Source: a virus
Lineage: Duplodnaviria; Caudoviricetes
IMG/VR virus record: IMGVR_UViG_3300037249_000354
Location: 557 to 64,556 of that record
DNA: 64,000 nucleotides
Reading direction: 5' to 3' (one strand)
Below are positions 1 to 64,000 of the stretch, in pieces. Numbering within the stretch: position 1 is the first letter of the stretch; each line of letters begins with the position of its first letter. Below the pieces are notes generated by a model, which saw only the letters and a program-made list of their open reading frames with translations, searched no databases and had not been told where the DNA came from. Both the position numbers and the translations under genes were made by a program.

Positions 1-1350
1 GGTATGTTCAAACGTTGCAAAGTTGCCGTTGTTATTCTGTTTAACCATAAAAAATGGATTGTTGTATTTTGCTGTCGGAGCTGTCCCTCTTTGATAATTG
101 TTATTCCGCACTGAAATTTGCGGCATATCTTTCGTAACAAAGAGATTGCCTGTCAACGTGCCACCAGCCAAAGGAAGATAAGTTGTTGCTATATCTTTAC
201 CGTTCTTGTCACCAGTTGCTTTTGTTGCAGTTGCCGCGTTTCCTGTACAACTACCACTACTTCCAGAGCAATTACCTGTAACATCAGCTTTGATGGTAGC
301 AGGTAGCTTGATGGTAGCATTGCCAGAGCCATCAAATGAAGCACCTGTGCCTGTGTTGGTAGCTGAACTGTCCTGTATATTGATAGTCCTTGCAGTTTTT
401 AGCTTTGTCGCAGTTGCGGCATTGCCGTTAAGAGCACCTGAGAAGGTATCTGTTTTCAAAGTACCATCTTCGGCGTTCCATGTCATCTCTTTGGTTTTTG
501 TGTTCGTTTCTGCCGACACGTTATCTTTTGTCACGGAATACCAACGCACTACGTTATCGCTGTTCAACGCACCACAAGCAACCCTGTACCCATTGACAGG
601 CATATTCCACACTGCTCCGAAACCAGTAGCAGTCGAAGATACTAATGCTTTTCCTGCTGTTGCACCAGCTACCCATGTACTTCCTCCCGGAGTGCTATTA
701 ATTTTTGAAGCCGTAGCCGCATTTCCTGTGCATGAGCCAGAAGAACCAAAAACATTACCTATTACATTACCTGTGAATTTTGTAGCAATAACCTCAGAAG
801 TTGAAGGATTTACTTTTACTCCACTTGCAAAGATGCCCGTCTTAGCTCCCTGATTAGTGGTGGCGTTTGCGGTTGGAGTAAGGAGTACGGGATATGTATT
901 ATCAGCCGTAGACACATTCTGCGTCATAGCCGTATTGGTGTCTGTATTAATATCGCCAACTAAGTCATATTGTGAACCATTATACACAAACTGATATGTC
1001 CCGTTGGCAGTAAGGTAGTCAGCGTTTATTGCTGCCCCTCGGTAGTAAATGGGCTTTGCCCCTGTAGAATTGACGTTAAGAGTAGGATTAGCCGCTGTAT
1101 TGGTTACAGTAAACTTGACCGCTATCTTGGCACCTGCGATAAGCGTAAACCCAGTGCAAGCAACGATTTTCCCTGCCGTTCCTGCCGCCGTAGAACACTC
1201 ACCATAGTGCTTCACAGCGTTTGAATTACCGGGAACAACACCGTCAAAATTGACGGTGTTTCCCAGTGCTTTGTCAAAAAAGGCAGAGAACAAACTAGAG
1301 AACTCGTTCCACGCTTCTAGCGTCCAACGCATATAACTAGGATTGCTCAT
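1..1350 (-). CDS. tail fibre protein, N-terminal part (runs off the window start)
   Basis: Absent from the ORF track. I read an open minus frame from ATG 1350 (AAAGGAG RBS upstream) to position 1: MSNPSYMRWTLEAWNEFSS...; Thr/Gly/Asn/Ala-rich with repeated GSCTGNAATA and YLPLAGGTLTG motifs typical of tail fibres. Confidence 0.85.
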   Translation of the reverse strand, partial: MSNPSYMRWTLEAWNEFSSLFSAFFDKALGNTVNFDGVVPGNSNAVKHYGECSTAAGTAGKIVACTGFTLIAGAKIAVKFTVTNTAANPTLNVNSTGAKPIYYRGAAINADYLTANGTYQFVYNGSQYDLVGDINTDTNTAMTQNVSTADNTYPVLLTPTANATTNQGAKTGIFASGVKVNPSTSEVIATKFTGNVIGNVFGSSGSCTGNAATASKINSTPGGSTWVAGATAGKALVSSTATGFGAVWNMPVNGYRVACGALNSDNVVRWYSVTKDNVSAETNTKTKEMTWNAEDGTLKTDTFSGALNGNAATATKLKTARTINIQDSSATNTGTGASFDGSGNATIKLPATIKADVTGNCSGSSGSCTGNAATATKATGDKNGKDIATTYLPLAGGTLTGNLFVTKDMPQISVRNNNYQRGTAPTAKYNNPFFMVKQNNNGNFATFEHT

Positions 1351-1373
1351 AGTTCATTCTCCTTTCCGATTGA

Positions 1374-2075
1374 TTAAGAGAAAAGTTCCTGGATGTCAGA
1401 CTGAGTAATATCAGCCAGAGTTGCCGACTTCAAGCCGTTGATATATTCCTGGTCAGCAGCACTAATAGCACCAGCAGAACCACCAGTACCGTTAGTGGAA
1501 GCTACAGCCAGAGCCATAGCCACGCCGTTAGCACCAACGCTAAGACCGTTGGCATTGGAACTGTCCACAACAACAGAGAACTGGCCATTGCTGAGAGAGA
1601 GGCCGTTACCTGCGGTGTAAACATCAACGAGGTCATTGACCGGCAGGTAGATGTGTTCAGCGGTCTCAGAAGCATCCTTGGCATTGATGACGAAATCGAT
1701 ATATTTATCGCCTACCTGTGCGCCACTGTACGGGGTGTCAGCCGTAGTAACAGTCTCAAGGGTTGCACTCTTAACGAGGAAATCCTTGGGGATGTCGATG
1801 TCCGGGGACAGGGCCACGCCGTTTGCCTTGATGGTGTAGGAAGCTGCATAGCCAGTGTTGGCCGTGGTTTTCTTCTCAACAGCAATCAGAATATCAACGT
1901 CCTTGTTCCCATCGGGAGTCAGGGCAGTACCATTAACCTTCACGCCATCAATCAGAATGTCGGTGCTCTGAAGGAATTTGGCTTCATTGGCAGCATCCTG
2001 AAGTGTTTTGAAATAGCCCAACCCTTCAAGATACTCAGACTTAGTTACAACCTGTGCAAGCTGTTCAGCAGTCAT
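1374..2075 (-). CDS. virion-associated structural protein in the tail-fibre region (hypothetical)
   Basis: 239-aa track ORF; start refined to MTAEQ at 2075 after GAAAGGA RBS; beta-rich composition; tail-module position. Confidence 0.6.
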   Translation of the reverse strand: MTAEQLAQVVTKSEYLEGLGYFKTLQDAANEAKFLQSTDILIDGVKVNGTALTPDGNKDVDILIAVEKKTTANTGYAASYTIKANGVALSPDIDIPKDFLVKSATLETVTTADTPYSGAQVGDKYIDFVINAKDASETAEHIYLPVNDLVDVYTAGNGLSLSNGQFSVVVDSSNANGLSVGANGVAMALAVASTNGTGGSAGAISAADQEYINGLKSATLADITQSDIQELFS

Positions 2076-2143
2076 TTTGAACCATCCTTTCATGAAAGAA
2101 AATTTTATATATTGTAAGACCAGACGCGCCTAGTATCGCCTAG

Positions 2144-2449
2144 TCAAAACAATCCAGCTATATCTTCCGGCGTAATGTCAGCTTCGGTAATATCTGTGCC
2201 ACCACCGCCACCACTTTCGAGCTTGGTGGCCACGCAATTAACATAAGTTTTCTCACGCAATGCACGAATAAAGATGGTATCGGCAGAAATCGGAAAGGCT
2301 GAGTTATCCGACTTGAGAACCACCACGCCTGTTCCTGCAACAGGATTATTGGTGCAAATCTCAATGCCAGAACCTTCCTTGACGTAGATATAACCGCTTG
2401 TTTCCTTAATCTGCACAAATTTATCAGGGTTTACGATATACTGTGCCAT
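2144..2449 (-). CDS. hypothetical virion protein
   Basis: Start MAQY at 2449 after GAGGTGAG RBS; C-terminus (DITPEDIAGLF) resembles the ends of 1374-2075 (DITQSDIQELFS) and 58521-59246 (DITKTDIQALFA). Confidence 0.6.
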   Translation of the reverse strand: MAQYIVNPDKFVQIKETSGYIYVKEGSGIEICTNNPVAGTGVVVLKSDNSAFPISADTIFIRALREKTYVNCVATKLESGGGGGTDITEADITPEDIAGLF

Positions 2450-2461
2450 GTTTCTCACCTC

Positions 2462-3064
2462 CTACTCTAGCTTTATGGATTCAAGGACAATTTCTTCTAA
2501 GTCCCAACCGCCCATGAAAATTTGCTGAAATTCAGCTTCATCATCTTGAAAGTGGCAACGGTAGAACCATCTGCCAGTCCACCTCAACACCGCACCATTG
2601 CTAGGTGCATCGTCAAAAACAATAAGCCCGTTCTTGTCCCATGTAAACGCCGTTATTTCATGGTTATTTACAAATATCCGCGGCCTGTTAGCCACGCCAA
2701 AAACAGGCTCAACATAGTCACCATATTGCCGTGTCAGTCTGAAATATCTTTTCTCACCATCACCTGTGCCAAATCTTTGCTTGGCTACAGCGTTATCCTC
2801 AAATAGAGGGTCAGCATATAAGAAATCCTGCCCTGCACCGCCAAGCTGATTGTAGAACGCCATGAGCGTGTGTATATCATCAGCCATTGAATTTCTATCT
2901 GAAAGGTAGCTGAATGACAGGTTGAAGGTGTAGTAAGGATAGGTGTAGCATTGCAAGAACTTCTTTACACCGCTAATACTCTCTTGGGTTATCGTATTCC
3001 AATGCGGCGTTTTGCCAATCGGATATTGAAGCCCACGGAGAGTGGGAAAGATTAAGTCACTCAT
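2462..3064 (-). CDS. DUF2460-family distal tail (Dit-like) protein
   Basis: Motifs FYNQLGGAGQDFLYADP, FGTGDGEKRYFRL, WTGRWFYRCHF; directly follows the tape measure gene; start MSDL after GGTGATGG. Confidence 0.8.
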   Translation of the reverse strand: MSDLIFPTLRGLQYPIGKTPHWNTITQESISGVKKFLQCYTYPYYTFNLSFSYLSDRNSMADDIHTLMAFYNQLGGAGQDFLYADPLFEDNAVAKQRFGTGDGEKRYFRLTRQYGDYVEPVFGVANRPRIFVNNHEITAFTWDKNGLIVFDDAPSNGAVLRWTGRWFYRCHFQDDEAEFQQIFMGGWDLEEIVLESIKLE

Positions 3065-3129
3065 GCCATCACCTACCTTTACATAAAAATAGCGCACCGC
3101 CTTTGCAGTACGCTTGCCGTGAAACTCTA

Positions 3130-3166
3130 TGCTATTATCTTATCACATTAAAGCCTAACTTTTGTG
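3130..3166 (-). promoter_or_regulatory. putative late promoter, copy 2
   Basis: Minus strand CACAAAAGTTAGGCTTTAATGTGATAAGATAATAGCA aligns without gaps to 19011-19047; TG-extended -10 TAAGAT. Confidence 0.5.
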
Positions 3167-3172
3167 TATCAT

Positions 3173-3208
3173 AAAAAGAAAATCCCTGCATCCGTAGACA
3201 GCAGGGAT
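3173..3208 (-). terminator. Rho-independent terminator after tape measure gene
   Basis: Stem ATCCCTGC/GCAGGGAT followed by a T-run on the minus strand. Confidence 0.8.
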
Positions 3209-3213
3209 AAACC

Positions 3214-6200
3214 TTACACTAAACCTCTGGCGGTTAGATAGCCATTGCGAATGCCTTTCTTCACATTCTTTGACAAGTCACGATTATAATTTCTGAGAAC
3301 CCTCTCGAACCCTCTCGAATCTACTGTGCTTACCTGAATGTTGCTCTTGATGTTCGCATTACTAGAATTGCCACCACCAAGGCTACCGCCATTTCTGGCA
3401 GTATTGCGGATAACATCTGCTTGCTCCGGCGTGAGAACCATTTCGTTCTTATGCACCATTGCAAACATATCACGCTCGATATTGCCACCAATATCGAAGC
3501 TAGGCACATTGAAGGTAGTGGATTGCATAACAGGCGTAGGTGTCATGTAGTAGCTATCAGGGGAACGCCCAAGGTTTACGCTACTGGTTTTCTTTGTTTC
3601 AGAAGAACCTCCGCCACCAAAGCCACCGAAGAGAGAGAACAGGGCTAGTACAGCCATTATCCAACCCATCATAGCCGTAGTGGTTGCCTGTACGGTTGCA
3701 GCAGTTGTCTGGCTTTGAGCTACAATAGCGGTATCACCTGTTTCCTCGGTAGTAACCTGCGCTGTTTTGTATGCTCCCCATTCAGCACCCATTGCCGCTG
3801 TACTTGCACTTGTAGTGGCTTGCATAGTAGCGGTGCCCTGTTGAGTAGCCGCATTGACAGCAGTCCAGCTTGTAGAAATGGTGTTTTGCATCGTAGAGCC
3901 AATCTGGTTCATTCTCTGCTTGACTTCCTGCATGGTGTTCTTCGGTATCAGGTTATCAAGCACTGAGAAGCCACCAAACAGGCCACTACTACCACCTTTA
4001 CCTTTGCCTTTCTTGTCACCCAAGCCAATGCCCTGCGTGCGTCCAAACAGCCCTAAGTCACCATAGGAACCTAGAATTAGTGAACCGAAGTCACCGCCAC
4101 CCATGATGCCAGTATCTTTAATGGCACCCATAGCACCACGATTCTGCCCTAGAGATTTTTTCTTACCCGTAGGGTGAAGCATTTCAGATAGCCAGCCTTT
4201 GACTTTCTCGGCTAAATCTTGAGTAAACAGCTTGATAATGTCATTGACGATGCCTTTGAACATATCACGCAAGGCAGCACCAAAGGATTTTGTGCCATTC
4301 AGTATGGATTCTAAGCCACTTTGGAAACCATTCGTGAAAGAATCAATGAACTGAATAGTGTATCTTGCGTTATACTGATAGGCTTCTGCCGCCAAATCTT
4401 GCTGTTTCTGGCGATATGCTTCTTCCAACTTCATTTCTTCATCAAGGGCTTTCTTGGTGGCATCCACATCCCTTGACAGCCACATCAGCTTTTTAGCGTA
4501 CCATTCTGCTTCTGCCCTATCCTTGGCATAGATAAGTCCCTGATAAGCCGCCATCATATCTTCTGCTGTGCCTCTATCCAAGGCAACAGTAGAAGCTAGT
4601 TTGGCATCAAGAATAGGCTTCTGCATAGCGTAGTTGCGCTCATTTTTGCGGTTGTAGTAATCACGCACATCAGCCTTAGACATAAGCCCTAGCTTCTCAG
4701 CAAAGGCTACCTCAGAATCAGCCATCTTGTCGATTGCCGCTACCTGCGTATCGGTGGCTTTCTGGGCATACTCAGCCCGCTTTGCTTCTTCTTTGGCGTA
4801 CTCAGTCAGCTTCTTAGCATAATCCTTTTGTGCGTTCTCCAACACAGCAAATGGATTCCTGCCGTTACCAATGCCCATCATCTTTTCATAGAGTTGCAGT
4901 TCTTCTCTAGCAGAAACCTTCTGCCCTTCTCTTTGCCTCTCAGTTTTCAGACGTTCAAGTTCAAGGTCAAAGAGCTTCTTTGCCTCTTGATAAGATGCCT
5001 TTATCGCCTTTTCGCCATCGGTGTAGTTGTCCTCGCCATTCTTGCGTTCAAAGCGTGTAGCATACTCTCTGGCATTGCGCTGTCTTTGCCAATCAACAGG
5101 TGAGCCGGGAGCTTCACCACTACGCTCATAGTGCTGATTGATAAGGCTTGCCCATTGTTCCGGCGTGGTAGGCGCGGCAGAAAGAATCCTGCGATACGCT
5201 TCTTGTTCGTTACCCTGTCTCATTTCGTAGATAGCGAAGTCATACTGCAAGGCACGTTTCTGCTGAATGTCCATTGCATTGTACTGTTCTTCGCTAATAC
5301 CACGCAAGTTGGCAAGGTAATCATCCATGAAGTCGTACCAACGCCCTGTACGGTTGGCATCGTTGTAATCCCATTGGATTAACCCACGGTGGCTACCATT
5401 GTCAGCGTCAGGGTTGAAACCAGATTCCTGCATGATGTTGCCCAGAAGTCCAAGCACCATGTTCTTGTCTAAGCCTTTGCCAACAAGATAGCGATAGCCC
5501 ATTGCTTCCGGTGAATTGTCGGCTTCTTTTGCGCCCTTTGCGCCTTTACTGCCTTTGCCTTTGGAGCCTGCGCCACCGCCGCCACCTTCTAAATCATCAT
5601 ATCCTCGAAGCAATTCAGGAGAAAGCGCATATGGGTTATCCTTATCACCCATCATGCCACCATAGGCATCACCCATGACATTTTTCAGCAAATCGCCAGC
5701 TTGTTCTTGCCCAAGTTTAGCCAATCCAGCAAGTCCTTCGTCAAGGAAAGTTTCTATGAAGCCTTTCTTTTTGACTTGCCCTTCCGCTTTCTTGAAGTCG
5801 CCCCAAGAAGCAACGGTGGATTCACCAAAGCTACCGCCTCCACCACCATAACCGGCGGCACCAGTCCCAACGCTACCACCTTCCACATTTATACTGGTAT
5901 CGCCACCAATGGTAAACGCATTTTTGATAGCCTTTTGTATCTGAGAAGCGATATTGGAGATTTTTTGCGCCGCACGAATGAGTTGTCCAATCGTGCCATC
6001 AAGGAAGTCAGCAAAAGTCCTGCTTACGTTATCACGAATCCATTTGACTGCTTCATCAAATCTGTTCGCAATCCAAGCAAGAATACCCTGAACGCCTTTG
6101 CCGTGAATCCCTAGCTTTTCTTTTACCCAATCAAGAATCTGCCCAAACTTTTCAGCCGCCCATTGTACGGCAGGGATAATTAGTTTAACGAATACAGTCC

Positions 6201-8937
6201 TGACTGCTTCAAAAAGTCCATAAAAAGCAATGATTAAAGGTGAAAGAACATCAATGATTATTTCAACAGCGGTAGCTATTGCCGCTACGAGAGTATTCCA
6301 TGTTTCTTGTATCAAGCCAGAGTATTCGTCCCAATTAGTAACAACTTCATAGAGTGCCGCTATCAAAAGGGCGATTGCTGCTGCTACTGCTGCCACTGTA
6401 GCAATCAATGGCAAAAGAGCAGTTTCCAAAGCTAGTGTTGCCGCTGTACAAGCTACAGAGGCCAACCCTGCAAGGGTCAGATTACCAGTAAGAACCCCCA
6501 TAGCAATTCCATAAGCTACCGAAGCCGCCGTAGCAATGCCAGAAGCAATACTTTGCGCCGTGGTAATCACGGTTAAGCCTATCTGGGCAATAGAAACGCC
6601 TGTTATAGCACCTTTGAGTACCGTGAACGCTGTAGTTATCCCTTCAGCAATAAAGGTTATAATACCCCACCCAAGCATAGCCAATCTGACAGCAACAAAA
6701 GCCATAGCTAATTGCCCTAAAGCCTCAATGGTGCCGCCAATAGTATCAGCATTTTGAGTGAGAACATCTGCGATAGCAATACCGGCGTATACAATTCCTT
6801 CCATCACAGGGAGAAGTGTACCACCAACAGTTTGTGCCAAAATTGTAGCAGAAGCCTTGAATCTTTCAATGCCAACTGCATATGTTTGCAGGGATTTTTC
6901 AAGCAAGCTATCAGTCATAGCATCAGACGATAGTTCCTTCATGTCCTGCAACGCTTTTCTAAATACTCCACCTGTATCACGCAACAAAGCCATAGCCGCA
7001 TTAGCCTGGTATTTGCCGCCTGCGATTAAATAAGCTAGATTTCTTTGTCCTTCTTCGTTTAGGTTCTTGAAAGCGTCCTGTAATTCAAGAATTATATCTT
7101 TACCGTTTCTAACAACTTTTTTCCCATCAGCATCAAGTTTGTATAGTGCAATTCCCAATGATTCAAGAGCTTGTCTACCTTTCTTTGTATCAAGATTAGT
7201 AGCAATGCTCTTGAAAGACATTCCTATGGTGCTCCCGCTAAGTCCAGTCGTGGTAGCCAACGTAGCAATAGCCGCCATAGCTTCAGATACATTCATGTTC
7301 AATGCCCTAAATGCAGAACCAGAACGCTCCAAAGCATCCAACATTTCTGTGCCGTTAATTCTAGTGGTATGAAGCATAACAGAAAAATCATTTAAGAATT
7401 TTCCTGCTTCTTTTGCGCCCATGCCAAACTGCAAAAGAACGGATTCCAAGTCTCTAGCGGATTTACCTGTATCAACAAAATCCAACCGTGACATTTTAAG
7501 CGCAACACCAGTCAGATAGGTTGCCGTATTTACATCTTTGAAGCGTCTAGTAATAATCTGCATTGCTTCTTGTACTTCCTGTACAGACATACCAAATCCT
7601 TTGGCATAATCTTGTGCTACCCGCCCAAGTTTTTGCACATCAGAAGTCAATGCTGCATGATTGCCACGATACTTTTCTGTCAACTCCAAATTCTGCATGA
7701 TTTTGGTGTTGAGTGCTTCAAATTCCTTTGTGGCTTCGCTCAATACAACAGGTAAGCCAACGATTCCACCGATAGCAACAGCACTTGCCATCCATGTTAA
7801 ATGGTGTTTGAGTGACTTGGCGGCATCTTCTAACTTACCAAAAGCACCTACATACTTATCAAAATCCAATCCTTCAAGCGGATTGCCCATAGGTGGGATT
7901 GCACCCAGGTTACGAATCTCATTGCCAATAGCAGTCAACCTGCCCTGCAAACGGATAAACACCGCTTCGCTCATTTTGGCATGAGATTGCAGATACTTAT
8001 TGACTTCTTCGTAGGCTACCTTGTATTGCGTCTGAAGTTGTCTAATACGTTGATTTTGCTGATTTTGTTCAGCTTGTCTTTTCCTGCTAAGTGCATCTTC
8101 CTGCTTGAATATTTCCTGGTAAGCAGCCTTGTGCGCCGCCGTTCTTCCTGCAATAGCCCTTTCTTCTGCCGCAAGGATAGCTTGCCCTTGTTGCTTGCGA
8201 AAATCTGCCTCGGCCTTTGCTTCTTCACGAACACGCCTAGCGTAATCACCATAGCCTGTATTGCCAGCAGAACTAGAAAGCTGTTTTACAACATTGGCCT
8301 GTTCTTTTGCGACTTGCTTTACCGCTTCTGCCTGTGCTTTGGTTGCTTCGCTAAGTTTTTGCCTTGAACGCATTTCTCCTTCTAAGAGTTTTGCGTTCTG
8401 CTTCATAAGGTTCTGCTCGTCCTTGGCGGCTTGCGCCAAAGCCTTATCCATTTCCTTTGTGGCAAGGGCTGTCTGGTCAACACGATTCTTGAAATCAAGC
8501 TGTGCGTCTTTAAGCCTATCAACTTTCAGCCTTGCATTTTCAAATTCTTGTTGCAGGGCTTTCAGCGTTGCTGGATTAGCTACATCGGTATTAACACCAG
8601 AAGCCATATCCGCTTTCAGCTTTTCAATCTTCTGGTGGATTTTTTCAGCTTCTTTTTGTGCTTCTCTTAGTTGAGTAGCATAACTCTTGAAGCCATCACT
8701 GGCTTTTTTGGTGGCAGGTTCTACGCCATCAAGAGAACCTTTCAAAGAATCAACAGCGGTTTTTATCTGCCCTGTCATAGTAGCATTTAGGCTACCCATA
8801 GTTTTACTCAGATTATCAGTTACGGCCTTAGTGCTATTGTTTATAAAATTAGCCATAGCTTCAAACTGAGATTTCAACTGTGAATAATCAGCCGTGACAA
8901 CTACTTTATATTCACCTAAAGATGATACATCAGCCAT
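3214..8937 (-). CDS. tail tape measure protein with embedded phage-tail-lysozyme-like domain
   Basis: 1907 aa; coiled-coil N-terminus, TP901-type core (LERSGSAF...IGMSFKSI), hydrophobic repeats, GLDKNMVLGLLGNIMQESGFNP motif near 5400-5500. Confidence 0.92.
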   Translation of the reverse strand: MADVSSLGEYKVVVTADYSQLKSQFEAMANFINNSTKAVTDNLSKTMGSLNATMTGQIKTAVDSLKGSLDGVEPATKKASDGFKSYATQLREAQKEAEKIHQKIEKLKADMASGVNTDVANPATLKALQQEFENARLKVDRLKDAQLDFKNRVDQTALATKEMDKALAQAAKDEQNLMKQNAKLLEGEMRSRQKLSEATKAQAEAVKQVAKEQANVVKQLSSSAGNTGYGDYARRVREEAKAEADFRKQQGQAILAAEERAIAGRTAAHKAAYQEIFKQEDALSRKRQAEQNQQNQRIRQLQTQYKVAYEEVNKYLQSHAKMSEAVFIRLQGRLTAIGNEIRNLGAIPPMGNPLEGLDFDKYVGAFGKLEDAAKSLKHHLTWMASAVAIGGIVGLPVVLSEATKEFEALNTKIMQNLELTEKYRGNHAALTSDVQKLGRVAQDYAKGFGMSVQEVQEAMQIITRRFKDVNTATYLTGVALKMSRLDFVDTGKSARDLESVLLQFGMGAKEAGKFLNDFSVMLHTTRINGTEMLDALERSGSAFRALNMNVSEAMAAIATLATTTGLSGSTIGMSFKSIATNLDTKKGRQALESLGIALYKLDADGKKVVRNGKDIILELQDAFKNLNEEGQRNLAYLIAGGKYQANAAMALLRDTGGVFRKALQDMKELSSDAMTDSLLEKSLQTYAVGIERFKASATILAQTVGGTLLPVMEGIVYAGIAIADVLTQNADTIGGTIEALGQLAMAFVAVRLAMLGWGIITFIAEGITTAFTVLKGAITGVSIAQIGLTVITTAQSIASGIATAASVAYGIAMGVLTGNLTLAGLASVACTAATLALETALLPLIATVAAVAAAIALLIAALYEVVTNWDEYSGLIQETWNTLVAAIATAVEIIIDVLSPLIIAFYGLFEAVRTVFVKLIIPAVQWAAEKFGQILDWVKEKLGIHGKGVQGILAWIANRFDEAVKWIRDNVSRTFADFLDGTIGQLIRAAQKISNIASQIQKAIKNAFTIGGDTSINVEGGSVGTGAAGYGGGGGSFGESTVASWGDFKKAEGQVKKKGFIETFLDEGLAGLAKLGQEQAGDLLKNVMGDAYGGMMGDKDNPYALSPELLRGYDDLEGGGGGAGSKGKGSKGAKGAKEADNSPEAMGYRYLVGKGLDKNMVLGLLGNIMQESGFNPDADNGSHRGLIQWDYNDANRTGRWYDFMDDYLANLRGISEEQYNAMDIQQKRALQYDFAIYEMRQGNEQEAYRRILSAAPTTPEQWASLINQHYERSGEAPGSPVDWQRQRNAREYATRFERKNGEDNYTDGEKAIKASYQEAKKLFDLELERLKTERQREGQKVSAREELQLYEKMMGIGNGRNPFAVLENAQKDYAKKLTEYAKEEAKRAEYAQKATDTQVAAIDKMADSEVAFAEKLGLMSKADVRDYYNRKNERNYAMQKPILDAKLASTVALDRGTAEDMMAAYQGLIYAKDRAEAEWYAKKLMWLSRDVDATKKALDEEMKLEEAYRQKQQDLAAEAYQYNARYTIQFIDSFTNGFQSGLESILNGTKSFGAALRDMFKGIVNDIIKLFTQDLAEKVKGWLSEMLHPTGKKKSLGQNRGAMGAIKDTGIMGGGDFGSLILGSYGDLGLFGRTQGIGLGDKKGKGKGGSSGLFGGFSVLDNLIPKNTMQEVKQRMNQIGSTMQNTISTSWTAVNAATQQGTATMQATTSASTAAMGAEWGAYKTAQVTTEETGDTAIVAQSQTTAATVQATTTAMMGWIMAVLALFSLFGGFGGGGSSETKKTSSVNLGRSPDSYYMTPTPVMQSTTFNVPSFDIGGNIERDMFAMVHKNEMVLTPEQADVIRNTARNGGSLGGGNSSNANIKSNIQVSTVDSRGFERVLRNYNRDLSKNVKKGIRNGYLTARGLV

Positions 8938-8939
8938 GC

Positions 8940-9287
8940 TTACTTACCTCCTTTCTTTCTCTGTGAAGGCAATATTCTCAGCTTTCTCCGTGGCTTCTTT
9001 TGCAGGTTGTTGATGTTCACTCCAAAATCAGCGCACAGATTGTTGAGTTGCGTCCTCTCAAAATTCTGTCTTTCGCCCTCCGACTTGAACGCCCTTGGCT
9101 TGGGAGTAGGCAATCTATCTGCCGAAGCAGAAGAACCGCTACTCCCACCGCTTTGGGCTTCAAAGTACATCTTAATCAGCATACCAGGTGGAGGACACTC
9201 ATGCAGGTACATCAAGTGTGCGAAAAGGCGTTCCATGTCCAGCATTTCGTCCACATATTGCTCATTGTAGCCGAAGTTTGCCGCCAT
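8940..9287 (-). CDS. tail assembly chaperone, T segment (probably made as the -1 frameshift GT product)
   Basis: Frame is open upstream to the slippery site at 9353-9359 (KRIEGVCREQGEAELSWLDIYPRMAANF); lies between chaperone and TMP. Confidence 0.75.
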   Translation of the reverse strand: MAANFGYNEQYVDEMLDMERLFAHLMYLHECPPPGMLIKMYFEAQSGGSSGSSASADRLPTPKPRAFKSEGERQNFERTQLNNLCADFGVNINNLQKKPRRKLRILPSQRKKGGK

Positions 9288-9310
9288 GCGTGGATAAATG
9301 TCAAGCCAGC

Positions 9311-9712
9311 TTAGTTCTGCTTCTCCTTGCTCTCGACAAACGCCCTCAATGCGTTTTTTTGCGCTTCAGCAATGCGCCTGTTCATTTCCTCGCTCTGGCT
9401 AATGAGATATTGGAACAGAGAGAACAGGGTCATAATATCCTCGCACCCATCTTCCACAACACTTTCATCAATCTGCGGATAGTTCCTAGCCAGTGCCATC
9501 GTGACAAGGCTTACAAGGTCGCTTACACTCTCCTGCGATACCGCAAAGGTGTTCTCCTGATTCATTTCAGCAAACTCTTTCTGGATTCGCTGAATCTTAG
9601 CAGAAGCATCACCCTTGGAGAAAGCCTTAATCGGCAAAGGTGGCAGAATATAGGTTTCACCACCAAAGGTCACTTCTACGCCGTTGAACTTTACATTTTT
9701 CTTGCTTGCCAT
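9311..9712 (-). CDS. tail assembly chaperone (gpG-like)
   Basis: Between tail tube and TMP; start MASKK after GAAAGGG RBS. Confidence 0.75.
   Translation of the reverse strand: MASKKNVKFNGVEVTFGGETYILPPLPIKAFSKGDASAKIQRIQKEFAEMNQENTFAVSQESVSDLVSLVTMALARNYPQIDESVVEDGCEDIMTLFSLFQYLISQSEEMNRRIAEAQKNALRAFVESKEKQN
9353..9359 (-). other. -1 programmed ribosomal frameshift slippery heptamer A AAA AAC
   Basis: X XXY YYZ heptamer in the correct phase near the 3' end of the gpG-like gene; the -1 frame joins ORF 8940-9287 without a stop. Confidence 0.75.
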
Positions 9713-9741
9713 GATAAAACGCCCTTTCATTTACAAAAAAT

Positions 9742-9772
9742 TGCCCTCCACTCCATTATGAAGCAGAGGGCA
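9742..9772 (-). terminator. hairpin/terminator after major tail gene
   Basis: TGCCCTC...GAGGGCA stem followed by TTTTTT on the minus strand. Confidence 0.55.
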
Positions 9773-9789
9773 TCTATTTTAGGGAGAGA

Positions 9790-10860
9790 TTACTCAGAGA
9801 GATAAATGTGGCCTACGACATCAGCCGCATCGGAGAAAGCAGAGAAGCTGAAATCAGGAATGGTGAAGTCCTCATTCTTGAAGTTCATCGTCAGCTTCTC
9901 AGAAGTACAGTTGTTCAGCACAACCGTAATGGGATTGCCGTCCAGGGCGGCGTAGAACTCAGCCTCAAAGACAGGCGCAGTACCCATCATTGCGTTTTTC
10001 AGCTCCACGGTCTTGCCAGTAGCCACGGTGTAATCATACTGGTACTGTACTGCCAGTCCTTCGTCAGCAGATGCAAACTTGATGTGAATATTCGAACCTG
10101 CAACAGAGGTGGTCGGCGTGCCAGAAGTGACAACACCAGTGCCAATAACGGTAATCACGGCAGGGGTATTGCCACCGCCTGCGGCAATCTCAGTCAGCGT
10201 GAAAGTAGTATTCGTGTTGCTTGCCGTGTAAACAGCGTTGATAGAAGCATTGGCGTTGATTGCATTGGTAAGGTTAGCGATAGAATCGCTAATCGTGGAA
10301 CCAACGACAAACTCATCTGCGCCAGCCACGGAGCTTACTGCTGTGAGGGTCTGGCCTTCAACATCAACGGTATCGCCAGCGACAAAATTCGTGGTTACAG
10401 TGTAAGTTCTCTCACCTGCCACGGGTGCATTGCCATCATCGACAAAATAAGTGCCCGCCACAGTAGGCGTAGTCTGAACTTCAACCATAGGCACCTTGGT
10501 AGTACCACTTACATCGTACACCTTGAGCACCTGATTGAGGGCTGCATTGGTCGGCAGGTCAATGGGAACCTCGCCATTGGAAGGTACGGTAGCATTGAAG
10601 GGTTCAGCTACCTTCAGTTCGCCGTTGCTGATAGAACCATTCAGCACGACATTCAATGCCTCTGCTTTAATATCTGCGTAAGTTGCCTTGCAGTCAACCT
10701 TGCCCTTTGCCCTTGCAATCTTCACAGGGAACTGCTGTCTGCCGTAGAGTTCCTTCTTGTCAAAGGAGAAGTCCACGTTGCAGTCCTGAAGTGTGCCGAA
10801 CTCAACGCTAGAACCATCAGGGAACTTGGCGAACAAAGCACCAACACCAAACTGGTACAT
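9790..10860 (-). CDS. major tail (tube) protein with internal inserted domain
   Basis: MYQFGVGALF...FGTLQDCNVDFSFDKKELYG N-terminus and KNEDFTIPDFSFSAF C-terminus; position before the chaperones. Confidence 0.8.
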   Translation of the reverse strand: MYQFGVGALFAKFPDGSSVEFGTLQDCNVDFSFDKKELYGRQQFPVKIARAKGKVDCKATYADIKAEALNVVLNGSISNGELKVAEPFNATVPSNGEVPIDLPTNAALNQVLKVYDVSGTTKVPMVEVQTTPTVAGTYFVDDGNAPVAGERTYTVTTNFVAGDTVDVEGQTLTAVSSVAGADEFVVGSTISDSIANLTNAINANASINAVYTASNTNTTFTLTEIAAGGGNTPAVITVIGTGVVTSGTPTTSVAGSNIHIKFASADEGLAVQYQYDYTVATGKTVELKNAMMGTAPVFEAEFYAALDGNPITVVLNNCTSEKLTMNFKNEDFTIPDFSFSAFSDAADVVGHIYLSE

Positions 10861-10867
10861 AATTTAT

Positions 10868-11347
10868 TCACTCCTTTTCAAACATCATCATAGAATCATA
10901 AATGATTCTCCAATCGGTCATAAAAAAATAGGTTCTCGACTGCGCTTCATAGCAAGGGCAACGAGAATCTACCATGCGACACATATCAATTTCTTTCATC
11001 TGAGAACCTAGCACTCTATCCTCACTGAGAGTAGAGATTACTGCGTTCATCAGATAGGCGCAATCGTCAACCACATCGGAGCCATCTTCATCATCGGTTT
11101 GCTTTAGCCAGCCGTGAATGAAATAATGCCCTTCTTCGTGGCCTGTACGATTTTTCAGCCTTATGCCATAGTCCCTGTAAATGGTTATGCAGGGATATGT
11201 GGCATTGTCTGGATAATCAAGGTAGCGTGGAGAAATTATCGGTTCTCCATCTACCCATTTATCCCAATCAGCTATTGCAGGGTTTGCCAAAAGTTTGCTT
11301 CTGATAAGGGCAATGATAGGGTCATAGTTTAAGAGCTTTCTAGCCAC
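10868..11347 (-). CDS. tail terminator/completion protein
   Basis: 159 aa, YPCITI motif, canonical neck-module position. Confidence 0.6.
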   Translation of the reverse strand: MARKLLNYDPIIALIRSKLLANPAIADWDKWVDGEPIISPRYLDYPDNATYPCITIYRDYGIRLKNRTGHEEGHYFIHGWLKQTDDEDGSDVVDDCAYLMNAVISTLSEDRVLGSQMKEIDMCRMVDSRCPCYEAQSRTYFFMTDWRIIYDSMMMFEKE

Positions 11348-11804
11348 CTAAACCACCTCCCAAAATCGTTTTGACTGCCTCTTTGCTTTCGTTGAATCCT
11401 CGCTGAATAAATGGCCTTGGCCTTACCTTGGGCGCACCGTTCATCAATTCATCAATATGAGGCACATTACCCTTTCTTACACCAACCGCAACCTGCGCTT
11501 TGTCCTCGCCAATATCTGTCACCTTCTCGATATTTCGATAAAGTGTACCAGATTGGATATGCACCAAAGAATCGTCCTTATGTCCACCACTAGGAAAATA
11601 ATCGGTGCTATATCGTGTAGAATATGGCGAACCCAAAGCTGTCAGCAACCATTGCGGATGGTCAGTCAAACTGGCACGTTGTTTGATTGCGTTATGCACA
11701 ACATCACCTGCCATTTCAACCCGTTTATTCATCTTGGCTATTTCCCTGCCCATTGCTTTATTGAGATTGGCAGTAATTTGAGATAATCCTTCAACGTGGC
11801 TCAT
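11340..11804 (-). CDS. HK97 gp10-like tail-completion/neck protein
   Basis: VHIQSGTLYRNI and PRPFIQRGF motifs; position. Confidence 0.7.
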   Translation of the reverse strand: MSHVEGLSQITANLNKAMGREIAKMNKRVEMAGDVVHNAIKQRASLTDHPQWLLTALGSPYSTRYSTDYFPSGGHKDDSLVHIQSGTLYRNIEKVTDIGEDKAQVAVGVRKGNVPHIDELMNGAPKVRPRPFIQRGFNESKEAVKTILGGGLGG

Positions 11805-11805
11805 A

Positions 11806-12138
11806 TCAAATCACCGTCCCACTCTGCATTTTCACCTCGATATGAGGAAGAATACGATAATAGTTACAGTCAAGCACCTTATGCTTGATGCCTGTAGCCT
11901 CATCAATCACAATATCGTTAGCCTTTATATCTGTACTCAGCTCCACGAACATTGTGTGATAACTTATAGCCGTTTGCCCTTCTTGTGGCACAACGACAAC
12001 GCCATCATCATCTTCTATGTAGCAAGGTAAGTGTTCAGCAATGGTTTTGCGTACCATCTTTGTCGCACCAGTAGGGCTTTTGTCGCCCTTCTCTGTGCGC
12101 TGAATGGTACACCTATCTTTGAGAAGCATCATAGCCAT
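11806..12138 (-). CDS. head closure (stopper) protein
   Basis: 110 aa; DRCTIQR...DIKANDIVID pattern; position. Confidence 0.6.
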   Translation of the reverse strand: MAMMLLKDRCTIQRTEKGDKSPTGATKMVRKTIAEHLPCYIEDDDGVVVVPQEGQTAISYHTMFVELSTDIKANDIVIDEATGIKHKVLDCNYYRILPHIEVKMQSGTVI

Positions 12139-12752
12139 GCACCCCTAACTCTGACATAGCCACCACCGTCAAGCAGTGCCGCCGCATTAGCAGGAACGCC
12201 TTGGCTGTTAAGCATTGCATTTGCTGAGAGTGTGCCACGCTCAATTTTGAGTTTGCCTTGCTGTAAGGTCTTTAGGCCACTCATGTTCGTGTCAGCCGTG
12301 ACAAAGTAATCGTCAAGGCTAGGTATCGCCATGAGTGCTGTAGCCTGTACCAAATCAGCAGGATAATCACCATCAGCAAATCCGTAATCGTAATCCAGCA
12401 CCGTGAAATATTCGCCCATTGGTGCGTTGGTAGAACCAACGATAACCGCACCGCTAGGCATATACACAAGGTTTTCAATCGTATACGATATGGGATTCTT
12501 CGGATTGATTGAGAAGAACGTAACACTATTGACTGCCGATACAGTCAGATTTCGTGGGAATATCTTGGCAACACCATCTTTGATACGGATAAGATGCTTT
12601 TCCTTTGCCCCTTCGTGCCTTGTGAAGGACTGGTGGCAATAGGATTCGACTTTTGCGCTCGCTATTTCGCAAATACGCTCCATGTCGGCTTCGTTATCCT
12701 CTGTAATGGTATAGCCAAACTTCTTCAAGTCCTCGACACTACAATAAGCCAT
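12129..12752 (-). CDS. head-tail connector (adaptor) protein
   Basis: MAYCSVEDLK...ASAKVESYC...YDYGF...YPADLVQAT; position after capsid. Confidence 0.7.
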   Translation of the reverse strand: MAYCSVEDLKKFGYTITEDNEADMERICEIASAKVESYCHQSFTRHEGAKEKHLIRIKDGVAKIFPRNLTVSAVNSVTFFSINPKNPISYTIENLVYMPSGAVIVGSTNAPMGEYFTVLDYDYGFADGDYPADLVQATALMAIPSLDDYFVTADTNMSGLKTLQQGKLKIERGTLSANAMLNSQGVPANAAALLDGGGYVRVRGAWL

Positions 12753-12757
12753 GAGAA

Positions 12758-12958
12758 TCACCTTCCCATCAGCCTAATGTGTTCTTTGGCCTTGGCAACG
12801 TGTTCAGGCTTCACCTTTACGATGTTGTTATTAACCTCGTAAATCTCTCCACCAATGAACAACCTGCCTTTTTTCGCAAAATGATGAAGGGTAATAAGTC
12901 CCTCATCTTTCACAACCTCCTTTTCAGGAGTTGCATCTACCTTTTTAGGTCTTGGCAT
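12758..12958 (-). CDS. small hypothetical head-associated protein
   Basis: 66 aa, AAGGAGGG RBS, immediately after the capsid gene. Confidence 0.65.
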   Translation of the reverse strand: MPRPKKVDATPEKEVVKDEGLITLHHFAKKGRLFIGGEIYEVNNNIVKVKPEHVAKAKEHIRLMGR

Positions 12959-13018
12959 ATACTACCCTCCTTCTTTTGCAATGGTAAAGGGCAGGATTAC
13001 CCTGCCCCATTCTCACAA

Positions 13019-14464
13019 TCAAGCAATGCCGGGTTTTACGTTGGTGATGATTGCCTGGCAAGCAGGGAAGTAGTGCTTGAGTGCTTCGTAGGTACGAATC
13101 TCAAACTCATACTGCGGCGTGGTCATTGCGTACTCAATCTGACGGTAGTCATAACCGCACTCCATTTCGAGAACGCTCGGAATGTTGGCATTAGGATAGG
13201 GAACCCTATCGCACATCACAAGCATGGTGCCATTGGGCAACCAAGGATGCACCTCAATGCTTACATTCTCGCCACCGTAAGACTTGTTGACATAACGGCG
13301 AACCATGTAGTTGCCCGTGATATCATTCTTCTCGCCGTTGTTCACGAACAGAGTAGGTGCGCCATTGTTCTTCACGATTGCGGAAGTGATGTCCTTGGCA
13401 AGCTGCTCGGAAACCAGATAGCGAGTTGCACCGTTCTTGAACTGGTTGAACAGGCGGCTGTTGATTTCGTCCAATTCAGCGATACCACCTGCGGCGGCAG
13501 TAAGCTGAGAATTGCCAAGGTCATAATACAGGCCACCGCCGTTGATAATCTGCGGAATGATGCCATCGTATGCCAGAGGGTCACCAGAACCATCAGCAGT
13601 AGGAGCAACCGAACCACCTGCAACGATGTTGGTCAGCAGTACGGCAGAGTTGGTAGTCACCATCTGCAAGGTTTCGTTGCCAGCGGTGCCTGCGAACCAT
13701 GCGTAGGCCATTGCACCACGAACAGGAGTTACGGTAGCAGAGATTGCTTCACCTGCCGATACACTCACGGTAGCGGCGGCAGAAGCGGCAGTCACGCCAT
13801 CATAAGCACCTGCAATCGGCTGATTGTTGCTGTCAGTAGCAGGAATCTCAAGGCCAGTCATGTTGGCAATCTGCATATTCGTGACAACACGGTTAGCAGC
13901 TACAAGGGTCAATGCTGCCACCTTCACGCTGTAGGAACCTGCCGTAATAACGCTATCGCTATCAGTAACCGCACTGGCAGTCGGAGTAGCCACGGTGCCA
14001 AGGCTCTGAGTGTTACCGCCAAGGATAATCTTCTCCTCCTCAGTCATGATGCGGAGCAGAAGGTTGGTAGCGGCGGTTGCCTTAACGTCCTGGAAGTTGC
14101 GCCCTGCGGCCTCGGCCTCGAAGGTCACTGCATCCTGCAAGCTGATGATTTTGAAAGCAGCCAGCTTGTCCTCAACGGTGTACTTCATGCCGTTACCACG
14201 CGCACCTTCAATAGCCGTTGCCTTACCTGCGGCGTTCACCTCAGTAATGGCTTTCCAATGAGTGCTAGTGCCGGTAGTGGAGATTTTACGAGGGATAATG
14301 TTACGCAACGGAGAAGCGAAAGGCACCAACTGCTTGGCAGGTGCGGACAATTCATACCCCATAAGGCCGACTGGTGTCGTAATCGCTTTCTCAAGAACCT
14401 GGGCATCCTTCACGCCCTCAACGGTTTTCTGCAAACTCTCCTGAGTAGTTTCCATGATAGACAT
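13019..14464 (-). CDS. major capsid protein
   Basis: ~480 aa; start MSIM after AAGGAG; VPFASPLRNIIPR and IEVHPWLPNGT motifs; follows protease/scaffold. Confidence 0.8.
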   Translation of the reverse strand: MSIMETTQESLQKTVEGVKDAQVLEKAITTPVGLMGYELSAPAKQLVPFASPLRNIIPRKISTTGTSTHWKAITEVNAAGKATAIEGARGNGMKYTVEDKLAAFKIISLQDAVTFEAEAAGRNFQDVKATAATNLLLRIMTEEEKIILGGNTQSLGTVATPTASAVTDSDSVITAGSYSVKVAALTLVAANRVVTNMQIANMTGLEIPATDSNNQPIAGAYDGVTAASAAATVSVSAGEAISATVTPVRGAMAYAWFAGTAGNETLQMVTTNSAVLLTNIVAGGSVAPTADGSGDPLAYDGIIPQIINGGGLYYDLGNSQLTAAAGGIAELDEINSRLFNQFKNGATRYLVSEQLAKDITSAIVKNNGAPTLFVNNGEKNDITGNYMVRRYVNKSYGGENVSIEVHPWLPNGTMLVMCDRVPYPNANIPSVLEMECGYDYRQIEYAMTTPQYEFEIRTYEALKHYFPACQAIITNVKPGIA

Positions 14465-14480
14465 TTCAAAGTCACTCCTT

Positions 14481-16016
14481 TTATCCAAATACTTTCTTCA
14501 TTTCAAGCTGTGCAAGCTGTTTACTGTACGCCTCTTTCAGAATCGGAGAATCGGCGTTGTCAATCATCTTGCGAAGCATTGCTTCTTCGCTATTGTTGGC
14601 AGGAGGATTGCCCATGCTGCCCCCGATAGTCTTGTCCAATGCCATTGTGCCAGTAGCCACCATTGCACCGCCTGCAACAGGTTCATTCTCCATCTTCTCA
14701 ACTCTCTTGCAAAGTTCGTCATTGGCAGATTTAAGGGCATCGTAACCCTTCTTCAATTCGTCAATAACGCCCATTGCCTTTGAGAGTTCATCAGCAGGAG
14801 CAAACTTCTGCATAGGTTCTGCTTCGGTTTCCACGGCTTTATGTAAATCATTGTCGGCGGTGGCTTTTTCTGCCTTTTCGCCTTCAATGGCTTTAGCGCA
14901 CTTGTCGCAACTGCAATACAAGCCCTTCTCCACCATCTTGTGAAAGAGCTTACCGCACTTCTCCTTGATGGAATCATCGGCCTTATCCATTGCCTTACAG
15001 ACGGCTTCAAAAATATCTTCCTTTTGGCAGTCAGCCTTAGTCATTTCTTCGGCTTCAACGGCTTTATCTGCCTTGCACCAACCTTCGGGAATCATATCTT
15101 CTGCGCCCAATGCGCGTGCGCGTCTGCAAATGAAATCAATGGCGGCTTTCTTATCCTTTGCCTGCCCTGCAAGACGGATAGCGTTCTTCAAATCTTCTTT
15201 GTTTTCGATGGGAAACGAACCGTCAGGCATTGCCTTACCTTCTTCGGCAAGTTTCTTGCGTTCCTCTGCCGTGAAGTCGCGCTTCTTGCACTCCTTGTCG
15301 CAGTCGCAATCATCGTCTTTATCATCATCTTTGATTTCGTCTTTGACTTCTTCTTCCTGCTTAGAGTCAACCTCTACGGAAGTCTTTTCAACCTCTGGCT
15401 TCGGTTCATCCTTCGGTTCAATTTCTACAGCGGTTTTCTCAACCGTTTCAGTCTCCACGGCTTTTTCAACCGCTTCAACCTGCGTTTCTTTTTCGTTGTC
15501 CACTTCTGTTACCTCCTTCTTAAAGGTTTTCGTTTCGGTAGTGCCATCAGCCTTTACATACATGATGGTAGCCGTGGGGACGGCTGGATTGTCAACGATG
15601 GAACACTCATTAGGAATGGCTGTGTAGTGAGTTACACCTGCTTCATCCTGCCATCGTTTACCATAACTGCCACCCACGCTTACGCCCGTGTAATAACCCT
15701 CCTTGATTTCCTCAAAGAGTTTATCATCACTTACCTTAATGCAAATATCAATGGCTTTATCTACGTCATTGAATACAAGCGGTTCAGCGATTTTACCACC
15801 TACACGCTTGCTATCATGCTGGACACGAATGTTTCCGTAAGACTTGCCCTTCGTTCTGGTGGCAAAATCATTACTCCACTTCTCAAAATATGGCTTAGAA
15901 GATTCATAATCCATGATTTCATTAGCCTTATCAAGAACTTCTTGCGTTGCCCTTGCATAGACTAACTTCTGTTCTTCGTCAATCTTAAAAAGCGGTATAT
16001 TCATACTAAAACTCAT
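14481..16016 (-). CDS. prohead protease/scaffold fusion (XkdF-like protease domain, acidic scaffold)
   Basis: KIDEEQKLVYARAT...YTGVSVGG...ECSIVDNPAVPTA protease motifs; long acidic/coiled-coil C-terminus. Confidence 0.75.
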   Translation of the reverse strand: MSFSMNIPLFKIDEEQKLVYARATQEVLDKANEIMDYESSKPYFEKWSNDFATRTKGKSYGNIRVQHDSKRVGGKIAEPLVFNDVDKAIDICIKVSDDKLFEEIKEGYYTGVSVGGSYGKRWQDEAGVTHYTAIPNECSIVDNPAVPTATIMYVKADGTTETKTFKKEVTEVDNEKETQVEAVEKAVETETVEKTAVEIEPKDEPKPEVEKTSVEVDSKQEEEVKDEIKDDDKDDDCDCDKECKKRDFTAEERKKLAEEGKAMPDGSFPIENKEDLKNAIRLAGQAKDKKAAIDFICRRARALGAEDMIPEGWCKADKAVEAEEMTKADCQKEDIFEAVCKAMDKADDSIKEKCGKLFHKMVEKGLYCSCDKCAKAIEGEKAEKATADNDLHKAVETEAEPMQKFAPADELSKAMGVIDELKKGYDALKSANDELCKRVEKMENEPVAGGAMVATGTMALDKTIGGSMGNPPANNSEEAMLRKMIDNADSPILKEAYSKQLAQLEMKKVFG

Positions 16017-16041
16017 GTTTTCACCACCTTTCGAGAATTAT

Positions 16042-16088
16042 AAAAAGCATGGGTGGTAGGAACTTACCCTACCTTGCTTCGCCCATGC
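16042..16088 (-). terminator. hairpin with T-tail between DUF2513-like gene and protease
   Basis: GCATGGG/CCCATGC outer stem and GGTAGG/CCTACC inner stem, followed by TTTTT on the minus strand. Confidence 0.55.
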
Positions 16089-16091
16089 TAA

Positions 16092-16448
16092 TCAGCCTAG
16101 CAAAATCTTCTTCAATTCTTCGGCGGCTACTGCCTTGATAATCTCAAAACTGGCACCACCAACAACGGATAGCCTATTCTTGACATTGCGCCACACCTTT
16201 GCGCTTCTCACGCTATCAAGATAATCATATCCTGCACCCGTAATGCGCTTTACTTCATACGAACCGTTAGGCAGTTTTTGCAAATCTACCAATCCAGAAT
16301 CAGCAAGCAATTCAAGGTGCAAGGCAATCATTGAAGGATTGTCGCACAAGTCTAGGAATGTATCGGCTTTAACTGTTTTAGGTGGCACATCAGAATCAGC
16401 TTCAATCAACAAAAGCATATCTCTCAGCAAATCCATGTCACGCTTCAT
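16092..16448 (-). CDS. DUF2513-like protein
   Basis: MKRDMDLLRDMLLLIE...ITGAGYDYLDSVRSAKVW family pattern. Confidence 0.75.
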   Translation of the reverse strand: MKRDMDLLRDMLLLIEADSDVPPKTVKADTFLDLCDNPSMIALHLELLADSGLVDLQKLPNGSYEVKRITGAGYDYLDSVRSAKVWRNVKNRLSVVGGASFEIIKAVAAEELKKILLG

Positions 16449-18937
16449 TTTTCGTCAAAGCCTCCGTATTCATCTAAGAACTCCTGGTTGATGGGGTGAA
16501 ATGCCCTGACACAGTTAGGATGCTGTAATGGGTTTGCCCTAGCATATTCAATGCTCCATACGGAACCATTTGCCGCCGCACAATCCGCATCGTACCTAAT
16601 ACCATCTGTCACGAACATTCCCACCACCTTATCCGATTTCTCAGCCATCTGGGTAACAACTTCATTTTGCAATGCGTGAAACTCAGTATTTGCGATTATC
16701 TTCGCCCTGCTCTCAGATAAAGCGTAATTCTCAGAAAGTCCCGTTTGTATATCAGCCACCGATTCAGCTTCAGCAAACATATTGCCTAGCTTTTCTTCGG
16801 TGACACGATTTATTTCTTCATTGAGGAAATCCATACGTTCAGCAATGTAATCATCAGCGATTTTCTTTCTCTCGCCTTTGGTTATCTTGCCACCCAAACG
16901 CTTGATTTCTTCGCTTGCCTGTCCAATGGCAATATCAGCGTAGTATTTGAGCGTATTACGCAATATATCATCAATTCTCTTTCTGTAGTTCAAGTCCCCC
17001 AAGAGTAGGAGTAATAGCAGGTACTTCTTAGCACTTCCGCTAGTCTCCATATCTTCTTCACTTAAACCGTCAAGATTGTCGATTATTTCTTGCTGAATAT
17101 CGTCAAACACTGCCTGTATTTCGGCTTCTGCGTGTTCTTTTGCCATTGAAACCTTAGCTTCATACAAGGCGGAATCAAATATATCGTCAATATCGTTAAT
17201 GCTATCAGCCTTTTCAAGCCTTGCGTAAATGCCATCACGCATTGCATCAGAGATTACTTCTGTTTCAAACTTTCGGCTACCTCTGCTCTTTTTTTTTAAG
17301 CGGTTAATGACATATCGCCGGAAATCCCGCATTTCGCTCTCAAGGGCTTTCTCAGCCCCTTTCTTATCCTCTGTGGGTGTTTCCTTGCCTTTGGCTTCTC
17401 TGGCTTCTCCTGCGCCCTCCTGTGGCTTCTCAGAGGCTCTTGCTTCACGAATTTTATTCTCCATGTCAGATTGATTGCCAGCCTGGACATTGCCATACTG
17501 CAAGGCTTCAATCTGCGCTTGAGTTTTAGCCTTGATGTATTCTTCGGTGAGAAGGATAACGTCATTGCCAACCTTCACCATAGGTGGCGTACCTTCTTCC
17601 ATGCCCGTAATAGGTGGCATACCTCTCTGACTACGCACTTCATCAATCGTCAAGATGCCAGACTGGACAAACTCAACATCACGCTTGATGGACATTGCCG
17701 CATCCTCACGCTTCTCACCAATGTAGGTGAATTTCAAGTGAGGATAGCCAAGGTCATTCTGGATAATATCTGTAAGCCACTCATTCAAGAAATTCTCAAG
17801 CGGTGCCAAGCCCAACTCTGTCTGTTGTTCGTCCTGCAACTGCCCCGTACTGCGGTTCATCATCATAATGAACTGCTGCGGATTCACGCCAAAAGCTATT
17901 GCAACGATACGGGCAATCCATTCATCGTACTGAACATCAAATTGGTGCTCTTTCGTGGCTGTGTACTTGCCTTTGGGCAAAAACTTCAGCTTCATGCGCT
18001 CTTTCAAACGCCCACTCATCAAATCGTTGTACATCGTGGCGAACTGCTCAATCTGGTCTGGTGTCATATCCTCCTTATCAAAGGTGAAGATGCCACCATC
18101 AGGCGTTGTGCCATCGGTGTAGTATGAAAGATTGAAGTTGTCCCGGCGAAGGGCAATGTTTATCTTCATCAGGATATTTTCAATCGGTGAAGTGCCGTAC
18201 CTTGAAAAAGAACGTGGATAACGTGGCCTGTAGGAGATTTCATCGACTGTGAAGCCAAGGGTTTTGGTAACAGGTTTATCAGAAGAACCATACGGCATAC
18301 CCCACACGATTTGTTGATATGCTGCATACGGTGGCATTGGTACGCGCCCATACTCGTCAATCAAAGGCTTTATCATGGAGCCATCGACATACTCCAATGA
18401 GTATAGCTTGCCACCTCTGGTACGCCGCTTGAACATACAAGCCGCATCAATCGACAGGCAATCATACAGGATAGGCTTCAGCCAATCGTTGAACAGATGC
18501 ACCTTATCTGGACGGGCAAGGAACTTCTTCACTGCCTTTATATCATCCTCATAGTGTTCTCTGTCATTCTTATCAGCCACAACAATATCCCATTCATCAC
18601 CGCATACCTGGTCAATCATCATTTTGATGCACAATGCGGTAATATCGTGGTTGGCAGCTACATCACGGAGAACATTGAAGGGTAGCAATGCACCCTCTCT
18701 CTCCGTTCTCGGCGTGATAACAAGGTTACTGCCTACCTGATACTGATACTGCCAAGGATTGAATCCCTGATGTTGCGGTGTCAGCGGATTGGAGGGAGAA
18801 TATTGTCCACCTTGATTGTAAACAGTTTGTTCACCGCTTACAGTTGCTCCCTGTTGCGTGGCAAGAGTTTGTGCCTTATCAGCCACGCTAAACTGATTCG
18901 CAATGGCCTTTTTCAGCAAACTGTTAAAAACTCCCAT
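16445..18937 (-). CDS. portal protein fused to a MuF/gp7-like head morphogenesis domain
   Basis: Portal motifs (SRYGTSPIE, LAPLENFL, GILTIDEVRSQRGMPP) plus C-terminal C...PLQHPNCVR; start MGVF after AAGGAGG. Confidence 0.85.
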   Translation of the reverse strand: MGVFNSLLKKAIANQFSVADKAQTLATQQGATVSGEQTVYNQGGQYSPSNPLTPQHQGFNPWQYQYQVGSNLVITPRTEREGALLPFNVLRDVAANHDITALCIKMMIDQVCGDEWDIVVADKNDREHYEDDIKAVKKFLARPDKVHLFNDWLKPILYDCLSIDAACMFKRRTRGGKLYSLEYVDGSMIKPLIDEYGRVPMPPYAAYQQIVWGMPYGSSDKPVTKTLGFTVDEISYRPRYPRSFSRYGTSPIENILMKINIALRRDNFNLSYYTDGTTPDGGIFTFDKEDMTPDQIEQFATMYNDLMSGRLKERMKLKFLPKGKYTATKEHQFDVQYDEWIARIVAIAFGVNPQQFIMMMNRSTGQLQDEQQTELGLAPLENFLNEWLTDIIQNDLGYPHLKFTYIGEKREDAAMSIKRDVEFVQSGILTIDEVRSQRGMPPITGMEEGTPPMVKVGNDVILLTEEYIKAKTQAQIEALQYGNVQAGNQSDMENKIREARASEKPQEGAGEAREAKGKETPTEDKKGAEKALESEMRDFRRYVINRLKKKSRGSRKFETEVISDAMRDGIYARLEKADSINDIDDIFDSALYEAKVSMAKEHAEAEIQAVFDDIQQEIIDNLDGLSEEDMETSGSAKKYLLLLLLLGDLNYRKRIDDILRNTLKYYADIAIGQASEEIKRLGGKITKGERKKIADDYIAERMDFLNEEINRVTEEKLGNMFAEAESVADIQTGLSENYALSESRAKIIANTEFHALQNEVVTQMAEKSDKVVGMFVTDGIRYDADCAAANGSVWSIEYARANPLQHPNCVRAFHPINQEFLDEYGGFDEK

Positions 18938-19010
18938 TATTTTCCTCCTTTCCGCTTTTCTGTAAAACAAAAGGACGTATCGCACCGATACGCCCTCGCA
19001 CACTATTTGA

Positions 19011-19047
19011 TGTTATCAGTATATCACAGAATAAATGGACTTTTAGG
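19011..19047 (-). promoter_or_regulatory. putative late promoter, copy 1 (upstream of portal)
   Basis: CCTAAAAGTCCATTTATTCTGTGATATACTGATAACA; TG-extended -10 TATACT, no consensus -35; directly downstream of the ArpU/RinA-like gene. Confidence 0.55.
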
Positions 19048-19063
19048 TAACATAAAAAGGTTT

Positions 19064-19543
19064 TTACATGGAAAAGCACCCATAGTAGATAGCCAGCCTA
19101 ACCGTCCTATCAACAATCTTAGATTGCCATATGCGTAGTGTCTTTTCACTCACACAGCCATCTGTGCCATATCTCTCATAGTACCACTCATTATAGCGTG
19201 TTCTGGCATAAGGCATCCACGCTGGCCTACCGCCTGTTGACACGGCTTCTTTCTCTGCTTTACGGCGTATCACAAGAAATGCCCTTTGCTTCTCATTGAG
19301 TGTTTCTTCCATCTGCTCGATTGCCATAATCCAGCTTTTGTTGGTTTCCATGTCCGTAAGGCGCATAGCCTTTTGTTGCGTAGGATTGCCCACGCCTGTG
19401 CCATGTGGCATACCGTCAAGGTTCTGAGCACCAAGAAACGACATATTATTCATAGCAAAAGCATATTCTTTCTTGAGGGAATCCAAATGGAGAATCATGT
19501 AAAGTGCTTTTCTATTCTGCTGTCTTACGTCCGTTATCTTCAT
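19064..19543 (-). CDS. ArpU/RinA-like late transcription activator
   Basis: GMPHGTGVGNPTQQKAM motif, C-terminal HTH-like segment, located before the head genes. Confidence 0.7.
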   Translation of the reverse strand: MKITDVRQQNRKALYMILHLDSLKKEYAFAMNNMSFLGAQNLDGMPHGTGVGNPTQQKAMRLTDMETNKSWIMAIEQMEETLNEKQRAFLVIRRKAEKEAVSTGGRPAWMPYARTRYNEWYYERYGTDGCVSEKTLRIWQSKIVDRTVRLAIYYGCFSM

Positions 19544-19730
19544 GTTTCTTCTCCACATACTTATCCCACGCATACAATGCCACAACAGAACCAAGAATCC
19601 AAGCCGCCAACGTGCTCTGATAGATGAGTGTGGCATATCCCAATGCTGATACACTCCAAAACTTCGCCATACGGATAGCCCAATCTATGAGGGAATCCAT
19701 TTCATCTTCTGAGAAGAACCACCTATTCAT
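19512..19730 (-). CDS. small membrane protein (hypothetical)
   Basis: Two hydrophobic segments; GGAGGG RBS. Confidence 0.55.
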   Translation of the reverse strand: MNRWFFSEDEMDSLIDWAIRMAKFWSVSALGYATLIYQSTLAAWILGSVVALYAWDKYVEKKHEDNGRKTAE

Positions 19731-19887
19731 CTGCCTTGCCCTCCAATGCTTCAATCCGCTTTTCCAATTCTGCAACTTGTTCCCTCAATAACACAATCTC
19801 GGTAACACACCTTACGATTGCCGATACCACTACTCCATTGCTTGCCTTTCTCAGTTTTTCTTCAAAGCTCTTGTAATCTCTCTCCAT
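19723..19887 (-). CDS. small coiled-coil hypothetical protein
   Basis: Read by eye: MERDYKSFEEKLRK...LEGKADE (54 aa); abuts the TerL stop. Confidence 0.55.
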   Translation of the reverse strand: MERDYKSFEEKLRKASNGVVVSAIVRCVTEIVLLREQVAELEKRIEALEGKADE

Positions 19888-19888
19888 G

Positions 19889-22800
19889 TCATGCTCTACC
19901 TTCCTGCATACGCTTCATCCACTCAATGTAGCTATTCACAGAACCATCACCTGTAATCATTTTGCCAAACTCCACCAAGGCTTCAACGCCATCATCGTGC
20001 TTGTTCTTGCCATCCTTGGTAAAACCCATCACAGCCTTGTAGAACTCAGGCCACTTCTTATCCCATTTTTCTGGGAAGTACACATGGTTGATAACAAACG
20101 TAGAACCTGTGAGAATCCTCGCCATCTTGTTTTCCGTCTGGTGAAACCATGTGATATTCACCTGTTTGGTGTGATACTTCTCCCAAATCAGCTTCTCTAC
20201 GTTCCGGGCAAAGCCCTTACCGCCGTTGTTGCTCTCAATCTTTGCGTTGGTAACGCCATTTCGATAGAGCAAGTCAGCCGTGGCAGGTTCGGTAATCTGC
20301 ATATTGTCCTGAGTGAAGTAAATATCCGTGATGTAACCTTCACCATCTTTCACCTTGCCCACCACGCAAGCTAGATAATCGTCACCTTCATCAGCCGTAT
20401 CGCAGTAGGCAATGACACTCTCCGTACCTTCTGGAAGTGTATCGTAGGTTTTCAAATCGGTGAACAATCTACCTTCAACATCTAGTGGCTTTTGGTAGTA
20501 GTTCGCTTCGAAAATATTGGTGTCCATGCCCTCTCTGAGCCGTTCAAAGGCATCTTTCGGCAGGATTTCTTCGCAGTACAGTTCGCCATCATGCTCAACA
20601 GGGATAATGAGGTTCGCCCAATCCTTAGACATAGGGCTGTCAAGGATTCTGCCGCACAAATCCTTTGTGCTCCATCGTGTGAAGTTGATGATTTCGATAG
20701 AACCTTCACCTGTATGCTCTGCGCGTGACATAAGAGTGCCTGTGTACCAGTTCCATATATCATCAAGGACACGCTCGTTGTAGGCTTCTTGTGCGTTTTT
20801 TATAAGGTCGTCCAAAATTAAACAATTGTGCGTAAGTAAACTATTTCCAATAAAGTTATGATTATCAGCTATCTGCAAGTCATAGCATTTGTACTTTTCG
20901 CCACTAACTCTTTCAATGCTGATAATCCTATCGGCTTGTATTGGTGATGTATGTTCTGGTGGCAAGTTGTACATACAGTTATCAGATTGTTTGCGGAGTT
21001 GTTGTGAATATTCCCGTCTATATGGTGAACAATCAAATTCGTTCTCTCCAACTCCCTGCCTTTCCACCGATACAGCGTTTTCTTTTCTGTCTTTCCACAA
21101 ATCAGGCAATGATAACTGTCCCTGCCCATTACTTCCTTCCTTACTTTCAAGAAGATTGCTTCGTAATTGTGCCCGTCTATGAAGCGTGGATTCCCCTTCC
21201 CTGTCATTCTCAATGAATGAGCCTTGCTTGAACATTCTCTTGAGCAATAAACAGTCTTGCTGTTGTGTGGTCTGAATATCTTTCCGCACATCAGACACGT
21301 TCTGTCCGTTAATGTTCTCCTGCTTCTCCCTTCCCATTTTGACCTGCAAGTCTGAGAGCAGAACATCTTTCCTGTATGTAGCTTCTCCCCACACACAATG
21401 CAAGTTTCTCTTTTGTTTGCATCTTTCTGTGCCATATTTGCACAATCCTTTGAGCAAAACACCTTCTTGCCTGTGTTCTTTCTCATTGCCTTGTGATAAT
21501 CCTGCATTGGTTTCAGAAAGGGAGAGCCGCAATGCCCGCAAATCACCTTTATTGGCAGTTTCCTCAGTTCCATATAACAATCCCTGCAAATTATCCCTCT
21601 GCCATACTTTTCCTTCCCACAAATCACGCAGGTTTTGTTTTTCCTGCTGTGTAATGGCGTAGAAGCAATCGCCTTTTCCAAAAGTGCCAGCTTCTCTAAA
21701 CCCTCTGCCGTCAAAGAATCTGTGCTCTTTAGTACACGCAATTTCTCTACCAAACTCAGTCTTGAAGATGATGATTTCATCGCTAATAACCTCCCTTGTG
21801 GCGAGTATTCCTTTATACTCTATTATACCACTTTTGAGGTTTAATGACGGGACTAGGTAACTATCTTTATTTGAACAAATTTGTTCAATAGGCACTTCGC
21901 CTTTGTTAGTTAAAACAAGCGTTCCTTCCAACAAACAGTTTGCGCCGGAGCCGGTCAATGACCCCTCCATACCTGTGCCCATGTAGTTGAAGAACGAACC
22001 TTCCAACGCCCACTTCATAAATCCTGCATTGCCCTTGCTTATCCGACAACCTGGGAACACATCTGAGAAAACAATATCCGTAGGGATAACCTTCTGCTGC
22101 ATGATGCCATCACGCACATACCTTGATATGTTAGATGCCAAATCGGTGTTGTAGGAAACCGTGATTATGCGATTATCCTTGCTTTTGCCCAACAACCATT
22201 GCTCAAACATGGTAAGGCTTCTGGTTTTGCCTGAACGTGGTGACATATTTATCATCAGCTTCGTGTAGGGCTTGCCATCATGCAGTCTGTCCCAATCAAT
22301 GCCCTCTGCCACCCATTTCGGTATATGTGGCATGGTGCATAGTTTCCAGAAGTAATTCTTCGTCAGATGTCTCTCGTAGAGTGCTTGCAGGGTGTTACAG
22401 AGTAACCATAGATGCCATCGTTTTGCCTTGAAGAAATCCGGTGCAAGTATCTGGCAGAAGTTGAAGAAGTTCTTCCTACATTGGCGAAGCTGAATCTCCC
22501 TCTCGATGAGATACAGCCGTTCCTGCTCCTGCCTTGCCAGTTTCTTCGCTTTGGTTGCCCTTGCCGCTTCGGTTCTGCAATGACCACAAACATCATTCAG
22601 CCCATCTTTCTTGCGAAGGTTCTTTGTAAATTCTTCAACAGGTCTTTCCTGCCCGCACTTCTTGCAGACTTTTGTTGCGCCTTCTTCAATCAACTTCTCT
22701 CGCCGCCTTTCTGCTTGGTGCTTGTGATTGTTTCGGTTGGTGCGCTTGTCCATGCACGCCTTACAAGAGTGAAAATAGCCGTCCCAATTCTCCTTGCGCT

Positions 22801-22918
22801 TGTAGAACTCGCTTACAGGCTTTACGGTTGAACATTCACGGCACACCTTGTACTTTGGTTCATATCCTTCACGGCGGTAGCGGTATTTTCGCTTCTCCTT
22901 TGGTTCGGTGTCAGCCAT
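19889..22918 (-). CDS. terL: terminase large subunit with intein and N-terminal Zn-finger extension
   Basis: Walker A-like INMSPRSGKT; spliced GSGAN-CLILDDLIK Walker B; C-terminal nuclease (YCDTADEGDD, KHDDGVEAL); start MADT after GAGGTG. Confidence 0.92.
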   Translation of the reverse strand: MADTEPKEKRKYRYRREGYEPKYKVCRECSTVKPVSEFYKRKENWDGYFHSCKACMDKRTNRNNHKHQAERRREKLIEEGATKVCKKCGQERPVEEFTKNLRKKDGLNDVCGHCRTEAARATKAKKLARQEQERLYLIEREIQLRQCRKNFFNFCQILAPDFFKAKRWHLWLLCNTLQALYERHLTKNYFWKLCTMPHIPKWVAEGIDWDRLHDGKPYTKLMINMSPRSGKTRSLTMFEQWLLGKSKDNRIITVSYNTDLASNISRYVRDGIMQQKVIPTDIVFSDVFPGCRISKGNAGFMKWALEGSFFNYMGTGMEGSLTGSGANCLLEGTLVLTNKGEVPIEQICSNKDSYLVPSLNLKSGIIEYKGILATREVISDEIIIFKTEFGREIACTKEHRFFDGRGFREAGTFGKGDCFYAITQQEKQNLRDLWEGKVWQRDNLQGLLYGTEETANKGDLRALRLSLSETNAGLSQGNEKEHRQEGVLLKGLCKYGTERCKQKRNLHCVWGEATYRKDVLLSDLQVKMGREKQENINGQNVSDVRKDIQTTQQQDCLLLKRMFKQGSFIENDREGESTLHRRAQLRSNLLESKEGSNGQGQLSLPDLWKDRKENAVSVERQGVGENEFDCSPYRREYSQQLRKQSDNCMYNLPPEHTSPIQADRIISIERVSGEKYKCYDLQIADNHNFIGNSLLTHNCLILDDLIKNAQEAYNERVLDDIWNWYTGTLMSRAEHTGEGSIEIINFTRWSTKDLCGRILDSPMSKDWANLIIPVEHDGELYCEEILPKDAFERLREGMDTNIFEANYYQKPLDVEGRLFTDLKTYDTLPEGTESVIAYCDTADEGDDYLACVVGKVKDGEGYITDIYFTQDNMQITEPATADLLYRNGVTNAKIESNNGGKGFARNVEKLIWEKYHTKQVNITWFHQTENKMARILTGSTFVINHVYFPEKWDKKWPEFYKAVMGFTKDGKNKHDDGVEALVEFGKMITGDGSVNSYIEWMKRMQEGRA
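20825..21937 (-). mobile_element. intein in TerL (371 aa)
   Basis: Block A CLLEGTLVLT, block B GREIACTKEHRFF, block F YKCYDLQIADNHNF, block G LLTHN followed by +1 Cys; removal restores GSGAN|CLILDD. Confidence 0.93.
20869..21780 (-). CDS. Zn-finger-repeat HNH endonuclease nested in the +1 frame inside the intein
   Basis: 303 aa; several CxxC and CSxxC units; CLICGK...VHHIDGNIHNNSANNLITVCTTCHQNIH HNH motif; GGGAGGT Shine-Dalgarno (21795-21789) 8 nt before the ATG. Confidence 0.85.
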   Translation of the reverse strand: MKSSSSRLSLVEKLRVLKSTDSLTAEGLEKLALLEKAIASTPLHSRKNKTCVICGKEKYGRGIICRDCYMELRKLPIKVICGHCGSPFLKPMQDYHKAMRKNTGKKVFCSKDCANMAQKDANKRETCIVCGEKLHTGKMFCSQTCRSKWEGRSRRTLTDRTCLMCGKIFRPHNSKTVYCSRECSSKAHSLRMTGKGNPRFIDGHNYEAIFLKVRKEVMGRDSYHCLICGKTEKKTLYRWKGRELERTNLIVHHIDGNIHNNSANNLITVCTTCHQNIHHQYKPIGLSALKELVAKSTNAMTCR

Positions 22919-23228
22919 CACTAGCCACCTCTGCAATCCTCCGCATAACAAACGAGGCGCATGGTTTCGCCATGCCGTTACCCAGTGCCTTGTACCGCTT
23001 GCTATCCGGAGCGGGTTTACCCTTGTATTCTATGTCGGTATATCCGTCTGGAAGTCCTTGAAGTCTCTCGCACTCCAACGGGGTCAATCTCCGCACCGTC
23101 TTAACCGTATCATTGGCAATCGGCGGCTGTTTGTAGTCATTCGCCATTAAGCTATCAGCCTTTTCACACGGATATGTGCTTGCCCTCTGGTCATACCCCA
23201 TCGAGTAGCAATGTCCTTTTTCAATCAT
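22911..23228 (-). CDS. C5-cytosine DNA methyltransferase, C-terminal part (motifs IX-X)
   Basis: RRLTPLECERLQGLPDGYT and RYKALGNGMA. Confidence 0.85.
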   Translation of the reverse strand: MIEKGHCYSMGYDQRASTYPCEKADSLMANDYKQPPIANDTVKTVRRLTPLECERLQGLPDGYTDIEYKGKPAPDSKRYKALGNGMAKPCASFVMRRIAEVASDG

Positions 23229-23311
23229 CAATTACCAACTTCCCTTCATCCACATACTGAGAACCTACTCCCTTGTAATCTCTTGCGTTCAAGCATCCGA
23301 CTTTTCGCTGA

Positions 23312-24754
23312 TTACAAAGGTTTCGCTGCCCCCCCCCCGGCTGTACCACCTTCCGCTCTGAGTGTACCTGCAACTTTATCTTCAGAATAACTCTGGAATC
23401 CGCTTGCTCGATACCCTACGATTGCCACACCGCCTTGATTCTTGCTAGGGTCTGGTGTGGTTGTATCAAGGCATTTAGACACCTCAACTTCTCTGCACCC
23501 ACTATGAGGGTTGCTAGACTGCATAGCATTGCTTGCCAGAGAATCAAAGGCATACGCTTTGACTATTGGCACATGACCGTGGCTCTCTGCTCTGAGAGTG
23601 CCAGCCTTATCCGATACATCCATCACGCTACCGCCTTGGTCATTGAGGCATATTGCAGGTGCATTATCCCCAGGATTCGCCCTAAGAGTAGGTGCTGTGC
23701 CTTTGTAGACATGACCACCATCACGGCTTGCTATTCCTGGTTCAAACACTATCGGCGTATTGTTACCGCCAGTCCCTGCCCTTGCCTTGAGTGTTTGTGT
23801 TTTGTTGCCATGTATCTCACGCACCACTTCATCGTGGTGAGTAAGGTCATAGATTGCCACATTCTGAGAGGTTTCAAGTGTTGGTGCTTGCTCATCCGCA
23901 TAGCCTATGCTCCTTGCTTTGGCTCCGTTGCGATACTTGAAGCCCCCTGTGAACACCGTCTGTGTGTTCTGCGTAGAGAGTGCCAGCGACAGTTCGTCTT
24001 TGACTAGAGGGCCTTTACCTCCACCGGGCTTTCCTGCTCGCATTGTGAGGGTTGCAACCCTGCCTGTGCTTTCAACGCCTGCTCTAGCATCGGTGGCAGT
24101 ACCTTCCCTCTCTCCTTCGCTCTCCGCAAAATGCCCATGCAAGCCCTCTGGCTCAAATAGTATTTCTCCGGCGGTGAATCCTCCAAAATCTGCGACAAGA
24201 AAGATTCGTTTTCTTCGTTGGGGGACTCCCCAATATTGAGCATCGAGTGTCCTCCACGCAAGCGAACTTGTACCCCCCCATTCCACATATCCTGCTGATG
24301 CCCACTTGTTATCTTTAGGCATTGGAATTTCGGTCTGGCTGATTTCTTCGAGGACTGCTCTAAAATCATGTCCTTTATTACTACTAAAGGCTCCTGGTAC
24401 ATTCTCCCACACAAAGAATCGTGGTTTTCCTGTTCTCCGTCTAAGTTCGTGAACAAGTCTAATTGCTGTCCTAAATAGCCCACTTCTCTCACCCTCCAAA
24501 CCTGCTCTTTTACCTGCCACAGACAAATCTTGGCATGGACTGCCCGCACAAATTATGTCAACAGGCTCTAAATCCTCAACCCTTATCTTCGTAATATCGC
24601 CCAACTGCTTCACTTCTGGGAAGTGATGGGCAGTTACCGCAGCAGGGAAATCATCAATCTCAGAAGCCCAAACAGGCTTTATGCCATATTCTTTTGCAGA
24701 TAGCAACCAACCGCCAATTCCATCGAAAAGAGAACCTAACGTAAGTTCAGCCAT
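23312..24754 (-). CDS. C5-cytosine DNA methyltransferase, N-terminal part (motifs I-VIII plus TRD repeats)
   Basis: LGSLFDGIGG, CAGSPCQDLS, WENVPG, PQRRKRIF; repeated xTLxA...GG target-recognition segments; ends just after a G10 tract. Confidence 0.9.
   Translation of the reverse strand: MAELTLGSLFDGIGGWLLSAKEYGIKPVWASEIDDFPAAVTAHHFPEVKQLGDITKIRVEDLEPVDIICAGSPCQDLSVAGKRAGLEGERSGLFRTAIRLVHELRRRTGKPRFFVWENVPGAFSSNKGHDFRAVLEEISQTEIPMPKDNKWASAGYVEWGGTSSLAWRTLDAQYWGVPQRRKRIFLVADFGGFTAGEILFEPEGLHGHFAESEGEREGTATDARAGVESTGRVATLTMRAGKPGGGKGPLVKDELSLALSTQNTQTVFTGGFKYRNGAKARSIGYADEQAPTLETSQNVAIYDLTHHDEVVREIHGNKTQTLKARAGTGGNNTPIVFEPGIASRDGGHVYKGTAPTLRANPGDNAPAICLNDQGGSVMDVSDKAGTLRAESHGHVPIVKAYAFDSLASNAMQSSNPHSGCREVEVSKCLDTTTPDPSKNQGGVAIVGYRASGFQSYSEDKVAGTLRAEGGTAGGGAAKPL
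23329..23338 (-). repeat. G10 homopolymer at the methyltransferase split
   Basis: Ten consecutive C on the plus strand, 14 nt before the stop of 23312-24754. Confidence 0.95.
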
Positions 24755-25277
24755 GGAGCAATTCCTCCCTCACCGCATAATACAGCCTATGATATATCCA
24801 GTTCCCTGCCAATTCCTTCTCCACAAAGTTCACATCAAGCCCATATCTGGCTGAGAAGGTGGCAAGCGTAGCTACAAACGATTTCGGTTCGTACTTTGAG
24901 TGATAATTGCCACGCACCAAATCGCCGTAGGTGGCATTTTCAACCATGAGTGCAATATTTGTGCCTTTTGCCCTCAGAAGTTCACTCTCGAAGCGTGTTC
25001 TGCCGATTGTGAGATTGCCAGCCAGTTCGTCAAGTGAGCCTTTGCGCTCAATGAGGATAGAATCTGTGAAGAAAATAGGGCGCATGATGCCTAAATCCTC
25101 ATTTTTTGGCAGATAGCAAGAGTAATCAGCACTAGATAACGCTTTTTTCTCATATTTCACGTTCTTTTTGTCGAAGTAGCTGAGAAGATGAAGATTTTCT
25201 TGCTCTCTAGTGTCCACCAGCACCACCATCGAGGCCAAAAGTTGCTTGATTTCCTTGTCGGTGAAGCGAAAACGCAT
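24747..25277 (-). CDS. ERCC4-domain nuclease
   Basis: VLVDTREQ, ADYS and LIERKGSLDEL motifs. Confidence 0.88.
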   Translation of the reverse strand: MRFRFTDKEIKQLLASMVVLVDTREQENLHLLSYFDKKNVKYEKKALSSADYSCYLPKNEDLGIMRPIFFTDSILIERKGSLDELAGNLTIGRTRFESELLRAKGTNIALMVENATYGDLVRGNYHSKYEPKSFVATLATFSARYGLDVNFVEKELAGNWIYHRLYYAVREELLHG

Positions 25278-25666
25278 CAAATATCACCCCATGTCCTGAA
25301 TCGTGGCCTGTGTTTCGGATATTCACGCCGTTCAATCACATCACCAACGTAATCCGGGCTGAAAGGATTGTATTTACCCACTTCCAGAAGCCTATCACGC
25401 ACTGGATTGCCATTAGGCTTACTCCATTCAATCTTCTTTCGCTCAAGGCGTTGCGCCCTACGGACAGTCTCAATCATCAACCCAATAACCGATAGCTTCT
25501 TTTTCATGTGAAGAATGGTGGCAACGTGTTCATCAAGTGCCTTTATAATGAATGAACGCTTGAAATTTTCGCTTCTAAGGATTTTGAGTGCTCTAATTGT
25601 TTCCTCTGGCGTAGCGTGAAGCACCTCTGGTATCTCTTTAAGCCTTTCAATATCGCTTTTTCTCAT
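25277..25666 (-). CDS. hypothetical protein
   Basis: Open frame overlapping both neighbours; start MRKSD inferred. Confidence 0.55.
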   Translation of the reverse strand: MRKSDIERLKEIPEVLHATPEETIRALKILRSENFKRSFIIKALDEHVATILHMKKKLSVIGLMIETVRRAQRLERKKIEWSKPNGNPVRDRLLEVGKYNPFSPDYVGDVIERREYPKHRPRFRTWGDI

Positions 25667-26267
25667 GTGGCATCTCCCCAAAATGTGTTTCAGTCTCCCA
25701 AGTCTTGCCACGAACAAAGTAATCTCTGTCTAAGAAGTAACCTTCTTTCTTTTTCTTGAGAATCTTGTTCGCAATCAAATCATCTACGATTACTCTCGCC
25801 TGTCTCTCTTTCTTGCCTATGGCTTTGGCAATATCAGAAAGTGTCATACTGGCAGTTCCGTTATGGCTGTCATTCTCCCAACCCTTGCAAATTCTGCCAG
25901 TTCTCATTTCTATGTAGCTTGCCAAATCAAGAAGCGCGGCTTTTTGCGCCACTACATTGCCCACACAATCCTCAGAGTTGAACTTCTCTCGCATTTTCTT
26001 GGCAAAGAACATCACGAAAGGCACTTCTCCTGCTGTTTGATTATTGTTGCCCTCTTTCTTTCGCCTCTGCTGGCTTACTTCAGATACAGGCGCACCATGC
26101 TTCACCCTTTTCATTATGTCCACATCCTCAATGTTGATGTGAATCACGTCATAGCCGTTTTTCCCAGGCTCTCTTGAGATTACCACCGTCACGCCTTTCA
26201 GCATGATTATGGTTTTCCTCCCATTGTCGAACTCTTTAATTAAAAATTCTGCTTGACTTTTTGGCAT
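25647..26267 (-). CDS. winged-HTH DNA-binding protein (RepL-like C-terminus)
   Basis: MTLSDIAKAIGKKERQARVIVDDLIANKILKK...YFLDRDYFVRG. Confidence 0.55.
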   Translation of the reverse strand: MPKSQAEFLIKEFDNGRKTIIMLKGVTVVISREPGKNGYDVIHINIEDVDIMKRVKHGAPVSEVSQQRRKKEGNNNQTAGEVPFVMFFAKKMREKFNSEDCVGNVVAQKAALLDLASYIEMRTGRICKGWENDSHNGTASMTLSDIAKAIGKKERQARVIVDDLIANKILKKKKEGYFLDRDYFVRGKTWETETHFGEMPHEKKRY

Positions 26268-26822
26268 AGCTTGTTCCTTTACTTAATTTTGTCCACTCCA
26301 ATAATACAGTTGTGTTAGTTGACAATAGCAATTTGTGCACTCTACTGCACTTTTTGAAATGCCACTCAGCCCTTATGGGAGTAAGGCGCATCGGCATTTC
26401 GCTCGCGAATCGCATATATATACGTTACGGTAAATCTGTTTCAGTTTTTCCCTCACCGTCACTTTTCTAATCTTTCCCATGAACCCTCAGAACTCAAAAT
26501 TTTTTCAGAATCAGCCTTTCAGCTTTTTGCTTTCTTGTTGTCCAGAAGGTAGGGAGTGGGTGCCTACGGCGGTTAGGTCATAGGCATTGCCCTTACCTTT
26601 GAAAAGGTTTTTTACACGGATATTTTTGTTGGCTTGTTGCCCGCGCCGTTTTTTCTCGCCTGATTCTAATTGACGGCAGTGGGCTGGCCTGCCTGTCTCC
26701 TGCTGTGCCCAGGCTTCCTGCCAGTGCTAGGCAAGTCCTGTGCCAGCTATGCCCTATCTAGTAAGCCATGCTATGTATACTTTAACTGTGCTGTACTATC
26801 CAACAACACAGTAAAACCATTA

Positions 26823-27290
26823 TCAGTCAATGCCTGGCGGCTCCGGCGTAATGTCGATAATGTCACTTGTGCTGTTGAGTATTCGCCTGCGCTCCTGCTC
26901 TAGTTGCTCATCTGATAACTGATTAACTATTGTTATCTGCTGTTGTGGTGCTTCTTGTAGGTCTCCATTCAAGCGAAAAACTAGCTCTGCCATCTGTGCA
27001 GATCTGCTTGCTTTCTTGGTCATATTAAATAGTAAAGTTGCCAACTCCGTTCCGTCCATGCCTTTACCTTCAACAATCCCCGCCGTCTCCTTATCTGTGC
27101 TATCGCTAGATAATAACGCTTGCAATACTTCTTTAGCCGTCTGACGTTGTTTCTTCTTTCGTGCCTTTACTTCGTTGCCTTTTGCTCCTAGTGCTTGCAA
27201 TTCTGCCTTGCTCATCCTTGCAAACCTGCCGCCCTTGCCTGACGGATTCCCATTTTTTAGAAGTCTAACAGGTCTTTCTTTCTCCTCCAT
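26823..27290 (-). CDS. terS: terminase small subunit (putative)
   Basis: Basic N-terminus (ELQALGAKG...RKKKQ), C-terminal ITIVNQLSDEQL and IIDITPE patterns typical of TerS. Confidence 0.6.
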   Translation of the reverse strand: MEEKERPVRLLKNGNPSGKGGRFARMSKAELQALGAKGNEVKARKKKQRQTAKEVLQALLSSDSTDKETAGIVEGKGMDGTELATLLFNMTKKASRSAQMAELVFRLNGDLQEAPQQQITIVNQLSDEQLEQERRRILNSTSDIIDITPEPPGID

Positions 27291-27373
27291 TGCAGATTCC
27301 TCCTTACGCTCTCAATCTATGGTTAAATTGTAATAAAAAAAGCACTCTCCGAAAAGGTGCGGAGAGCACAAAG

Positions 27374-27400
27374 AAAAAGCAGGGATTTTTAGTCCCTGCT
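27374..27400 (-). terminator. terminator closing the early accessory operon
   Basis: AGCAGGGA/TCCCTGCT stem followed by T-run on the minus strand. Confidence 0.8.
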
Positions 27401-27414
27401 AGATGGTAGTTATA

Positions 27415-28083
27415 TTACTCTTTTAGAAGTGGCGCAAGATAGTACGCCATAAGTCGCAAAGCATCCGGCGCGGTCTCCGGCAGTCCTGCTCTTGCAAGCT
27501 CCTGCTTTAGTCTTTCGGCCTCCCTCTCTGTGTATATCTCATCACTCTGTAAAATCTGCAAGATGTTGGCAGCGGCCTGCTTGACTTCTGATACGTATTT
27601 GCCATACTCCTCAAGCAGGTTTTTATGTTCTTGCTTGAGATCTAAATACCTAGCGTTTATTTTGTCGGCGGCTCTCACCTGCTGATCACTCTGCCTGCTT
27701 TGCAGTAGCTTCAGTGAGTTGCTATAATCCTCTGCTAGTCTGCTTTTTATCTCATCCAGGGCTTGCTGAAAGTCGCGCCCTTGGTACTCGCCCCAGTAGT
27801 CACACCGACAGATACAGGCTCCCCTTCTGTTGTTCTCTTTTAATGCCATGTAATACATTTCACGGGCAGCCGCTTCACTATCAAAGCTGTTATAGTTATC
27901 ATAGATTACTTTATTGTAATCTGTATCTATTAAATAACAGTGTACTGTCCATTTTATACAATCTGCATTGAGTACCTTTCCGGCGTGGCAGGTCATTGGT
28001 GGAACGTCTTTCACATCTGGCGCTACTTCCTGCGGCTTCGGCTTTGCTGTATACGGCTGAAACAACTTGTCAAATAATCCCAT
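27415..28083 (-). CDS. hypothetical protein (coiled-coil C-terminus)
   Basis: 222-aa ORF, AAGGGAGG RBS. Confidence 0.7.
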   Translation of the reverse strand: MGLFDKLFQPYTAKPKPQEVAPDVKDVPPMTCHAGKVLNADCIKWTVHCYLIDTDYNKVIYDNYNSFDSEAAAREMYYMALKENNRRGACICRCDYWGEYQGRDFQQALDEIKSRLAEDYSNSLKLLQSRQSDQQVRAADKINARYLDLKQEHKNLLEEYGKYVSEVKQAAANILQILQSDEIYTEREAERLKQELARAGLPETAPDALRLMAYYLAPLLKE

Positions 28084-28158
28084 TTTGTGCAGTCCTCCCT
28101 TTTCTAGCTTGCTATATATTCGCGGCTGGCAGAGGATTTTCCTGCCAGTCGCTTAAAA

Positions 28159-28725
28159 TTATGCTATCTTTCCATATTCATCAAATTCATAACTATTAGC
28201 TTCACACATATCTTTGGCGTATTCGTCACTGTGTAGCCATTCTTCTGCCTTGCTAAATTCCTTTGAGATATTCCCCGACAAGATGATAAAAAAATCCTCT
28301 ACATCCTGCTTTACGTTATGCTTCCTAAAATCTTTCTGCCACTCCTGCCAGCTATCCCATAAGATATTATCTGACCATGCTCCTGTAAAATTGCAATCAT
28401 AAACATATTGTAAACGGCTATACATTGGTTGGCCTTGCTTTTCGCCCCATCTTAAAAATTTAGCTTTCCGGTTTGGATAGATATAATTGTTAAATATGTA
28501 TTTATATGCTCTTACTCCTGTAACATTCTCATAATCTGCGCTAATATCGTCCCATGTTCTTCCTGCGCTTGCGCCAATAGCTTGCAAAATTGCCTTTACG
28601 CTGTCAATTATCTCATCATAGTAATATTGTCCATCTTCTGCCAGCCACCTTCTAACTTCTTCCTGCGCCTGGTCATCCAGTTCCTCATATTTGTACACAT
28701 TTTTATAAATTGTTATAGTCCTCAT
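28159..28725 (-). CDS. hypothetical early protein
   Basis: 188 aa; MRTITIYKNVYKYEELDDQAQEEVR...CEANSYEFDEYGKI; GGGAGGA RBS. Confidence 0.75.
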   Translation of the reverse strand: MRTITIYKNVYKYEELDDQAQEEVRRWLAEDGQYYYDEIIDSVKAILQAIGASAGRTWDDISADYENVTGVRAYKYIFNNYIYPNRKAKFLRWGEKQGQPMYSRLQYVYDCNFTGAWSDNILWDSWQEWQKDFRKHNVKQDVEDFFIILSGNISKEFSKAEEWLHSDEYAKDMCEANSYEFDEYGKIA

Positions 28726-28932
28726 TTTTACGTCCTCCCTTATACCTTCTCATAACTCATAGCAAAAGGCAATTCATTTGTTTCTTTGTAGTTCAAAAGA
28801 TTTATATATTCTTCTGTCTCATTCGCCATAAAAAATATTATCTCATGCTTACATCCGGGATTGACCAAATAATTTTCAAATTCTCCCTTGTCTTTTCCAT
28901 CAATGTACAATCTGGGCATTATAATTACCTCC

Positions 28933-29139
28933 TTATGCTACCTGCTCCCACGTCAATCCTAAAATATTATGTAGCCGCCTGCTTTTTGCTTTGCGTGCTC
29001 CTGGTGCCCATATATCTGCTGTTAATTTTTGCCAACGTGTCAAGTTTTTCCATTTTTCCCTGAGTTCCTGTTTAGTTAAGCAGGAATGAAAATATAGGCC
29101 GTGTTTGTTATATCCTCCGTAACTTATGCTGTATACCAT
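28933..29139 (-). CDS. hypothetical early protein
   Basis: 68-aa ORF, GGAGGG RBS. Confidence 0.65.
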   Translation of the reverse strand: MVYSISYGGYNKHGLYFHSCLTKQELREKWKNLTRWQKLTADIWAPGARKAKSRRLHNILGLTWEQVA

Positions 29140-29317
29140 TCTCAGTCCCTCCCTGCTGTGCAGAAAAAGTCATCATTACCAAACTCATAACATTCATGTT
29201 CCCTGATTACTTCATCACGACTTACAAAAGAAAATGGGGCTGCTAACTCTTAATAACTTGTACCTTCTCCGCGCTCGGCGTTTTTCTCATCGTAAACGCT
29301 CATTTTTTCAAACCTCC

Positions 29318-29713
29318 TCAAATGTCATATACTCCTGCATTTTCCTGCCTTGCTAATATAGCCGCTTCATAGTCCGGTTCATTCTCTTCGTATAGCTTTG
29401 TCCTCCTCCTGGGTTTGTCCTTTATTGATACACGCTCTATTTTTATATCTTTGCACTCATCGCCTATTGTTGACAACTTGCCAGTCTTGCCAGCGTCCAC
29501 GATTTCCCTAAATCTGCATTTGCATCCATCTAAACCAAACTCGATAAAAGCATTTTTTAAGCTATCAAAAATTATCTGCTTATATTTTGCTCTCCAAAAA
29601 GTATTATTATCTAATAAAATGTTTTCTGTTTCAGCCCTGAGAAGTCCCTCGGCGTTGCCAGTGCGGTACAGATCATTAAAATATTTTTTGTCGATATATT
29701 CCCATCTTGCCAT
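29318..29713 (-). CDS. hypothetical early protein
   Basis: 131-aa ORF, AAGGAG RBS. Confidence 0.65.
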   Translation of the reverse strand: MARWEYIDKKYFNDLYRTGNAEGLLRAETENILLDNNTFWRAKYKQIIFDSLKNAFIEFGLDGCKCRFREIVDAGKTGKLSTIGDECKDIKIERVSIKDKPRRRTKLYEENEPDYEAAILARQENAGVYDI

Positions 29714-29718
29714 TGTAA

Positions 29719-29940
29719 TTACTCTCCTTCAATCTCGTGAAATACATCCCGGCAATAGTCCCAAAGTAAATCAATATACATTTCATCACTTGTAAATTCA
29801 AAACAAGTCTCTAACGCCGCCATATAGCCATGTTCCTTGGCTTCCCAACATTCTTTGTCATCTTTTGTTGGTGCGCTGTGTATGCGCTCGCTGTAATACC
29901 TGATTTTCTTTAAATGCTTTTCTAATTCCAACAGTCTCAT
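29719..29940 (-). CDS. hypothetical early protein
   Basis: 73-aa ORF with purine-rich RBS. Confidence 0.65.
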   Translation of the reverse strand: MRLLELEKHLKKIRYYSERIHSAPTKDDKECWEAKEHGYMAALETCFEFTSDEMYIDLLWDYCRDVFHEIEGE

Positions 29941-30046
29941 TTTTTCTTCTCCCTTCTCCTTAACCTAGCTGCTCACGCCGCCCCTGCCTGCTTCCCAGCT
30001 TCACGGCTTGCAATGTCAAGCAAGGGCGGCGGCTTGTGCTAGTTAC

Positions 30047-30739
30047 TCACTCTTTCACAAATTCGTAAATGTCGCTTGTCTTTGTCCAGTGAAGATGTGT
30101 CATCTTATAGCCTAAACCGTTCAGGATTCCTGCCTGACTATTAAAGCCAACACCACCTTCAAAATATGGTAGCGTGCTGTAACCGCATCCATAACCAATA
30201 TATTCTCTGTATCCTTCTCCCTTCTCTATTGCTTCATTCGCCTTTAATGCAAGCTCTTTCAGTAAAGCATTGATCCGGTTGAAAGCATCCGCTATTGCTG
30301 TGCTTTCCTTGTCATAGCCGCATCCGCCGGTACGGTCGCTCTTAAAAATTTCTGTGCAATAATCTGTGTAGGTTACTTTAATTTCTGCTTTACACTGATT
30401 GGATTGCATATTTCCGCGCCGCCAGTCAGTAGCAACAACAATCCTTTTAATTTCCCTATCATCCTTAAAAATAGCGTTCAGTCTGTCAACTTCTTTCGCT
30501 TTATGAGTTTTGTTTATCCGCTTCACAATATTTTCGGCGTAGTGTTCAATAGTAAATCTTCCGGCGTTAATCTTTCCTTTCTCAAACTCCGTCAAAAATT
30601 CGCTATCCTTGTTATGTGTCTCTTTCTCCACCTTCTCGATATACTCCGCTTCGACTTTCTTTGCTAAGGCTGGTGCCTGCGCTTTTGCCTTTTCGCTCAC
30701 CTTTTTGATGTTTGCAATAGTTAATACTTTCATTTTCAT
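30047..30739 (-). CDS. hypothetical early protein
   Basis: 230 aa; contains RTGGCGYDKESTAIA and YGCGYSTLPYFEGGVG conserved-looking motifs. Confidence 0.75.
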   Translation of the reverse strand: MKMKVLTIANIKKVSEKAKAQAPALAKKVEAEYIEKVEKETHNKDSEFLTEFEKGKINAGRFTIEHYAENIVKRINKTHKAKEVDRLNAIFKDDREIKRIVVATDWRRGNMQSNQCKAEIKVTYTDYCTEIFKSDRTGGCGYDKESTAIADAFNRINALLKELALKANEAIEKGEGYREYIGYGCGYSTLPYFEGGVGFNSQAGILNGLGYKMTHLHWTKTSDIYEFVKE

Positions 30740-30972
30740 TTCCTCCCTTTTAAGAGCTCTGCAAATTTATCCTCAATATAAAGCATCGTTGGCATGGTAA
30801 CTAAGATATAAAGCATCTGCGCCCCGGTCGTGTTCGCCCATTTTTGAAGCATATTTGTTACTGTGTTGTCATAGTATGCAGCTATAAGCAAAAAACCTGC
30901 CGCCCACATAATTAACATCATGATTGTTATTGTCCAGTAGATTTTATTTTTCATTTTGTGTGCTCCTCTCAA
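30736..30972 (-). CDS. small membrane protein (two TM segments)
   Basis: Hydrophobic segments; overlaps the neighbouring start/stop. Confidence 0.6.
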   Translation of the reverse strand: MRGAHKMKNKIYWTITIMMLIMWAAGFLLIAAYYDNTVTNMLQKWANTTGAQMLYILVTMPTMLYIEDKFAELLKGRK

Positions 30973-31307
30973 ATATCAACATAAATTCTTTTATCCTCTT
31001 TTTCATAAACGATTCTTTTAACCTTTACACATTTATAATTTTTACTTGTCTCTATCAATCCGTTATCCATCCAAAATTCTTTGTCATGGCTCTTTCTAAA
31101 AGCTCTTTCCGCTTTTTGTACTGACCACCGGGCTATTTTCCCATGAGTGTAAATAGTATTTGTTTCGGCGTCGTATCTGACGCCGTCAGAAAACTGTATT
31201 AAGTTGTTGCTGTCATAAGTTACAGCCTGGCTATCTATCTTGTAGATTCCTGCCACCATAACAGTCAAGGCCATTACCACCAAGATGATTGACTTTTTCA
31301 TTTTCAA
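30969..31307 (-). CDS. secreted/membrane-anchored hypothetical protein
   Basis: Signal-peptide-like MKMKKSIILVVMALTVMVAG. Confidence 0.65.
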   Translation of the reverse strand: MKMKKSIILVVMALTVMVAGIYKIDSQAVTYDSNNLIQFSDGVRYDAETNTIYTHGKIARWSVQKAERAFRKSHDKEFWMDNGLIETSKNYKCVKVKRIVYEKEDKRIYVDI

Positions 31308-31370
31308 GCTCTCCCTTCTTTATCAGCAGGGAGATTTTTCTCCCTGCTCTCCTGTGCTCCTGCGTTTGCT

Positions 31371-31610
31371 TCAAATCTCTTTCCATCCCATCTTCCCGGC
31401 GCAAGCATCTAAAGCTTTTTGTGCGCTTTCGTTATCAAACCAAGATGTTTCTCCAAGTATTTTTGCTATTGCGTGTTGGCTTGTTACTATCCAATAGCAA
31501 TATTCTTTTTTTTGCCAGTCGCTCAGTCTAATCATCTCAATTTGTTTCCAGCAATTCGCTCCAAGGCTTCCAACCTTGTAAACCTTTTGCCCGTCTGTAT
31601 ATGCTTTCAT
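31371..31610 (-). CDS. hypothetical early protein flanked by 15-bp direct repeats
   Basis: 79-aa ORF, GGAGGAAGG RBS. Confidence 0.65.
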   Translation of the reverse strand: MKAYTDGQKVYKVGSLGANCWKQIEMIRLSDWQKKEYCYWIVTSQHAIAKILGETSWFDNESAQKALDACAGKMGWKEI

Positions 31611-31781
31611 TTTTCCTTCCTCCTGTGCTCCTGCTCTCCTGCTCGGCTTGTTTTGCTGCTCTCCTCATCCTCCCCGCCGTTACCGCCGCGGTCGCCGTGT
31701 TGTGTCAAGGCTGCCTGCCTAAGTTTAATTTGTCAATCCTTATTGACTAGGTTTATGTTGTATATCCCTTTCGTTATCTAT

Positions 31782-31810
31782 AGTATAGCTTAAAGGGTTT
31801 ATAATGTCAA
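31782..31810 (-). promoter_or_regulatory. strong sigma70-type promoter of the early accessory operon
   Basis: TTGACA-17 nt-TATACT with an AT-rich upstream region. Confidence 0.85.
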
Positions 31811-31859
31811 TCCCTAAAATATAAAATCTTAGATATTTTTTTCCTTCATTATATATACC

Positions 31860-31884
31860 AAAAAGCAGGGGATTATTCCCTGCT
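31860..31884 (-). terminator. terminator after 31873-32280
   Basis: AGCAGGG/CCCTGCT stem plus TTTTT. Confidence 0.7.
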
Positions 31885-32280
31885 TGTGATAAGTATATAG
31901 GCCGCATCATATCTATCTTTTATTATTGATAGCATTTGGCGTATTGGCGTTTTTTCCTTCTCTAGCACTCTGATAGTGCGCTTGGTTCGGTCGCTGTCTT
32001 TCTTCGCGCGACCTTCTGGCGGTGTCCCTAGCTGCGCCAGTAACAGAAGGCCATCACTAAAATCATCCTTGAGAATGGCGGCGTATTTTAATATTAGCTT
32101 GTATTCTGGTTCGGTCGCTACAAAAGAAATCATTTTTCTAAGCTCCTGGCCGGGAATAGCTTTCCGTCCGGTCGCGTGCTTATTCCCCTTGTTTCCTGGG
32201 TTCCCGTTCCTGCGGTCTGGCGTTCCATCTTTCTTTAGCCGCTTGCCAGTAATGTCCGTATTCTGCTCTGTCTCTCTCAT
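31873..32280 (-). CDS. basic DNA-binding protein with two ribbon-helix-helix-like halves
   Basis: Start MRETEQ; RKMISFVATEPEYKLILKYA and KRTIRVLEKEKTPIRQML segments. Confidence 0.55.
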   Translation of the reverse strand: MRETEQNTDITGKRLKKDGTPDRRNGNPGNKGNKHATGRKAIPGQELRKMISFVATEPEYKLILKYAAILKDDFSDGLLLLAQLGTPPEGRAKKDSDRTKRTIRVLEKEKTPIRQMLSIIKDRYDAAYILITSRE

Positions 32281-32497
32281 CGTTGCTTGCTCTCCCTTCT
32301 CCTGCTCCTGCTCCTTTGCTCCTGCTGGTGCTGGTGGTGGTGGTGGCGTGGTCGTGGCCGTGATCTCCTGGACGGCCTGGGCTGGCATCCAAAAACCTAC
32401 CTACCTAGTAGGTGGTAGGGTGGTGGCAGCCCCGGCGCGGGCGTGGCGGAACAACGGCGGCACCCTCGCACACACGCCCTGCCACACCTCACGCCCT

Positions 32498-32723
32498 TAC
32501 CGCTGATATTGCCCCCTCGCTCTAAAATTTTGGGTGCTACCGCTGATATTGCAAATCTCTCAAAAACTTGAGAGGTTCTGGGCGTTTTCGGCTCTACCGC
32601 TGATATTGCGCCCACTCTCAAAACTTTAGGCGGCTTCTCACACTCCCACGCTGATATTGCGCCGCTAGAAAAACTTGGTGGATGTTGCAAAATCCGCAAC
32701 GCCCACTCACGCTCATATCTGCG
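32498..32723. repeat. irregularly spaced direct repeats (TACCGCTGATATTGC core, often followed by a CTCAAAAC-like motif)
   Basis: Exact cores at 32498, 32538 and 32595; degenerate copies at ~32647 and ~32708. Confidence 0.85.
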
Positions 32724-32979
32724 CCGTATCCAGCTTGACGGCATAACGGCGTTCATTGCCGTTCTCCCATCCCTTATCCCACTTCCATGAGATAATGCGC
32801 CCAGAACGCTTGAGAACGCCCAGAAGCTCCTCCCGTGTCCACGACAGCACCACTTGCACCGTGACTTCGCCCTGCGGCACAAGGCAACCATGCTCTGCCG
32901 TCACCGCCTTAATCACATCACGCCATGTTTTCTCAGCCCGCACTTCAATGGGCTGTTCTTTCAACTTTCGTCCTGCCAT
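32713..32979 (-). CDS. hypothetical protein
   Basis: 88-aa ORF, AGGAG RBS. Confidence 0.6.
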   Translation of the reverse strand: MAGRKLKEQPIEVRAEKTWRDVIKAVTAEHGCLVPQGEVTVQVVLSWTREELLGVLKRSGRIISWKWDKGWENGNERRYAVKLDTAQI

Positions 32980-32991
32980 TGCCTTGCTCTC

Positions 32992-33192
32992 CTATGCCAT
33001 TCTCTGCCTACGCTTTTCTTCACGCCACTCTGCTTCATCTTTCTCTGTGACAAGCCCACGGCTTACATAATCATCGAGAAATGCCTGGCTTACATCTGCT
33101 CTGCGCCCCATCTGGCATCTGTTGCGCCCTGATGGATGCTTCTCGGCGTACTCTCTCTCGGCTTTCTCCGTCCACACCAACATTTCTTTCAC
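32992..33192 (-). CDS. hypothetical protein
   Basis: 66-aa ORF; start could be 33183. Confidence 0.55.
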   Translation of the reverse strand: MKEMLVWTEKAEREYAEKHPSGRNRCQMGRRADVSQAFLDDYVSRGLVTEKDEAEWREEKRRQRMA

Positions 33193-33602
33193 CCTCCTGC
33201 ATTGTAAATCAGTCTAAAACATATATATTTATCTGTTGGTTAGAGTATATCAAATTCAGTCTAAAATAGCAATACTTATTTTGAACTATTAAATATTTCT
33301 TAAACGTTCAAATCAGCAGTCGGATGCAGGTTTACTCGCATGGCCATGGGCGTGGGCGTGCCTCCGCTGAATTGGAATTTATTGACAGAAACAATATTTT
33401 CTTAGCATGGTTTAGAAGTTTACCCTGGGAGTGCCTTGCTCTTGAATTGCATCCCTACCACCAAAACCACCTCTGAATCAATCCATTTCGATTGACAGAT
33501 GGCAGGTGGGTTGAATTGCGAAGCGAATCACTCTCTCAGAAGCCACCAGATGCCCTCAGAACGGCGATAGGGTGCAGGGCTATACCAACATATAGGCAAT
33601 AG

Positions 33603-33626
33603 AAAAGCAGGGCTTGTTTGCCCTGC
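33603..33626 (-). terminator. terminator at the end of the main early operon
   Basis: GCAGGGC/GCCCTGC stem followed by TTTT on the minus strand. Confidence 0.75.
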
Positions 33627-33633
33627 CTATGAA

Positions 33634-34347
33634 TCAAAGTTTCTTTATAGCTTCAACCCACTCTAATGTATCTTGAATATCTCTCCGTGTCTTGTCTATG
33701 TCATGCAAATATATATCAACCCTCCCGTACTTTAGCCTGGTGATAGAGCATATCTTATTTTTACTAACACCTTTATCACGCAACTCTAGCACCTTCTTTT
33801 TGTGATAAGCCGAAAAGAAATCCACAACCCTTGACTTCATCATCCCGTCATACAACGGATAATATTCTTTCATATAGGCAAATATGTTTGCATACATACA
33901 CATATTCTTATTGCCACCGAAAACAAAATCCTCTTTGTAAAACCTCTTAATGAACTCATACGCTAACTTTTCTTTTTCGATAAACCTATCAGTCTCAATT
34001 TCTTTTCCTATCAATGCTCTTTTGCTTTCGTTATCACCCTTTGCTTTTTCTATTTCTTCGTGGCACGGCCTACATAGTGTAATCAAATCCTTATAAACAT
34101 CCTCGTGCCCTAATGTGTCATAATTGAGATGATGAACCTGTAAGCAATAAGAATATCCGCACCGCTGGCATTTATAATTATCTATTTTAAGTCTTTCACT
34201 GCGTTTCTTTTGCCACTCAGGGCTTTTAAGATACTTCTCGTATCTCTCCCTATACCCATCTTCCTCTACAATCTCTTTAGCGTTTTCACTGAACACACTA
34301 AGAGCCTGGCATAAAGCCTCTGCCTGCTTCTCTGTAAATTCTCCCAT
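33634..34347 (-). CDS. HNH endonuclease
   Basis: YLKSPEWQKKR...CQRCG...QVHHLNY...LITLCRPCH. Confidence 0.88.
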   Translation of the reverse strand: MGEFTEKQAEALCQALSVFSENAKEIVEEDGYRERYEKYLKSPEWQKKRSERLKIDNYKCQRCGYSYCLQVHHLNYDTLGHEDVYKDLITLCRPCHEEIEKAKGDNESKRALIGKEIETDRFIEKEKLAYEFIKRFYKEDFVFGGNKNMCMYANIFAYMKEYYPLYDGMMKSRVVDFFSAYHKKKVLELRDKGVSKNKICSITRLKYGRVDIYLHDIDKTRRDIQDTLEWVEAIKKL

Positions 34348-34350
34348 ACC

Positions 34351-34551
34351 TCACACCTCCATCAACGCCCTGCGATTCCACCGCTGAACCGATGCACTCT
34401 GCGTTACTGGCACTCCTGCCTTGGTGCTGAACTGCACCGTAGCACCACACTCACACTCAAAGTATGTGTACTCTGTGCCATCTGGCTCATAAACTGTGTG
34501 CATGGACACCTCATGCTCACCGCAGAATGGGCATCGTACTAATCTCTGCAT
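34351..34551 (-). CDS. Lar-like (restriction alleviation) Zn-ribbon protein
   Basis: LVRCPFCG...ECECGA...WNRR. Confidence 0.75.
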   Translation of the reverse strand: MQRLVRCPFCGEHEVSMHTVYEPDGTEYTYFECECGATVQFSTKAGVPVTQSASVQRWNRRALMEV

Positions 34552-34901
34552 TATCTTGCCTCCCTTGCAATATCACATTCTTCTGCCACCATGCGAATCT
34601 CAGACGTAATCCGCACCAACGCATTGCGTAGCCATGTGAGAGACACCTGCTTACCTGTAGGGATAGCTACTGGCTGAACCCTAGCCAACAGCGATAAATC
34701 ACTACTCATCATGTACGCCAATTCATTCATGCGCTGAATCATGTCTATCAGCCACGCTTCATTGTTATGCTTTCGCATGAACTCAACCCTATCTTCCCAA
34801 ATCAAATCTGTCCAGCAGATGTTTTGCGCCCTGCCATCACGCATTACTCTAAAATAGATGTTATCTAAATGTCTACGCTTCAAGGTAAATCCTCCCTGCA
34901 C
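34551..34901 (-). CDS. hypothetical protein
   Basis: 116-aa ORF in tightly packed operon (start approximate). Confidence 0.6.
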   Translation of the reverse strand: MQGGFTLKRRHLDNIYFRVMRDGRAQNICWTDLIWEDRVEFMRKHNNEAWLIDMIQRMNELAYMMSSDLSLLARVQPVAIPTGKQVSLTWLRNALVRITSEIRMVAEECDIAREAR

Positions 34902-35260
34902 ATTGCCATATACCTGCCATACGACAATCCCATTTCTTTCGCCCTTCTCAGCTTCTCAGCAATACTTGTGCTGTGATACTTCTGCATTAGTTTTTTGAAG
35001 TAGTTCTCTTTTGCTAACTCGCTCTTTTTCTGTACTCGCCTTGCGTTCCTTGCCTTGTCCGGGAACTTACTTTTCAGCTTCATGCGTATGCTATGAGTAG
35101 CCTTGTACTCTGCATACGCACTCTCATCTGAACGAATTTCCCTGTACAGCTTGGTTTCACTTACTCCACACTGAACTGCTGCATCCCTCAGCGACATTCT
35201 GCCAGACGAACACAACGCCTTGGCTTCGCTGAGAGTGTAAATTACCTTTTCTCTATCCAT
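34880..35260 (-). CDS. HTH DNA-binding protein
   Basis: MSLRDAAVQCGVSETKLYREI; C-terminal RAKEMGLSYGRYMA. Confidence 0.7.
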   Translation of the reverse strand: MDREKVIYTLSEAKALCSSGRMSLRDAAVQCGVSETKLYREIRSDESAYAEYKATHSIRMKLKSKFPDKARNARRVQKKSELAKENYFKKLMQKYHSTSIAEKLRRAKEMGLSYGRYMAMCREDLP

Positions 35261-35287
35261 CGGATTGCCCTGCTCCTTTCAGGTTAC

Positions 35288-35497
35288 TTACTCTAACCCT
35301 CCATGTTTCTGCAACCGCTTCACAATACCAACGTATTGTAGAGTTAATTCATTCACCTGCCCATACAGCTCTTTGAGCTGAGTTTCCTGCTTTACAATCG
35401 TTTCGTTAGCTTCGACTAAACGATAATGTGTTACGCCCAAGCCAACCGCCAAGGCAATGCACAGGCACGACAACGCCACCACGATTTTATTTTTCAT
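35288..35497 (-). CDS. membrane-anchored coiled-coil protein
   Basis: N-terminal TM segment followed by heptads. Confidence 0.65.
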   Translation of the reverse strand: MKNKIVVALSCLCIALAVGLGVTHYRLVEANETIVKQETQLKELYGQVNELTLQYVGIVKRLQKHGGLE

Positions 35498-35568
35498 GCT
35501 CTACCTCCAAAAGGTTTATTTTTCCCTAAATAATGAACCTATTCGCTAAAAAAGTTTATTGAATAACC

Positions 35569-35964
35569 TCATTCCGTCAACTCCCCCCATTTAATTTTCC
35601 CTTTTCTGCACCACTCGATAGCCTCAGCCATCGTGCTACCTGCCATCAGGCCACCAGCATCATCAGAGTACAGCCAAGCAATAGCCCCCTTGTTAATGTC
35701 CTCCACGGAGTACGGAGAGTTTATATGCCCATCACAGGGACGGCGAATCCACCAATGAGATTCAAATGCAATCTTGCGAATATGTCCATATCCATCACGC
35801 AAAGGCTCATCGTCTTTCTGTTCGTAAGGCGGCTCTGCGTTGTGCTCATATGGTCTATCGTTCCAGTCATCACCAACTTGGTTTTTAAAGTTGTCGGTAA
35901 AGTACATGATATTCTCATCGACATAGCACAGCCGAAACTCTTTATCCTTCTTTGCCATCTTCAT
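35569..35964 (-). CDS. hypothetical protein
   Basis: GDDWNDRPYEHNAEPPY and NSPYSVEDINKGAIAWL motifs. Confidence 0.75.
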   Translation of the reverse strand: MKMAKKDKEFRLCYVDENIMYFTDNFKNQVGDDWNDRPYEHNAEPPYEQKDDEPLRDGYGHIRKIAFESHWWIRRPCDGHINSPYSVEDINKGAIAWLYSDDAGGLMAGSTMAEAIEWCRKGKIKWGELTE

Positions 35965-36083
35965 TCACCTCACGCTCTGCTTCAAGCCAGCACTCCCACG
36001 CGTAATCGAAGCACTCGTTTCAACGTATTCCAGAAAATCCGCTAATTCTTTATTGCTCATACTCGCAAGCCACTCACGATTAG

Positions 36084-36275
36084 TCATCGTCCTTTCCTCC
36101 GTTTTTCCAGTTCCTTCAGCAAATCCAACAGCTCGACTTTATCTAAATCGTCAAGCTCAATCATGCCCTCGCCGTATGAGCGTTCAAGCGTATCAATCCA
36201 GTTTTCAAGCGTTCTACCGATTTCCGTTATCGTCACTACGCCCATCTTCTTTGTTCGTACTCTCTCCATGCTCAC
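36084..36275 (-). CDS. hypothetical protein
   Basis: 63-aa ORF. Confidence 0.55.
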   Translation of the reverse strand: MSMERVRTKKMGVVTITEIGRTLENWIDTLERSYGEGMIELDDLDKVELLDLLKELEKRRKGR

Positions 36276-36426
36276 ACCTCATCACAGCCCAAATAAACAG
36301 AATACCCATCATTACAATCCATTCACCCCTGAAAAACTCAATGTCAGGGCAAAACCAAAAGCAAAGCACCATGCCCATAAGTATGCCAGCGCACAGATAC
36401 CAGGCGTTATTCTCTGTCCTTGTCAT
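36214..36426 (-). CDS. small membrane protein
   Basis: Two hydrophobic segments. Confidence 0.45.
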   Translation of the reverse strand: MTRTENNAWYLCAGILMGMVLCFWFCPDIEFFRGEWIVMMGILFIWAVMRCEHGESTNKEDGRSDDNGNR

Positions 36427-36576
36427 CCGATGCCTCCAAAATCACTTTACACTCACACCCATGCCCATTATGACGAAACCAAATATCGACAACATTATGC
36501 CATTTGCCCTGGTGGGCAACTACAATCTCTGAATCCATGTCATACTCAAGTAACTTAGTTATCAGCTCTTTTGTTG

Positions 36577-37116
36577 TCACTTCTCGTCCCCCGCAATCTC
36601 AGCCCTGCCCGTGAGTAAGTCCCTCAACACAAAAGTGTCCACATCAACATAAGGATTTTCATATGCACCCATCAACCAAAGCCCACTCAGCATAAACATT
36701 GCATCAAATTTTTCATTGTCCATGCGTATCGTAAACCTTTCATCCAACTCCTTACCGAACATTTTGGCAATCTGCTCCATCTTGTTTTTCTGTGATTGTT
36801 TCTTGCGGTTTACATCGTCTAAATGGTCTAACCATTGTTGTACTCTAAAACTTGGTATAAGTCTAGTATTGCCAAACATATAAACCTGTTTACTATCATA
36901 GAATCCGTAGTGCTTTTCAAATTCTTCCCATGTATCAGGAAATGCCATTTGATTTGACGCTACTTCTATCATTTTATTTTTAGTTTCTGAATGCCCATCA
37001 TTTGCAAATGTTAATAATTTATCTCGTAAATACTCTCTATTAAATCCTCCATATTTAGCTAACAAATCAATTATTTCTTCAAGTTTATTCTCTGCCATCT
37101 TTAGCCCACTCCCCAT
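36577..37116 (-). CDS. hypothetical protein
   Basis: 179-aa ORF; likely start MAENK. Confidence 0.65.
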   Translation of the reverse strand: MGSGLKMAENKLEEIIDLLAKYGGFNREYLRDKLLTFANDGHSETKNKMIEVASNQMAFPDTWEEFEKHYGFYDSKQVYMFGNTRLIPSFRVQQWLDHLDDVNRKKQSQKNKMEQIAKMFGKELDERFTIRMDNEKFDAMFMLSGLWLMGAYENPYVDVDTFVLRDLLTGRAEIAGDEK

Positions 37117-37342
37117 TCATCATCAAAAGGGACTTTTCTTTTCTTAACCTTTGAATTGCCGATTTGTGCATTGCAATCCTGTTTTCGTGAAAGGCAATCT
37201 CTAATGTTATATCTTTAATCCGACTTATAACCTCTGTTTTATTCTCTTCCATTTTTCCATCCTCCGCCTCTATACAATACCAGTCCGATTGTTACTACCA
37301 TTATTATTGCAAATAATATACAAATCAGTGTCTCTGCCATCG

Positions 37343-37756
37343 TCATTCACCTCCTTCTAAAATTTCGTCTAAAACAAGACTTAGCTTCCTGCAATTATCG
37401 CTTGAGTTTTGCATTAGACGATTTATATTTATTTTCGGGATTTTGGTCATTATCTTTCGCGCGGTGTCTTTCTGTGCCGTATACGAATTAACCATTTCTC
37501 TAATCTCTTCATTGTCAACCAATACACGGTGATAGTTTCTGCTAAAAGAATCTCTACCGTACTCATATCCGTCTTTTGAGTATCTTAAGCCGTTGTCTAA
37601 TGTTACATAACCCATTTTCGGCGACACGCTTTTCACTAAGCACGTTTCAAAAGACTGTAATTCACCGTAGTTTATAGTTGCGACAACAACTATATCCCCT
37701 TTCTGTGCATTTTTGAAATCGTACTCCTGAAGGTCGTTAATATTTATCTCTGCCAT
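37343..37756 (-). CDS. hypothetical protein (beta-barrel-like)
   Basis: Start MAEIN after GGAGGG; VKSVSPKMGYVTLDNGLRYSKDG. Confidence 0.65.
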   Translation of the reverse strand: MAEININDLQEYDFKNAQKGDIVVVATINYGELQSFETCLVKSVSPKMGYVTLDNGLRYSKDGYEYGRDSFSRNYHRVLVDNEEIREMVNSYTAQKDTARKIMTKIPKININRLMQNSSDNCRKLSLVLDEILEGGE

Positions 37757-37881
37757 TGTCAGCCCTCCTATCAACAAAATACTCGCACGCCGCATCGTCT
37801 GGGTCACGCTCTGTATAAAGCGGTAATGTCACACAGTATGGCGAACCATCTTCTTTTTCCAAAAACACGCAATCACCGCAT

Positions 37882-38187
37882 TTATTTGCCATCGTCAGCC
37901 CTCCTGTTCCAGGCTTCTATTGCTTCTTCTTCGGTTTCACATTGCTTTCCTTGAGAAAAGCATTTTTTACAGTAACAGACCATACCACCGAAATTACCGA
38001 CATCAACATCGGCTTCTCCTCCGCAGAAAGGACATGGCTTAATCTTTACGGTATGTGCCTGTTTATCTTCCCATCTAGCTGGAACAACACCAATCATTAT
38101 GCCTCTAACATATAATGGGCAACCACAACAACTATCGTAATTACTACACTCTTTAACAATCTTCTCCACTGCTTCTATCTTAGTCAT
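37882..38187 (-). CDS. protein with C-terminal Lar-like domain
   Basis: IKPCPFCGGEA...CKKC...EEEAIEAWNRR. Confidence 0.75.
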   Translation of the reverse strand: MTKIEAVEKIVKECSNYDSCCGCPLYVRGIMIGVVPARWEDKQAHTVKIKPCPFCGGEADVDVGNFGGMVCYCKKCFSQGKQCETEEEAIEAWNRRADDGK

Positions 38188-46928: not shown

Positions 46929-47486
46929 CTAAAAGGGTATCTCCTGGCTCCAATCATCCTGTGACAACTTCGGACGCTGATTATCTTCCTTCAGCTTCTT
47001 CACTCTCGGAACCTTGGCATCAGCCATCTTTGACAGCGGTATCATACGGCTACACTTCACAGAAGTGTGAATCTCACCGTCCCTCTGGCTACGGTACTCT
47101 TCCTCGCCCATCACAAGGCCGATAACCTTATTCTTCAGCGTGGTTTCCTCCATGTTGAAGGTGTAGCCGGGATTGGATTCCTCAACGTCCTCAACGAAGG
47201 CTTTCAGTCTGCCCATGTGGTCATCATCAATCAACATATAGGTAACACCGCCATTAGGCCACTTGGCTTCCTTGCCATCCTTGCCAACATTTTTCCCGTA
47301 CAAATCCATGAAGTACCCTTCGTACTCGCCCTCTGCAATGTCAAAGGCAATCGCCAGCATGTGCTTGCCACTCTTACTCAGCTTCTGCACCACGTTCTTG
47401 ATAACGCCCTTATAGATACCTGCTGGCAATGCCCTGCCACGCTCTGCCTTGGTGTTCTGCCACTTCTGAGAATCAATGTTCAACAT
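46929..47486 (-). CDS. ssDNA-binding protein (DUF669-like OB fold)
   Basis: LPAGIYKGVI...SKSGKHMLAIAFDI; acidic C-terminal EIPF tail. Confidence 0.75.
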   Translation of the reverse strand: MLNIDSQKWQNTKAERGRALPAGIYKGVIKNVVQKLSKSGKHMLAIAFDIAEGEYEGYFMDLYGKNVGKDGKEAKWPNGGVTYMLIDDDHMGRLKAFVEDVEESNPGYTFNMEETTLKNKVIGLVMGEEEYRSQRDGEIHTSVKCSRMIPLSKMADAKVPRVKKLKEDNQRPKLSQDDWSQEIPF

Positions 47487-47590
47487 TTTTCATTTCTCCT
47501 TTGATTACAGTAAAAATCAACCTTCAAATGCGCTAGGGTATATAAGTGTACCTTTGGTAGCCTATAACATAAGTTTTCTTGTTCGTTTGT

Positions 47591-47884
47591 CTACAAACTT
47601 TTGCGAGAACGGATTTCAGCAAGTCTTTCTGCCGCCGCTATCTTTTCTTCTTCTGTCATTTCACGCCTAGCAGGTGCCTTGCTCCGAATCGTAATCATGT
47701 TCCTGCCTGCCGTGAAGTCCATTGCCACCACCTCGCCATCCTGCCGGTACTCTTTCACAAGAGTGTATTCCGGCGAAGCAGACAGCTTGCGCATTAGCGG
47801 TGGATAGGCTGTGTAAAGTACAATGCCATCCTCTGCCGCATTAAAGGTTATTGTGGTTTCCTGCTCTAGCCTTGATAAGCCCAT
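47591..47884 (-). CDS. hypothetical protein
   Basis: EQETTITFN...MTEEEKIAAAERL motif. Confidence 0.7.
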   Translation of the reverse strand: MGLSRLEQETTITFNAAEDGIVLYTAYPPLMRKLSASPEYTLVKEYRQDGEVVAMDFTAGRNMITIRSKAPARREMTEEEKIAAAERLAEIRSRKSL

Positions 47885-47890
47885 GTGTTA

Positions 47891-48541
47891 TCACCCTTCT
47901 TCGTATTCTCTCAGCTTCTTGAGAACCACGGCAATGTCGTTCTCAATTTCATCTTCTTCAAACAAGCCAAGCGGCGTTTTTGCTGTACTGTTCTTGGCAT
48001 GAACTTCGAATACATATTTGCCCTCATTTGCCCTTGCCAGAAGTACCACCGTGAACTTGCTTTCAGGCACGATTTTTTCAAGTTTTCGTCCACTTGTTTT
48101 CATGTGAGTGAACTGGTAGCCACCATCAGTCATTTCAGTTTGACAGTGCGCGGTGCAAATAACTGTCAAATCCTCTCTGAGTGTGCCTATCATGTCCATG
48201 ATGCCATAGATTGAAGTGGCTAAATCGCGCCACGCATCGAAGCTGTTAGCCTTACGTTCGGCCATTTCCTGCGCCAACATTGCACCGTTCAAGGTGTCGA
48301 TGATAGCCACCTTGATATGTGGCATTTTATCGCTAATGTGCCTCAAATATCCTTGTATTTTATGGGCATCGTCACACACAAGATAGTTCTTGTTTTCAGC
48401 GTTATATTGCTTCTTCCAGCCACGCCACGGTAGCGGTTTTTTGTCGCTATTTATAATCAATGTTTCAGCAGGGTTCAAGTTGCGAAAGCTAGTGCTTTTG
48501 CCATGCCCAGAGTTGCCGATTATGAGTATTCCAGTAGCCAT
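47891..48541 (-). CDS. AAA_24/Sak4-like ATPase (ssDNA annealing)
   Basis: GNSGHGKST Walker A, IIDT Walker B; located between Gp157 and SSB. Confidence 0.8.
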   Translation of the reverse strand: MATGILIIGNSGHGKSTSFRNLNPAETLIINSDKKPLPWRGWKKQYNAENKNYLVCDDAHKIQGYLRHISDKMPHIKVAIIDTLNGAMLAQEMAERKANSFDAWRDLATSIYGIMDMIGTLREDLTVICTAHCQTEMTDGGYQFTHMKTSGRKLEKIVPESKFTVVLLARANEGKYVFEVHAKNSTAKTPLGLFEEDEIENDIAVVLKKLREYEEG

Positions 48542-48732
48542 TACTGCTTCACATCCTTTTTTATAAGCCCTGCCTTTTTGTATTCTCTCTGCTTGAAAAT
48601 AGCCGCTCTCCTAATAAAATCTGCCATGGTTAAATTTTCAATCCTTGCGACTTCCTTCAATGCTTCATACTCATAGGGGTAAAATTTCACATTGAAGATT
48701 TTTGTTCTTCTGGTTTCTGCCCTGCTTGCCAT
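48541..48732 (-). CDS. ribbon-helix-helix regulator
   Basis: FNVKFYPYEYEALKEVARIENLTMADFIR. Confidence 0.7.
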   Translation of the reverse strand: MASRAETRRTKIFNVKFYPYEYEALKEVARIENLTMADFIRRAAIFKQREYKKAGLIKKDVKQ

Positions 48733-48909
48733 TACGCTTTCACCTTCTCTTTCATTTCGCGGTAGCAATTACCGCAATACATCTTGCCATCAACATCATA
48801 ATGCACATCGCCTAATGGTATTTTTGTATTGCATACAACACAACGATTAGATAGCTTATACAAAGCCTTTCTGATTGAGTTGTGCGGTGTTTTTATCTTG
48901 CCCATGCCA

Positions 48910-49371
48910 TCACCTTATCTGGATGTTCTGCTTTTGCACCAGCCTTACGCCCTCAACCTTGGTGCCATTCTTCAAAGCTGTTTTTAGCCCTGCCTTGTCA
49001 ACAACAGGCTCTTGCAACTTCAAGAACTTAGCAGGTATTACCGCATCTTCATCTACCTCTACACTCTCAGATGGAGAGTAGTAGATGCTGAACTCAGCCT
49101 CTTTCATCTTCTGCCCTGCCAGTTCTCTTTGCAGGGTTTCCTTCGCCCATGCAAGGGTTTTCTCAGCCGCCACGCGCTTCGCTTTGAAGCGGTTTTCCTG
49201 CTCCTTGTAAGCCTGTATATCAGCCTTGGCATTGAGTGCCACAAAGCCGATGTTTCTCAGCTTCTCTTTGCGGTCAATTTGCAGGGATTCCAGTTTATCT
49301 GGGTCAAGGATTTCGCCAGTTTCCAAATCCAGGCATGAAAGAATCTCATCGTTAATTTCATACAATGTCAT
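48910..49371 (-). CDS. Siphovirus Gp157-family protein
   Basis: MTLYEINDEI...DKAGLKTALKNGTKVEGVRLVQKQNIQIR. Confidence 0.9.
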   Translation of the reverse strand: MTLYEINDEILSCLDLETGEILDPDKLESLQIDRKEKLRNIGFVALNAKADIQAYKEQENRFKAKRVAAEKTLAWAKETLQRELAGQKMKEAEFSIYYSPSESVEVDEDAVIPAKFLKLQEPVVDKAGLKTALKNGTKVEGVRLVQKQNIQIR

Positions 49372-49733
49372 GCTACTATCTCCTCCTGCTTTTTGCTTTC
49401 ATGCTTCAAAGCCTCCATCATTTCACCACGGGTTATGTTGTGGTAGTAGGTGTGCACCGCATCAACAGGCCATTTCTGGTAACACACATCTATGAATGAG
49501 AAGTTGTCATACTCTGAACTCTCAAAGCTGAAGAACGGCTCATAGAACACCAGATGCCACGTTTCTTCGTTAATGTCATCATCATCAGGATAGTTATATA
49601 CCTTGATAGATACCAACTCCCTGCCTATGCCCTCATATTCATGGATTTCGTGCTGAACCTCGTCTGGCAAAGAGTTTCTATCCAAATCCGTCACATCATA
49701 CCTAGTAAGCATATTCGTTACCTCTTTTGACAC
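49368..49733 (-). CDS. acidic hypothetical protein
   Basis: 121-aa ORF; start may be MLTRY. Confidence 0.6.
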   Translation of the reverse strand: MSKEVTNMLTRYDVTDLDRNSLPDEVQHEIHEYEGIGRELVSIKVYNYPDDDDINEETWHLVFYEPFFSFESSEYDNFSFIDVCYQKWPVDAVHTYYHNITRGEMMEALKHESKKQEEIVA

Positions 49734-49981
49734 GGAGGCGATTTCTTGCTACAATGTTACTTGAAGCGAGCGACTGCCTCCAAATGTCCTTGCTTTTCTT
49801 GCAAATAAATCCCATCTTGCATGAGCACCTGTTCCCGCAGGTGCTTTTTACTTTGGGCATTTAGCCAGAGCGTCAATTATCATGCAAAGCCCAAAGATGC
49901 CAACGCCGATGCCTGCAATAAAACTGCCCAGGGAGGTGAATAGCAGGATTCTAATGCCTTTCTCCGTGAAAACATCAAACA

Positions 49982-50212
49982 TTAGCAACTCACCTCACCT
50001 TCGCATGAGAACCATCTTGCCTTGCTTTCAAGTTCGTCCTCGTCCATGTTGTTCACCACGGTTTCAGCTTCTTCAAGGCTCTTTGCCATGATTGAGAACG
50101 TGCCACGGCGAACAACATCAACGTCGTATTCCCAGAGGGATTGCTCTGGTGCTGTTGCTTCAACCATCTTTATCCACCTGCCTAATATTATCAACTGCTT
50201 TGTTAAGTTCAT
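49982..50212 (-). CDS. hypothetical protein
   Basis: 76-aa ORF; likely start MVEAT. Confidence 0.55.
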   Translation of the reverse strand: MNLTKQLIILGRWIKMVEATAPEQSLWEYDVDVVRRGTFSIMAKSLEEAETVVNNMDEDELESKARWFSCEGEVSC

Positions 50213-50521
50213 CTCCTATTGTTTCAAGCGGTATGTCGCCTTGCTTCGCTAAATCAACAGTCTCATCCATCAACTTGTCCATTAGAATCCTCCTGTCAAT
50301 GCCACCATGACCATCACGCCACCAGCCAACCCTTCAACTGTAAGCAACATTGCTCTGCCTAGCTTCTGCCACATTCTTTGCTACCTCCTTTGCTAACGTT
50401 TCGTTGAACTTCTCCACAACCTTCTGGCTGAAGTTTGCAAGTGTGAAGGTGACAGCAATGCCACCAAAGTTACCCTGATACTTCACGTTGTCTTGGTACT
50501 TCATTGCTGTCAGCCCCCTTG

Positions 50522-51295
50522 CTACGCATCTTTAATCTCACTCACGATTTCCTGGCACCACATTGGCCTATAACCGCTATGCCCGTGATTGGTGTAAGGT
50601 ATCTCTTCGCCAAATTCCTTGCCTTTGGCTGTCAAACGCCATTCACCGCCAACCTTTTCTTGAAGCCCTAGTTCGTTGAGTTTCTTGTTGACTTTCTGTG
50701 CGCTCATGCCACCAACCATTTCTCCGATTTCAGTAGCGGTAAGAAATCCGGGCTTTTCTTCGCTTGGGAGCAGAGAACGCAACGGCTCTAGGTCAATGCC
50801 ATACTCACGCCCGACCATATCCATAGCTGTTGCAATCGCTATGCCTTTCTTCACTCCGAACATCTTTTCAATGATTTCCGTGGTTCCAGCAAGGTCTTTG
50901 ATTGCCGTTTTAAGCATCCGATTCTTGGCGTGTGCCTTTGGCTTCTCTGTTTTGTACTGGCCTGTATGTAACACTTGAGGGATAACCTCGTCAAAAATCC
51001 ATGATTCAAACTTCTCAGCCTTGGCTCTAATAGTTTCGTTCTTTGACTGGTCAGCCGCCTTGGTTATCAGTCGAACAATGTCACCCTCTGTGATTACGTT
51101 GGTTTCCTGTACGCCACCCTTTGAAGGTATCCCCAACTTACGGATACCTTTGCAATGGTCGATAACTGCTTGGCTTGGCTTTGCATATTCCAATGCCCTA
51201 GCCACATCAACGCCCACCGCATAAGGCTTTCCGTCAATCTCAACCATGCGAATGTTACCAAACTCAGCATTGTTGAAAATTTGCAGTTCATTCAC
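50522..51295 (-). CDS. antirepressor (BRO-N plus KilA-C-like domain)
   Basis: MNELQIFNNAEFGNIR...DVARALEY...FESWIFDEVIPQ; C-terminal ATEIG...NKKLNELGLQ. Confidence 0.88.
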   Translation of the reverse strand: MNELQIFNNAEFGNIRMVEIDGKPYAVGVDVARALEYAKPSQAVIDHCKGIRKLGIPSKGGVQETNVITEGDIVRLITKAADQSKNETIRAKAEKFESWIFDEVIPQVLHTGQYKTEKPKAHAKNRMLKTAIKDLAGTTEIIEKMFGVKKGIAIATAMDMVGREYGIDLEPLRSLLPSEEKPGFLTATEIGEMVGGMSAQKVNKKLNELGLQEKVGGEWRLTAKGKEFGEEIPYTNHGHSGYRPMWCQEIVSEIKDA

Positions 51296-51319
51296 GTTAT
51301 CACCTCCATGTGTGCTATT

Positions 51320-51529
51320 TTAGCACTTCTTAGTGTAAAAATTTTTCACATTGCAACGCAATGCAGAAGCCAATGTGGGCAACATATCTGCCTTGAATTT
51401 GTAATCGCCATGCTCATACTTCCAATATACAGAATGTCCCTTAAACCCTAGCTTTTCAGCCATTTCTTGACAGGTTAGCTTCAATTCTTTTCGCCTGTTG
51501 GCAATGTAGGCCAGGTCAAATTCTGACAT
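51320..51529 (-). CDS. Cro-like XRE repressor
   Basis: RRKELKLTCQEMAEKLG...YWKYEHG; divergent from cI. Confidence 0.85.
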   Translation of the reverse strand: MSEFDLAYIANRRKELKLTCQEMAEKLGFKGHSVYWKYEHGDYKFKADMLPTLASALRCNVKNFYTKKC

Positions 51530-51571
51530 GATTTTTCTCCTTTCTTTGTGTTCTGTTTTGTAACTGTACTC

Positions 51572-51600
51572 ATTATACATTGCTATTTTGGAACTGTCAA
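51572..51600 (-). promoter_or_regulatory. lytic promoter for cro/early operon
   Basis: Perfect TTGACA-17 nt-TATAAT; one operator-like site lies in the spacer. Confidence 0.9.
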
Positions 51601-51678
51601 TAGGTTTTGTTGTATTTTAGAACTTTTTTGTTTCTAATATAGAAAAGTATGCTATTATAGGGATATGGAGGTGGTATC

Positions 51679-52035
51679 ATGTTTTTAGGACAGCGAATTG
51701 TAAACCTAAGAGAAGAACACGATTTAACGCAAAAAGAATTGGCAGAAAAATTAGATTTTAATAGAAGCGTTTTGAACCGCATAGAACAAGGTACGCGCCC
51801 TTGCAGGGACGATGAGTTGATAAAGATAGCTGATTTCTTCGATGTTTCGGCAGATTTCTTGCTTGGGAGAAATCCTGTTGTTGAAGAATTGCCACAACCA
51901 GCTTTTTCAAGTGATGAAAAAGAACTTGTTGCATGGTACAGAGAGTTGTCTGAGGATAGCAAGGCTCTCTTATACCTTCTGCGTTCTGGTAAGTTCACTC
52001 TTGGCAAGAAGCCAGAAAGAAGGGTCACGGCGTAG
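51679..52035 (+). CDS. CI-like XRE repressor
   Basis: LREEHDLTQKELAEKL...IEQG...IADFFDVSADFLLG; GGAGGTG RBS. Confidence 0.88.
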   Translation: MFLGQRIVNLREEHDLTQKELAEKLDFNRSVLNRIEQGTRPCRDDELIKIADFFDVSADFLLGRNPVVEELPQPAFSSDEKELVAWYRELSEDSKALLYLLRSGKFTLGKKPERRVTA

Positions 52036-52069
52036 TCTTGCCCTTCTGCCGAAAGAAAGGCAAATGAAA

Positions 52070-52097
52070 ACCGCCCACACAGCAATGGGCGGCTTTC
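52070..52097 (+). terminator. terminator after cI
   Basis: CCGCCCA/TGGGCGG stem followed by CTTT. Confidence 0.6.
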
Positions 52098-52110
52098 GGA
52101 GCAAGTATGT

Positions 52111-52413
52111 TTATGAAGATAAGGAGGTGTAATGAAATCCTGTACTTATTATTCTATAGAAGAAAGCACTCCTACGCAATAGAAAAGCCAACCCTGCAAA
52201 GAGTTGGCAATCCCATGCTAGAAAAGGTAATTCGCAAATGAGCAATATCAGTATAGCGTTGAAAGCACCTTTGTGCAATGCAAAAGAGGCCACCATCAGC
52301 CAATGGCAGCCTCCGAGCTTGTGGACAGAGATAAGCACTCTGAAGCTCCTTCTCAACTTATGCAGGAGAGAAGGTTCCTGCCGTCCGTCTGGGACATTTG
52401 TATTCTGAACCAC
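52111..52413 (-). CDS. possible hydrophobic protein between cI and integrase
   Basis: Hydrophobic C-terminal two-thirds; start and RBS unclear. Confidence 0.3.
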   Translation of the reverse strand: MVQNTNVPDGRQEPSLLHKLRRSFRVLISVHKLGGCHWLMVASFALHKGAFNAILILLICELPFLAWDCQLFAGLAFLLRRSAFFYRIISTGFHYTSLSS

Positions 52414-52530
52414 GGTTCTAGTTCATTGGTTGTATTGTATCGCTGAAAGCACTTTCGTGCAACATTGCATAATCCCACAATTTTTTCAAGCAGATTTCTG
52501 CAAAATCCCACATTTTTGGAGGTGAAACCT

Positions 52531-54012
52531 GTGAATGTTGCTATTTATGCCCGTGTCAGCACCGATGCACAAGCTGAACAAGGGTACTCGCTGGGCGCAC
52601 AGGTAGAAGATTGCACAAACAAGGCCAAAGAACTTGGCGCAACGATGATAAAAGAGTATGTGGACGATGGTTACAGCGGTGCATATTTAGAACGCCCTGC
52701 CCTTGAATCCATGCGTGAAGCCTTGCGCTCTGGCCTGTTTCAAGCCGTAGTCTGCTACGATGTAGACAGGCTATCACGCAATCTCTCTCACCAGCTAATC
52801 ATCACAGAGGATATTGAGAAGAATGGTGCTACCCTGCATTTTGTGAAGTCGAATTATGAATCCACACCAGAAGGGAGAATGTTCTACGCCATCAAAGGTG
52901 CGTTTGCCGGATATGAACGAGAGAAGATTCGTGAGAGAACTGCCAGGGGTCGGCTGGCTATGCTTCAGCAGGGCAAGGTTGTACAGGATTCTCATGTCTA
53001 CGGTTATGATTTCGACAAAGAAGAACACGCATACTACATAAATCAGGGAGAAACCCGTACCATCAGAAAGATATTCAGCCTATATCTTAGTGGGCATGGT
53101 GGTATATCTGCCATTTGCCGTTGGCTTGACGAGAATATTGACGAGTACACACCACCCAAAGGCACAGCGTGGTCTAAGTCTACGATTCACGATATTCTCA
53201 GGCAAGAAATGTATACAGGGAAGTATTACAGTAATCGCATATATCATTTCAGATTGCCGAACAAGAAAGAAGAAAAAAGGATTCGTCCGCAAGAAGAATG
53301 GATAGAAATGCGTTGCCCTGCCATTATCAGCGAAGAAGAACACCAAGAAGCCCTACGCCTGCTCAAGCGCAATAAAACCTATGATTTCCACACCAACAGA
53401 ACTCCTACGCTACTGCAAGGCATGGTGTACTGCGGCAAATGCGGTCATATGCTCCATGTTCGCAACGGTGGCACTAAGAACGGCACACGTTGGTATATGT
53501 GTTGGCGCAACAACAACCAAGGCAGAAGTGAACCTGGGTGCGGCGTAAGGTCAATGCAATGCTCTGCTGTGGATAACGCTTTCTGGGAGTTGCTTAAACA
53601 AGTTTGCAGGGACAGAGATACCTTGGCGAAGTACATGAAGCTGGGTGAGCCGCCACCACTCAAGGATAGAGAAGCCAAGCGAAAAAGAAAGATAGAGAAG
53701 ATTAAGCGTGAGCGCAAGTCTGTTATGATGTGGTACAGCAAGCAACTACTCACCTATGAAGAAGCTACAGAGAAGCTAGAAGCCCTCAAGAAAGCCGAAG
53801 ATAAGTTGTTGAAGCAAGATATACCTACTATCCCTATCCAGCCTCAGAGGGACTTACAGCAGCTTGTAGACGATGTTATGAACTGTGAGCCTACCATTGA
53901 AGCCAAGAGAGCGTTGGTGCTCAAAGTAATCGACAAGGTGGTGCTGCTTCGCACAGATAACAAAACAGGTGTCAAGAACTATGCGCTAGATATGCAGATT
54001 TCTTTCAGGTAG
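52531..54012 (+). CDS. large serine recombinase (integrase)
   Basis: AIYARVST, YVDDGYSG, DVDRLSR, recombinase domain, CGKCG Zn ribbon; GTG start after GGAGGTG. Confidence 0.95.
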   Translation: MNVAIYARVSTDAQAEQGYSLGAQVEDCTNKAKELGATMIKEYVDDGYSGAYLERPALESMREALRSGLFQAVVCYDVDRLSRNLSHQLIITEDIEKNGATLHFVKSNYESTPEGRMFYAIKGAFAGYEREKIRERTARGRLAMLQQGKVVQDSHVYGYDFDKEEHAYYINQGETRTIRKIFSLYLSGHGGISAICRWLDENIDEYTPPKGTAWSKSTIHDILRQEMYTGKYYSNRIYHFRLPNKKEEKRIRPQEEWIEMRCPAIISEEEHQEALRLLKRNKTYDFHTNRTPTLLQGMVYCGKCGHMLHVRNGGTKNGTRWYMCWRNNNQGRSEPGCGVRSMQCSAVDNAFWELLKQVCRDRDTLAKYMKLGEPPPLKDREAKRKRKIEKIKRERKSVMMWYSKQLLTYEEATEKLEALKKAEDKLLKQDIPTIPIQPQRDLQQLVDDVMNCEPTIEAKRALVLKVIDKVVLLRTDNKTGVKNYALDMQISFR

Positions 54013-54014
54013 TG

Positions 54015-54059
54015 TAGTTCGAGTGTTTGTCCCGGTTTACCTGCCCGACACTTGAACAA
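54015..54059. other. candidate attP site
   Basis: Imperfect inverted repeat GTTCGAGTGT (54017-54026)/ACACTTGAAC (54048-54057) right after the integrase stop. Confidence 0.5.
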
Positions 54060-54060
54060 T

Positions 54061-54102
54061 AAAAAGAAGCCGTGGCAAGCACTACTGCTACCACGGCTAT
54101 TT
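54061..54102. terminator. terminator between convergent integrase and endolysin
   Basis: AGCCGTGG/CCACGGCT stem with flanking A- and T-rich tracts. Confidence 0.75.
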
Positions 54103-54177
54103 ATAAATAATAAATCTATAACTCAATTTTAACACGATAAAAATGAATTAGCAACGCTGTTAATTCAGTTAATTGAG

Positions 54178-54888
54178 TTAATACAGCCCTGCTCTATCGT
54201 TGACGACAAAGATTCTCAGCATATCAAGGGACAAGTCAAGCCCTGCACCATCACCATTGAGTAATCCCTTGTCGTGCATCTTTTGGACGGTTGGTCTTGC
54301 CCACTCCGGCAAGCTGTCAATGGTGTTGAAGCGTTCCATACTTCTACCGCCTTGATTGCCCCCGTCCTGCTCAGGTGCTTCTACTGCTTCTGTAAGTCCA
54401 TGCGACTGATTGTAGTAGTAGATAGCCTTACCCTTGATTGTCCCATCATCAATCAGCTTTTGCAGGTTCTTGCCAGGACAACTGGTAGCCATGAGTTCGC
54501 CATGCCCTACGATGTGGTCATAGTCCATAGGGATGCCATATCTCTCGCAAATGTCAGCAATCAGTTCAGCACACTTTTCAATCTGGTCAGAAGTCGGCTC
54601 TGCTTGTTCAAAATCACCTGAGAGGTGTATGCCGATGGTGTGGCTGTTTTCACCGTATGCGTGGCTACCTATTGCCCATTCTGGCCTGCCACGCTCAATG
54701 GTTCCATCTTTGCGGATTACATAGTGGTAGCCAATGCCTGCCCATCCGTTATTCAAGTGCCAGCCGTGTATCTGCTCTGCCGAAGCGTCAATGTCGTTAC
54801 AACCTGTGTGGTGAATCACAATCATATCGGTGTAACTACGCTCTGATAGGCTTGAGAAGTCGAGGTTTGTTTCCTTAATGTCAATCAT
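54178..54888 (-). CDS. endolysin, N-acetylmuramoyl-L-alanine amidase (Amidase_2) with SLH-like C-terminal domain
   Basis: IVIHHTG, GWAGIGYHY, IGSHA, GHGE...TSCPG; C-terminal PEWARPTVQKMHDKGLLNG. Confidence 0.92.
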   Translation of the reverse strand: MIDIKETNLDFSSLSERSYTDMIVIHHTGCNDIDASAEQIHGWHLNNGWAGIGYHYVIRKDGTIERGRPEWAIGSHAYGENSHTIGIHLSGDFEQAEPTSDQIEKCAELIADICERYGIPMDYDHIVGHGELMATSCPGKNLQKLIDDGTIKGKAIYYYNQSHGLTEAVEAPEQDGGNQGGRSMERFNTIDSLPEWARPTVQKMHDKGLLNGDGAGLDLSLDMLRIFVVNDRAGLY

Positions 54889-55118
54889 TTGTCAACTCTC
54901 CTTCCGTTTCGTGTGAAGTAGGGTTCATCATCATCGTTGAAAGACGGCAAGATTGGCGATAAATCTCCTTCTTCTTTGACTATCTCCGTTTTCTCGCCAA
55001 GTTCACCCAACTCTGCCAGCTTCGCATAAATTGCTGGCAGATACTCTTTTGCAAAAAGAAGTTGTTCCTCATATCCCATTTCTGAAATCTCATATAGCCC
55101 AAAACTCAATGCTCTCAC
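54885..55118 (-). CDS. hypothetical protein in lysis module
   Basis: 77-aa ORF overlapping the endolysin start. Confidence 0.55.
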   Translation of the reverse strand: MRALSFGLYEISEMGYEEQLLFAKEYLPAIYAKLAELGELGEKTEIVKEEGDLSPILPSFNDDDEPYFTRNGRRVDK

Positions 55119-55119
55119 C

Positions 55120-55419
55120 CTATTTCTTTAGCGTGTCCTTGATGTTGTCGATGGTGTCTACAAGCGTTTGTCCCTGCTGTGCTACCTCAGATACTTTGCC
55201 TAGTGTCTGAGAAGTCTGGCTCTGCTGTTGTGGCTGTTCTGTATGAAGCCCACGGCTCATATATGAGAACAAGCCAATGGCTAACTCTTTGGCGATTGCT
55301 GAAATATCCATATCACCACGCAACACCGCTGAAATATCCATTGCTATCACAGTCACCACAAATGCGCCCATCAGCCCTACGGCGATAATCTTATCTGTGC
55401 TCCACCCTTTCATCTTCAC
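55120..55419 (-). CDS. putative holin
   Basis: Two hydrophobic segments, lysis-module position. Confidence 0.6.
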   Translation of the reverse strand: MKMKGWSTDKIIAVGLMGAFVVTVIAMDISAVLRGDMDISAIAKELAIGLFSYMSRGLHTEQPQQQSQTSQTLGKVSEVAQQGQTLVDTIDNIKDTLKK

Positions 55420-55711
55420 TCACCCTCTCATGCTCGTGAACGAATCCATGTTTGTATTGACAAAATTTCATAAGTTCGTCTATGCGAGAATGTGCCACCC
55501 TTGCCCGCTGGTCAACTTCGGCAAGTTTAATTTCCATCATATGTCGGCGTTCTTCACAATCTCGCAGGTCTTTTCGTAGGTCTTGTATGGCAAGTCGCAA
55601 GTCTTTCATTGTGAAGTTTAGTGGCCTTAACACAACGTAAGTAAATACGCCGCCAACAAATCCTGCTACAATGCTAACCTGCACTGCCGTATCTAGCCAG
55701 TCCATAGGCAT
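55391..55711 (-). CDS. membrane-anchored coiled-coil lysis-associated protein
   Basis: N-terminal TM, coiled coil, AHSRID motif. Confidence 0.65.
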   Translation of the reverse strand: MPMDWLDTAVQVSIVAGFVGGVFTYVVLRPLNFTMKDLRLAIQDLRKDLRDCEERRHMMEIKLAEVDQRARVAHSRIDELMKFCQYKHGFVHEHERVSEDERVEHR

Positions 55712-55767
55712 AGTCCTCCATACTAAAAATAGGCAGGACATAATGCCCTGCCTACCTCTGTTACCGC

Positions 55768-56061
55768 TTATTCAGTTTCGGATTCCTCGTCAGTCACCAT
55801 TTCAAATGCGCCTACCTGCGGATTGCCGCCAATGCCCATCTGCTTGCCAATGGTGCAATTCACTTCGTATGTGCCGTTGGAGAAGTACACATCAGTAGTG
55901 CCATAAGGCAGGTCAATGTGAGTGCCGTTGTTCTCCGTGAGAGTTTCGTTTGTGAAGTGTCCGTTGCCTACAATATCAAACGCACTTTCAGCGTTGACTG
56001 TCACTTTGAGGCAATGTTCTGTGGCGTTGTCACCTGTGAGATTATTTACTTTGATTTTCAT
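55768..56061 (-). CDS. hypothetical protein
   Basis: 97-aa ORF, AAGGAGG RBS. Confidence 0.7.
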   Translation of the reverse strand: MKIKVNNLTGDNATEHCLKVTVNAESAFDIVGNGHFTNETLTENNGTHIDLPYGTTDVYFSNGTYEVNCTIGKQMGIGGNPQVGAFEMVTDEESETE

Positions 56062-56076
56062 TGGTTAGTTCCTCCT

Positions 56077-56862
56077 TTAGGTCAAAGGCCAGTTGCCTGT
56101 GATAGCGGTATTGGCGTAGTCAAATGTCGTAAGTTTGGTGAGGTTGGCGAGAGAAGATGTGTCACCTGTGACACCAGTGTTACTCAAATACAATAACGTA
56201 AGGTTTGTGTGGTTTGCTAACGCATTGATATTACCTGTAAGTCTATTGCCTAAATTAGCTAAACCTATAACACTAGCATTTTCCACAGACATACAATTTG
56301 CAACATCAGTCATTGTGCCTTTTATATGTGGCGTTGAGCAGTTAAGGTGTATGAGGTTTTTGCCTGACAAAGAACTTATATCGCCAGTAACATCTTTTGT
56401 GCCTGTGCCATATAAAAAGATTTTTTCTATTTGGGGCAAATAACTAAAGGTCAATAGGTCACCGTTGATTTTTGAAAGCCTTAAAGTCGCACTTCTAAGA
56501 GAGGAAAATCCCATGAGAGATTCAATATTAAATTCCTTTCCTTCTCCTATATTGAACTCGGCAATTCTTTGTTTCTGAGAAAGTTTCACCATGTATTGAC
56601 CGGGGGATAGGTAATAGGTGTTAGCGTGATAATTTGTTTCGGCTGTTTTTGTTTTACCAAGGTTAGATGTGCCAGTAGAATCAGTAAAATAACCGTCCCC
56701 TACTATAGTCATTTCGACATTAGGGTTTGGATAAGCAGAAAAATCAAGACTTACCACTTTGGTGCTATCGACCAAAAATGAAAATTCATCAAGTTTCAGC
56801 AAGCTGTCATCATTCACACTATCTTTTAGTGTTGTTACCAAGCAAGTACCCACTTGTATCAC
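56077..56862 (-). CDS. leucine-rich-repeat protein
   Basis: Repeats such as VTGDISSLSG, LTGNINALANHTNLTLLYLSNTGVTGDTSSLANLTKLT. Confidence 0.8.
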   Translation of the reverse strand: MIQVGTCLVTTLKDSVNDDSLLKLDEFSFLVDSTKVVSLDFSAYPNPNVEMTIVGDGYFTDSTGTSNLGKTKTAETNYHANTYYLSPGQYMVKLSQKQRIAEFNIGEGKEFNIESLMGFSSLRSATLRLSKINGDLLTFSYLPQIEKIFLYGTGTKDVTGDISSLSGKNLIHLNCSTPHIKGTMTDVANCMSVENASVIGLANLGNRLTGNINALANHTNLTLLYLSNTGVTGDTSSLANLTKLTTFDYANTAITGNWPLT

Positions 56863-56867
56863 TCCTT

Positions 56868-58505
56868 TTAACTATTACTATACTCTATAAAGGCCACATC
56901 TTGAAACTCAGAAACATGGCCGTCTATATATTCGCTAAGAAGATTGAAGATTATTTTTGCAAAACACGCATAACCAATAGCAGTATAATGTCCACCTTTT
57001 CTATCGCTTATAATCTGGGGAATTTCAAACAATGCTTGGTTTTCTTGAAGGTCAATGCAATGGACACTTAGATTGTTATCCCTGTAATACTTTACAATAT
57101 CACGGACTGCGTTGTTGTATGGAATATACGCTTCTCCATGCTCAGGCATAGTGAATAGGAATATTTTGGCAGATGAACTTATTTGATGTAACTTTGATAC
57201 AATGGCACTCATACCGCCATAATATGTTTCGGCTTCAGTGCCTATATCTGAATATGTGCCAACAGGAAGTTCACGCCAACAATCATTAAGGCCAAGCCCA
57301 ATCATATATGCCTGAACAAGCCCTTCGCTTGTTGCTTTAGCCAAGCCTCTTTCATCTGTCTGCCAAGACAATACTGTTGCACCACTAACACCGCAATTTA
57401 CCCATTTATTACCAGTCATTGTTTCAATGTAATGAGGCCATGAATATGAGTTATCAACTATACGCGTACCGTCACCTTTAACGATATAACCTTCTGTATA
57501 GCTATCTCCACAACAACAAACCTTCTTGAAAATATTTGCTGAATTATGGAGTGAATCTTTCTGGAGCTTGTTGGATATTTCTGCCACCACATGAGCTGGT
57601 GTACCTTTTGGCCATACAACACTACCGTCTACCCTTACTCCAAACAAGACGCGTTGTTCGCTGTCTGTCATGCAATAGATATATTCACTGTTTTGTGTGT
57701 TACTACCAATATCTCTCAGCCAGTCACCTGTGACCTTGGCTTCTGCTGATTTCCCTGGTGTAGTTAAAGTGTTATCAATGTTTTTTTCAATCGCATTTAC
57801 AATCGGCTTCGGCACACCCTTCTGCCAGGTGAATGTGCCGTCACGCTTGATGCCAAGGATAATATGTCCTTCTGTATCAAGCATGACATATAGATACTCG
57901 TCATTGTCAATGGTTGGTTCTGCAATTTCGTGGATTTTGTCTATCAGGTGGGCAGGTACGCCTTTTTGCCAGTAGAAACTACCATCACGCCTTACGCCAT
58001 AGAGAACGTGCTTTTCACTATCGACGACCACCTTCATGTACTCGTCAGCAAAAGCGGTTTCTGGTATCTCTGGCAATGCTGTGACAGGTACGGCAATATC
58101 TCTTAACCAATCACCTGCGGCCTTGGCATCGGCCGCAGCACCCTCAATCGTAAGGGTTTTATCCGTTTCAAAAGCGGTGCTATTGTACACGCCACCACTA
58201 ACCCATGCTGAACCATTCCAGTAGTACCAGTTTCCTTTGGTGTAGCCTGTTTGATTACCTGTATATACATAGATTTTACTTTTATCCGTCATATCACTGA
58301 CGATGTTAGCTACAAGCGGTGTGCCTACCGATACACGAATCTGCTCAATGGCAGTTCCTTGTGCATCTAGCTTTGCACCATCTTGGGCAATATTTCGCCC
58401 TGCAATGATGCCATTATTGGCATAGACACTACCCCATTTCTTCGCTGTAGTTCCTAAACTTCCTTCGCCATCAGCCCGTGGAACGATACTTCTTGTTGTT
58501 TCCAT
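56868..58505 (-). CDS. tail-spike-like protein with internal repeats and C-terminal SGNH/GDSL hydrolase
   Basis: GDSYT, NCGVSG, GLND, GGHY catalytic blocks; three ~37-aa repeats. Confidence 0.8.
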   Translation of the reverse strand: METTRSIVPRADGEGSLGTTAKKWGSVYANNGIIAGRNIAQDGAKLDAQGTAIEQIRVSVGTPLVANIVSDMTDKSKIYVYTGNQTGYTKGNWYYWNGSAWVSGGVYNSTAFETDKTLTIEGAAADAKAAGDWLRDIAVPVTALPEIPETAFADEYMKVVVDSEKHVLYGVRRDGSFYWQKGVPAHLIDKIHEIAEPTIDNDEYLYVMLDTEGHIILGIKRDGTFTWQKGVPKPIVNAIEKNIDNTLTTPGKSAEAKVTGDWLRDIGSNTQNSEYIYCMTDSEQRVLFGVRVDGSVVWPKGTPAHVVAEISNKLQKDSLHNSANIFKKVCCCGDSYTEGYIVKGDGTRIVDNSYSWPHYIETMTGNKWVNCGVSGATVLSWQTDERGLAKATSEGLVQAYMIGLGLNDCWRELPVGTYSDIGTEAETYYGGMSAIVSKLHQISSSAKIFLFTMPEHGEAYIPYNNAVRDIVKYYRDNNLSVHCIDLQENQALFEIPQIISDRKGGHYTAIGYACFAKIIFNLLSEYIDGHVSEFQDVAFIEYSNS

Positions 58506-58520
58506 ATAAACTTCCCCCTG

Positions 58521-59246
58521 TCAAGCAAAAAGTGCCTGAATATCTGTTTTGGTTATGTCAATCCAATTAACAGATTCCCCGCCAGAACCACCGTTACGGG
58601 TGTCTCCTTCGCCCCAAGGCATTATGTTACCATTGGCATCTAACTGCCAATCATAAGCGAATGTCGGATTAAGTGCAGGCATTAAATTACCTTGAATGTC
58701 AACATCAAAGTAATCATCAGCTCCTAGTACACTAAGCCTTACCCAATCAGGAGATTTATCTGGGTAAGTGCCAGCAGGGACATTTATGCCAACACACCGA
58801 TATGTATTGCCGTCAACATAAGAAACAACATCGGGATAGCTATACATCTTTGTACTGCTCCACGCAGGTGCTTGCATAGCCCAAATGCCAGCCACCGCAT
58901 TTTCTGCGCGTTCAACCAAAGTTGCCGTATTGGTCGCTTGGTTGCTTGCGGTGTTAGCTGAATTTCTAGCGTCGTTTGCACTATCCTTGGCATCATCAGC
59001 ATAGCCAGCCGCCGATATTGCGCTTGCTTCTGCACTGTTGGCATATCGTCTTGCCTGTTCAGCAGAATTACCGGTACTAATTTCATGTTGATGTGCTTTA
59101 TTCGCTGAACCTAAAGCGTTCAGTTCACTTTGTTTTGCTCTAGCTGCACTATTAGCAGCGTTTGCTTCTGAAACTGCTACATCTTGTAGGTAATCGGGGC
59201 CTTGTACAAAATTTACCGCAAGTACACTTCCTACCACATCAGCCAT
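58521..59246 (-). CDS. tail fibre/baseplate protein with carbohydrate-binding-like module
   Basis: Ala/Ser-rich coiled coil, then APAWSSTKMYSYPDVVSYVDGNTYRC...PDW. Confidence 0.65.
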   Translation of the reverse strand: MADVVGSVLAVNFVQGPDYLQDVAVSEANAANSAARAKQSELNALGSANKAHQHEISTGNSAEQARRYANSAEASAISAAGYADDAKDSANDARNSANTASNQATNTATLVERAENAVAGIWAMQAPAWSSTKMYSYPDVVSYVDGNTYRCVGINVPAGTYPDKSPDWVRLSVLGADDYFDVDIQGNLMPALNPTFAYDWQLDANGNIMPWGEGDTRNGGSGGESVNWIDITKTDIQALFA

Positions 59247-59261
59247 TCAATGTCCCTCCTT

Positions 59262-59612
59262 TCAGCTTGTCGTAATATCTGGTTTTAGTATATATGGGAA
59301 AGCACCGATTGTCTTGTACTCCTGCCGATTTTCATGCGTGAAAACAACCTGTATATCATACCAATATGTACCGTATGTTAGGTTGATTGTATCGCTATGA
59401 TTGATGGTACAGGGAGTATCTTGGTCGAAAGTTTTTTGAAGAAGGTACGCCGTATCATCAGGATATTGTCTGACTGAGAGTGTAGCCGAATAGCTATCTA
59501 TAGGCATACCATCTAAATCTGCTTTCAAAGAGAACATTGCGGTGTCCCCACGAATATGCACGATTGTGCCATCTTCCTGAATAACGAAAGACTTTACAAT
59601 TCTTCTTTTCAT
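59262..59612 (-). CDS. BppU-like baseplate/adaptor protein
   Basis: HIRGDT...TINHSDTINLTYGTYWYDIQ. Confidence 0.65.
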   Translation of the reverse strand: MKRRIVKSFVIQEDGTIVHIRGDTAMFSLKADLDGMPIDSYSATLSVRQYPDDTAYLLQKTFDQDTPCTINHSDTINLTYGTYWYDIQVVFTHENRQEYKTIGAFPYILKPDITTS

Positions 59613-59623
59613 ATCTTCACCAC

Positions 59624-62386
59624 CTAAATAATGCCGTACACGATGTAGTTTATCGTTCTCTCCGTGTCAATCGGCAAAATTTCATTGTCATTGTATACAG
59701 TTACATCAAAACCTGTGGTTGTCATGTTGGTAATATTCAACACATCACCGAACTCACCATCTATGATAATGGCTTGCGGGTAAGGAGCACGTTGATATGC
59801 TTGGGTGTAACTGATGGTTATGGTATCGCCAAGTTCTAATGTTTCCGTTCCGCTTTCGGTTGCGGAGCCTGTATTGTAGCCATGAATAGTAATAGGATAA
59901 GGAGTTACCTGCGATAAATCTTGCCCAACCGTTCCAAACACATTGGCACTGCATAGCTTAACCCAATAGGTGTTGCCTATTGCATTTGCGTTAAATGGGA
60001 TTTTCAGAGGAATATTTGTATCACATCTTACAAATTTCGCCCCAGCATTATGTGTTTTGATATTGCCTCCATAAATGCCACGTTGCAGATACGATAAATT
60101 GTATTGATTAGCCCCTATGAGTTCAGCATTTTCATACGAGATAAATTCGCCGTTGCCTTCTCCTGCAATCCAGCAAAGAGTGGCGTACTCATCGGCCTCT
60201 TTCCTTGTCGCACCAGTCAGATTGCCATTAGACATTGATAAATCAACACCTAATGTATTTTCTGTATCTGGCGTTGAGTGAACTGGTAGAACATTAGTGG
60301 TAACTCCCTGTCTTGCAGGTTGGCTTATCGAACCCATATAGTTATAAGAGTTCCCATCACCAGAAACCCATACGCTACAACTGCCCCACCATCGACTACT
60401 GCCGCTGGCGTAAATCCAAACTTCGTGGCCTGTTGCGCTCTGAACCAATGGAGAAGGTGCCTCAAACATGATGGGAGCATTGGCATCCCCAGGTGGTGAA
60501 TTTGTTTCTGATACTGCCCTATCTGATGCTTGAGTAGAATAAGCAGGTGCCGTTGTGATACCGCTGAGATTATCCTCAAAAGTAATCTCAAGCGTAAAAT
60601 CTTCCTGGCTTTCAACTATCTCAACCACCCTTACGGTTGTAACACCCAACTTTGCTAGACTGGATTCAAGCGTAACCGCATCCATTGGCTCAAGCAGAAT
60701 AAATTCTTGCCCTAGCTTCACCGTGTATCTGTTACGGTTGTAGAGTTGCTTTTGCAGAATTAACTGTGCCACGGCCTGTGCAAGGCTTTGGTTCATTATC
60801 TCCGGGTGAGAGTATGTACCTGCTTGTCTTACGCCGTGAAGTTCAATGTCGCCCTCATCGGTAGCATACACCACATTTGAATTGTACTGGTCAGCCCTGC
60901 TTGTATGTTCAAGAGGAATGATGTTATATGTATCAGCCTGTGATGTTCTCTCAATTCGTAGTGTATCTTCGCCTTGGTTTATAATGTTTTTGTCGGTAAT
61001 CGCATAGTTGGGTGGCAATCCGTCCCAATAAGGGATAATTTTTACTTTGCCTTGCGAGAACACATACTCACTGTTTGTACACTCCATCAGACTGCCGATA
61101 ATGTCACTACATGAAGTCTGGTCAGCGTAGACGGGAGAAAGCAGTAGTTGATTGTTCTTGCAGTAGTTTGAGTATGCAGCAAGGGCTTCTTCGTCAATCA
61201 GTACATCCGGGAAATTTTCTCCGTACACCGTGGATATAAGAAGTGTCCAGATTATATCTCTTGGGTTAGCGTCTGTGGGAGTATAATCAACTGTGGCCTG
61301 TATAGCTGTGTAATAGATTCTGATGTATGTAGGGTCAACCCTTGCCATGCCATCGTCCCTATCATCAAAGTTGAATGTATATGTGTAAACCCCAGGTTTA
61401 GGATTATCTGCGGAATCTTTGGATTGTTCAACAGTATAATATCGACTGTCCAAAGTTACCCACGCACCAACCCCATTAGCAGGATTAAACACATACTCCT
61501 CAACGTATCTATTGGCCTGAAAGTTGCTTATTTCTATCTCTTTTTGGTACGAAAATTGTTGCATCTTTTGGTTGCTAGGCATTACGCCTGTGGGGGTATA
61601 TGCTTTTTTATAAGAGACAGAAACCGTTACTGTTTTTTCGCCTCCACCAACCAGCGCAGAGAAAGTGCCGTTTATGGTGAAAACATTTTCATTTATAGAG
61701 TATGAATGTTTTTCGTTGTTTGCTTTTCCCGTTATATAAACATCAACAGAGTTTATACTCACATAATCTTCTAATGTCAGCGACATTGAGTATGAGTAAT
61801 CCTCTATGTATTTCACGGTGCCAGTTTTTATTGGCTGTGTTTGCCCACTCACAGTAGCATCAGGGCTTTGTGTAGGTATGACATTTTGACATAGCCCATA
61901 TACTTCAAAATTCATGTTGGGGAGAGAAGCGGCGTCACCCAAATCAACCACACCGGCAAGATAACTTGTGCCACTATATGTCAGTGCATGGTCTGGATGC
62001 TTTGACATCATATAGCCCCAAGGTGCTTGCGCCTTTTCTCCACCAAAGAAGGTCAATCCCATTGAAGCCAAATCAGTAGTTTTGGAGTTAGCCCAAATTT
62101 GTCCAACCCCTGTGCATCTGCCTTCTCCCAAAGCTACCAATCCAGCCACAGAGTAGGTATATTTCACATCAGTTTGAGTTACCTCACCGCCACCCTTGCC
62201 GCCACTTGTGGTGGTGGTTTCGTGGGCGTGTGCCGTGAAATCTTGATAGTCCATCAGCACACCGCTTATCATAGCGGTTCCAAAAATCAGCTTAATTGGT
62301 GCGCCGTAAGAAGATTGATTTACCTGAAAGGATGATATGCGTTGAGTTGAGGTTGTTACTGAAGAACCTCCACCAAAAAGCCCCAT
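59624..62386 (-). CDS. central tail tip / host-specificity protein (gpJ-like)
   Basis: SSYGAPIKLIFGT, PNMNFEV, ANPRDII, LEPMDAV motifs. Confidence 0.85.
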   Translation of the reverse strand: MGLFGGGSSVTTSTQRISSFQVNQSSYGAPIKLIFGTAMISGVLMDYQDFTAHAHETTTTSGGKGGGEVTQTDVKYTYSVAGLVALGEGRCTGVGQIWANSKTTDLASMGLTFFGGEKAQAPWGYMMSKHPDHALTYSGTSYLAGVVDLGDAASLPNMNFEVYGLCQNVIPTQSPDATVSGQTQPIKTGTVKYIEDYSYSMSLTLEDYVSINSVDVYITGKANNEKHSYSINENVFTINGTFSALVGGGEKTVTVSVSYKKAYTPTGVMPSNQKMQQFSYQKEIEISNFQANRYVEEYVFNPANGVGAWVTLDSRYYTVEQSKDSADNPKPGVYTYTFNFDDRDDGMARVDPTYIRIYYTAIQATVDYTPTDANPRDIIWTLLISTVYGENFPDVLIDEEALAAYSNYCKNNQLLLSPVYADQTSCSDIIGSLMECTNSEYVFSQGKVKIIPYWDGLPPNYAITDKNIINQGEDTLRIERTSQADTYNIIPLEHTSRADQYNSNVVYATDEGDIELHGVRQAGTYSHPEIMNQSLAQAVAQLILQKQLYNRNRYTVKLGQEFILLEPMDAVTLESSLAKLGVTTVRVVEIVESQEDFTLEITFEDNLSGITTAPAYSTQASDRAVSETNSPPGDANAPIMFEAPSPLVQSATGHEVWIYASGSSRWWGSCSVWVSGDGNSYNYMGSISQPARQGVTTNVLPVHSTPDTENTLGVDLSMSNGNLTGATRKEADEYATLCWIAGEGNGEFISYENAELIGANQYNLSYLQRGIYGGNIKTHNAGAKFVRCDTNIPLKIPFNANAIGNTYWVKLCSANVFGTVGQDLSQVTPYPITIHGYNTGSATESGTETLELGDTITISYTQAYQRAPYPQAIIIDGEFGDVLNITNMTTTGFDVTVYNDNEILPIDTERTINYIVYGII

Positions 62387-62839
62387 TTACGTCACCGCCC
62401 ATCTTGATAGGCGATACACACCATACAAGGCGTGTTTATATCCTTTGATGTTTGAGAGAATTACACCCTGCCGTGTGTAAGAATGAATCATATATTCATC
62501 GTCACACACAAACGCTGCATGATGAGGCACCTTACTACCTGCGAACTTGAAAACGAGAATATCACCTGGCTTCTTATCCTCAAAGTTCACCTCGAAGCAA
62601 TGCTCTTTAATCTTCATCAAGTATCTGGGCGTAGCACAATGGCAAGCAATATCCTCTGGATAGTACGGCAAGTCGATATGTGGGATAAAGCCCACATTCT
62701 CTGTCACTCCCAAAAGGAACGTGCCGCAATCACACCCTGCGCCCTTCATTCTGCCAGCCGTGTGATAAGGTGTACCCAACCATTCTTTAGCTTCTGCAAT
62801 AAGGGCTTCACGCTCTATATTTTCTTGTTCTAAATTCAT
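62387..62839 (-). CDS. NlpC/P60 tail-tip peptidase
   Basis: WLGTPYH...GCDC, PGDILVF, HHAA...HSY. Confidence 0.9.
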   Translation of the reverse strand: MNLEQENIEREALIAEAKEWLGTPYHTAGRMKGAGCDCGTFLLGVTENVGFIPHIDLPYYPEDIACHCATPRYLMKIKEHCFEVNFEDKKPGDILVFKFAGSKVPHHAAFVCDDEYMIHSYTRQGVILSNIKGYKHALYGVYRLSRWAVT

Positions 62840-62851
62840 GGTTGCACCTCC

Positions 62852-63772
62852 TTACAAAAGCACGTTCTGACAGGGCAAAAACGGAAAACCTCGGAAGTTT
62901 GCCATATTGTTGTACCCCTGGCAAGCTACCATTGTTTTTGCACACCCACGCCAAAAGGTGAATGTATCACCTGCGTTTACTGGATTCTTATAGGGTTCTG
63001 CCGGTACTGCCGTATTTCCGCTAAACCACTTGATTGAACGAGAAACGCCAACATTGGCACCGCTAGTGCATAGCATTGTGCCTTGAGTGAAATGTCCATC
63101 AGGGAACCCTTCGGGGATTACAATGCCCATCTTAGAACTACCGCCCAATGCCGTTACATTGCTGGCAAAACTTGCTTTGTTCAGCCCACACATAGAATCA
63201 CAGAAGCGATTTAGGCATGATGGTTTAATCAGATTTCTTGGAAGTTGAGCATTAAGCAAATCAGTGGGAGATTTAACATCAAGAAGTGCTTGTGTCAGCC
63301 TCACTTCCTCTACATCTATACGCCCAAAGAATCGTGCTTTGAGAACATAGTCCGTAGAAATATTGGGCATTTCATACTGCCAAGGTATTGGAGAGTATAA
63401 CCTATCAAGCGACACATATGCCCCATCAAACACCCCACCTTGTAATGCTTCTATATACGTTACGTTCAGTTCTGGAATAACATCACTAGGAGTATAATTG
63501 ATTGTTACTTCCATGTTAGTAGTTTCTATGCCTGTTTTTTCGTTAATGTCCTCATGCTGGATAGGGCTATGCAGGTATTTGTTACCACCCACGGTCAAGT
63601 CAACATCATGGCCTGTCCTGAGAAGGATAGTGCCTGAGTTGAAGTAACCTGAGTTGTAGGACAAGTCCATCTTCAGCCAGAAGGTATAGAGTTCAGCGAT
63701 ATACCATGTTTTGCGCTTTCCCTGCATATATTCAGTTAAAAGGCTCCTTAAAGATTCAGAACACGCTTTCAC
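62852..63772 (-). CDS. DUF2163/BR0599-like baseplate hub protein (gpL-like)
   Basis: CLNRFCDSMCGL, GCAKTMVACQGYNNMANFRGFPFLP Cys motifs; GTG start after GGAGG. Confidence 0.85.
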   Translation of the reverse strand: MKACSESLRSLLTEYMQGKRKTWYIAELYTFWLKMDLSYNSGYFNSGTILLRTGHDVDLTVGGNKYLHSPIQHEDINEKTGIETTNMEVTINYTPSDVIPELNVTYIEALQGGVFDGAYVSLDRLYSPIPWQYEMPNISTDYVLKARFFGRIDVEEVRLTQALLDVKSPTDLLNAQLPRNLIKPSCLNRFCDSMCGLNKASFASNVTALGGSSKMGIVIPEGFPDGHFTQGTMLCTSGANVGVSRSIKWFSGNTAVPAEPYKNPVNAGDTFTFWRGCAKTMVACQGYNNMANFRGFPFLPCQNVLL

Positions 63773-63796
63773 AATATACCTCCAAGCAATATGCAA

Positions 63797-64000
63797 TTAC
63801 GTTGAAACAATCTGCGTTCCTGCTGTAGGTATGCTTGCATAACCATCGCTTTCTGTATCGTGATACATTGTCCACATTTTTCTGCCGTAATTGTGGACAC
63901 CTTCTGTCATCACAACGAACTTGTAAGTAAACCACTCATACGGTAATTTTGCCCACAATTCGCAAGCGGCACTATTTGAGCTAGGAACCACCAGTACAAA
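63797..64000 (-). CDS. C-terminal end of a gene entering from beyond the window (probably the tail fibre starting at 1350)
   Basis: Minus frame open from 64000 to TAA at 63797; gene order fits circular permutation. Confidence 0.5.
   Translation of the reverse strand, partial: FVLVVPSSNSAACELWAKLPYEWFTYKFVVMTEGVHNYGRKMWTMYHDTESDGYASIPTAGTQIVST

Follow-up and report, generated by a model that had tools for sequence, protein, structure and literature searches.

A putative HNH homing endonuclease gene overlaps a terminase intein in the +1 frame of a rumen phage

Inteins overlapped by an endonuclease gene in another reading frame are not new; the layout is already published and widespread. A homologue of the gene described here was annotated by 2012 as a nested CDS inside the large terminase gene (terL) of brucellaphage Tb (GenBank NC_019446), and the brucellaphage version was discussed in 2015 (PMC4422536). 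Nuclease ORFs outside the intein frame are attributed to Gorbalenya (1998) in two later preprints, which themselves report out-of-frame intein nucleases; as cited there, the 1998 ORFs are antisense (10.1101/2025.01.02.630785) or 'alternate open readings' (10.64898/2026.09.14.751524). The former preprint (Gosselin, Arsenault and Gogarten) deals with non-canonical inteins of actinobacteriophages and proposes that they originated when a free-standing homing gene invaded an intein. The latter (Phillips et al.) deals with a cyanobacterial dnaX intein. Two further arrangements are related, namely the fractured genes of Dassa et al. (2009, PMC2677866) and an insertion in the methylase gene of phage ShiLan (PMC11855218). 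The initial annotation of the locus studied here named no characterised precedent. The layout had in fact been annotated and published, and what stands of that claim is that none of the precedents cited here is an experimentally characterised example.

The window analysed is a stretch of 64,000 nucleotides from a rumen phage (Caudoviricetes; positions 557 to 64,556 of IMG/VR record IMGVR_UViG_3300037249_000354), in which terL, its intein and the HNH gene all lie on the minus strand. The terL gene (19889..22951, minus strand) is read from TTG 22951, or perhaps from ATG 22918, and forms a single uninterrupted ORF of 1020 codons including the intein, not the two ORFs of a fractured gene with the intein halves (IntN and IntC) on separate polypeptides. 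Its product matched the PHROG terminase large subunit (E = 1e-111) and, over residues 849-993, Pfam Terminase_6C. When its DNA was compared with a phage collection, only a short match to Geobacillus phage GBK2 was found and no close isolate. Alignment with 15 homologous terL and three intein-less alleles placed the end of the N-extein (21938..22951, minus strand) at G-S-G-A-N; the C-extein (19889..20824, minus strand), which includes the nuclease domain covered by Terminase_6C, starts with C-L-I-L-D-D. This start is the Walker B motif (20807-20824, minus strand), and the intein is inserted directly before it. The intein itself (371 aa; 20825..21937, minus strand) is in the terL frame, and the +1 frame of the same DNA holds an HNH endonuclease gene of 303 aa plus a TAG stop (20869..21780, minus strand), beginning at intein residue 53 and ending 15 codons short of the intein C-terminus. 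In our view the locus is very probably a mobile intein with a homing nuclease encoded by a gene of its own, which overlaps the intein at +1.

The counterpart in brucellaphages Tb and Pr (Perisivirus; NC_019446; PMC4422536) is homologous, with the same pre-Walker B site and +1 register, and its HNH protein is 31% identical to that of the window over 78% of the query. However, the brucellaphage protein is shorter (228 aa), its gene starts at intein residue 101 rather than 53 and stops ~3 rather than 15 codons short of the intein C-terminus, these phages infect an alphaproteobacterium and extein identity to the window is only 33%. The inteins described by Gosselin et al. likewise interrupt terL and combine an off-frame nuclease with an in-frame middle for which no fold is predicted, but the nuclease of their same-strand out-of-frame case is endonuclease VII-like and in 'frame 3', whereas the window carries a zinc-ribbon HNH protein at +1. 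The same preprint tabulates the terL intein of Gordonia phage Clown as 'HNH' and describes HNH nucleases in its text as in-frame. Clown proved to be a +1 member of the window's HNH/intein family, and the published survey thus appears to class it among nucleases that its text calls in-frame. The dnaX intein (Gorbalenya 1998 as cited; Phillips et al.) is also contiguous with an overlapping nuclease ORF, but it lies in a cellular gene and its nuclease is of the LAGLIDADG type at +2. Fractured genes have a free-standing homing gene inside intein DNA, as do three relatives of the window (L016, L048 and L049); in contrast, the host frame of the window is unbroken, which points to a contiguous, cis-splicing intein. 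The ShiLan insertion similarly encodes an out-of-frame HNH protein and is stop-free in the host frame, but no intein blocks or ribosome site were found in it, whereas the window gene has full HINT flanks and a strong Shine-Dalgarno (SD) sequence.

In the terL frame, Pfam Intein_splicing matched across the whole inserted segment and above its cut-off (E = 8e-12). The segment has the features of a class-1 intein, with an N-terminal Cys1, block B T-K-E-H (T-x-x-H), block F Y-D-L-Q-I-A-D-N-H-N-F and a C-terminal L-T-H-N followed by a Cys+1 extein residue. Residues C1, G13, G63, H72, A83, L231, Q313, N361, F362 and N371 were invariant among 15 homologues, with T69 and H370 each kept in at least 90% of them. 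AlphaFold2 predicted a HINT fold with both lobes at pLDDT ~95, comprising an N-lobe (intein residues 1-110, blocks A and B; 21608..21937, minus strand; pLDDT 92-97) and a C-lobe (residues 327-371, blocks F and G with the H-N end; 20825..20959, minus strand; pLDDT 89-96), and Foldseek matched the model to the mini-intein splicing domains of Ssp DnaB and Mtu RecA (E = 6e-7, rmsd 1.4-1.7 A). The TerL intein with intact splicing blocks proposed in the initial annotation is borne out by these data, and since those blocks are intact and terL is essential, the precursor would be expected to undergo protein splicing. The lobes are joined by an in-frame linker (residues 111-326; 20960..21607, minus strand) that is hydrophilic (mean hydropathy -1.08), had no Pfam or PHROG match and had no confident predicted fold (pLDDT 31-46). 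This in-frame middle had been described as lacking a recognisable fold, which held, and as ~280 aa long, which did not; its length is ~216 aa.

These flanks also bear on whether the insert could be removed as RNA, that is, as a group I or II intron with an HNH gene. Phage group I introns commonly carry HNH genes, and a GenBank note calls the brucellaphage gene 'intron-encoded'. However, the insert is bounded by canonical intein blocks with a confidently predicted HINT fold, a Rfam intron scan returned no match, and hence no ribozyme core, even at E up to 1, and the host frame is selected open across the entire insert, which an intron would not need. We give an intron next to no credence.

The 303-aa HNH ORF that had been called at 20869-21780 was recovered by phrog_1271 (E = 7e-34) and by Pfam DZR_2/HNH matches, and its product contains several zinc ribbons. 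Its catalytic core, CxxC ... HH-I-D ... N ... CxxC-H ... H, occupies residues 225-280 (20941..21108, minus strand) and aligns over the full 47-position Pfam HNH profile, scoring 20.7 bits for the window protein alone, just below the gathering cut-off of 21.4; HNH_3 was found in 13 of the 16 +1-frame family translations. Twenty residues were invariant across 16 homologues, including C225, C228, H252, H253, N265, C270, H274 and H278, and C273 was kept in at least 90% of them. The AlphaFold2 model had a mean pLDDT of 80.6, rising to 86-93 at residues 211-280, and of the two overlapping frames only the +1 (HNH) frame is predicted to fold confidently in the linker region. Foldseek's best matches were the CBASS Cap5 and McrA HNH nucleases (prob 1.0; E = 2.5e-3, which is weak; reported without aligned ranges), and when the HNH alignment was used as a profile against solved structures, all matches were to generic zinc fingers. 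Judged by these sequence features, the protein is a putative nuclease with a probable role in homing.

The HNH gene also has its own initiation signals. The SD sequence GGGAGGT (21789..21795, minus strand) was seen where it had been annotated, within intein codons T-R-E-V and 8 nt before the ATG (21780-21778, minus strand), and the TAG stop, as claimed, falls within block F, straddling its I-A codons. A GGAG-type site with a start codon at intein residue 53-55 occurs in 9/16 family members, and internal initiation at the SD and ATG of the window seems likely. The first ~50 codons of HNH are shared with the structured HINT N-lobe, and the residues they encode can be aligned with the nearest relative only; translation could therefore begin further downstream, although none of the alternative starts there has a ribosome site. 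Promoter and terminator counts in a scan of 20700-23300 did not exceed those of shuffles, and nothing resembling a minus-strand promoter was seen shortly upstream of the HNH ATG. In a predicted RNA structure (21778..21849, minus strand; MFE -27.1 kcal/mol versus -17.2 for shuffles, z = -3.3), base pairing involves part of the SD as well as the AUG. A comparable hairpin was predicted in the nearest relative, L005 (z about -3), and was not significant across the family; more speculatively, it could restrain the translation of HNH.

Programmed +1 ribosomal frameshifting from terL would instead yield an N-extein-IntN-HNH fusion and no free protein. The two genes share a strand and the +1 register throughout, and a few database proteins (P0162, P0094) combine a HINT N-part with HNH in one frame. 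Yet a strong SD and ATG stand at the start of the ORF in a conserved position, +1 stops just upstream (codons 366-377) confine any shift to a very short stretch, and the resulting terL fragment would be a dead end. We judge frameshifting highly improbable as the source of the HNH protein.

Both frames are held open by selection and chance is excluded. The long double-open stretch reported initially was confirmed, with 316 codons free of stops in the +1 frame inside the intein compared to one +1 stop per ~24 codons in the exteins; the third frame has 40 stops across the intein (32 in the shuffle analysis). Synonymous shuffling of the HNH codons introduced a mean of 18.4 stops into the terL frame and left it open in 0/1000 cases, and the reciprocal shuffling of terL codons introduced a mean of 9.0 stops into the HNH frame, again with 0/1000 open. 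Conservation differed between the frames. In the codon comparison across homologues that had been suggested at the outset, differences in 12 family pairs peaked at the third codon position of HNH, which is the first position of terL, and amino-acid identity between the window and L005 was 0.59 in the HNH frame and 0.42 in the terL frame. Within the HNH overlap, 14/20 natural single-nucleotide polymorphisms (SNPs) seen in contigs of bovine-gut metagenomes were synonymous in the HNH frame and 18/20 non-synonymous in the terL frame; all 17 SNPs in the linker changed a terL-frame residue, and none of the 20 created a terL-frame stop. SNPs in the flanking exteins and HINT ends, by comparison, were nearly all synonymous in terL. 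The HNH frame is thus the constrained one, under purifying selection, and the overlapped intein frame is relaxed, as is also the case for the dnaX intein (10.64898/2026.09.14.751524). The in-frame linker is constrained solely against stop codons. A terL-frame stop arises only where an HNH codon ending in T precedes AA, AG or GA, and the overlap is cheap to maintain because synonymous codon choice in HNH suffices to keep terL open.

Decayed nucleases are common in mini-inteins, and the HNH ORF might accordingly be a relic: an endonuclease gene may have entered the intein in the past and since lost its translation, its frame remaining open by chance or through constraint on terL. The distribution of SNPs between the frames argues against this, as does the closure of the HNH frame in 1000/1000 shuffles of terL codons. 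The catalytic residues and zinc ligands are moreover intact, being invariant or kept in at least 90% of homologues, and the strong SD has retained its position in 9/16 members. A relic is very unlikely.

The arrangement recurs well beyond the window. Nested alternative-frame HNH genes, a search for which had been proposed, were found at ~20 homologous loci (16 plus four from metagenomes) with the same intein, the same Walker B site and HNH at +1, among them Brucella, Gordonia and Synechococcus phages and two MAGs. Pfam assigned HINT families alone to 15/15 in-frame translations and HNH families to the +1 translations. Thousands of predicted proteins of this HNH family were recovered in an exhaustive profile search, and a single-protein HNH scan of viral contigs recovered one weak locus (L004). 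No full-length in-frame HNH intein was present among the best 150 of 55,121 profile matches, or in a longer-protein search, whose word index is insensitive and which gave one longer and nine near-length matches.

It had been recognised from the start that a canonical in-frame HNH intein shifted by indel errors in assembly or sequencing might look the same. The source is a metagenome assembly, and in one relative (L014) a single frameshift disrupts both genes. To produce the present layout, however, two compensating indels would be required, and contigs of four independent bovine-gut metagenome studies had no indels across 20700-22100. The +1 register is common to the ~20 homologues, which come from isolate phages as well as metagenomes, the HNH gene has an SD and ATG of its own, and the searches above yielded no full-length in-frame version. 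The chance that the layout is an artefact is vanishingly small.

The distribution of the element among close relatives is sporadic, as expected of a mobile element. Three terL alleles (L028, L029 and L031) with C-exteins 85-87% identical to that of the window lack both the intein and any such HNH ORF. Extein and intein identities were roughly correlated among nearest pairs, and the distribution is therefore partly vertical. Nucleotide identity to the intein-less alleles was 70-80% throughout, with no co-conversion tract near the junction. The HNH gene is linked to intein DNA; it is nested in the ~20 loci, lies free between IntN and IntC in the three split ('fractured') relatives, and has no nearby intein in a few relatives. 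In the split relatives, which serve as an internal control, the host frame across HNH has 25-33 stops.

For the brucellaphages, it was suggested that the nested HNH protein could be a terminase packaging cofactor of the HK97 gp74 type rather than a homing nuclease, its position being explained by functional coupling (PMC4422536). Terminase-adjacent HNH proteins are cited there as widespread packaging factors, and the HNH gene always lies within terL. A cofactor should be present in all related phages using the same terminase, but this HNH has no homologue at all in G002, a close relative that is 98% complete and whose terL lacks the intein. The gene follows intein DNA, being absent from the close intein-less alleles, and in the split relatives it occupies the place between intein halves that free-standing homing genes take. 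Proteins of the gp74 type are small, unlike this one, which has 303 aa and several zinc ribbons. A packaging role is very unlikely.

For the preferred reading, a homing nuclease gene overlapping a mobile intein, the following course of events is proposed. Ribosomes on terL would make a precursor in which two mini-intein (HINT) halves are joined by the hydrophilic linker, and self-excision of the intein would join G-S-G-A-N to C-L-I-L-D-D, restoring the Walker B ATPase motif. Other ribosomes would initiate at the internal SD and ATG (21795-21778) and produce the multi-zinc-ribbon HNH protein, which most likely cuts or nicks terL in co-infecting relatives whose allele lacks the intein. The repair that follows would copy the intein, together with the nuclease gene, into the vacant site.

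A single HNH/intein lineage containing both contiguous, dual-coded and split inteins might represent a natural series for the origin of split inteins, although we advance this only tentatively and think it somewhat doubtful. While the intein is contiguous, HNH codon choice would need to keep the host frame open; trans-splicing would lift that need, and the 25-33 stops would accumulate once the constraint had lapsed. As part of the same tentative proposal, translation of HNH might be coupled, via the SD-occluding hairpin that the window shares with L005, to ribosomes passing through in the terL frame.

On its own, the window is one more example of an already published layout. It illustrates how a selfish nuclease gene may be housed in an essential gene at almost no cost, with the junk translation removed through protein splicing and the host frame held open by the synonymous codons of the nuclease gene. 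Gene callers usually output terL alone, and nested nucleases are hence hidden. The family as a whole is a well-sampled set for the model in which a free-standing nuclease invades a mini-intein, and also suits the study of internal initiation on translated mRNA and of the route from contiguous to split inteins.

The terL gene (large terminase) was a 1020-codon ORF on the minus strand (22951..19889; PHROG terminase large subunit, E 1e-111, and Pfam Terminase_6C) whose residues 339–709 (21937..20825, minus) constituted an intein, matched across the entire segment by Pfam Intein_splicing (E 8e-12). The splicing blocks A, B, F and G described in the initial annotation were all identified: the intein started with Cys, block B was T-K-E-H, block F read ...Y-D-L-Q-I-A-D-N-H-N-F, and the C-terminus was L-T-H-N followed by Cys+1. 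AlphaFold2 modelling with a family alignment gave a pLDDT of about 95 for terL-frame intein residues 1–110 and 330–371, and this confident part resembled the mini-intein splicing domains of Ssp DnaB and Mtu RecA (E 6e-7, rmsd 1.4–1.7 Å). Residues 111–326 (pLDDT 31–46) formed a hydrophilic linker (mean hydropathy -1.08) without a confident predicted fold. An in-frame middle lacking any recognisable domain had thus been correctly described, at a length of about 216 aa rather than ~280 aa.

The first ~145 residues of TerL (22517–22951, minus) formed an N-terminal extension in which a zinc-ribbon motif, CxxC...F...DG...CxxC, occurred twice. This extension matched the N-terminal portions of endonuclease VII families as well as PHROG 'Lar-like restriction alleviation' (E 6e-17), and was retained in three close relatives whose terL lacks an intein (L028, L029, L031). 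As no small-terminase gene was found directly upstream of terL, the extension might have a role in DNA recognition. The upstream position was occupied by a split C5 DNA methyltransferase (22911–24754, minus; ORFs 23312–24754 and 22911–23231).

The terL +1 frame encoded a predicted 303-aa HNH endonuclease (21780..20869, minus; phrog_1271 'HNH endonuclease', E 7e-34; Pfam DZR_2 and HNH), consistent with the zinc-finger-repeat nuclease originally proposed. The protein contained seven CxxC-type motifs, comprising six consecutive CxxC and the CxxC-H of the HNH core. Its ATG was preceded at 8 nt by GGGAGGT, embedded in the intein codons T-R-E-V, and its TAG stop straddled the I-A codons of block F, both as read from the sequence beforehand. 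The family-alignment AlphaFold2 model of this protein had a mean pLDDT of 80.6, with the HNH nucleases CBASS Cap5 and McrA as best structural matches. Nine of 16 family members started the HNH ORF at intein residue 53–55, with a GGAG-type site embedded in intein codons, and the stop in most members was TGA, two codons beyond the intein end. A second HNH gene in the genome (~34054–34170, minus; G000:C1:34610–34726 of the source record), located in a 238-aa open frame, scored 29.6 bits against Pfam HNH, exceeding the cut-off, and was unrelated to the intein.

The openness of both frames over about 900 nt exceeded chance. In the exteins, the terL +1 frame contained a stop about every 24 codons (14 in 338; 13 in 311), and inside the intein it had a stop-free gap of 316 codons; the intein +2 frame contained 40 stops. 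When HNH codons were shuffled synonymously, the terL frame acquired 18.4 stops on average; when terL-frame codons were shuffled in the same way, the HNH frame acquired 9.0. Neither procedure left the other frame open (0/1000 each). The same test in relatives gave P(open) ≤ 0.03 in 14/15, and about 0.1 in L015, the shortest ORF. Codon conservation, proposed as a check in the initial annotation, pointed to the HNH frame: across 12 family pairs, differences peaked at HNH position 3 (terL codon position 1) and amino-acid identity was higher in the HNH frame than in the terL frame in every pair. At the overlap ends (HINT blocks) of these pairs, terL-frame identity was near or above HNH-frame identity. 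Natural variation was assessed for the window phage, from a bovine-gut metagenome, using contigs of four other studies spanning 20700–22100. The overlap contained 20 SNPs: 14 were silent in the HNH frame, 18 changed the terL-frame residue, and no stop codon resulted from any of them. In the exteins and the intein ends outside the overlap, nearly every SNP was synonymous in terL. Pfam searches of in-frame translations returned HINT families alone (15/15), and +1 translations returned HNH families (HNH_3 in 13/16). Structural models, family substitutions, natural variation and Pfam therefore agreed that the real protein in the overlap is that of the HNH frame.

Searching phage genomes with the HNH protein (tblastn) yielded matches inside terL of three isolate groups: Brucella phages, where GenBank annotates terL as 'intein present' with a nested HNH CDS, Gordonia phage Clown and Synechococcus phage S-EIVl. 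With the loci added by profile-guided scanning of contigs from viruses, genomes and metagenomes, about 20 were known in all, among them one in a Chloracidobacterium MAG and one in a Bathyarchaeia MAG. In each, the host ORF (800–1380 aa) was open across the HNH ORF, which lay at +1. That the arrangement is a frameshifted in-frame intein, the refutation originally named, was rejected given this register and the lack of indels in 20700–22100 in contigs of the four studies. A search for longer proteins recovered no full-length in-frame terL-intein-HNH version, only a frameshifted form. When 1.84 billion representatives were searched exhaustively with a profile, 245 clusters reached E up to 1e-30; of the best 150 hits, nearly all were 107–523 aa, none above 721 aa had a full HNH match, and no full-length terL-intein-HNH fusion was apparent. 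In two predicted proteins (P0162, P0094), an N-extein with the N-part of HINT was fused in frame to the HNH and the protein terminated at the HNH stop; these are either N-side fusions in fractured genes or frameshifted copies. An intron was also rejected, the terL insert having no Rfam match.

Aligned members carried the intein at one terL site, directly before the Walker B strand (x-H-N | C-h-I-h-D-D). Relative to every other member, the intein of L012:2653-3615 was displaced three codons deeper into Walker B (...A-H-I-A-I | intein | C-D-D-P). L014:2765-5189, a close relative from a prophage-like record, had one mid-overlap frameshift breaking terL and HNH at one point, and is either a pseudogene (decayed copy) or a sequencing error. 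In an unrelated terL (L034:1962-4445), the ATPase region was interrupted close to the P-loop (...P-R-H-G-K-L | C-A-H-D-T...) by another intein, of the ordinary in-frame type.

Three relatives (L016:3-2241, L048:450-2891, L049:1140-4721) instead had three separate ORFs, corresponding to 'fractured genes' as defined by Dassa et al. 2009: the N-extein with an IntN of about 100 aa (in L016, about 175 aa beyond Cys1), a free HNH of the same family, and about 40–60 aa of IntC with the C-extein, starting with Met. The host frame across HNH contained 25–33 stops. Judged by ORF layout, these candidate natural split inteins are an internal control, in which cis-splicing would be unneeded and the frame is not kept open.

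We propose that terL translation would yield a precursor whose HINT domain, split by the linker, splices in cis, the linker having only to be stop-free and harmless. HNH would be made via internal initiation at its strong ribosome site. Each terL codon consists of HNH position 3 plus the first two positions of the HNH codon that follows. The only source of a terL stop is therefore an NNT codon with AA, AG or GA after it, and synonymous HNH codon choice suffices to keep terL open. A hairpin predicted in the window (z -3.3), and again in its nearest relative, L005, would pair the HNH AUG and some of the SD. As RNA structure prediction across the family did not find it family-wide, regulation of HNH by occlusion, or by unwinding by terL-frame ribosomes, is only speculation.

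The three intein-less terL alleles (C-exteins 85–87% identical) had junctions of ...G-G-N|V-L-I-C-D-D or ...G-G-N|C-L-I-C-D-D. A nested HNH as packaging cofactor has been floated (PMC4422536); a requirement for it in DNA packaging is argued against by the 98%-complete record holding L031, which has no homologue of this HNH anywhere. The distribution fits a selfish intein-plus-nuclease unit, for which we infer homing. Extein and intein identities were roughly correlated among nearest pairs, and nucleotide divergence from intein-less alleles was too high for any co-conversion tract to show.

Overall, the initial observation was confirmed and its interpretation supported. Nuclease ORFs lying out of frame with the intein are credited to Gorbalenya 1998 in two later preprints, which differ on whether these are antisense or 'alternate open readings'. 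Gosselin et al. (bioRxiv 10.1101/2025.01.02.630785) propose that free-standing homing genes invade inteins and describe HNH nucleases as in-frame; their supplementary table gives the Clown terL intein nuclease simply as 'HNH', whereas here it lay in the +1 frame (L002/L009, 2348–3502). Phillips et al. (bioRxiv 2026, 10.64898/2026.09.14.751524) report an out-of-frame LAGLIDADG in a dnaX intein, with the same selection pattern as the HNH overlap here. The window is thus a further case of an already known layout of intein and out-of-frame nuclease, to which the strongest additions are the population-level SNP pattern, an internal start conserved in position, and the occurrence of contiguous and split forms in one HNH/intein lineage.
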